Positions 1 through 32,000 of a stretch of 32,000 bases of DNA are shown here, piece after piece; the stretch's first letter is position 1; every line of letters starts with the position of its first letter. The stretch is from an uncultured Alphaproteobacteria bacterium (GTDB lineage: Bacteria > Pseudomonadota > Alphaproteobacteria > Rs-D84 > CACZYB01), in the NCBI GenBank assembly GCA_934246625.1, contig CAKQHZ010000001.1, positions 120,001-152,000 on the forward strand, in the 5' to 3' direction. The position numbers and the translations under genes are program-made. Below the pieces are notes generated by a model, which was given only the letters and a program-made list of their open reading frames with translations, made no database searches and was not told where the DNA came from.

Positions 1-242
1 CAATGGGTGGTGTATCTGCTTCTTTTGCAATGCTTGGCGATATTCATATTGCTGAAAAAGGTGCATTGATTGGTTTTGCTGGAAAGCGTGTTATCGAACA
101 AACAATTAAACAAAAATTACCTCCTGAATTCCAAACTGCTGAATATTTAAAGGATCAAGGTATGGTTGATATTGTTGTTCACAGAAAAGATTTGAAAAAT
201 ACTTTGGTAAATATCTTAAAAATGCTTATGCACAATAAATAA
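1..242 (+). CDS. accD: acetyl-CoA carboxylase carboxyltransferase beta subunit, C-terminal fragment (5' end lies outside the window)
   Basis: Open frame runs from the window edge. [12 protein letters not shown]...[14 protein letters not shown] matches the AccD carboxyltransferase core. The gene sits directly upstream of accA. Confidence 0.85.
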
Positions 243-263
243 TTTGAAAATAAGGAATTTAAA

Positions 264-1202
264 ATGATTTATTTAGATTTTGAAAAAAATATTAAAGAAT
301 TAGATGTCAAAATTCAAGAACTTGAAGAAGCAAAGGAAACTGCTTCTCGTAAATCAAAACTTGAAAAATTGATTGCTAAACGTGAAGAAGAATTAAAGAA
401 AATTTATTCAAATCTTTCTTCTTGGGACAGAGTGCAAGTTGCAAGACATGCAAATCGTCCACATGCTATTGACTACATCAATACTATGATTACAGATTTT
501 GTTGAACTTTGTGGTGATAGAGCATTCGCAAATGATGATGCAATTATCGGTGGTATGGGATACCTTGACGATATGCCTGTTATGGTTATTGCCCAAGAAA
601 AAGGTAGTGATACAGAATCTCGTATTAAACACAATTTCGGTATGCCAAAACCAGAAGGTTATAGAAAAGCAATAAGACTTATGGACCTTGCAAACAGATT
701 TGGTCTTCCTGTAATTTTCTTGGTTGATACTGCTGGTGCTTTCCCAGGGGCCGATGCCGAAGCAAGAGGTCAAGCCGAAGCTATTGCTCGTTCAATACAA
801 AAATGTTTGGATATGGAAGTTCCAACCGTTTGTGTTGTAATTGGGGAAGGTGGTTCTGGTGGTGCAATTGCTATTGCCGTTGCAAATACTATCTTTATGC
901 TTGAAAATTCAGTTTATTCTGTGATTTCACCAGAAGGTTGTGCTTCTATTCTTTGGAGAAGTCAAGAACACAAACAAGAAGCAACAAAGGCATTGAAAAT
1001 GACTGCTGATGACCTTCTTGAACTTGGCATTATTGATAATATTATCAAGGAACCTGTTGGTGGTGCACATAGAAACAAAGAAGAAGCTATTGCAAATGTT
1101 AAATCTGCTTTGAAAGATGAACTTAAAAAACTTTCTAAATTAAGCAAAAAACAAGTAAAAGAAAAAAGACTTCAAAAATTTGAAAATATGACAAGAATAT
1201 AA
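264..1202 (+). CDS. accA: acetyl-CoA carboxylase carboxyltransferase alpha subunit
   Basis: 312 aa. Motifs RHANRPH, FLVDTAGAFPG, AEARGQAEAIA and VIGEGGSGGA are typical of AccA. An aagga RBS precedes the ATG. Confidence 0.9.
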   Translation: MIYLDFEKNIKELDVKIQELEEAKETASRKSKLEKLIAKREEELKKIYSNLSSWDRVQVARHANRPHAIDYINTMITDFVELCGDRAFANDDAIIGGMGYLDDMPVMVIAQEKGSDTESRIKHNFGMPKPEGYRKAIRLMDLANRFGLPVIFLVDTAGAFPGADAEARGQAEAIARSIQKCLDMEVPTVCVVIGEGGSGGAIAIAVANTIFMLENSVYSVISPEGCASILWRSQEHKQEATKALKMTADDLLELGIIDNIIKEPVGGAHRNKEEAIANVKSALKDELKKLSKLSKKQVKEKRLQKFENMTRI

Positions 1203-1204
1203 TA

Positions 1205-1864
1205 ATGCAACTTTTCATTGTTAGACATGGTGAAACGGAACTTAATGGTCGCGGTATCATTCAATGTCAAGTGGATACCTACTCTATCAATGAAAATGGG
1301 GTGAAAGATGCCAACTATTTAGGGCAAAATCTTCCAAAAGATGTTGATATTATTGTTTCTTCACCATTGAAAAGAACTGTTGCAACAGCGTCTATTATTT
1401 CATCATATACAAATACTTCTATTGTCCTTATTGATGGATTGGAAGAAATGTTTGGTGGAAACATAAATCAAATGACAGTTTCTCAATTCGAAGCAATGAA
1501 ATTCAATCCTCCACTTTTATATAAGGGATTTATTTCTGGTAAAGATTTTATTGTGGGCGAAGGAAAAACAATAAGAGATTGTATGTTTTCAAATAATTTG
1601 GAATATCAAAATTTTGGTTATCCAAATGGTGAAACAAAAAATGATGCAAAAATACGTTTTGAAAAGGCACTTATAAATTTTGCAAATAAAAACCCTCAAT
1701 ACAAAAAAATTATCGTTGTTTCACATGGTTTTACAATAAAATCATTTATTGCAGGCATTCCTGAACTTAACGATTTTCAAATGATGCATCACAGGGATAT
1801 TTTGGAATTTGAACTTTCCAATAACAAATTTATCTTTAAAAACTATATACAGCCAAAAGAATAA
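1205..1864 (+). CDS. histidine phosphatase family protein (phosphoglycerate mutase-like)
   Basis: N-terminal RHGETELN motif and a downstream SHG motif. The start lies 2 nt after the accA stop, suggesting translational coupling. Confidence 0.7.
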   Translation: MQLFIVRHGETELNGRGIIQCQVDTYSINENGVKDANYLGQNLPKDVDIIVSSPLKRTVATASIISSYTNTSIVLIDGLEEMFGGNINQMTVSQFEAMKFNPPLLYKGFISGKDFIVGEGKTIRDCMFSNNLEYQNFGYPNGETKNDAKIRFEKALINFANKNPQYKKIIVVSHGFTIKSFIAGIPELNDFQMMHHRDILEFELSNNKFIFKNYIQPKE

Positions 1865-1865
1865 A

Positions 1866-2639
1866 CTATTCTACCTCTATCCACAAAGGTGTGTGATCAG
1901 ATGGTTTATCATTTCCACGTGGGGAAATATCGATACCGGCATTGGTAATAAGCTCTTTTGCCTTTTCATTTGTTAAGAAATAATCAAGCAAGATACCATA
2001 TCCCTTTTGAAAGCAACCTCCCCTGTATCCAAAGTAAGTATAAGCCTTTTCATTATTTGGATAAAAAAGTCTGTAGGTATCAAAAAAGCCTAAATCAAAA
2101 ACTTCGTTCATAGCTTTACGAGATTGAGGTTGTGCAATGGCATCATTTTCAAATGCCTTTGGGTTATAAATTTCTTTGTCGGTAAGGGCAACATTAAAAT
2201 CACCACCAATAAATAAAGGCTCATCATTTTTAAGGAGTGTATTCAAATATTCCTTAAATTTTTCCATCCAATAAAGTTTATATTCAAATTTTTCTGATGG
2301 AACAGGATTGCCATTTGGTGCATAAACACTTGCAACACGAAAACGTCCGTCAATCAAGGCTTCTATATATCTTGCAGAAGTATCTTCGCTATAGGTAGGA
2401 AGCCCAATGATTACATCTTCGATTGAAAAACGAGAAAGAATTGCAACTCCATTATAGGATTTTTGACCAAAAACCTTTACATTATATCCTTTGTCTTCAA
2501 AAAATTCGTATGGAAATTGTTCGTTGATACATTTTATTTCTTGCATTAAAATAACATCTGGACTTTCACTATCAATCCAATTTAAAATGTTTTCAAGATG
2601 TGCACGAACAGAGTTCACATTAAATGTTGCGATAATCAT
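1866..2639 (-). CDS. xth: exodeoxyribonuclease III (AP endonuclease)
   Basis: 257 aa. FNVNS..R, LMQE, GDFNV and a C-terminal SDHTP motif are characteristic of the ExoIII/EEP family. Confidence 0.88.
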   Translation of the reverse strand: MIIATFNVNSVRAHLENILNWIDSESPDVILMQEIKCINEQFPYEFFEDKGYNVKVFGQKSYNGVAILSRFSIEDVIIGLPTYSEDTSARYIEALIDGRFRVASVYAPNGNPVPSEKFEYKLYWMEKFKEYLNTLLKNDEPLFIGGDFNVALTDKEIYNPKAFENDAIAQPQSRKAMNEVFDLGFFDTYRLFYPNNEKAYTYFGYRGGCFQKGYGILLDYFLTNEKAKELITNAGIDISPRGNDKPSDHTPLWIEVE

Positions 2640-2696
2640 TTATTTCCCCTTTTTGTTATGCTTATATAATAACTAAATTGATGAAAAATTCAAGAT

Positions 2697-3359
2697 TTAC
2701 TTCTTTAAATTTCCACTATAATCAAATGAAAGACTTTTATCAATAAAATCAGGAATAAGTTTATAAATTGATTGCCCTATTTTATTTTCAAAATATTTTT
2801 TTAAATTAAAAATATCATCAAAATAATCAATAAAATATTCGGCATTACCTCTTCGCTTAATAATGTCGATTATGCGTTGTTCCAAAAATACATAACCTTC
2901 CTTTACCGCCAAATTATCAGAAAGTTGGATTATTTTATCGTATTCATTAAATGTCATTTGTGAAAGAGTTGTTATAAAAAATTCAACATCAGATTTTTTA
3001 AATTTATCCTTATTAGTCCTATAATAATTCAAAATTTTTTCTTTGTTTATAGATGTGTGAGTAAGACAAAATCTTGCAAGTTCAGGATACCCATGTTCCA
3101 TCATAAACTTATATCCATAAACTTCGTGAAACAAATTTGGTTCACAATTTGATGATTGAAGACATCGTCCAACATCATGGAAAAGTCCACCTGTGTATGC
3201 AAGATTTGTATCAAGATTTACTTTTGTGGCAATCGCACGGGCAATATTTGCGACATAAAAAGAATGAGTAAGCCAACCTAAATTGATATTATTTTTTGCA
3301 CAATTATTCTTTATTTCAACTAATAATAAATCAATTTCTTTGTCGGTAGGCAAACTCAT
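2697..3359 (-). CDS. HD-domain phosphohydrolase family protein
   Basis: An H...HD signature (GGLFHDVGR) with further His residues. An aggggtg RBS is present. The start lies 10 nt downstream of the preceding gene's stop. Confidence 0.6.
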   Translation of the reverse strand: MSLPTDKEIDLLLVEIKNNCAKNNINLGWLTHSFYVANIARAIATKVNLDTNLAYTGGLFHDVGRCLQSSNCEPNLFHEVYGYKFMMEHGYPELARFCLTHTSINKEKILNYYRTNKDKFKKSDVEFFITTLSQMTFNEYDKIIQLSDNLAVKEGYVFLEQRIIDIIKRRGNAEYFIDYFDDIFNLKKYFENKIGQSIYKLIPDFIDKSLSFDYSGNLKK

Positions 3360-3368
3360 TTCACCCCT

Positions 3369-4007
3369 TTATTCAATACAGCAATTAACTGCTTTTTTTA
3401 TAGTTTCTTTTAACTTTGACATTGTGCCCTTTTTTGCAGGTTTATCATTTTTATGTAATGGACAAGCTGGTTCCTTTAGTGTTGGATTTGCAACAGTTTT
3501 CATATTCGCAATATGATTTTCAATGTCCTTTACATCTATACCAACATCTTTTACCCATTTAACATCAGCAAGGTTAATTGCATTCATATTTAATCCCCAG
3601 AAAAGGCAATAAAGTTCATAAGATTTATCAAATAAATCATAGGCATCTTTGGCATTACCCATTGAAAGTTGCTTTGTTCCAACTTCCATCAAACGCATAG
3701 ATGCAGAAAGCAAATGTTTAGAAATACACCATACTTCACCTTCATAAGCCTTTATAATTTTTTGGAGAAGATTTTTTCGCATTTCACGAATTTCATTTAT
3801 TAAATCATAGAAATTTGTTTTACCTGTTTTGGCTCCTGAAAAAACAAGATGTTCTTCAATAGAAATCAAATTCATAATTGCAATAGATAAATCTTGGTCA
3901 GAAGATAAATCCTTTGGATTAACCTTTTTCATATTATCGATTTTTTCAACAAATTCTTTGATACTTTCTTCACGTGTTTTTTTAATTGTTTTTTCTTTTT
4001 TTGCCAT
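3369..4007 (-). CDS. hypothetical protein (212 aa, helical, C-terminal Cys cluster PACPLH...NCCIE)
   Basis: Long ORF with a ggagaa RBS. I recognise no family motif. Confidence 0.55.
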   Translation of the reverse strand: MAKKEKTIKKTREESIKEFVEKIDNMKKVNPKDLSSDQDLSIAIMNLISIEEHLVFSGAKTGKTNFYDLINEIREMRKNLLQKIIKAYEGEVWCISKHLLSASMRLMEVGTKQLSMGNAKDAYDLFDKSYELYCLFWGLNMNAINLADVKWVKDVGIDVKDIENHIANMKTVANPTLKEPACPLHKNDKPAKKGTMSKLKETIKKAVNCCIE

Positions 4008-4084
4008 TTATTTCTCCTTTTGTTTCATAATAACATTATAACATAAAAATTTAAGTTCTTAAAGAAGTTAATATAGGAATAAAT

Positions 4085-4567
4085 TTATAAATAATTGAAA
4101 ATTATTGACATTATCAAAAGTGAAACTATCGCAAAAACAACTTTTTCAAATGGAAAATGTGCGTGTCCATTGTTTTTTGCCTTTAATCTTTGATATATGC
4201 GTTGAGAAATTTCAAATGTTAATGCTCCAACAGTCATTGAAATAAGAAAACTATCAATTCCAAAGAAGGTATTTAGTTTGTATGGAACAAGTGTATACAT
4301 CGCAGGAACAAGAAGTAATGTTAATAATCCCCAAACAAGATGATAAAATTTAAAGGTCCACTTTTTCATTTCAACAAATTTAATTGTGAAATAATAAGTC
4401 ATTAAAATAAGAGCCCCTATCCAAATACCAGTTGCATTATCGGAAACACCAAGTTGTCTTGAAATTCCAAGAAAGGCACCCATCGCAACTGTGCAAACTG
4501 CACAAGCTGGATTTGCAAAAACTGACTTTGATAAAAATAATGTAAATAAAAATACTAATTTATTCAT
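4085..4567 (-). CDS. hypothetical integral membrane protein with N-terminal signal sequence followed by a CxxC motif
   Basis: 160 aa. Hydrophobic leader ending ...SVFA, then NPACAVC, then about 4 predicted hydrophobic spans. Confidence 0.55.
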   Translation of the reverse strand: MNKLVFLFTLFLSKSVFANPACAVCTVAMGAFLGISRQLGVSDNATGIWIGALILMTYYFTIKFVEMKKWTFKFYHLVWGLLTLLLVPAMYTLVPYKLNTFFGIDSFLISMTVGALTFEISQRIYQRLKAKNNGHAHFPFEKVVFAIVSLLIMSIIFNYL

Positions 4568-4668
4568 AACACTCTCCTTTATTTAAAATTTTTGATATAT
4601 ATCATATACTATCAAGTATTTTTTAACACTTTTAATATTTTATATGAATATTAGAGATTATCAATATT

Positions 4669-5031
4669 TTATTTAATATTATTTTTAAAAACTATTGCCA
4701 CATTTAAGATTTTTGCATCAACCTTTTGTTCCTTTTTATATAGAGCAAGTTTTTTTGGTTGTTCTATAGGCTTTGTTTTAGGCCTTTTCAAAGCAATATC
4801 AAAATTTTTAATATTTGCAATAATTGTATCCAACATATTTATAATATTCTTTATAAACTTAGGGTGAAGTTTTATATCAACTTCTTCTATATTTGCAAGG
4901 ATTTCGTTTATTTCCTCTTGGATTTCATTTTCGGTTTGAATATGTTCAGAATGCCTTCTTGATTCAGAAATCTTTTTAAGTAAGATTTCAAATTCTGTAT
5001 CATGTTTAACTGTATCATGTTTAAAATTCAT
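4669..5031 (-). CDS. hypothetical protein (about 120 aa)
   Basis: The ORF track begins at a GTG at 5064. The ATG at 5031 is preceded by an agaggga RBS and is preferred. The 5' end contains a 15-bp tandem duplication. Confidence 0.45.
   Translation of the reverse strand: MNFKHDTVKHDTEFEILLKKISESRRHSEHIQTENEIQEEINEILANIEEVDIKLHPKFIKNIINMLDTIIANIKNFDIALKRPKTKPIEQPKKLALYKKEQKVDAKILNVAIVFKNNIK
4995..5024. repeat. perfect 15-bp tandem duplication (ctgtatcatgtttaa x2), in frame within the CDS
   Basis: Read directly: 4995-5009 is identical to 5010-5024. On the minus strand it encodes the duplicated peptide KHDTV-KHDTE. Confidence 0.9.
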
Positions 5032-5174
5032 TTTTCCCTCTTTCTCAAAGTAGTATAATACCACTTTTTTGACATTTTCACAAGTTTAAATACAAAAATT
5101 GAAAAAAAATATTGCAAGTCTTTATTTTTAGGTGTATTTTAGCAAAATATTTAATAAAAAATGAAAGTTTAATT

Positions 5175-7007
5175 ATGGAAATAAGAAATATTGCTATTAT
5201 AGCTCACGTTGACCATGGTAAAACAACTTTGGTTGACGCAATGTTAAGACAAAGCGGAACTTTCCGTGATAATGAAAAAGTTGCTGAACGTGTTATGGAT
5301 AGTGGAGATATCGAACGTGAACGTGGTATTACCATTCTTGCAAAATGCACTTCACTTGAATATGACGGATACAGAATCAATATTGTTGACACACCAGGGC
5401 ATGCTGACTTTGGTGGTGAAGTTGAACGAATCCTTAATATGGTTGATGGTGTTGTTTTGTTGGTTGATAGCTCTGAAGGTCCTCTTCCACAAACAAAATT
5501 CGTTCTTGGAAAGGCTTTGGGACTTGGCCTTAAACCTATTGTTGTTATCAATAAAATTGATAGAGCTGATGCAAGACCAGATGAAGTTTTAAACGAAATA
5601 TTTGACTTGTTTGATAAAATGGGTGCTACTGATGAACAACTTGATTTCCCTACTCTTTATGCAGTTGGTCGTGAAGGTTGGGCAGTTGAAAATCTTGAAG
5701 ATATAAATAAACCAAACAAGGATTTAAAACCTTTGTTCGATTTGATTATTAAGCATGTGCCTGCTCCTCAAGTTGATGTAAATAAGCCATTTTCTATGCT
5801 TGCAACAACTTTGTCAGGTGATAACTTCTTGGGTCGTATCTTGACAGGTAAAATTATGTCAGGTAAAGCAAAAATGAATATGCCAGTAAAGGCAATTTCT
5901 CTTGATGGAAAAACTATTGAACAAGCAAAAATTACCAAAATACTTGCTTTCCGTGGTATCAATAGAACTCCATTAGAAGAAGCAGAAGCTGGTGATATTG
6001 TTTCAATCGCTGGATTTTCAAAGGCAACTGTAGGTGAAACACTTTGTGATTTAAGTGTTAATGAAGCTATTCATGCTCAACCTATTGACCCACCTACTTT
6101 GACAATGACTTTCTCTGTTAATACTTCTCCTCTTGCTGGTAAAGATGGCGACAGAGCAAAACTTACATCTCGTGTTATTTGGGACAGACTTCAAAAAGAA
6201 GCAGAATCAAATATCGCACTTAGAATTGAAAGAAGTGAAACAAACGAATCATTCGAAGTTTCTGGTCGTGGCGAATTGCAACTTGGTATTTTGATTGAAG
6301 AAATGAGACGTGAAGGTTTTGAATTTTCTGTTTCTCGCCCTCGTGTTGTATTCAAAGAAGAAAACGGCGTAAAGATGGAACCATTTGAAGATGTTATCGT
6401 TGATGTTGATGAAGAATTTTCTGGTGTAGTTGTTGAAAAACTTTCAAAACGTAAAGGCGTTATGACTGAAATGAAACCAAGTGGTTCAAACAAAGTTAGA
6501 TTGGTTTTCAAGGTGCCTTCTCGTGGTATGATTGGATATTTATCTGAGTTCAGAACTGATACTCGTGGAACTGGTATTCTTAATCGTGTATTCAATGATT
6601 ATGAACCTTATGCTGGTCCAATTGAAAGATATAGAAATGGTGTGCTTGTTTCTATGGAAAATGGTCCAACAACTGCTTACTCTTTATATGCATTGGAAGC
6701 AAGAGGTCAACTTTTCGTTGGTGCAGGTGTTGAAGTTTATTCAGGTATGATTATTGGTGAACACGCAAAAGAAAATGATTTGGAAGTGAACCCAGTAAAG
6801 GGAAAGGCTTTGACAAATATGCGTGCTGCTGGTCATGATGAAGCAACTATATTGTCTCCTGCAAGATATATGACCTTGGAAGAAATGCTTTCATATATCG
6901 CAGATGATGAACTTCTTGAAATTACTCCTAAAAATATACGTATGAGAAAGAAAGAGCTTGATGCTTCTATACGTCATAAAAATTTGGGACGAAAAAAAGA
7001 AATGTAA
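5175..7007 (+). CDS. typA: translational GTPase TypA/BipA
   Basis: AHVDHGKTTL, DTPGH and NKID G-motifs, EF-G-like domain order, about 610 aa. The TTG at 5112 in the ORF track is an upstream extension. The ATG at 5175 gives the canonical N-terminus MEIRNIAIIAHVDHGKT. Confidence 0.92.
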   Translation: MEIRNIAIIAHVDHGKTTLVDAMLRQSGTFRDNEKVAERVMDSGDIERERGITILAKCTSLEYDGYRINIVDTPGHADFGGEVERILNMVDGVVLLVDSSEGPLPQTKFVLGKALGLGLKPIVVINKIDRADARPDEVLNEIFDLFDKMGATDEQLDFPTLYAVGREGWAVENLEDINKPNKDLKPLFDLIIKHVPAPQVDVNKPFSMLATTLSGDNFLGRILTGKIMSGKAKMNMPVKAISLDGKTIEQAKITKILAFRGINRTPLEEAEAGDIVSIAGFSKATVGETLCDLSVNEAIHAQPIDPPTLTMTFSVNTSPLAGKDGDRAKLTSRVIWDRLQKEAESNIALRIERSETNESFEVSGRGELQLGILIEEMRREGFEFSVSRPRVVFKEENGVKMEPFEDVIVDVDEEFSGVVVEKLSKRKGVMTEMKPSGSNKVRLVFKVPSRGMIGYLSEFRTDTRGTGILNRVFNDYEPYAGPIERYRNGVLVSMENGPTTAYSLYALEARGQLFVGAGVEVYSGMIIGEHAKENDLEVNPVKGKALTNMRAAGHDEATILSPARYMTLEEMLSYIADDELLEITPKNIRMRKKELDASIRHKNLGRKKEM

Positions 7008-7012
7008 AAATA

Positions 7013-7040
7013 AAGCCTCCGTTTGGAGGTTTTATTTTAT
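7013..7040 (+). terminator. intrinsic terminator after typA
   Basis: Hairpin aagcctcc-gttt-ggaggttt followed by a T-rich run. Confidence 0.75.
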
Positions 7041-7043
7041 CCT

Positions 7044-7068
7044 TAAAAAAAACTCCCATAACGGGAGT
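7044..7068 (-). terminator. intrinsic terminator after pfk
   Basis: Hairpin actccc-ataac-gggagt. On the minus strand it is followed by an 8-nt U run. Confidence 0.75.
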
Positions 7069-7072
7069 ATTT

Positions 7073-8197
7073 TTATTTTTTACGCTTTTTCAAATCACCT
7101 ATATAAGTGCCAAGTTTTTCAGCTGTTTTTACAATAGGTGAGTTTAAATCAAGCCCACGTGTTTCCTTTTTGCAAACATTTTTAAGTGGAATACGATTTG
7201 GCTTTCCGTCCTTCATTCCTGCAATAACGGCGGTATTGCCTTCTGCCATAAGGTCCACTGCCATCACACCAAGTTCGGCTGCAAGCATTCTGTCGTATCC
7301 ATTTGGAAGTCCACCACGTTGCAAATATCCCAAAACATCAGAGCGAGCTTCGATACCAGCGGCAGCCAATTTTTCAGCAATATATTCTGAAACATTTCTG
7401 TAATTTTTTGGTAATGGCTTACCCTTTTCTGCTCCTGCACCTTCGGCAACAACAACCAAGAAATAATCTCTTTCTTCTGTTTTCATTATATTTTTTAATT
7501 TCTTTATAACTTCAGAAATTGAGTATGGAATTTCAGGAACCAAAATAACATCAGCACAGGCACCAACACCAGAGTGCATTGCAAGATGACCTGTATTTCG
7601 CCCCATAACCTCTACACAAATTGCACGATGATGTGATTTTGCAGTCCAAAAAATGCTATCCATTGTATTAACGCAAGCATCAACGGCTGATGAAAAACCA
7701 ATAGAAATTTCTGTCCCTGGAGTATCATTATCTATGGTCTTTGGAATACCGACAAAAGGAATTTTTGCCTTTTCACAAAGATAATTTAACATAAACATTG
7801 AACCATCGCCACCAGTTGCGATAATTCCATCAATATTTAATTCCTTTATATTCTTTTTAAATTGTGGAAGCATAACACTTACCAAATCTTCATCATTTTT
7901 AACTTTTGAATATGATTTTTTACGAATTTTTCTGTATGAACCAAGGAAAGAACCACCTTGACGAACAAAAGAATTAAATGGAAAATCAACATTCATTTCA
8001 ACAAGTTCGGAATTTTTTGTAATAATTGTATTATCACCAATAACACCATTAAGTGCATTTTTTACACCAATGACTTCCCAACCATAATGTTCCATTGCAT
8101 ATTGAGATATGGCCTTTATCGCCATATTAAGCCCTGGGCAATCGCCACCGCCAGTAAGAACGGCTATTCTTTTTTTAGGTTGTTTTTTCGCAAACAT
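7073..8197 (-). CDS. pfk: 6-phosphofructokinase (phosphoryl donor ambiguous)
   Basis: GGGDCPGLN, GGDGS, PKTIDND and MGR motifs of PFK family A. gaggg RBS. Confidence 0.85.
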   Translation of the reverse strand: MFAKKQPKKRIAVLTGGGDCPGLNMAIKAISQYAMEHYGWEVIGVKNALNGVIGDNTIITKNSELVEMNVDFPFNSFVRQGGSFLGSYRKIRKKSYSKVKNDEDLVSVMLPQFKKNIKELNIDGIIATGGDGSMFMLNYLCEKAKIPFVGIPKTIDNDTPGTEISIGFSSAVDACVNTMDSIFWTAKSHHRAICVEVMGRNTGHLAMHSGVGACADVILVPEIPYSISEVIKKLKNIMKTEERDYFLVVVAEGAGAEKGKPLPKNYRNVSEYIAEKLAAAGIEARSDVLGYLQRGGLPNGYDRMLAAELGVMAVDLMAEGNTAVIAGMKDGKPNRIPLKNVCKKETRGLDLNSPIVKTAEKLGTYIGDLKKRKK

Positions 8198-8327
8198 TTT
8201 TCCCTCTCTTTCTTATTTAATACAATTTTTAATTATATCTAAATTATCAATTTAAGTCAAAGATATTTTAATCCTTTATTTTTTTTTAAATATATTTATA
8301 ATTTATGTATAAATGAAAGGGTTGAAA

Positions 8328-9113
8328 ATGAAAATTTATGATAAAAAAGATTTTGAAGGCCTTAGAGTTGTAGGTGAACTTGCCGCTGACACATTGGATT
8401 ATATTACTGACTTTGTTGTTGCAGGTGTTTCAACATACGATTTGGATAAACTTGTTGCTGAATTTACAAAAAAGCATGGTGCAATATGTGCTCCGTTAGG
8501 TTATATGGGTTATCCAAAAAATTGTTGCATTTCAATAAATGATGTTATTTGTCATGGTATCCCAAACAAACACGAATATCTTAATGATGGAGATATTGTC
8601 AATATTGATGTAACAAGTATTTTAAATGGTTATTATGGTGATACAAGCAGAATGTATTGTGTTGGAAATGTTTCTGATAAAGCACGTGAGCTTGTTGATA
8701 TAACTTATAATTCTATGATGAATGCAATTTCAATTTGCCGTCCAGGAGTGAAACTTTCTGAAATTGGAAAGGTTATTCAAACTATGTGTGAAAAACAAGG
8801 CTTTTCTGTTGTGCGTGATTTTTGTGGTCATGGCACAGGTCAAATTTTTCATGATGAACCTCAAGTTCTTCACTATTATGCAAAGGAAAATGATAATGTT
8901 ATCTTAAAGGAAGGTATGGTATTTACTATTGAACCTATGATTAACACAGGAACTTATGACCTTTATGTTGAAGATAATGATTGGACTGCAAGAACTGCTG
9001 ATGGTGGATTATCTGCACAATTTGAACACACTATTGGTATTACAAAAAATGGTGTGGAAATATTTACTAAATCAAAAAAGGGATTAAATAAACCTCCATA
9101 CAATAAAAAATAA
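8328..9113 (+). CDS. map: type I methionine aminopeptidase
   Basis: ICHGIP, D..NIDVT and FCGHG..... motifs with metal ligands in the canonical order. The second ATG (8328) has the better RBS (aaaggg). The ORF track starts at 8313. Confidence 0.88.
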   Translation: MKIYDKKDFEGLRVVGELAADTLDYITDFVVAGVSTYDLDKLVAEFTKKHGAICAPLGYMGYPKNCCISINDVICHGIPNKHEYLNDGDIVNIDVTSILNGYYGDTSRMYCVGNVSDKARELVDITYNSMMNAISICRPGVKLSEIGKVIQTMCEKQGFSVVRDFCGHGTGQIFHDEPQVLHYYAKENDNVILKEGMVFTIEPMINTGTYDLYVEDNDWTARTADGGLSAQFEHTIGITKNGVEIFTKSKKGLNKPPYNKK

Positions 9114-9125
9114 CAAGGAGTAAAA

Positions 9126-9608
9126 ATGATCGAAATCACAAATATACATTTAACAGACGAAGCCTTTGATAAAATATTAAAAAATCTTCAAAGTGGTGGT
9201 ATATTTATTTCAAATAAAACGGAAAATACCGAACCAAAATTGGAAAATGATAATCCAACAACCGATGAACTTCAATCAAGGGTAAGGTCTTTGTACGAAC
9301 GTTTTTTGAAGTTTAAGGAAGATGAAAAACAACTTGGTATAAAAAAAATAGAATTTGAATACCCAAATTTTGAAAACCAAATCAAACAATTATTTTCTCC
9401 ACAACCTAATTACAAAACATTGGTTACAGATGCAGAAAATACAATGGCAAAACTTGAAAACTCAATTGCATTTGTAAAATCTGCAACGGATACAAAAACA
9501 AATGTTGATAATGCGAAAATGAGGAAACATCTTTTGGATGTAATTTCAAAACTTGATTCAAATATGAAACAACAGTTAATCGCAGATTTAAAACAATTAC
9601 AAAAATAA
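9126..9608 (+). CDS. hypothetical protein (160 aa)
   Basis: ORF with an AGGAG RBS, 12 nt after the map stop. No recognisable motif. Confidence 0.5.
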   Translation: MIEITNIHLTDEAFDKILKNLQSGGIFISNKTENTEPKLENDNPTTDELQSRVRSLYERFLKFKEDEKQLGIKKIEFEYPNFENQIKQLFSPQPNYKTLVTDAENTMAKLENSIAFVKSATDTKTNVDNAKMRKHLLDVISKLDSNMKQQLIADLKQLQK

Positions 9609-9635
9609 ACTAAATAAACGAAAGGAAAAAACTAA

Positions 9636-10556
9636 ATGACAATATATGTTATGGGACATAAAAATCCAGATACAGATACAATAGTTGCAAGTATTGCTTG
9701 TGCTGAACTTTTAAAGGCTCGTGGACTTGATGTAAAGGCTTGCAAACAAGGCGAACTTAATCCAGAATCTCAATTCGTGATTGATACTTTCAAACTTAAT
9801 GACCTTGAAATGATTGAAAGTGTTGAAGGCAAAGATATTGCGATTGTTGATACAACTGAACCTACACAACTTCCTGATGATATTGAAAAAGCAAACATTA
9901 TGTTTGTTGCAGACCACCACAAACTTAGTGGCATTAAAACTACTACTCCTCTTGAAATGTATGTGCAACCTGTGGGTTCTGCTTGCACTGTGCTTTCAAA
10001 TATTTTTGAGTTTGAAGGAGCAAAAATTCCATCTGGTGTGGCTGGTGCAATGATGTGTGCTATTTTATCAGACACCGTTTTATTCAAATCTCCAACAACA
10101 ACAGAATGGGATAAAAAGGCAGTTGAAAAATTAGCAAAGATTGCAGGCATAGAAAAACCTTTGGAACTTGGACTTGAAATGTTAAAGGTTAAATCATCTA
10201 TTGAAAATGATAGTGCAAATGATTTAATCAATCGAGATTTCAAAGAATTTAATATTAAAGGTAAAAAATTTGGTATCGGTCAAATTGAACTTATTGATGG
10301 TTCTATGGCAAAAACAAAAAAGCCTCTTATCCTTGAAGAAATGAAAAAAATTCAACAAGAAAAGGGTTTCAATTCTATCCTTATTTTGATTACAGATATT
10401 ATGAAGGAAGGTTCTGAAATGTTGGTTGTTTCTGATGATATAGAATCAATCGAAAAAGTATTTGGAATCAAATGTGATGAAGAACATTGTGCTTGGATTG
10501 ATGGAATGATGAGCCGAAAGAAACAAGTTATTCCACCACTTGAAACAAAACTTTAA
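9636..10556 (+). CDS. ppaC: manganese-dependent inorganic pyrophosphatase (family II, DHH)
   Basis: N-terminal GHKNPDTDT, VDTTEP, DHHKL, and length of about 306 aa are typical of family II PPases. Confidence 0.85.
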   Translation: MTIYVMGHKNPDTDTIVASIACAELLKARGLDVKACKQGELNPESQFVIDTFKLNDLEMIESVEGKDIAIVDTTEPTQLPDDIEKANIMFVADHHKLSGIKTTTPLEMYVQPVGSACTVLSNIFEFEGAKIPSGVAGAMMCAILSDTVLFKSPTTTEWDKKAVEKLAKIAGIEKPLELGLEMLKVKSSIENDSANDLINRDFKEFNIKGKKFGIGQIELIDGSMAKTKKPLILEEMKKIQQEKGFNSILILITDIMKEGSEMLVVSDDIESIEKVFGIKCDEEHCAWIDGMMSRKKQVIPPLETKL

Positions 10557-10566
10557 TCAAAAAAAG

Positions 10567-10593
10567 AAAACTCACCATTTGGTGAGTTTTTTT
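10567..10593 (+). terminator. intrinsic terminator after ppaC
   Basis: Hairpin aaaactcacc-attt-ggtgagtttt extended by a T run. Confidence 0.8.
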
Positions 10594-10609
10594 ATACATA
10601 AAAAATTTC

Positions 10610-10638
10610 TTGATAATTATTCAAAAAGAATATATCAT
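10610..10638 (+). promoter_or_regulatory. sigma70-like promoter candidate (TTGATA-17 nt-TATCAT)
   Basis: The hexamers and 17-nt spacer were read directly. The site lies just after the ppaC terminator and upstream of the structured block. AT-rich DNA produces such matches by chance. Confidence 0.35.
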
Positions 10639-10670
10639 AAAATTATGTTTAGGAATTTTTCTTAAACTAG

Positions 10671-10848
10671 CGTCCATAAATGGATGTGGGACTGTCGAAA
10701 GTCTTTTATACAGCTAGTGCATCGATGCACTTTAAGGTCATATCCCTGTTGTCGGGGAACCCTTGACGTATGTCCAGAGGATATGTTCGCATATTCTTAA
10801 AGGTCATGTGGAATTATCTAGCTGTATATAATTTTCGAACTTCCCCGT
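10671..10848 (+). ncRNA. candidate structured RNA (6S-like architecture or cis-regulatory leader), class unknown
   Basis: Locally G+C-enriched block inside the largest non-coding gap. It has nested helices, including a perfect 11-bp long-range pairing 10707-10717 with 10818-10828. G-U pairs favour the plus strand. See the findings. Confidence 0.45.
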
Positions 10849-10915
10849 CATTTATCTGATGCGAATGGGAAAAATAAATCTTGCAATTTATTGTAAGGTT
10901 AACAGGGGAAAGACT

Positions 10916-11326
10916 ATGAAAAAATCGATAATTTTATCGTGTGTTTTTTGCACGATTTTATCCGTAAGTAATCATACCTATGCAGGAAATTCGTCTGCTT
11001 TATCCGAAGTATTATCAAAATATTGTGTGCCAAAAGATAGCTCTATTTGTGGGTCAAAAAATATTGCCACATACAATACTCGTTTAAGTGCGTGTGAATG
11101 TGCTGTATTAGGTATGTATTACGATGTCAAAGAACGTAAATGTTTAAATTGTCCGATTGGCACTGTTGCATTTACAAAAACATCTACCAAATGTTCGAAT
11201 ATTCAATGTAAACCTGGATATGTTGGCAAACTTATTACAAATAATTGTCCAGCAGGATATATTAAAAAGGAAATTACAAAGAATAGCTGTCCTCGTGGCA
11301 CAACATTATGGAGCTTTCCAAAATAA
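10916..11326 (+). CDS. secreted cysteine-rich repeat protein (C-x2-C-P-x-G-T / C-[KP]-x-G-Y type repeats)
   Basis: The ATG at 10916 has a ggggaaag RBS and gives a signal peptide MKKSIILSCVFCTILSVSNHTYA. The mature part has 10 Cys, in motifs CLNCPIGT, CKPGY, CPAGY and CPRGT. The ORF-track start at 10859 is unlikely. Confidence 0.6.
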   Translation: MKKSIILSCVFCTILSVSNHTYAGNSSALSEVLSKYCVPKDSSICGSKNIATYNTRLSACECAVLGMYYDVKERKCLNCPIGTVAFTKTSTKCSNIQCKPGYVGKLITNNCPAGYIKKEITKNSCPRGTTLWSFPK

Positions 11327-11459
11327 TTGATTTATGGGGGAAAATTTTAACATAGTTTTATTTTCTCCCTCCCTTAAAATAACAAGCTAAAAACTTGTAG
11401 CGGTTCATTATGATGGTAAGTGAACCAAAAGTTAACACCATCAAAAAAGGAGTAAAAAT

Positions 11460-12320
11460 ATGGGAAATAAAAAGGCTATGAACCTTGCTTTTGCTATTGT
11501 AGGGGCAAGTTTATTTAATGTAGGCGAAGTTTCTGCGCAAACATTTTTCCAATGTATTGCTTGTGAAGCAGGAACATACGAATCAAATGGAAATTGTGCA
11601 AAATGCCCAAGTGGAACATTTTCTTCTGTAAGTGGAGCAAGCTCATCTTTGGTATGTCAACCTTGTCAAGCAGGACATTATTGTCCAGAAGGTGCACAAA
11701 TTGAATATTCTTGTCCAAAGGGCACCTATTCAGATAAAAACTATGCAACATCTTGTAAAAAATGTTCTAAAGGTTATTACAATGATAAAGTAGGTCAAAC
11801 AGCATGTCAACAATGCTTTGGAAATTACTATTCTAATGCAGAAGGAAGTGAAAGATGTCAATATTGGGATCCTAATGATTTTGGAATATTTTATGGAAAA
11901 GAAGATGGAAAGTATATAAGAGATAATAAAGGCTCAATTATTTATTCTGCTGAAATTCCTGAAGTAGATTGTGCAGGAATCTTTTGTAGAGATAAATACG
12001 ATAGTGGAATATGGTGCAAAAACGACTTTTTTGAGATAGACCCAGCATCACATGTAAGAAAAGTTTGTGGATTATCAATAGGTGGAGGTTCAGCTTGTAA
12101 GGTTAGGGCTGATAATAGTACTGCTGGTGGTTGTTGTCATAATATAGAATATGTAGTTGCAACTGAAGATACTCAAATACATATTGATGATGGATTTGCT
12201 TCACATTTATATGGATATAAAAAAATATGGGGAGATAGAGGAACATATTATATATATCCAGATGGACATATTGAAAAAAGAGATAAATATGCTGATGAAG
12301 CAAACGCAAATGCAAAATAA
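11460..12320 (+). CDS. secreted cysteine-rich protein with ephrin-receptor-like / GCC2_GCC3-type repeats
   Basis: AGGAG RBS. The signal peptide ends ...GEVSA. There are six consecutive C-x2-C-x2-G-x-[YF]-like units (CIACEAGTY, CAKCPSGTF, CQPCQAGHY, CPKGTY, CKKCSKGYY, CQQCFGNYY) and 20 Cys in total. Confidence 0.65.
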   Translation: MGNKKAMNLAFAIVGASLFNVGEVSAQTFFQCIACEAGTYESNGNCAKCPSGTFSSVSGASSSLVCQPCQAGHYCPEGAQIEYSCPKGTYSDKNYATSCKKCSKGYYNDKVGQTACQQCFGNYYSNAEGSERCQYWDPNDFGIFYGKEDGKYIRDNKGSIIYSAEIPEVDCAGIFCRDKYDSGIWCKNDFFEIDPASHVRKVCGLSIGGGSACKVRADNSTAGGCCHNIEYVVATEDTQIHIDDGFASHLYGYKKIWGDRGTYYIYPDGHIEKRDKYADEANANAK

Positions 12321-12358
12321 AAAAAAAATCCCTCAGTCAAAACTGGGGGATAATTTTT
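12321..12358. terminator. bidirectional intrinsic terminator shared by convergent genes
   Basis: An A run, then hairpin atccctcag-tcaaaa-ctgggggat (9 bp including one G-U), then a T-rich run. Confidence 0.75.
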
Positions 12359-12370
12359 ATAAAAAATAAC

Positions 12371-12550
12371 TTATTTGTTATCTTCTGAAATTGCAGATAC
12401 AGGACAATTTTCAGCACATGTTCCACAATTTACACATTTTTCAGGATCGATTTCATATCCGCCATCTTTGAATGATACAGCAGATTGTGGGCAAATTGCT
12501 TCACATTGACCACATGAAATACAAATACTTTTATCTATTTTATAAGCCAT
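12371..12550 (-). CDS. fdx: 2x[4Fe-4S] clostridial-type ferredoxin (59 aa), absent from the supplied ORF track
   Basis: Hand translation gives MAYKIDKSICISCGQCEAICPQSAVSFKDGGYEIDPEKCVNCGTCAENCPVSAISEDNK. It has two CxxCxxCxxxCP motifs and an AGGAG RBS 6 nt upstream. Confidence 0.9.
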   Translation of the reverse strand: MAYKIDKSICISCGQCEAICPQSAVSFKDGGYEIDPEKCVNCGTCAENCPVSAISEDNK

Positions 12551-12622
12551 TTTTTACTCCTTAGCTTGTTAATACATTTCAAAAGTTTATCATAACTTTT
12601 TATTCTTGCAAGTAATTTTTCC

Positions 12623-13357
12623 TTAATCTCGATTGTTTCCCATAATCCTTAAAATCGCAATGAAAACGTTTAAGAAATCAAGATATAAATTCAATGCACA
12701 AAAGGCTGCTATTTTATCAGCATTTTCACCCTTGCCTTCTGTTAATGTATAAATATCCTTTATTTGTTGAACTTCGTATGCAATAAGACCAGTGAAAATA
12801 ATTACTGTTAAATATGAAAACCAGATACCAACTCCACCTGTGAAAAGGCTGAAAATTGATACGATAACCAATCCCCAAAGTCCCATTGTCAAAATGCTTC
12901 CCATTTTAAGCAAATCTCGATTTGTTGTATAGCCATATAATGACATAGTTCCAAAAATTATACCTGTAAGTAAGAATGCTTGGAAAGCATTTCCAATTCC
13001 AGCACCAAGGACAATCAATGATAATGATGCTCCTTCTAAACCTGCGATACTAAACAATGCAATTTTTGTTCCTCTTGCAGATAAATTTTTTGAAAAACTC
13101 ATAAATAAAATTATTGCAAGTGGAGCCCACATAACGATAAGTCCAAGTGGAGAATAACCATACATTCCATTTTCCTTAACGGTTAAAAATAATCTTAATA
13201 AATCAGTTCTTATCATTAAATATGATACAAGTGCAGTAATACCCAAACTTGTCATCATATAATTGAAAACTTTTCGTGTGTATGCCTTTAACCCCTCGGT
13301 ATATTGTGATGAGATATTGACTGTTTGTGAGTATTCAAAATTTTTTGCTTTAGTCAT
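12623..13357 (-). CDS. BAX inhibitor-1/YccA family membrane protein
   Basis: About 7 hydrophobic spans and the family-typical C-terminal region (AL.LYLDFLN.F..LL...G). The second ATG (13357) follows an aaaggga RBS. The ORF track starts at 13372. Confidence 0.75.
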   Translation of the reverse strand: MTKAKNFEYSQTVNISSQYTEGLKAYTRKVFNYMMTSLGITALVSYLMIRTDLLRLFLTVKENGMYGYSPLGLIVMWAPLAIILFMSFSKNLSARGTKIALFSIAGLEGASLSLIVLGAGIGNAFQAFLLTGIIFGTMSLYGYTTNRDLLKMGSILTMGLWGLVIVSIFSLFTGGVGIWFSYLTVIIFTGLIAYEVQQIKDIYTLTEGKGENADKIAAFCALNLYLDFLNVFIAILRIMGNNRD

Positions 13358-13520
13358 TTCTGTCCCTTTCATTGTTAGTCTATATATAAATATATATGTA
13401 TATTTTTTTTGAAAATCAAGTTAAAATGATTTAACTGTTTGAAAAGAGTCTATTTTTTAAAAATCAAGGAAAAAATTTTTAAAAATTCCTATTTTGCCCC
13501 TTTTTTTCAATCCTTTTTTA

Positions 13521-14642
<1,122 letters not shown>

Positions 14643-14651
14643 GAGAGCACT

Positions 14652-15272
14652 ATGAGTGATAAAATAAAACTTACAAAAGAAGAAACTTTAAATCTTACTT
14701 TTATAAAACACAATGATATTATCAAAATAATAAAAGATGCTCAATACTTATGTGATAAATTTTATTACGATAAAGAAATTGCAACTTTACAACCTGTTTT
14801 ACCCCCTATGTCTAATCCTATTGAAGAAGTAAATCAATTACAAGACACCATTGATTTTGTTTTAAATAAATATGGTGAAAATAAATGGCAAGTTTCTTCT
14901 GAACTTTCAGATGATGCAAAAAATAAAAATTACTATCTATATAATATGTTGTTTGGAATTAGGCAAGCTCTTCACAATGCAAAAGGATATGCCCTATCCA
15001 ACTCTAAATTCAAAGATAAGTATCAACGTTGGGAACAAGCATATTATAAAAATCGAGAAGAACGACCTTTCTTTTATGCAAAACAAAAACTTGAAAACAA
15101 GATAAAGGAAGATGCTGGCTGGGTGCCAATGTATTATAATGGAAAACTAGAATATGAATATTATACAAATTATAATGGACATTATATTTCCTTAGATAAA
15201 ATAGAACAAGCAGATGATAAGGAAGCCCTTTCTATAAAAGCAGTAAAAGAAAAAATTGCTCGTGCATATTAA
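14652..15272 (+). CDS. hypothetical protein (206 aa), tightly coupled to the methyltransferase gene
   Basis: The aggaga RBS overlaps the ccrM stop and the gap is 9 nt. No family motif recognised. Confidence 0.5.
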   Translation: MSDKIKLTKEETLNLTFIKHNDIIKIIKDAQYLCDKFYYDKEIATLQPVLPPMSNPIEEVNQLQDTIDFVLNKYGENKWQVSSELSDDAKNKNYYLYNMLFGIRQALHNAKGYALSNSKFKDKYQRWEQAYYKNREERPFFYAKQKLENKIKEDAGWVPMYYNGKLEYEYYTNYNGHYISLDKIEQADDKEALSIKAVKEKIARAY

Positions 15273-15303
15273 AAAATCCCCCAATTTGGGGGACTTTTTT
15301 TAG
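15271..15303. terminator. bidirectional intrinsic terminator
   Basis: An A run, then hairpin tccccc-aattt-ggggga, then a T run, lying between convergent genes. Confidence 0.8.
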
Positions 15304-15304
15304 T

Positions 15305-15505
15305 TTAAACAAGTTTTAGATTTTCAGCAGCTTCTTTGCCATTTTTGGCAACTACTTCAAATTCAACTCTTGACCCTTCGTTCAAATAAATGCCTGCTTC
15401 TTTCACGGCTGTAATGTGAACAAATACATCCTTTGAACCATCATCAGGTTCAATAAAGCCATAACCTTTTTTTGAATTAAACCATTTAACTGTACCTTTA
15501 CTCAT
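15305..15505 (-). CDS. cspA: cold-shock protein, CspA family
   Basis: 66 aa. GTVKWFN..KGYGFI (RNP1) and DVFVH (RNP2) motifs. Confidence 0.92.
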
Positions 15506-15695
15506 AGAAATATCCTTTTATTTTATTGTTTATATTTATTGAAAATATGATGGAAGTGAAAAGCAAATAAGGCATTTTGTTAGTTCTTAACAAAGGATTT
15601 AAAAACCTTTACCTGAACCATATTAACGTTTTTATTATAATTGATTAAACATAATAACTCAAGATATATTTAGCAGAAGAAAATCCTATAAAAAA

Positions 15696-16787
15696 ATGGT
15701 TGATATATATTCAATTTTCAAGCATAATATCCTTATTATGGAACAAAATTTATGTAAATATTTCAATATTTGTGGTGGATGTCAAATTCAGGGACTTAGG
15801 GTTGAAGAATATAAAAATAAAAAACTTTCAACACTTAAATCTATATTTGAAAAGGCAAATCTTTCCATCGAAAAAATAAATGACATTATAACTTTGCCTG
15901 TTGGAATAAGACGCCGTGCAAACCTTAAAATTGATTTTGGGTGCAATGTCGGTTTTTATAAACACGCTTCAAACGATGTTGTTTCAATAAAATATTGTCA
16001 AATGCTTTGCGATGAAATCAATAATGTGTTGAAATATCTTCCTATTATATTTAAAACTTTTGTAAAACGAAGTGATGGAAGTATTTTTATTACAAAGGTT
16101 GAAAATGGATTAACATTTCATTTTGAAAATATAAATATTACTCCTTTGGATTTGCCTAAATTAAAAGCATTTGCACAAAAATTCAATATTATTCAAATTT
16201 CTAGTGGAAAAGAAATATTATATGAAAGCGAAGTTCCATTTATTATATTTAATAATGTAAAAATTACCTATCCTATCAACACATTCCTTCAACCAAGTAA
16301 AAATGGTGAAGAGTGTATTGTAAATATGTTAAAGCAATTTGTCGGAACAACAAACATAACCAAAGTTGCAGATATTTTTTGTGGGTTGGGATTATTTTCT
16401 TTTTACCTTAAGGATATTGCAAATGAAATTTTTGCCGTTGATTGTAATGAAGAGGCAATAAAACAAATAAATAAAATTGCAAGACAACACAATTTTAATA
16501 TAAAGGCAAAAAATGCTGATTTGTTTTCTCATCCAATACGAAGTGAAAAATTAAATGATTTTGATTTGTTGGTATTGGACCCTCCTCGTGATGGTGCAGA
16601 AAAACAAGTAAAGGAAATTGCATCATCAGATGTAAAACATATTATTTATGTATCCTGCAATCCAATTACATTCGCAAGAGATGCAAAAATTTTAATTGAT
16701 GCAGGATTTAAAATCAAAAATATACAACCAATAGACCAATTTACATATACAAACCATCTTGAACTTATCGCTGATATATATAAGTAA
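15696..16787 (+). CDS. RNA (uracil-5-)-methyltransferase, RumA/TrmA family (no TRAM domain)
   Basis: N-terminal Cys cluster CKYFNICGGCQ plus a later C, the DPPRDG AdoMet motif and the catalytic SCNP motif. The true start may be the ATG at 15738. Confidence 0.8.
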   Translation: MVDIYSIFKHNILIMEQNLCKYFNICGGCQIQGLRVEEYKNKKLSTLKSIFEKANLSIEKINDIITLPVGIRRRANLKIDFGCNVGFYKHASNDVVSIKYCQMLCDEINNVLKYLPIIFKTFVKRSDGSIFITKVENGLTFHFENINITPLDLPKLKAFAQKFNIIQISSGKEILYESEVPFIIFNNVKITYPINTFLQPSKNGEECIVNMLKQFVGTTNITKVADIFCGLGLFSFYLKDIANEIFAVDCNEEAIKQINKIARQHNFNIKAKNADLFSHPIRSEKLNDFDLLVLDPPRDGAEKQVKEIASSDVKHIIYVSCNPITFARDAKILIDAGFKIKNIQPIDQFTYTNHLELIADIYK

Positions 16788-18167
16788 TTATTCCTTATGT
16801 ACTTTTATCAAACGGTTAATACGTTTCATTTGGAAGTATAACAAACTTACCGCCAAAACCATTGCCAAGAAATCTGTTAATGGACTTACATAAAGGACAC
16901 CTTTTAATCCCCAAATTTTAGGCAAAAAGTATATGGCAGGAATAAAGAATACTGTGAATTTTGCCAATGCAGATATTGTTGCAAGCCATGGTTTTCCCAT
17001 CGCACGGAAAAAGTTTGTTATCACAATTTGTATTGAAAGGAATATTGCTGATGATATTGTTATACGCAATGTAAAGTTTGCAAAGTCGTTATAAAGGACA
17101 TCACTTTCCTTTCCAAACATATTTATAAATATTTCTGGATAACTTTCCATAATTGCAAAAGTTATACATGCAAATGTAAATGCAATTCCCACAGAATAGA
17201 TAAATGCTTGCTTTACTCGTTTATATAAACCTGCTCCACAATTAAAACCAACTATTGGTTGAAGTCCAATTCCTATACCAAACAAAATTGACATAAAGAT
17301 TTGATTGATTTTTGATGCAATACCTTGGGCTGCCAATGGAATTTCACTTCCATAAATTGAATTTGCACCATAATATCTTAGGTTATTGTTATAGGCAATT
17401 ACGACAAATGTAATTGCAGATTGAATTATAAAATTTGAAATACCAAAAGTAATAATTTTTTTTGCAACAGATGCCTTATATTTCAAAAGTCGCATACGGA
17501 ATTTGATACATCTAAACCTTGGAATATAAGCAACAGAAATTAAAAATGCAACCATTTCACCAATGATTGTTGCCCATGCGGCACCTTCCATTCCCCAATT
17601 CAATGGATATATAAAAATATAATCCAAAACTATATTTAAAAAGGCACCAACTAACATTGAAATCATTGCATACTTTGGACTTCCATCAGCACGAATAAGT
17701 GAGTTTATTCCCATACCAATAAGTGTAAATGGCATACCAATTAAAAGTATTCCTGTATATGCTTTTGCATAAGGATAAAGTGTATCTGTAGCACCAACAA
17801 AATACAAAATAGGTTTGAAAAATATCAATGTGATAGCGGTCAAAACCAATGAAGATACAACCAAAAGGTAAATCACATTTCCGATAATTCGTTCGGCTTG
17901 TTTGTTATGACCTGCTCCTAATTTAATACTTAAATATGCGGCACCACCTTCGGCAATACAACTTGCTATTGCCATACCCAAAATCACTATTGGAAATATT
18001 ATTGAGGTTGCGGCATTGCCAAGCATACCAACCTTTTGCCCAATAAAAATTTGGTCAACAATGTTATACAAAGAATTTACAATTAACGCAATGATTGATG
18101 GTAATGCAAATTTTAAAATTAAACTAGGGATACTCTTTGTTCCAAGAATATTTTTTTCTACAGTCAT
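16788..18167 (-). CDS. MATE family efflux transporter
   Basis: 459 aa, about 12 hydrophobic spans, N-terminal P..I......Y.IVDQIFIG signature. Confidence 0.85.
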   Translation of the reverse strand: MTVEKNILGTKSIPSLILKFALPSIIALIVNSLYNIVDQIFIGQKVGMLGNAATSIIFPIVILGMAIASCIAEGGAAYLSIKLGAGHNKQAERIIGNVIYLLVVSSLVLTAITLIFFKPILYFVGATDTLYPYAKAYTGILLIGMPFTLIGMGINSLIRADGSPKYAMISMLVGAFLNIVLDYIFIYPLNWGMEGAAWATIIGEMVAFLISVAYIPRFRCIKFRMRLLKYKASVAKKIITFGISNFIIQSAITFVVIAYNNNLRYYGANSIYGSEIPLAAQGIASKINQIFMSILFGIGIGLQPIVGFNCGAGLYKRVKQAFIYSVGIAFTFACITFAIMESYPEIFINMFGKESDVLYNDFANFTLRITISSAIFLSIQIVITNFFRAMGKPWLATISALAKFTVFFIPAIYFLPKIWGLKGVLYVSPLTDFLAMVLAVSLLYFQMKRINRLIKVHKE

Positions 18168-18292
18168 TTATCTATACTCCATTTCTTAAGTGTTAATGAA
18201 TTGTAGTGAGATTCTTTTTTAATTCAAGGGAAAAATATAAAAAAAATACCTATATACAAGTATATAAGTATTTATATTGTATGAAAAATTTT

Positions 18293-20284
18293 TTATTTTT
18301 TTACACCAAAAGCACCATTTATTTTTACAAAATCTGTGGTGTTAATATCAAAAATTCCAACGGCCTCTTCTGGCTTACCAGCCTCTACTCCATAAAGTTT
18401 TCCTGAAAGATTTCCTGTAATACCACTTGATGGTGCAGTAATAAGAATATCTGAAGATTTTAGTGTATTATCAACAGACACAGTTGAACCAGTCAAAGAA
18501 AATCCAGATGTATTTTCAAGGTTTATGTCTGAAAAACTAAAGGTATACCATTTATCAAAATTAAGTGTTAACTTACCTTTTGCCTCTTGATTTAAAACTG
18601 ATAAAGTTGCAGTTCCGGATAAATCCTTTCTTACATCACCCTTTGTTGCAGAACCAAAAGTCTTTCCCTTAAATACAGTAGTTGTATTTATACCAGCGGT
18701 TGTTTGTTTTGTAAAATTTGTTTCAAATTGGTTAAAGCCAGTAAAGAAAGGTGTGTCAAAATAATAGTAATTGTTTTTAGCTTCGGTATCCTTTTTCGCA
18801 AGCAATAAATCCTTATCTCCTGTAAATGTAGTTGCACCCTTTATTGTCCATAAGCCAAAGTCAGAATAAGATAGTCCCAATGCTCTTCCACCAATTTTTA
18901 CAATATCTGTAATGGTGTTTTCCTTTGTAATATCAAAATTTGCAGATACCTTTGATAAAATAGATAAAGCTGTTTTGATATCATTTGTATTTGTAATTTT
19001 ATCACCAATAGCATAGCTTGTGCCAAACCAATTATTAAATAAATTCATTTCTTCTTGGGTTGGAGAAACGTTATATTGAATATTTTTAATTAAATTTTCT
19101 GCATACTTTCTTCGGGTTTGAACATCAAAACTTCCCCCTGCATTCAAATATGATTTAAGGTTTGGCAAAAATGTATATGATACTTGTGAAGATGTATAGT
19201 TTCCATCTTTCTTTTCCGCCATATAATAATTTGTGCCTATTTTAAAATCAGATGCCTTAAAAGCAACAGTTCGATTTTTTATATGATTTGTATCACTACT
19301 TAAATCTTTTAATGTAAGAATATAGTCTTTATTCACACTGTCATAAGAAAAGACAACAGCCTTATCTGAAGATGTGTCAGAAAATGATTTTGCCGTATAT
19401 GAATTATCACTTAATGTTGGAATTTTAACATAACCTTCAAGATTTTCAATCGCACTTAAAATATTTTTTTCAAGCAAATAATATTTCATTAAGGTTTCTA
19501 TTGTTAATGGAAAATCTGTAATAGAACTATCCACAACTTTTATTTTTGCAAGAAGGTCTGCTTTCTTTGATGTTAAATTTGAAGATGCCGTTGAAATTGC
19601 AGTTGAAAGTTCAGAATATAATGTATTAAATTGTGCTTCTATATTTGTAGTTGAAAGAGTATCTGTTTTCCCTAATGCCTTTTGAATAGCAGTTGCCCAA
19701 CCAAGAAGAGTTTGTTCAACATATTCTTTACGTGATAATTTAGAAAAATCAGCATACGTATTTGCGACAATAGAATTTAATCTTACCGCAAAACCATTTA
19801 TATCTTCAGTTGCACTATCTCTGTTTGTATATTTGCCATTATATTTCAATGGGACATAAGTGTCTTTAGACTTATTATACTTGGTTAATACAGGAAGATA
19901 GTTATTATTATATTCGTTAAGAGCATTTTGTAAATTTGTCTTTCGTGTTGCAATGGTTGATTTATCATCCAATACCTTTGATGCAATAGAAAAGTTTGAA
20001 TCACTTATTGTAATTTTATTTTCAGATGTTGCTTTTGCATTATATTTTTCAAACGCACTTTTTATTTTTGCTTTATTTGCTGTTTTTAAATTTGTGGCAA
20101 ATTTATTTGTATCAATAAATGTTTTAGACACCGAAGATGATGAAGAGGAACCTGAAGAACCTGATGAACCAGAAGGTCTTGGGGTATGTGTAGCAGATGG
20201 AGAAGAACTTCCATTACCACTTGAACAATTTGCCAAACAAAGAATTGCATTTAATAATGTAATGTATTTAAAAGTGTTGTTCAT
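18293..20284 (-). CDS. surface lipoprotein with C-terminal TbpB/fHbp-like beta-barrel signature
   Basis: Lipobox LCLANC followed by a Ser/Gly-rich linker. The C-terminus GKLYGVEAGKPEEAVGIFD....INGAFGVKK resembles the terminal strands of TbpB/HpuA/fHbp-type barrels. Confidence 0.5.
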   Translation of the reverse strand: MNNTFKYITLLNAILCLANCSSGNGSSSPSATHTPRPSGSSGSSGSSSSSSVSKTFIDTNKFATNLKTANKAKIKSAFEKYNAKATSENKITISDSNFSIASKVLDDKSTIATRKTNLQNALNEYNNNYLPVLTKYNKSKDTYVPLKYNGKYTNRDSATEDINGFAVRLNSIVANTYADFSKLSRKEYVEQTLLGWATAIQKALGKTDTLSTTNIEAQFNTLYSELSTAISTASSNLTSKKADLLAKIKVVDSSITDFPLTIETLMKYYLLEKNILSAIENLEGYVKIPTLSDNSYTAKSFSDTSSDKAVVFSYDSVNKDYILTLKDLSSDTNHIKNRTVAFKASDFKIGTNYYMAEKKDGNYTSSQVSYTFLPNLKSYLNAGGSFDVQTRRKYAENLIKNIQYNVSPTQEEMNLFNNWFGTSYAIGDKITNTNDIKTALSILSKVSANFDITKENTITDIVKIGGRALGLSYSDFGLWTIKGATTFTGDKDLLLAKKDTEAKNNYYYFDTPFFTGFNQFETNFTKQTTAGINTTTVFKGKTFGSATKGDVRKDLSGTATLSVLNQEAKGKLTLNFDKWYTFSFSDINLENTSGFSLTGSTVSVDNTLKSSDILITAPSSGITGNLSGKLYGVEAGKPEEAVGIFDINTTDFVKINGAFGVKK

Positions 20285-20466
20285 TTTACTCTCCCCAAAG
20301 ATTAAATTCTCATTTTCTTATATTATTAAATAAATACGAAATGTCAACAGGTTATAGGATTATAAGGAAATATTATAGAAATCCGTAGAAAGCCTTAACT
20401 ATCCTGTTTTGGTATATTTAATAATAAATTGTAGCCTTTATATGTAAATTAACTTAGGGGGCTGTG

Positions 20467-20712
20467 ATGACAAAATCAATCTTTACAAATAATTATCAAC
20501 TGCTATTACAACTTTTAGTTACAGCAAGGAAAAAATCTGGAATTACTCAACAACAACTTGCTAAAAAATTAGGGAAAAACCAATCATATATTTCAAAATA
20601 TGAAAATGCTGAAAGAAGACTTGATATAATTGAAGTAATTGCAATTTCAAAGGCTATCAATTTTAATCCTGTGGAACTTATGAATGATATTTTAAAGGGT
20701 TGGAAAGAATAA
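20467..20712 (+). CDS. XRE-family helix-turn-helix transcriptional regulator
   Basis: 81 aa. ITQQQLAKKLGKNQSYISKYENAERRLD is a classic Cro/C1-type HTH. aggggg RBS. Confidence 0.85.
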   Translation: MTKSIFTNNYQLLLQLLVTARKKSGITQQQLAKKLGKNQSYISKYENAERRLDIIEVIAISKAINFNPVELMNDILKGWKE

Positions 20713-20732
20713 CACAATTTTTATTTAAAATT

Positions 20733-20767
20733 TAACCCATAGCAAATGTTATGGGTTATTTTATTTT
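20733..20767 (+). terminator. intrinsic terminator after the XRE gene
   Basis: Hairpin taacccat...atgggtta followed by attttattttt. Confidence 0.7.
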
Positions 20768-20844
20768 TGGTGAACCCGGGCGGAATTGAACCGCCGACCT
20801 ACAGCTTAGGAGGCTGTCGCTCTATCCTGCTGAGCTACGAGTTC
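20768..20844 (-). tRNA. tRNA-Arg (anticodon CCU), CCA encoded
   Basis: Folded by hand: acceptor gaactcg/cgggttc, D stem gctc/gagc, anticodon stem acagc/gctgt with loop ctCCTaa, T arm ggcgg-ttcaatt-ccgcc, discriminator A, and CCA. Confidence 0.93.
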
Positions 20845-20883
20845 ATATTTATATAAAATATCAAAAATCAACTTTTTTTCAAT

Positions 20884-20908
20884 AAAAAAATCCTCAATCG
20901 AGGATTTT
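20884..20908 (-). terminator. intrinsic terminator after the 452-aa lipoprotein gene
   Basis: Hairpin atcctc-aatc-gaggat. On the minus strand it is followed by a U run. Confidence 0.75.
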
Positions 20909-20910
20909 AT

Positions 20911-22269
20911 TTATACATATTGTTTTGAGTTGGTTGTTATTATTAACTTTACTATATCAACCTTTGTATCCGCATCTTTTATTAAAAGTATTTTTATTAG
21001 GTTGTCATACAAAGTTTTACTGCCTTTAAATTTTTCAATATTTCCCTTCAATGAAGTGTCATCAATAATAAAACTATCTTCGTTTAATATTGTTCCAGTT
21101 GTTATAAAGTTTTTGACATTTATACCTGAAATATTTGTGCCACCTGTTGCTTCAGTTCCCAATGTTATATCAGCAGGTGTATATTTAACAATAGTTGCAT
21201 TGTTTAACTTCACATTATCTGCGGTTAAAAATTTCATTGATAAAGGCAATGCCCCATCAAAAGTCAAATTACCTGTAGATGTAATATTATCAAAATTTAT
21301 ATCTGTTAAATCTGTATCCTTTTGAAAATGAACATTGTTTAGTTTTGCAAAATTAAAGCTAAGTGGCTTAGTTGCATCTTGGATAAAATCATTTGCATAA
21401 ATATTGGCATTTGAAATATTCATTTTAAAGCCACGAAGTTGACGTTGTCTTAGCTCTTCCAATGAAAGATTATCGACTTTGTCATTTGGTGCCAAAGAAT
21501 ATGCCTCTGATGTAAATGAAATATTTTTATCTTCGTTTTCACGAGAATACAAAGCCTCTATTCCACTTATATTGCCTGATAATTGAACCTTATCAATAGT
21601 TGCATTTGCAAAAAGATTATTGTTTAGTAAATATGTAAGTTTTTCATAATCTGTAGTTAATTTGTCAGACAAATATTCATCATCAATACCAAGCAACATT
21701 TTATTTGTTGGAGTTTGTGTAGTAATACCCTTAATTGTAAATTCAGATTTTGAAATTCTTTCATAAAACTTATTTATATCAAAGACTTCGTTATTTTTAC
21801 CACTGGAAATTTTTATGTATTCAAAACTTCCATTACTTTTGTTTGTTGATGTGATGTTTACAACAGTCAATCTTTTATAGATATCATTTAAAACTGATGG
21901 AGTAATATCATCAAATGAAACTTCGTCTTTGGAAGGATAAACATCAAAGAAAATTTCCAAGTCATTAGATGTATATCGCCTTTCAAAATTTTCTGGGAAA
22001 TAAATTGTTGATGCAAAAAATTTTTTTAATTCTGAATAATTTGCATATCCTTTAAATCCAGTAATTTCATTTATATTGTCAACGGATTTTGAAAAATCAA
22101 TACCAGCTTTTTCCTTAAAATCAGACCAAGTGGCAATACCATTTTCTTCCACAACTTCGATTTTAGTTTCATTTGAATTGTTATCAGAATCTACTGCTTG
22201 GTCGCATGAAATTAACATAGTGCCAAGAAGTAATAATGATAAAATTTTTGCTGTTATTTTCTTTTTCAT
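20911..22269 (-). CDS. putative lipoprotein (452 aa), repeat-like Asn/Ile/Thr-rich C-terminal half
   Basis: Signal peptide with lipobox LISC. agagg RBS. The start lies 10 nt after the upstream LysM gene stop, so it is probably co-transcribed. Confidence 0.6.
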   Translation of the reverse strand: MKKKITAKILSLLLLGTMLISCDQAVDSDNNSNETKIEVVEENGIATWSDFKEKAGIDFSKSVDNINEITGFKGYANYSELKKFFASTIYFPENFERRYTSNDLEIFFDVYPSKDEVSFDDITPSVLNDIYKRLTVVNITSTNKSNGSFEYIKISSGKNNEVFDINKFYERISKSEFTIKGITTQTPTNKMLLGIDDEYLSDKLTTDYEKLTYLLNNNLFANATIDKVQLSGNISGIEALYSRENEDKNISFTSEAYSLAPNDKVDNLSLEELRQRQLRGFKMNISNANIYANDFIQDATKPLSFNFAKLNNVHFQKDTDLTDINFDNITSTGNLTFDGALPLSMKFLTADNVKLNNATIVKYTPADITLGTEATGGTNISGINVKNFITTGTILNEDSFIIDDTSLKGNIEKFKGSKTLYDNLIKILLIKDADTKVDIVKLIITTNSKQYV

Positions 22270-22279
22270 TTTATGCCTC

Positions 22280-23788
22280 TTATCTTGATTTTGCTAAATA
22301 AGTCATAAATATATTTTCAGAAGGGTATTCTGTATCCTTTTTATTATCAACTGATTCTGGTTCAATTTCTGGTGCTGGAATTTCAATTGGTGCAACCTCT
22401 TCTGGTTCATCAATTTCAAATACTGGGTCAACAGAATCTGTTGTATCGTTATCATTGAAACCATCATCTTCGATTGGTTGGTCTTCGATTGGTTTATCAG
22501 CCCATGATTGCATAATTTCAACTTTTTTATCTTCCTCAATTATATCTTCTGATGGAATTTCATAATTATTGTTGTCAAGGATTATAGGCTCTACATCATC
22601 AATAATTTCTGTATCAGTATAAGGTTCAACTTCAGTTTCAAGAACTGTTGGTTCAACGAATTCTTTTACACTTTGTTCTGGTTCTGAAACAACTTCCTTA
22701 ACTGGTTCATCAAAAACTTTTACTTCTTCAACTTTTGTTTCTGAAGTCTTGTCATCACTTACTGATTGTGGTTCAGATGGTTTTGAAAGGTTTGAAATTA
22801 AGTTTAAAACTTCGTCCTTTGAAATTTTATTTTCCTTAACATCATTTAATGCGTTTTCAATAGAAACTAGCTTGCTATAAATTTCATCGAATTTTGCATT
22901 TTGTGAATTAAAGTCATTTTCAAGTGATGAAATTTGTGAATGGATTGTATCAATTTCAGTTTGTGAAAATGATGGTGCAATTTGTTCAGCATCGATATTA
23001 GAAGTTTTTTCTTGTTTTACTTCGTTAATTTCATTTTTCAAAGATGCAACATCTTTTTTGATTTCTAAAATATCTGTTTTATTTTCAGAAATTGTTTCAT
23101 TTATTTGTGAAATGTTAGCTTTGTTTTCAGAAACAGCAGTATTTGTTGCTTCTGTTTTTTCTGATAATGTTTGTATATCAGATTTATTTTGTGAAACATC
23201 ATTTGCAATTTCGTTTGTTTGAGATTTTACAACCTCAATTTCATTTGTATTGTTTTTTACATTTTCCTTTAGTGAAGAAAATTCTTTTGTATCAAATGTG
23301 TTTATTTGTTGAGCAAGATTTTTTGCAGGGCGATTTTGTTCCCTTATATTATAACTCAATGCAATTTCATTTAATTCATCAACAGATGGAAGAGAGATAA
23401 CTTCACCTGAAACAATTTTATCAACATTTTGAATGTTATTGTATTTTGCAAGAGACATTAAAAGTTTGTAATCATATTTGCCATATTTAGAATGAACGAT
23501 TTCAGATAATGTATCCCCACTTTTTATAACATATTGCATAGAAGTAAGTTCATTTATTTTTTGCATAATTGCATCTGCATCATCTTCTAAATAATCATTT
23601 TTTGTATTTTGAGATTTAACATTGTTATATAAAGAAGTAATTTGTGCTTGTAAGTCTTTGTTTTGCTTAGATACTTTATATAAACCATAACCTGTTATAG
23701 AATTTGATGTTAATAATGCCCCTAAAATAATCGCAAAAATAATATTTTTTCTTTTTTCTTTTTGAGCTTTAGTTATTCTTTTAACCAT
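22280..23788 (-). CDS. membrane-anchored LysM-domain protein with coiled-coil middle region and acidic C-terminal tail
   Basis: N-terminal TM segment IIFAIILGALLT. LysM motif YVIKSGDTLSEIV....N.....I..G..I..P. Long heptad-like N/E/K/S region, then a D/E/P-rich tail. Confidence 0.7.
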   Translation of the reverse strand: MVKRITKAQKEKRKNIIFAIILGALLTSNSITGYGLYKVSKQNKDLQAQITSLYNNVKSQNTKNDYLEDDADAIMQKINELTSMQYVIKSGDTLSEIVHSKYGKYDYKLLMSLAKYNNIQNVDKIVSGEVISLPSVDELNEIALSYNIREQNRPAKNLAQQINTFDTKEFSSLKENVKNNTNEIEVVKSQTNEIANDVSQNKSDIQTLSEKTEATNTAVSENKANISQINETISENKTDILEIKKDVASLKNEINEVKQEKTSNIDAEQIAPSFSQTEIDTIHSQISSLENDFNSQNAKFDEIYSKLVSIENALNDVKENKISKDEVLNLISNLSKPSEPQSVSDDKTSETKVEEVKVFDEPVKEVVSEPEQSVKEFVEPTVLETEVEPYTDTEIIDDVEPIILDNNNYEIPSEDIIEEDKKVEIMQSWADKPIEDQPIEDDGFNDNDTTDSVDPVFEIDEPEEVAPIEIPAPEIEPESVDNKKDTEYPSENIFMTYLAKSR

Positions 23789-23930
23789 ATTTATACCTCT
23801 TGTATTAAAATTTTCTTCATTATAAACAAATTATTTCTGTTTTGTCAATAATTATTTGTCAAAAAATAATGCTAGAAAATTTTTACAATATAATATAAAT
23901 TATTTTATTATTAAAATGAAAGGTCAAATT

Positions 23931-24326
23931 ATGTCTCAAGATAAGAAAATTAAAACTATTTTGATAGCTATCGTCCTTGTTTTGGTAGCTGTATTTATTT
24001 CTATAAGCAAAACTGCTCGTGGTAATGATAAGGCTGAAATGCTTTTATTTTATGCTCCTACTTGCCCTCATTGTCATAAAGCGATGGAATTTTTGGATAA
24101 AATAGAATCAAAATACCCAAATTTGAAAATTACAAAATATAATACTTCTACACGAACAGGTGCAAACTATTATATGTATTATAAGAAAAAATTAAATTTT
24201 GAAGGCAACGGTGTGCCTGTGGCTGTGTTCGGTGATAAATATGAACTTGGCTTTGGAAGTGAAGAAAATTCTGGAAAAATATATACACAATATATTGAAG
24301 AATTATTAAAATCTTCTGAAAAATAA
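23931..24326 (+). CDS. membrane-anchored thioredoxin-fold thiol:disulfide oxidoreductase (CPHC active site)
   Basis: TM anchor ILIAIVLVLVAVFI, then FYAPTCPHCHKA. The TTG at 23856 in the ORF track is an unlikely start. The ATG at 23931 follows a gaaagg RBS. Confidence 0.65.
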   Translation: MSQDKKIKTILIAIVLVLVAVFISISKTARGNDKAEMLLFYAPTCPHCHKAMEFLDKIESKYPNLKITKYNTSTRTGANYYMYYKKKLNFEGNGVPVAVFGDKYELGFGSEENSGKIYTQYIEELLKSSEK

Positions 24327-24332
24327 AATTAT

Positions 24333-24357
24333 TCTCCTAGAAATAGGAGATTTTTTT
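24333..24357 (+). terminator. intrinsic terminator
   Basis: Hairpin tctccta-gaaa-taggaga followed by a 7-nt T run. Confidence 0.8.
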
Positions 24358-24385
24358 ATAACATTATTATAAACAGGATAAATTT

Positions 24386-25312
24386 ATGAAAAAAACATTG
24401 ATAAACATTTTATGTGCCTTTATTCCAGTAAAGAAATATAGGAAAAAAGCAAGAATATACCTTATAAACCATCTTATAACATTTTCAACAAAACAATATA
24501 TACTTAATATTGACTATTTCTTAAAAACTTATTTCCAGCAAAATAAAATTACTGCATCTGGAAATCTTCGTGAATTTCAACTTGCAACATTAAAGATTTT
24601 GAAGGAAGTTGATAGAGTTTGCAAGGAAGCAAACATCACATATTGGATTGATTATGGAACTTTGCTTGGTGCAATAAGAAATGGCGGTTTTATCCCTTGG
24701 GATGACGATATTGATATTTCTATGATGCGAGAAGATTACAAAACATTCAAAGAAGTATTTCAAAAGCATTGTAAAAATGGTTATTATGCTGAATTTATAA
24801 CGACAAAGGGGAAATGCCATTTTTTGAAAATAAAACATCATGATGTGCCATCTATATCACTTGATATATTCCCCTATGATACATTGCCAGCAAAATTATC
24901 ATTAGATGAAAATATAAGATTTTCACATTCTTTGGATAAGTTATCCAGATATTTGAAAAAGAAAAATTTGGTTAGTGATAAGGACGAATACACAGATGTT
25001 TTTGAAAAATATCAAAGTAAAATGTTAATCAAAAATATTCAACCAAATAATGGGAAAAGTGTATTTATTGGAAGTGATTATCGTCAGGGAACTCCTTTCC
25101 TTGTATTCGATTACGAATCAATGTTTCCACTTACAACAGTGGAATTTGAAGGTGAAAAATTCCCTGCTCCTTGTGATTGGGATAAGCATTTAACATTTCT
25201 TTACAGGGACTATATGGTATATCCTCAAACTTTAGATGTGCATACAAATATTGCCTCCTTAAGTTTAGCAGATATTTTAAGTATCAAAGACTTTATAAAC
25301 AAAAAACCTTAA
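24386..25312 (+). CDS. licD: LicD-family phosphotransferase (phosphocholine / phospho-alditol transferase family)
   Basis: YWIDYGTLLGAIRNGGFIPWDDDIDISM matches the LicD nucleotidyltransferase-fold core (DxD). Confidence 0.75.
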   Translation: MKKTLINILCAFIPVKKYRKKARIYLINHLITFSTKQYILNIDYFLKTYFQQNKITASGNLREFQLATLKILKEVDRVCKEANITYWIDYGTLLGAIRNGGFIPWDDDIDISMMREDYKTFKEVFQKHCKNGYYAEFITTKGKCHFLKIKHHDVPSISLDIFPYDTLPAKLSLDENIRFSHSLDKLSRYLKKKNLVSDKDEYTDVFEKYQSKMLIKNIQPNNGKSVFIGSDYRQGTPFLVFDYESMFPLTTVEFEGEKFPAPCDWDKHLTFLYRDYMVYPQTLDVHTNIASLSLADILSIKDFINKKP

Positions 25313-25367
25313 AAAAATCGGTTTTAACATATTGTTTATTTGATATAAATTTTATTTATTTTATGTA

Positions 25368-25395
25368 TTGACAAAAATATATTATTGTTTATAAT
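25368..25395 (+). promoter_or_regulatory. consensus sigma70 promoter (TTGACA-16 nt-TATAAT)
   Basis: Both hexamers are perfect (25368-25373 and 25390-25395). The site lies about 30 nt upstream of the ATG at 25427. Confidence 0.6.
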
Positions 25396-25426
25396 ACCTT
25401 ATAAAAAAGAATTTAGGCAATAAAAA

Positions 25427-26998
25427 ATGAATAAAAATTTAAAGAATAAACAACATAAAAACAATAAGATACTTTTTGCAATTCTATTTTCTACTATATT
25501 AGTTAGTGGTGCAAAGGCAAGTATTCTAACAAATACAAATAACTTTTCACATATCGAAAAGCAAAATATTACTTCAACTTCATTTTATGATTTTGCAATC
25601 AAAGATAAGGTTAAGGATATTTTTGATAATATTGAAGATAAGAAAATTGATTTATCAAATTATACTCCATCACCATTTGAAATACAGGGAAGATTTGAAA
25701 CAAATTGGAATGTAAATAATTATTGGAACGGAAATGACAATGGTGGTGTGGCCGTTGGTCCATTTCAAATACATTCTCGATATATGCTTGTTCCTTTTTT
25801 TGAATATCTAAAGGAAAATAACACCTATTATTTTGATTTATTAAATGCAAATGGTGGTGTAAAAGCTATACGTCATAATGATGCAAATATGAAAAAATTC
25901 TTTTGTGAGCTTTGTCAAAAAGATAAGGAATTTGTTAAACTTCAAGCCCAATTTATTGATAAAAATAACTTTCAACCAAGACTTAAGGTTTTGAAAAATC
26001 AATATGGACTTGATATTTCAAAAAGAAGTAAATCTATTGAGGGATTATTCAGAACTATGTCTGCAAACATAGGTTGGAAAACAAATTATGTTGTTGAAGA
26101 AATGATAAGGGAAATTGGTGCCGAACAATTAAACCATATCTCGGATAAGGAATTTATTGAAGTTCTTCATAACTCTCTTACAAAAGTTTTAAATGAAAAA
26201 ATTCAAAAAAGGTTTAGAGCTCATTTGCTTTCTGCTTATGATGCAACAATCAAAAATGATGTTATACCAAACCTTTATAAACCTATGTTAACAAAAACTG
26301 AAAAATCATATCAAGAATATCAAAACAGAAATCAAAAGGCAAAAAGTGTTATAGCATCTTTGCAAATGTTTTTTGATGCAGATTTTATAAAAATGGAACA
26401 AAATAATTTTATAAAAATCATTTCAGAAGATACATCTGCTAACTTTGTGAAATCAAAAAAGATTATTATGCAATCAATTACAAAGCATATGACTCAAAAT
26501 TACAAATTTGATATTGCAAAAAATAAAACTGTTGCAGAAAAGAAAAAGCAATCTGTAAAAATCGTTAAACAAGATATATTTGTAAAAAATGATGACGATG
26601 TAAATACAGATACTCCTATTTTCGAACAAAAAAAGGAAGCTCTTCCACCAAAGAAAAATGATATAATCACAGTTGAAAGTGTTATTGCGAAAAACCAAAA
26701 CCCAAGACCTTCTTTGCTTAGAAAAGCTGAAATTATTCGTATGAATGAACTTCTTGAAAATGCGGTAAATATTATGAACGGCAAAAATGAAAAGATTTCA
26801 AAAAAGACTATTGAAACAACAAATCATACATCAACAATACATCAAACAAAAAAATCTTTGTATGCCGAAAAACGTGCAAATGAACTTAATGTCGAAAATA
26901 TAATTACAAAGGCGAAATCAAGAAAAGATAATGGGGCAATAAAACCTCAAAATGACTTTTCTGCTTTATTAAAAGAAGCCTCAAGTTATATTATTTAA
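25427..26998 (+). CDS. secreted protein, N-terminal lysozyme-like (GH108-like E...D-x-G-G) candidate domain, K/N-rich C-terminal half
   Basis: Signal peptide ILFAILFSTILVSGAKA. FETNWNVNNYWNGNDNGGVAVGPFQI resembles the Glu ... D-x-G-G-x-[TA]-x-x-G pattern of phage-type muramidases. The assignment is tentative. Confidence 0.35.
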   Translation: MNKNLKNKQHKNNKILFAILFSTILVSGAKASILTNTNNFSHIEKQNITSTSFYDFAIKDKVKDIFDNIEDKKIDLSNYTPSPFEIQGRFETNWNVNNYWNGNDNGGVAVGPFQIHSRYMLVPFFEYLKENNTYYFDLLNANGGVKAIRHNDANMKKFFCELCQKDKEFVKLQAQFIDKNNFQPRLKVLKNQYGLDISKRSKSIEGLFRTMSANIGWKTNYVVEEMIREIGAEQLNHISDKEFIEVLHNSLTKVLNEKIQKRFRAHLLSAYDATIKNDVIPNLYKPMLTKTEKSYQEYQNRNQKAKSVIASLQMFFDADFIKMEQNNFIKIISEDTSANFVKSKKIIMQSITKHMTQNYKFDIAKNKTVAEKKKQSVKIVKQDIFVKNDDDVNTDTPIFEQKKEALPPKKNDIITVESVIAKNQNPRPSLLRKAEIIRMNELLENAVNIMNGKNEKISKKTIETTNHTSTIHQTKKSLYAEKRANELNVENIITKAKSRKDNGAIKPQNDFSALLKEASSYII

Positions 26999-27713
26999 GT
27001 TCGGTTTTATCAAGAAGACATTTTGAATTTGGGTGATTACAAATGTTTATCAATGGATATGCCTTTGTATCACCTATTTTTTGATAATGCCACCATTCGC
27101 GTTTAATGCCACGAAATCCAGCTTCTGTCATAATGGATTTAAGAAGGTCCCTATTTTTGCACTTATATTCTTCATCTTTTTTGCATTGATAATTACTTGC
27201 GGATTCTGGAACAAAGCTATCAACAGCTGATACAAATTCTAACTTTTTACCATTTTCATCAGCAAGTCCAATATCCAAAGCCAACCCCTTTGAATGGAGA
27301 GAACCTGATTTAAAGGGATTTGAAAGAAATAATGGATTTGGGTCAAGTTTCCACATATACATTTGTGCTTCGTGTGGACGAAAACAATCATACATCACTG
27401 CACGTAATCTTTTTTGTTTTAAAATTTGCTCTAATTTTTGCATATTTGGATATATGTCCTTATGAACATAACAATCATTTATACCAAACTTATAATAAAA
27501 GGCATGATGCAAAAAATTATTATCACGATTATATGACAAATCATTTATAAAATATGGTGAGGTTATTTTGACCAAAGAAAATGATTTTTCAATAAAATCA
27601 ATGGGTAAAGTTGCTTGCATTTCATTTTGTGCAGAAATTTTATTTTTTATACCAAAGATAGTTAAAAACATTATAAAAAAACAGAAAAATGAGATAAAAA
27701 AAGTTTTTTTCAT
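26991..27713 (-). CDS. ddpX: D-alanyl-D-alanine dipeptidase, VanX/DdpX family (peptidase M15D), with N-terminal signal sequence
   Basis: SLHSKGLALD (SxHxxGxAxD) and EWWH zinc/catalytic motifs. Hydrophobic leader FFISFFCFFIMFLTIFGI ... ISA. Confidence 0.8.
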   Translation of the reverse strand: MKKTFFISFFCFFIMFLTIFGIKNKISAQNEMQATLPIDFIEKSFSLVKITSPYFINDLSYNRDNNFLHHAFYYKFGINDCYVHKDIYPNMQKLEQILKQKRLRAVMYDCFRPHEAQMYMWKLDPNPLFLSNPFKSGSLHSKGLALDIGLADENGKKLEFVSAVDSFVPESASNYQCKKDEEYKCKNRDLLKSIMTEAGFRGIKREWWHYQKIGDTKAYPLINICNHPNSKCLLDKTELK

Positions 27714-27790
27714 TTATATTTTCCTATTGTAATTAGTGCATTGTTGTAATATAATATTCTCAATAAAAAATTAAACAAATGGAGGATAAA

Positions 27791-28804
27791 ATGCAAGTTG
27801 TTTTTTGTGATGTTGATGAAAAAACAAGTAATTTTTTAAAAAACGTTGAAAAAATTGATGGTGTCGAATTTATTACTTTTGAAAAAAGTCTTAATGATAT
27901 GAGTGAAGAAGAATTAAAACCTTATTTCGGTGCTGAAATTATCTCAACTTTTGTTTATTCAAGATTAACTCGCGATTTGCTTTCAAAATTCACAAACTTA
28001 AAAATGATTTCTACTCGTTCAACTGGATATAACAATGTTGATTTGGACTATTGCCGTGAAAAGGGTATAAAGGTTGCAAATGTTGTTGGTTATGGTGAAA
28101 TTACTGTGGCCGAATTTGCTGTGGGTGTGCTTTTGAATTTAACAAGAAAAATCAGAACTGCACAAAGAAAACTTAAACATGGTATTGTTAATGTTGCAGA
28201 AGACCTTGGCACAGATTTGTATGGTAAAACTGTTGGTGTTATCGGAACTGGTGCTATTGGAAGACATTTTGCAAGACTTGTAAAGGCTTTTGGTTGTCAT
28301 GTGCTTGCATACGATTTATATCCAAATCAAGCTCTTGTTGACGAAGGAACTTGCGAATATACAGATTTAGAAACAATTTACAAAAAGTCTGATATTATTG
28401 GACTTAACTGTCCTGCAACAAAAGAAAATTATCATATGATAAATGCAGAAAGTATCAATAAAATGAAAGATGGTATTTATATTGTAAATACTGCTCGTGG
28501 TGAATTGATTGATACTGCTGCTCTTTATGATGCTCTTGTTTCTGGAAAGGTAGCTGGTGCTGGTCTTGATGTGCTTGATTACGAAGATGTTATCCTTAAA
28601 AATGATATTGATATTGTTAAAAATAAGGACAAAGATTTTGCATTCTACTCACTTGTAAATCAAAAATTGGTTCAACTTGAAAATGCTATTATTACTCCAC
28701 ATATTGCATTTAATTCTATTGAAGCAAATTTAAGAATTTTAAATACAAGTATGACAAATGTTGTTGATTTTATTAACGGAAAAGAAATCAGATCTGTTGT
28801 TTAA
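27791..28804 (+). CDS. ldhA: D-isomer-specific 2-hydroxyacid dehydrogenase (D-lactate dehydrogenase-like)
   Basis: GVIGTGAIGRHFARL...D NAD-binding fingerprint, NTARG, and the catalytic His in ITPHIAF. The ggagg RBS favours the ATG at 27791 over 27779. Confidence 0.8.
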   Translation: MQVVFCDVDEKTSNFLKNVEKIDGVEFITFEKSLNDMSEEELKPYFGAEIISTFVYSRLTRDLLSKFTNLKMISTRSTGYNNVDLDYCREKGIKVANVVGYGEITVAEFAVGVLLNLTRKIRTAQRKLKHGIVNVAEDLGTDLYGKTVGVIGTGAIGRHFARLVKAFGCHVLAYDLYPNQALVDEGTCEYTDLETIYKKSDIIGLNCPATKENYHMINAESINKMKDGIYIVNTARGELIDTAALYDALVSGKVAGAGLDVLDYEDVILKNDIDIVKNKDKDFAFYSLVNQKLVQLENAIITPHIAFNSIEANLRILNTSMTNVVDFINGKEIRSVV

Positions 28805-28825
28805 AATCATTTAATATAAAAAATT

Positions 28826-28853
28826 AAAAGAGAGTTTTTTAACTCTCTTTTTT
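28826..28853. terminator. bidirectional terminator hairpin overlapping the 3' end of the VirB6-like CDS
   Basis: 11-bp hairpin aaaagagagtt-tttt-aactctctttt with U-rich flanks on both strands. Confidence 0.7.
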
Positions 28854-31319
28854 ATTTAGGGCTTCAAGTTTTGGAGCCTTTTGTTTTGATTTACGTTTTT
28901 TATAATTTTTAATTTCTTGTTGAACGAAATCTTCTATGGTATCGGAATCATATTCATCAATACTTTCGAAATCCTTTCTTATTTTACGTAATTTTTTATT
29001 TAACATAGAAAGTTTTCTGCGGTCCATAAAAATAACATCTTTGTTCATTTCATTTTCAATTTCAGAAGTAAGACTTTCAACTTCGTTATTCTTTAAAATC
29101 AAATATAAATCCTTCGCATTGATTTCATTTTTGTGATATTTTTGAAGATTTTCACGGAATGCGACATAAGACTTCATTCCCTCAAGACGCTTTTGTTCCT
29201 TATAGTTTTTAGATTTTACTTCGGCTTCAACTTCGTTTAAAAGTTTTCTGTGCTCTGGTATAATTTTACCACCTTGATTTATATATTTTATCAAAGCACG
29301 TTTTTGATTACGTCCTATGGTATCACTGTTCCTTATATAATTTTCCATTTCTTGTTTAAATATATCAGATTTAACCTTTGCAAATGGATTATCATTTTGT
29401 GGATTTTGAGAATCATTTTTGACATCACTAACAACTTTTTTAAGATGTTCATTGTTATTTACCAAATCTTGATTTTCCATATAATCATCAGAAAGAACGA
29501 TATCTTGAAGCATTGTTTTTTCTGTATCATCAAGCTGTTTATAGCTTTCATATTTTTCAAGTGCGGTATCAATTTTTTCATTTTGACGTTGACGAGTTTC
29601 ATTATACTTTTTTGAACGTTCTTCGTATTCCTTTTTAACCTCGTCTGTGGATTTTGTTTTATATGGACCTTCATTATCTGTTTCAGGAGCGAATTCAGAA
29701 TCATCAAGATTTTTTCCATTTTCATAAAGGTCTACTGCCTCATCAATAGGAATATCAAAAACAGTAATATCTTCGTTATTACGTTGTTTTTCTTTAAGTT
29801 TTCTTTTTGCTTCGAATTCATTATTAAATTTGTCTTTTAAAGCTTCTGATTTAAGATAACTGTTGGCTTCTCTTGAAACACCATTTTTAACATATCGAAT
29901 TGTGCTTATTGTAATATTTTTAAGTCCGTTTAAAATAGTATCCTCACCTACACCACTTCCAATGGCAGAGCTGAACTTTCCAGCCATAGAATTGCTTTCT
30001 GATAACAAATAATATGAAATAAGACATACAAACATAGATGAAATTATAATTGTTGGATTAAGCAATATTGTTGCAAGAATTTGATTTGTATCACTGAATA
30101 AATTGACACCATTAAATATTGATGAAGCAGTTACAATTTTTCCGTCATTACCAAGCGAATCCAATAATGATTTTAAAGTTATATCAAATGGTCCAGCATT
30201 AAAATTTGTAGTTAAAAGTTCGTTTAATAAATAAGTTGATATGGTCATAGCAACCGATAAAAATGCTATTCTGAAAGTGCATTGGACGACATTAAAGAAT
30301 AATGGCTTTGATAATTGTCCTCGGGTATTTTTAAATGTCCACGCACCTATTGTGATTGGCATCATAACACCAACCATTGCAAGTTTAACAACTATATCTA
30401 AAAGAATAAGTAAATATGTAAAGGCTATATATAAAAATGCAACTGCGATACAAAGTCCAATAAAAAATGTTAAAACATTCGCAAGAAATGTTATTACCAA
30501 ATATATTTTTATAAAAAACATTATTATGGTATAAAGAATACCCCAGCCACCAAGTTTTGATAAAACCAAATTTTCAATCGTTTGCACGGCTGTTGTATTA
30601 TATACAAAATCCAAAAGTTTAAATTCACCCATACCTATGCCTGCACGAGCCATTATTTTCAAACCTAATTGACTTCCTGCATTATACGTATTTTCATATT
30701 CACGAGTAATGCACATAAGATTACGTAAAGTTTCTTCGTTTGCACTCATTTCATCAACAGATAAATTTGTTTTTTGATAATGGTTTAATACCTTTGTAGC
30801 ATAACTTGATAATTTAACATCATCACAAGAAAAATTTTGAACCTTAAAGCCACCTAAAAAACTATCAGTAGAAACATTAAATAATTCGGTATCGGCCCTT
30901 GCCTCTGTTAAAACCCATTTTGCAAAATTGGGTCCCATATTCATAATTGGGTCAATGGTATAGCTGAAAATTTCCTTTGCAGGAAGTGAAAGAAATGAAA
31001 GCACAAATGTATAAGCCAATAATTTTACAAAAACTTCTTTTAAAAAAGAAAATGTATTACCCTTTTGCTCCTTTATCGCATTAGTCCAAATATACCAAAT
31101 AAACCAAAATGCCATTGCGATAATAAGAATTTTTTGAAGTATTGGAACAAACTTATCATACAATTTATATACAAAATTAAAGACATATACATATATACCC
31201 TCAAGTATATTACAGCCCCAACAATTTTGTAGTTGTTGTGAAGAAGTATCACTTGCAAATAAAACATTGCTGGACAACAAAAACAATAATGAAAACCACA
31301 ATAATAATTTTTTCTTCAT
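28839..31319 (-). CDS. virB6: TrbL/VirB6-like type IV secretion inner-membrane channel protein with about 350-aa charged C-terminal extension
   Basis: 826 aa. Signal peptide, then a multi-span hydrophobic block of about 420 aa in TrbL/VirB6 style, then a K/E/N/D-rich hydrophilic tail. The aagga RBS lies within the end of the upstream paralog. Confidence 0.6.
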   Translation of the reverse strand: MKKKLLLWFSLLFLLSSNVLFASDTSSQQLQNCWGCNILEGIYVYVFNFVYKLYDKFVPILQKILIIAMAFWFIWYIWTNAIKEQKGNTFSFLKEVFVKLLAYTFVLSFLSLPAKEIFSYTIDPIMNMGPNFAKWVLTEARADTELFNVSTDSFLGGFKVQNFSCDDVKLSSYATKVLNHYQKTNLSVDEMSANEETLRNLMCITREYENTYNAGSQLGLKIMARAGIGMGEFKLLDFVYNTTAVQTIENLVLSKLGGWGILYTIIMFFIKIYLVITFLANVLTFFIGLCIAVAFLYIAFTYLLILLDIVVKLAMVGVMMPITIGAWTFKNTRGQLSKPLFFNVVQCTFRIAFLSVAMTISTYLLNELLTTNFNAGPFDITLKSLLDSLGNDGKIVTASSIFNGVNLFSDTNQILATILLNPTIIISSMFVCLISYYLLSESNSMAGKFSSAIGSGVGEDTILNGLKNITISTIRYVKNGVSREANSYLKSEALKDKFNNEFEAKRKLKEKQRNNEDITVFDIPIDEAVDLYENGKNLDDSEFAPETDNEGPYKTKSTDEVKKEYEERSKKYNETRQRQNEKIDTALEKYESYKQLDDTEKTMLQDIVLSDDYMENQDLVNNNEHLKKVVSDVKNDSQNPQNDNPFAKVKSDIFKQEMENYIRNSDTIGRNQKRALIKYINQGGKIIPEHRKLLNEVEAEVKSKNYKEQKRLEGMKSYVAFRENLQKYHKNEINAKDLYLILKNNEVESLTSEIENEMNKDVIFMDRRKLSMLNKKLRKIRKDFESIDEYDSDTIEDFVQQEIKNYKKRKSKQKAPKLEALNKKES

Positions 31320-31320
31320 T

Positions 31321-32000
31321 TTATGTATTATCCTTTATTTGTTCGTCCAAATCATTTGCATCTTCACGAAGAGCTTCGAATTTCTTTATTATATCAGATG
31401 TATCTTTTTTTAACAACTTTGTTGTTATTTCACGACCAAATGATTTTGCCCAAGTGCGAGTTGAATTAACAAGTTTTAAGAAGGTTCCGCCAACTTTAAA
31501 CATATAACCACTTACTATTCCTGAATAAGTATCAAGATTTCCCATAATCATCAATGAAAGTAAGCCAAGTGTGAATATAGGGAAAAAACTTCCTCCTGGG
31601 TTTTGAAGACTTGGCATTTCAAAAAGTATATCCTTTGATACTAAACAAGATTGTATTTTTGAAACATTCCCATTCGCAAGGTTAAAGCAATTTGCAAAGG
31701 CTTCGCTTTTCATTAAGGTATCTGTTTGACTTGCAACCAAATCATTATAAATAAAATCAGGAAACAAGTATGTGAAATTATCAAGTGGCCCTGGGTAATA
31801 CATATCACCAATAAAAATAAATGATGAATATATAATGCCTAAAAATATACAATACATAATGATTTTAAATGCCATACCAAACAAAGACTTAAATCCAGTT
31901 GATGAAAACTTTTTTGTTTCGTCATAGGCATAACCCGCCAACATCACAGGAACAAATGCAATTAAAATTCCGATTGTAAAAACTATATCAATCAAAGTAA
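31321..32000 (-). CDS. second polytopic membrane protein, probable VirB6/TrbL paralog (N-terminus outside the window)
   Basis: The frame is open to the window edge and the track's start at 31995 is a TTG. It has several hydrophobic spans plus a charged tail. Its stop lies 1 nt before the start of the downstream VirB6-like gene. Confidence 0.45.
   Translation of the reverse strand, partial: TLIDIVFTIGILIAFVPVMLAGYAYDETKKFSSTGFKSLFGMAFKIIMYCIFLGIIYSSFIFIGDMYYPGPLDNFTYLFPDFIYNDLVASQTDTLMKSEAFANCFNLANGNVSKIQSCLVSKDILFEMPSLQNPGGSFFPIFTLGLLSLMIMGNLDTYSGIVSGYMFKVGGTFLKLVNSTRTWAKSFGREITTKLLKKDTSDIIKKFEALREDANDLDEQIKDNT

Follow-up and report, generated by a model that had tools for sequence, protein, structure and literature searches.

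The intergenic region that precedes two genes for secreted cysteine-rich proteins in the genome of an uncultured alphaproteobacterium contains a structured RNA element. This element probably serves as the 5′ leader of the Cys-rich operon mRNA, and probably represents an uncatalogued family of cis-regulatory RNAs which hide the Shine-Dalgarno (SD) sequence. The operon mRNA would start at the leader's own promoter and run through the leader into the genes. All positions refer to the 32,000-nucleotide stretch of DNA that was analyzed, which is referred to here as the window, and the coordinates of the individual features are listed in Table 1.

The element lies in an intergenic gap of 359 nt (10557-10915), between ppaC (9636-10556) and the start codon at 10916. 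The initial annotation had delimited this gap correctly, and its description of a G+C-rich block within it also holds (G+C content of 0.39-0.43 across 10650-10850 vs 0.18-0.25 immediately 5′ of the block). The plus strand of the region 10665-10850 folds with an energy of -65.6 kcal/mol (z = -5.83), which was equaled by none of 200 shuffled sequences; the minus strand folds more weakly (z = -3.5). The structured block (10670-10848, plus strand) is real, and is beyond chance expectation. G-U pairs are frequent across its helices and one of them is invariant (11 of 11 sequences), which fixes the plus strand, the one already favored in the initial annotation. In two strains the gap is identical save for a single substitution, G10672A, which converts a G-U pair of hairpin H0 into A-U.

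The PpaC protein was also found on human-gut metagenome contigs (up to 715 kb in length), and the nearest GTDB relatives, as judged from ppaC, are metagenome-assembled genomes of uncultured Alphaproteobacteria from gut and rumen. A gene for a 160-aa protein lacking a significant Pfam match (9126-9608) is situated directly 5′ of ppaC, and is conserved there in the relatives L003-L005. The window also contains a gene encoding a CcrM-like N6_N4 DNA methyltransferase with a RAMA domain (13560-14642), in keeping with its origin from an alphaproteobacterium, and one tRNA gene on the minus strand (20771-20844; Rfam, 69 bits).

The terminator hairpin that follows ppaC (10567-10597), as read from its nucleotides, probably sets this gene apart from the leader transcript. 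In cmscan, the plus strand of this hairpin was aligned to the terminator parts of several models, and the motif scan reports it on the minus strand; the structure is palindromic, with an A-run on its 5′ side and a U-run on its 3′ side, and could terminate transcription from either direction. The sigma-70-like promoter noticed in the initial annotation has counterparts at the same spacing in the homologues. A matching site at the same distance from hairpin H-1 was reported by the scan in L007, L022 (twice) and L017, and was read by eye in the remaining homologues. Transcription is predicted to start approximately 7-9 nt 5′ of H-1.

The distinct loci at which a homologue of the structured block was detected number at least 13, and belong to uncultured Alphaproteobacteria of gut and rumen. 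When a covariance model was prepared from four close sequences, it found the distant leaders, each at the expected place (E = 6e-13 to 9e-3; E = 0.08 for L021). Each of the 13 leaders is in sense orientation, directly 5′ of a gene start and 3′ of a promoter-like site, and 12 of them are followed by the Cys-rich two-gene operon, which supports one reading offered in the initial annotation, namely that the secreted Cys-rich genes further downstream have a new cis-regulatory leader. The exception is the leader of L007, which precedes a different secreted protein (459 aa, without Cys-rich repeats). A pattern scan of the JGI metagenomes yielded a single chance match, inside a transposase gene, and two pattern scans of viral contigs yielded nothing or a chance match that was rejected by the covariance model.

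Two of six relatives identified through ppaC carry a related RNA, namely L008 (nhmmer, E = 1e-20) and L007, the latter being a shorter variant that was spotted by eye (z = -5.6); folding of the homologues gave z = -6.25 and -5.64. Both have a secreted-protein gene downstream of ppaC, unlike the other four relatives, in which a different gene comes right after ppaC, without the RNA. Since the RNA is present only where a secreted-protein gene follows ppaC, it is tied to the downstream operon and not to ppaC. On the contigs encoding the small Cys-rich protein, the RNA is found directly 5′ of that gene at many unrelated sites, e.g. after fabZ, recR, a T4SS gene or a glycosyltransferase gene. The genome GCA_944390685.1 contains at least three copies (L008, L012 and L013), and L022 carries two tandem operons with one leader apiece.

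The presence of several copies per genome, and of a perfect 10-11-bp inverted repeat, would also suit a MITE or another mobile element, in which the 11-bp pairing would constitute a terminal inverted repeat, as the initial annotation had considered. This explanation is extremely improbable: all copies are oriented and spaced alike with respect to the promoter and the gene start, no target-site duplications were seen, and the sequence of the putative terminal repeat (helix P3) differs in each homologue yet remains complementary. The covariance model, run with its filters off, finds one copy in the 32-kb window.

Some loci depart from the general plan. In L015 (4880-5000), the same promoter, H-1 and H0 precede a member of the protein family, and the domain of approximately 180 nt is missing; the sequence at the junction is suggestive of a deletion between the 3′ arms of H0 and H3, which resemble each other (GAUAYG(U)GGGA). 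The retention of the promoter, H-1 and H0 in the absence of the domain indicates that the latter is an optional module of regulatory type. The short variant of L007 (5015-5236) lacks hpA, and its hpC is only a GNRA-capped hairpin. In L018 (3880-3990), an insertion of approximately 100 nt, bounded by short direct repeats (GGGGGUAG, GGACCUUC), separates a first SD-like sequence, AAAGGGGGUAG, from the real SD; the close relative L019 has no such insertion.

Table 1. Position and support of the features identified in the leader region and the downstream operon (window coordinates).
Feature	Position	Strand	Sequence	Support or comment
ppaC terminator hairpin	10567-10597	+	CUCACC-AUUU-GGUGAG, then U7	Read from sequence
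Sigma-70-like promoter	10610-10638	+	TTGATA-17-TATCAT	Motif scan
H-1, 5′-terminal hairpin	10648-10666	+	UUUAGGAA/UUCUUAAA	7 pairs, all compensatory, 100% paired (12 sequences)
H0 hairpin	10670-10676/10681-10687	+	GCGUCCA/UGGAUGU	Compensatory changes; strain variant G10672A
S1 hairpin	10689-10693/10700-10704	+	GGACU/AGUCU	Covaries; loop UCGAA (10695-10699) is the 5′ strand of P2
P2	10695-10699/10834-10838	+	UCGAA/UUCGA	5 pairs, all compensatory, 100% paired
P3, 5′ strand	10707-10716	+	UAUACAGCUA	7 counted pairs, all compensatory
P3, 3′ strand	10819-10828	+	UAGCUGUAUA	Pairs with 10707-10716
hpA hairpin	10717-10730	+	GUGCA-UCGA-UGCAC	Variable region, 0-75 nt in relatives
hpB hairpin	10744-10748/10753-10757	+	CCCUG/CGGGG	Outer 3 pairs invariant, inner pairs covary
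hpC, stem C1	10764-10767/10803-10806	+	UGAC/GUCA	Supported by homologues
hpC, asymmetric internal loop	10768-10776/10799-10802	+	GUAUGUCCA/AAAG	Conserved
hpC, stem C2	10777-10785/10790-10798	+		Supported by homologues
HX (J4/J5)	10812-10816/10829-10833	+	AAUUA/UAAUU	Covariation at all 5 pairs, 100% paired
Helix T (hpB 3′ arm and J3/tail)	10753-10759/10841-10847	+	CGGGGAA/UUCCCCG	7-10 bp in every member
C-rich tail	10839-10849	+	ACUUCCCCGUC	Conserved; candidate anti-SD element
Platform hairpin H3 (weak)	~10848-10875	+		Counterparts in L009 and L023; U-run after H3 in subgroup 2
Platform hairpin H4	10877-10886/10891-10900	+		Counterparts in L009 and L023
SD and start codon	10905-10910; 10916-10918	+	GGGGAA; ATG	Equivalent gene start called in L001 and L002
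Putative regulated operon (two genes)	10916-12320	+		Gene calls, Pfam, homologues
Small secreted Cys-rich protein	10916-11326	+		Member of a 41-cluster family of hypothetical proteins
Larger Ephrin_rec_like Cys-rich protein	11460-12320	+		Pfam, 41 bits

The initial annotation had recommended the collection of homologues and an analysis of covariation. The helices were delimited by hand in the 13 distinct leaders, and the order of the strands was checked in each of them. In our own count, 54 pair columns have 99.7% of their cells paired and 48 of these columns are compensatory (66% paired in shuffled controls). The helices were then trimmed to common lengths and linked by constant linkers before pairs were counted again. 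This analysis revealed 42 pairs in eight helices, 99.6% paired across the leaders, and 37 of the 42 have changed on both sides; none of 500 shuffles reaches this result, and controls in which the strands were slid are 26-44% paired. The choice of helices by hand inflates these percentages, a bias which the covariance-model matches and RNAalifold runs on MAFFT alignments left without curation (21 and 18 pairs with compensatory changes) lessen and do not remove. Because the 13 leaders all belong to a single narrow lineage, independent substitution events are fewer than the cell counts suggest.

These data point to a domain of about 170 nt (140-230 nt in the family) in which a pseudoknot formed by S1 and P2 is stacked on P3, with P3 closing a junction that bears hpA, hpB and hpC; the C-rich tail follows at once. 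The loop of S1 and the 3′ strand of P2 constitute an H-type pseudoknot, the spacers of which measure 1-2 nt and 0-1 nt in 13 of 13 sequences. The sequence of P3 is different in every subgroup and its complementarity is kept, and the C-run and G-run of hpB are invariant among the homologues. The palindromic hpA of the window (GTGCATCGATGCAC, a perfect palindrome of 14 nt) contains a ClaI-type ATCGAT site and is not conserved in the relatives. When a third segment conserved as a partner for the strands of P3 was sought, this AU-rich sequence gave only noise. The internal loop of hpC was compared by eye with the consensus sequences of the K-turn and the 11-nt tetraloop receptor, and fits neither.

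Several helices that the initial annotation had drawn by hand are recovered in this architecture. Its hairpin at 10671-10686 corresponds to H0, its tcgaaa/tttcga pairing to P2 (tcgaa/ttcga, 5 bp) and its 11-bp pairing (10707-10717/10818-10828) to P3 (10-11 bp), all three with compensatory changes in the homologues, and its small hairpin at 10717-10730 is hpA, though this is a variable region in the relatives. The pairing of ggga with tccc, proposed as part of the closing helix (P1), is possible, but it competes with the covarying local hairpin S1. The long terminal hairpin (10736-10748/10775-10788) is not conserved, as it cannot form in L008, L011 or the whole of subgroup 2; nor is its cap (10751-10767), in place of which the homologues support hpB and the two-part hpC. 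Given stems C1 and C2, most of the 29 nt described as unpaired (10789-10817) are paired. The repeated motif ttaa(a)ggtcat does exist, but its first copy is not conserved.

The leaders appear to maintain a second fold, which excludes the first one. Three observations lead to this proposal: HX covaries, helix T occurs in every member, and RNAalifold, unaided, chooses the fold composed of T, hpC and HX for subgroup 2 (the P1-P2-P3 fold was returned, likewise unaided, for subgroup 1). Variants of the HX pairing in the relatives include AAUCA/UGAUU, GGUUU/AAACU and GUCAU/AUGAC. The loop of the HX hairpin is the 3′ strand of P3, and this strand is separated from J5 by only 0-1 nt, so that HX and the full P3 cannot coexist as a classical pseudoknot. 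Helix T is 85% paired, with modest covariation; the core of T, like P1, consists of invariant G-C pairs, which give covariation nothing to test. The existence of a T + HX fold would suggest that the domain is built to rearrange, and would add an extra state.

The conserved tail (ACUNCCCC) lies directly 3′ of P2 and approximately 60 nt 5′ of the SD. It is complementary to three strands: (i) the G-rich SD, (ii) the 5′ arm of S1 and (iii) the 3′ arm of hpB. When the platform was folded alone (from the tail to the start codon), the tail:SD pairing was present in the minimum free energy (MFE) structure of 10 of 12 leaders, with a pairing probability of 0.6-1.0 in nine. In the window, this pairing joins UUCCCC (10841-10846) to GGGGAA (10905-10910), and the bases flanking the core differ between leaders in a compensating manner (UU/AA, AC/GU, CUG/UAG). 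When full leaders were folded into nested MFE structures, the tail paired with the 5′ G-run of S1 (P1) in 10 of 12 cases, and the SD is free or weakly paired in several members when P1 forms. In constrained folding, the tail is predicted to hold the SD when the pseudoknot fold is imposed; with T imposed, the 5′ C-run of hpB is freed and is predicted to capture the SD in its place. The energy gaps between these folds amount to a few kcal/mol, which is within the error of the energy model.

On the basis of these predictions, the tail would act as an anti-SD element. With S1 formed, as in the pseudoknot fold, the tail would be free to pair with the G-rich SD, and translation would be off; with the 5′ G-run of S1 placed on the tail (P1), both C-runs would be occupied and the SD left free, and translation would be on. 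In the simplest model, the 5′ G-run of S1 would toggle between the 3′ arm of S1 and the tail, and a ligand or factor that stabilizes one of the folds would set expression. The SD is predicted to be paired in both the pseudoknot and the T folds, and thus the on/off assignment rests on the P1 fold, of invariant G-C pairs, which is the only one predicted to leave the SD free. A simple model with the T fold as the "on" state is not supported, as the freed 5′ C-run of hpB is predicted to capture the SD. Attenuation by a leader peptide was rejected: no conserved ORF was found among the leaders, and a Cys-containing ORF of 38 aa (10684-10800) has no counterpart in L008.

Most of the expression platforms contain no clear terminator, and the stretch from the domain to the SD is free of terminators in the window, as it is in the remaining members of subgroup 1. 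L007 carries a strong intrinsic terminator (5185-5204) between its domain and the SD, and U-runs follow H3 in L022a, L017 and L018, in view of which the family seems to use both kinds of platform, translational and terminator. The terminator situated right after the domain of L007 and the U-runs, together with the leader's own promoter, might also belong to an independent trans-acting small RNA that merely lies 5′ of the operon. We consider this very unlikely, as there is no terminator at this place in the window and the rest of subgroup 1, no second promoter is evident ahead of the gene, and the association with a single operon family across unrelated sites is stricter than a free-standing sRNA would show.

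A constitutive structural 5′ UTR, which protects a highly expressed mRNA from 5′ decay or tunes translation without any switching, is an explanation that we regard as unlikely. 5′-terminal stem-loops stabilize bacterial mRNAs, and only a few nt lie between H-1 and the predicted 5′ end; moreover, H-1 and H0 are kept in L015 even without the domain, and the leader has no known ligand. However, plain protection needs no pseudoknotted domain of 140-230 nt, and it leaves unexplained the two mutually exclusive covarying folds, the conserved anti-SD tail and the terminator placed between domain and gene in L007.

The operon putatively controlled by the leader consists of genes for a small protein (approximately 125-140 aa) and an Ephrin_rec_like protein (200-340 aa); these sizes cover the window, L008 and L011-L023. 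The best sequence match of the larger protein in PDB is the mastigoneme protein Mst1 of Chlamydomonas (E = 1.6e-16). All 41 clusters of the small protein's family originate from uncultured Alphaproteobacteria of gut or rumen, the genomes of which hold several copies each, at unrelated sites. Gene callers have placed ORFs of 54-65 aa over the leader (L008, 5048-5230; L022, 2836-3000; L023, 2727-2924), and the Cys-rich gene of the window is over-extended at its N terminus (10859-10915; 153 aa in P0001 vs 136 aa from the ATG at 10916). These ORF calls and the extension are probably spurious.

The downstream genes offer no metabolic hint, a point against the preferred explanation. Their products are secreted proteins, not enzymes or transporters, which would be in keeping with the binding of a protein or a small RNA to the leader in place of a metabolite, e.g. 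one coordinating or mutually excluding the paralogous surface-protein operons. A genome contains several such operons, and the leader copies that precede them have diverged from one another; the conserved asymmetric internal loop of hpC and the junctions would suit a protein-binding site. On the other hand, no conserved regulator gene accompanies the operons, whose neighborhoods all differ, and we judge this proposal quite unlikely; it overlaps the preferred explanation of an SD-hiding leader, with the trigger alone being different.

A scan against Rfam 15, also recommended in the initial annotation, detected no family that matches the leader, 6S RNA and riboswitches included: at the gathering threshold, the window and 10 homologous loci gave only tRNAs, and in E-value mode (E ≤ 10 in the window) the three leaders examined gave nothing relevant. 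The initial annotation had noted a resemblance to 6S RNA, which imitates open promoter DNA, binds the sigma-70 holoenzyme of RNA polymerase and templates pRNA. The leader does resemble 6S RNA (RF00013) in its length (approximately 180 nt), in having a promoter to itself and in its long closing helix. The two differ in fold, copy number, genomic context and Rfam score, RF00013 being unmatched in the window, even in E-value mode, and in the 10 homologous loci. The rod of 6S RNA (closing stem, central bubble and terminal stem) was rejected, since the conserved fold is a pseudoknot and a P3-closed junction with three hairpins. A housekeeping gene present once or twice and independent of its neighbors was likewise rejected, as there are at least three diverged copies in one genome and the RNA is absent from ppaC loci without the operon. 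Given, in addition, that the copies are tied to one operon and that the domain is deleted in L015, we attach virtually no credence to this identification.

The SD-hiding leader proposed here was also compared with several known regulatory systems. The SAM-II and preQ1-II aptamers comprise 35-80 nt, and the SD or its neighbor is inside the H-type pseudoknot. The leader resembles these translational riboswitches in being located in a 5′ UTR, in using a 3′ segment near the ribosome-binding region for the pseudoknot, and in the competition for the strand beside the SD. It differs from them in the larger, multi-branch domain (140-230 nt) that the pseudoknot closes and in the candidate sequestering element, a separate C-rich tail 60 nt 5′ of the SD. 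The cobalamin, Mn2+ (yybP-ykoY) and Mg2+ (M-box) riboswitches, large junction RNAs with a long-range tertiary closure, are similar in size, in having a junction closed by a long helix, and in including members with translational or terminator platforms, but their signature sequences are absent here (e.g. there is no B12 box), there is no Rfam match, and the order of the helices and the pseudoknot topology are different.

The alternating complementarity of successive segments is reminiscent of the four-segment attenuators of the trp type. Two such series can be recognized in the leader: (i) the 5′ G-run of S1, the 3′ arm of S1, the tail and the SD, and (ii) the 5′ arm of hpB, the 3′ arm of hpB, the tail and the SD. 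Unlike in trp-type attenuators, there is no conserved leader peptide, and in most members control seems to be exerted through the SD and not through a terminator. Numerous orphan leader motifs of a similar kind already exist. No described class known to us unites a pseudoknot-closed junction with a distinct anti-SD tail and an alternative fold that covaries. It is possible, and we propose it only tentatively, that the leader constitutes a new riboswitch class, i.e. a metabolite- or ion-sensing aptamer with a pseudoknot-closed junction and at least two maintained folds, dedicated to multi-copy Cys-rich secreted proteins of the ephrin-receptor type.

A large comparative screen of intergenic regions of the human microbiome has produced thousands of unnamed candidates (Fremin and Bhatt 2021, PMC8040213), which are of the same object type and come from the same habitat as the leader described here. 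Signature strings of the leader gave no match in the literature searched or in part of the supplement of that study; the family may be one of its unnamed candidates.

The leader family is limited to one narrow uncultured lineage. If confirmed, it would constitute a well-defined structured RNA family, with approximately 13 diverse members, a pseudoknot and competing folds, from a gut lineage without cultured representatives and with almost no known regulatory RNAs. The natural variants, namely L015 (without the domain), L007 (with a terminator) and L022 (with tandem duplicates), are ready controls for experiments. For annotation, the finding means that several gene calls overlapping these leaders are probably spurious. 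The leader would also provide a first handle on the control of multi-copy secreted Cys-rich proteins with eukaryote-like repeats, which are plausible surface or host-interaction factors.

Follow-up and report, generated by a model that had tools for sequence, protein, structure and literature searches.

The locus described here encodes two putatively exported cysteine-rich proteins, P1 and P2, the second of which combines a conserved stalk of Ephrin_rec_like domains with an orphan C-terminal head. P2 is narrowly distributed and hypervariable between strains, its nonsynonymous substitution rate exceeds its synonymous rate (dN>dS), and its alleles are mosaic. We propose, with a probability of roughly 55%, that P2 is a Sec-exported, disulfide-stabilised extracytoplasmic protein in which the conserved stalk carries a head that is diversifying in antagonistic co-evolution. 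The strain-level hypervariability is the most informative property of the protein, and it was invisible from the single sequence on which the earlier note was based. The features of the locus are given below, with positions counted in the window, by which we mean the whole 32-kb stretch of DNA that was analysed.

10610..10638, + strand: candidate sigma-70-like promoter (TTGATA-17-TATCAT) upstream of the leader and P1
10668..10868, + strand: conserved and structured 5' leader RNA of P1, closed by a long helix and containing a multi-way junction
10916..11326, + strand: P1, a 136-aa putative exported protein with a predicted signal peptide (residues 1-23) followed by 10 cysteines
11327..11459, + strand: spacer between P1 and P2, containing two hairpins and, ahead of P2, its AAGGAG ribosome-binding site, as read from the sequence
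11460..11537, + strand: predicted P2 signal peptide, residues 1-26, with cleavage between VSA and Q, followed by a conserved QTFFQC motif
11550..11864, + strand: P2 stalk, Ephrin_rec_like/TNFR-like cysteine-rich repeats, residues ~31-135, with 13 cysteines
11865..12317, + strand: P2 head (residues 136-286), a beta-rich orphan domain at the C-terminus in which 5 cysteines are conserved
11964..12149, + strand: P2 hypervariable core, residues 169-230, with three cysteine-anchored loops, in-frame indels and cassette-like shuffling
12328..12351, + strand: terminator-like hairpin common to P2 and the convergent ferredoxin gene

Two tandem ORFs had been placed at 10916-12320 and both are present, P1 at 10916-11326 (136 aa) and P2 at 11460-12320 (286 aa). 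The 10916 ATG of P1 is preceded by GGGGAAAG, and a length of 136 aa is also given by most gene calls in public assemblies. A strong AAGGAG lies upstream of the P2 start. The promoter candidate matches the consensus at 10 of 12 positions, a call made on consensus match alone, and identical hexamers with identical spacing also lie ahead of the L014 homologue of P1. A search for T-run terminators gave none in the spacer at 11327..11459.

Both proteins had been credited with clear signal peptides, and their N-termini do fit Sec/signal peptidase I signals when read by eye, with MKK, a hydrophobic core and a putative cleavage site between TYA and G in P1, and MGNKK, a core and VSA before Q in P2. 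The signal peptide of P2 is nearly invariant among 24 alleles, and the start of the mature protein recurs as QTF[FY]QC in four paralogues of a distant relative, whose signal peptides are near-identical and whose mature parts differ. Past the signal peptide, neither protein has a lipobox or a membrane-spanning segment, and P2 shows no anchor of another kind (a sorting motif) and no route of export across the outer membrane. We considered and rejected the possibility that they are bacterial lipoproteins: P2 has no cysteine before residue 32 that could form a [LVI][ASTVI][GAS]C lipobox, and in P1 the candidate residues C9 and C12 are placed inside a short hydrophobic core, with no cysteine there in the L014 homologue. 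In a diderm cell, P2 might also remain in the periplasm, and an arms race would be less expected there.

The cysteine counts reported previously, 10 in mature P1 and 20 in P2, are correct. P1 has 12 in total, two of which are within the signal peptide, and P2 carries 13 within residues 32-133 and the other 7 further towards the C-terminus, with 18 of the 20 conserved across the alleles. The assignment of P2 to the Pfam family Ephrin_rec_like (PF07699) was borne out by a score of 41 bits against a cut-off of 23.1 (E 1.7e-10) over three stretches, and precomputed PF07699 matches are found on all ten P2 homologues at 68-92% identity. The CxxCxxGx[YF] rhythm runs between residues 32 and 124, with cysteines that are invariant in the 24 alleles. 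Six consecutive C-x2-C-x2-G-x-[YF] units had been described; four of these are exact (C32, C46, C66, C99) and two are degenerate, namely CPKGTY at C85 and CQQCFGNYY at C116. The suggested likeness to TNFR-type modules and Giardia variant surface proteins (VSPs) fell short at the family level, and P2 was rejected as a member of TNFR_c6 (PF00020; 19.5 bits, cut-off 29.4), TNFR_ELAPOR1_6th (22.1 bits, cut-off 33.2) and the Giardia VSP family (PF03302; 10.9 bits, cut-off 31.4), the last also on its lack of a membrane-spanning segment. NCBIfam contains no family for either P1 or P2.

In a profile search of the PDB, the best match to the P2 stalk was the Chlamydomonas mastigoneme protein Mst1 (8tx1, E 3e-18), and the receptor TNFRSF9 was recovered at E 5e-4 with four cysteine-rich modules aligned. 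The matched region of Mst1 is a disulfide ladder with a spacing of ~11 A that gives extracellular robustness (PMC10602792). Because P2 has a predicted signal peptide and is homologous to this ladder, we infer that its stalk cysteines are engaged in disulfides. An AlphaFold2 (AF2) model of full-length P2, built with 11 close homologues, reached a pLDDT of 49.9 and was too poor for use. The CxxC...CxxC spacing of P2 might bind metal instead. It is very unlikely, in our judgement, that P2 is a periplasmic metal-binding or redox protein with a C-terminal part under relaxed constraint, an explanation to which the CxxC-x10-14-CxxC spacing reminiscent of zinc-ribbon knuckles, the seemingly anaerobic lifestyle of the organism (ferredoxin, glycolysis) and the lack of an outer-membrane export signal in P2 would lend themselves; the homology is however to disulfide-bonded extracellular modules, and the relaxed-constraint part is at odds with the selection analysis below.

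The head is a different matter. The C-terminal 150 aa with 7 cysteines had been described as unlike anything recognisable, and this holds up well, since the head is matched by only two clusters among 1.84 billion representatives and has no Pfam, NCBIfam, PHROG or toxin domain. Modelled alone with AF2, it yielded a pLDDT of 61.9 and a pTM of 0.62. The beta core was predicted with confidence and the loops with low confidence, and these loops coincide with the variable segments. The model has no significant fold match in the PDB or BFVD (best E 0.76).

The P1-P2 pair has an identical genomic position in every strain. We compared eight P2 alleles from strains in which the flanking proteins are 97-100% identical, and found that P2 itself is only 68-92% identical; one comparison with those flanking proteins gave 72-90% for P2. 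Nucleotide diversity peaks over 11640-12420, with maxima of 0.22-0.35 compared to ~0.01 in the flanks. The flanking genes have a dS of ~0.04 and dN/dS ratios of 0.03-0.21, and since they are nearly identical, the selection signal in P2 is unusually clean. By pairwise Nei-Gojobori counting on the eight alleles, rather than by a site model, the whole-gene dN/dS of P2 is 1.6. The ratio rises to 4.0-4.5 in residues 99-168, including 4.0 at the end of the stalk (residues 99-135), and to 2.9 in residues 231-272, in both cases with dS at the flank background, while residues 27-98 are almost invariant. Entropy is highest in residues 169-230, where the alignment is uncertain and dN and dS are both ~0.2.

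P2 is thus under positive diversifying selection: nonsynonymous and synonymous changes number 180 and 30, compared to 36 and 121 in the flanks (odds ratio 20, p 4e-35), and dN-dS was above zero in the bootstrap. Relaxed constraint would leave dN/dS near 1, but the ratio for residues 99-168 and 231-286 lies significantly above that value, and all 24 alleles have an intact ORF with in-frame indels only and the framework of 18 cysteines kept. Furthermore, the alleles are mosaic (Rm 22, that is, at least 22 recombination events). All of them come from metagenome assemblies, and the mosaicism may for this reason partly reflect chimeric assembly; that the alleles are real is indicated by the finding of identical ones on several contigs.

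Such extremely localised variation, with its high dN/dS and cassette-like mosaic segments, could also be programmed, either by a diversity-generating retroelement (DGR) or by gene conversion from silent cassettes elsewhere in the genome. We consider this the least probable of the explanations discussed here. The 32-kb window contains neither a reverse transcriptase nor a repeat of the variable region, and a DGR target with a nearby template was rejected on these grounds and on the lack of an adenine bias (per-base rates A 0.22, C 0.46, G 0.30, T 0.21); the in-frame indels and the spread over ~600 bp are likewise inconsistent with a DGR. No P2 fragments that might represent silent cassettes were found elsewhere in the protein collections.

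Yet another explanation makes P2 a secreted toxin of the polymorphic kind or a bacteriocin, in which a conserved delivery part is joined to a variable killing domain for competition between strains. The conserved N-terminus and variable C-terminus, the signal peptide and the strong positive selection would all suit such a protein, as would a family in a distantly related MAG with identical signal peptides and divergent mature parts. However, there is no immunity gene, the downstream neighbour being a convergent and invariant ferredoxin gene, and the variation occurs at the level of loops on a conserved framework rather than by domain replacement. Moreover, the head has no recognisable toxin module and no relatives on plasmids or phages, and we hold a toxin to be distinctly improbable.

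The pair is narrowly distributed, as supported by its absence downstream of ppaC in five of six related species. A scan of GTDB representative genomes with P2 peptides found no homologue at the sensitivity of that scan, which may partly be due to its requirement for exact 8-mers or to masked stretches; a scan of JGI metagenomes returned only one 1-kb fragment, and tblastn searches of plasmids and phages, together with PHROGs, gave no P2 match. Outside the lineage, the nearest relative comes from a Myxococcales MAG and is thus bacterial; it has nine bona fide repeats.

This bears on the earlier suggestion that both proteins are host-interaction or surface-mimicry factors, possibly acquired horizontally, which we take here to mean eukaryote-mimicking factors transferred from a eukaryote, such as the host or a gut protist, with a possible connection to type IV secretion. 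The literature places the origin of the repeat type in eukaryotes and explains the rare bacterial cases by horizontal transfer (PMC6993872), a passing mention besides which we found essentially nothing relevant in the literature on bacterial Ephrin_rec_like or TNFR-like proteins. The best solved relatives of P2 are indeed all eukaryotic (Mst1, TNFRSF9, thyroglobulin, CaSR), and the pair is patchy among related gut MAGs. The eukaryotic label is upheld by the literature, but not by the nearest outside relative, which is bacterial. The variable head has no eukaryotic or other relative, and the match of P1 to the family falls short of significance. Furthermore, the GC content (0.338), GC3 (0.118) and codon-usage distance (0.11) of P2 are all typical for the window, which rules out a recent horizontal transfer as far as composition can tell and goes against the acquisition proposed in the earlier note.

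The VirB6-like type IV secretion genes reported ~17 kb away were likewise not substantiated. The evidence for them consists of a sub-threshold TrbL match (15.2 bits, cut-off 25.9, E 0.019) in an ORF cut by the window end and an adjacent-strand, multi-pass membrane ORF of 826 aa with no Pfam match. Housekeeping genes lie between these ORFs and the P1-P2 pair, and proteins with Sec signals are atypical as type IV substrates. The link to type IV secretion is therefore weak, and we regard transfer of mimicking factors from a eukaryote as unlikely. What survives of the proposed host-interaction or surface role is that diversifying selection fits an interaction or an exposed surface; no link to the VirB6-like ORFs was found.

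P1 presents the opposite evolutionary pattern, being conserved and under purifying selection (dN/dS 0.21). Its homologues in L014 and P0015 are 48% and 35% identical, respectively, and eight of the cysteines are invariant across homologues, with C37 and C60 jointly missing in L014. The view that P1 carries a degenerate version of the P2 repeat could not be sustained. It scores 10.3 bits (E 0.65) against Ephrin_rec_like, under the 23.1-bit cut-off, and was rejected as a family member; the L014 homologue scores 16.3 bits and the P0015 homologue has no match. An alignment of P1 with P2 by hhalign indicates a weak link (E 1.2e-4, probability 56%). P1 is probably a functional partner of P2.

The leader RNA upstream of P1, at 10668..10868, is a candidate for a new cis-regulatory RNA. 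It has a minimum free energy of -87.4 kcal/mol (z = -5.4) and no match in Rfam. L014 (nhmmer E 5e-21) and L022 have homologous elements upstream of their own P1 homologues, and the RNAalifold consensus contains 73 pairs, seven of which have compensatory double changes across three lineages. The invariant motif of the leader was not found in IMG/VR.

We hypothesize that the conserved N-terminal rod of P2 is composed of three Ephrin_rec_like (GCC2/GCC3, TNFR-like) domains, with about six cysteine sub-repeats, and bears a lineage-restricted beta-rich head. The diversified parts would be the loops of the head, the last rod repeats and the C-terminal tail, shaped by positive selection and by recombination among alleles circulating in the population, and it is this pattern that leads us to suggest that the head may be an exposed recognition surface in antagonistic co-evolution. 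P2 would then be exported beyond the inner membrane, to the cell surface or the extracellular space, and could be engaged in an arms race. One option is that host secretory antibody, phage or a competitor recognises the head; another is that the head itself binds a partner that varies. Export, protease-resistant stability and possibly docking could be provided by the invariant signal peptide together with the QTFFQC start and the rod. P1, a small, conserved, cysteine-rich and presumably exported protein directly upstream and behind the structured leader RNA, would act as the partner. A bolder version, in which a eukaryote-derived TNFR/ephrin-receptor-type rod displays an orphan recognition domain in an arms race with host immunity, a gut protist or phages, as a counterpart of the protozoan variant surface proteins, and with P1 under an undescribed riboswitch-like RNA, strikes us as rather doubtful.

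The gut Alphaproteobacteria to which this organism belongs are uncultured and almost unstudied, and the locus points to the molecule that may most directly meet an antagonist or partner. Bona fide Ephrin_rec_like repeats are known from very few bacterial proteins besides P2, which joins them to a domain known from two protein clusters among the 1.84 billion. Its variation pattern is that expected of a surface in an evolutionary arms race. Should the head act as an antigen or as a tip that binds a receptor, it could provide a strain-typing marker and a handle on the interacting host, phage or microbe.

How does P2 compare with known systems? Like the Ephrin_rec_like arrays of Mst1 and other eukaryotic proteins, it has the CxxCxxGxY rhythm, with P2 residues 31-135 matching Mst1 residues 1212-1815 (E 3e-18), and is probably an extracellular rod built as a disulfide ladder. 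Unlike them, it is bacterial and very short, with three domains and no Ig, Sushi or kinase context, and its rod is fused to an orphan variable head. With the cysteine-rich domains of TNF receptors (TNFRSF9/4-1BB) it shares modules of the type found in elongated ligand-binding ectodomains, but the repeats of P2 are the conserved and not the variable part, and they score below the Pfam cut-offs.

Giardia VSPs, too, are exported, rich in CXXC and made by an organism that lives in the gut; they likewise combine a conserved part with a variable one and have a strong, antigen-like variability. However, P2 lacks their C-terminal membrane anchor and conserved tail, and whereas the VSPs switch among hundreds of paralogues, P2 is single-copy and varies between strains by mutation and recombination. 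Type IV pilins and the tips of adhesins and phage receptors resemble P2 in the polarity of conservation, the cysteine-anchored loops, the excess of dN over dS and the mosaic alleles; P2 differs from these in having no prepilin motif, no nearby pilus or fimbrial genes and no similarity to them in sequence or fold. Finally, conotoxins and defensins also combine a conserved signal peptide with a diversifying mature region, a pattern that recurs in the four paralogues of the distantly related MAG. Conotoxins and defensins are animal families, however, and their likeness to P2 is one of evolutionary pattern rather than homology.

P1 and P2, two neighbouring ORFs for predicted secreted cysteine-rich proteins, sit between ppaC, the gene for a family II pyrophosphatase, and a convergent ferredoxin gene (fdx). 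The window is AT-rich (approximately 30% GC) and contains housekeeping genes of alphaproteobacterial type (accA, xth, typA, pfk, map, ppaC, rlmD and genes for a CcrM methyltransferase and a MATE transporter), and a Hadza human-gut assembly is among the contigs with the locus. The 360-nt spacer between ppaC and P1 contains a promoter-like site and a predicted RNA structure.

10610-10638 (+): promoter-like site, upstream of the leader RNA
10668-10868 (+): structured RNA of about 200 nt (predicted fold -87.4 kcal/mol, z = -5.4)
10916-11326 (+): P1 ORF, 136 aa
11460-12320 (+): P2 ORF, 286 aa

The leader RNA had no match in Rfam, and homologues were located upstream of the P1 homologues on two other contigs, at 7017-7230 in L014 (nhmmer E 5e-21) and at about 126-330 in L022. 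Compensatory double changes were observed at seven base pairs. The P1 proteins behind the conserved leader are 48% (L014) and 35% (L022) identical, and since conservation of the RNA far exceeds that of the protein behind it, we consider it a candidate riboswitch-like leader or ncRNA. It may be a cis-regulatory leader for P1, and possibly also for P2.

Both proteins start with basic residues that lead into a hydrophobic core and then a cleavage site of the A-x-A type (TYA|G in P1 and VSA|Q in P2); no lipobox is present in either, and no hydrophobic stretch follows further along. An earlier note, made from the sequence, had counted 10 and 20 cysteines, which is correct, and six C-x2-C-x2-G-x-[YF] units in P2, four of which are strict, whereas the other two are degenerate. 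P2 belongs to the Pfam family Ephrin_rec_like (41 bits against a cut-off of 23.1, E 1.7e-10), with NCD3G, TNFR_ELAPOR1_6th, TNFR_c6 and VSP all scoring below their cut-offs. P1, which the note credited with a degenerate version of the repeats, falls short of significance for the family (10.3 bits). A comparison of P1 and P2 by hhalign (E 1.2e-4) is only suggestive of a relationship. The observation was largely right for P2, but overstated for P1.

P2 is only 72-90% identical among strains with flanking proteins that are 97-100% identical, and nucleotide diversity is 0.1-0.35 across 11640-12420, compared to about 0.01 along 17 kb. Nei-Gojobori estimates from eight alleles gave a dN/dS of 1.6 for the whole of P2, with values of 4.0, 4.5 and 2.9 for residues 99-135, 136-168 and 231-272, where dS is at or below the flank background. 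For P1, dN/dS was 0.21, and for the flanking genes 0.03-0.19 where defined, with a dS of 0.04-0.05 (0.007 in the short ferredoxin gene). Nonsynonymous and synonymous changes numbered 180 and 30 in P2, as compared to 36 and 121 in six flanking genes together (odds ratio 20, p 4e-35), and the bootstrap intervals of dN-dS exclude zero for whole P2, residues 99-168 and residues 231-286. P2 is under positive selection, and a relaxed periplasmic metal-binding protein is a less likely explanation.

P2 is also mosaic: by the four-gamete test, its 860 bp require no fewer than 22 recombination events. Alignment of 24 protein alleles shows almost no change in the signal peptide and residues 27-98, conservation of eighteen cysteines and indels that are all in frame. 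Three cysteine-anchored loops (approximately residues 171-183, 187-200 and 207-228) occur as discrete variants in differing recombined combinations. In residues 169-230, where the alignment is uncertain, dN and dS are both about 0.2, pointing to allelic lineages that are old or to segments that were imported. Identical alleles were recovered on several contigs from different samples, which argues against a pure assembly artefact. The mutation spectrum has no adenine bias and the window contains neither a reverse transcriptase nor a repeat of the variable region, making a diversity-generating retroelement unlikely as the source of the variation. Programmed hypermutation was judged less likely as well; silent cassettes at other genomic sites are a possible source.

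Other diversity peaks were observed in the window. The peak at 9074-9650 reflects a gene-replacement polymorphism within the species: the gene at 9126-9608 (+), for a 160-aa protein of unassigned function, is replaced in L003 by a 100-aa ORF (32% identity) and is missing from L015 and L017. In L011, which represents another species and whose ppaC is only 74% identical, the product has 89% identity, so the data suggest a small mobile or exchanged gene. Smaller peaks were found at 4500-5073, around a small ORF (4669-5064, -) with a 5-residue in-frame indel among strains and a start that differs between gene calls, and at 20021-20220, in the N-terminal region of a 663-aa protein (18293-20284, -) that matches no family and begins like a lipoprotein, with a Ser/Gly-rich linker next.

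The distribution of P2 is narrow. Close homologues (68-92% identical) all occur in the ppaC-P1-P2-fdx arrangement, on contigs otherwise nearly identical to the window. Six related species have the upstream pfk-map-ppaC synteny in common (ppaC 69-80% identical). In five of them ppaC is followed by other genes; the sixth, L014, has its P1 homologue (48% identity) there, after which the contig ends. Among 1.84 billion representatives, only two clusters matched the last 156 residues of P2: the P2 cluster itself and that of P0089 (38% identity), a protein from the more distant MAG GCA_051885355.1. P0089 and its three paralogues (P0090-P0092) have a near-identical signal peptide and QTFYQC start in common and differ in their cysteine-rich mature parts; one paralogue exceeds the Ephrin_rec_like cut-off. 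P0089-P0091, whose contigs were inspected, each lie 700-1100 nt from a contig end (L018 1-1105, L019 1-740, L020 1-933), downstream of a mosaic of shared repeated modules, 80-100% identical between loci, with an RBS-like AAGGAGG, an ATG, a short ORF and a very GC-rich hairpin. A convergent gene for an 82-aa HTH_3 protein follows two of the paralogues. Beyond this lineage, the closest relative is a nine-repeat protein from a Myxococcales MAG, and no relatives were found in plasmid and phage collections. Horizontal acquisition had been raised as a possibility; P2 is native in GC, GC3 and codon usage.

In the AlphaFold model of the C-terminal domain (pLDDT 61.9, pTM 0.62), confidence is moderate in the beta core and low in loops that coincide with the variable ones. 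The model gave no significant fold match in PDB or BFVD. A polymorphic toxin is a less likely identity for P2.

The earlier note had further suggested that the pair might be host-interaction or surface-mimicry factors, pointing to VirB6-like type IV secretion genes in the window. The eukaryote-type repeats of P2, in rare bacterial use, support one part of this interpretation. Eukaryote mimicry linked to type IV secretion was judged less likely. The secretion link is based on two ORFs: one truncated by the window end (31321-32000, -), with a TrbL/VirB6 match below threshold (15.2 bits, E 0.019), and a polytopic ORF of 826 aa that has no annotation (28839-31319, -). The latter opens with a signal-like segment and has roughly six hydrophobic stretches, a long hydrophilic tail and no Pfam match, and the two are possibly tandem VirB6-like genes. 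Elsewhere, a 523-aa protein with a VgrG3-like C-terminal domain of peptidoglycan-hydrolase type (25427-26998, +) adjoins an M15 D-Ala-D-Ala dipeptidase (26991-27713, -), with LicD upstream; together they resemble a set of genes for cell-wall functions or antagonism.

The best-supported reading is that P2 is a Sec-exported, disulfide-stabilised protein in which a conserved rod would present a diversifying head, the latter serving in an arms race as an exposed surface for recognition. We infer that P2 folds oxidatively and is located extracellularly or at the surface, that the selective agent would be a host antibody, phage, competitor or variable ligand, and that P2 may be a partner of its conserved neighbour P1. 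The main weakness of this reading is the lack of any visible anchor or route across the outer membrane for P2.

A profile built from P2 together with its homologues, searched against PDB sequences, matched the Chlamydomonas mastigoneme protein Mst1 (E 3e-18), followed by TNFRSF9 (about 5e-4) and, more weakly, thyroglobulin, CaSR and ELAPOR1. In Mst1, the matched region consists of ephrin-receptor-like cysteine-rich domains arranged in tandem, with a disulfide ladder of about 11 A spacing, which its authors tie to extracellular robustness (PMC10602792). By analogy, residues 31-135 or so of P2 would form a short disulfide-laddered rod. The repeat type is taken to be eukaryotic in origin, and rare bacterial cases have been read as transfers (PMC6993872). 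The locus is best described as encoding a strain-hypervariable exported protein that combines an orphan head with cysteine-rich repeats of eukaryote type, which are rarely used by bacteria.
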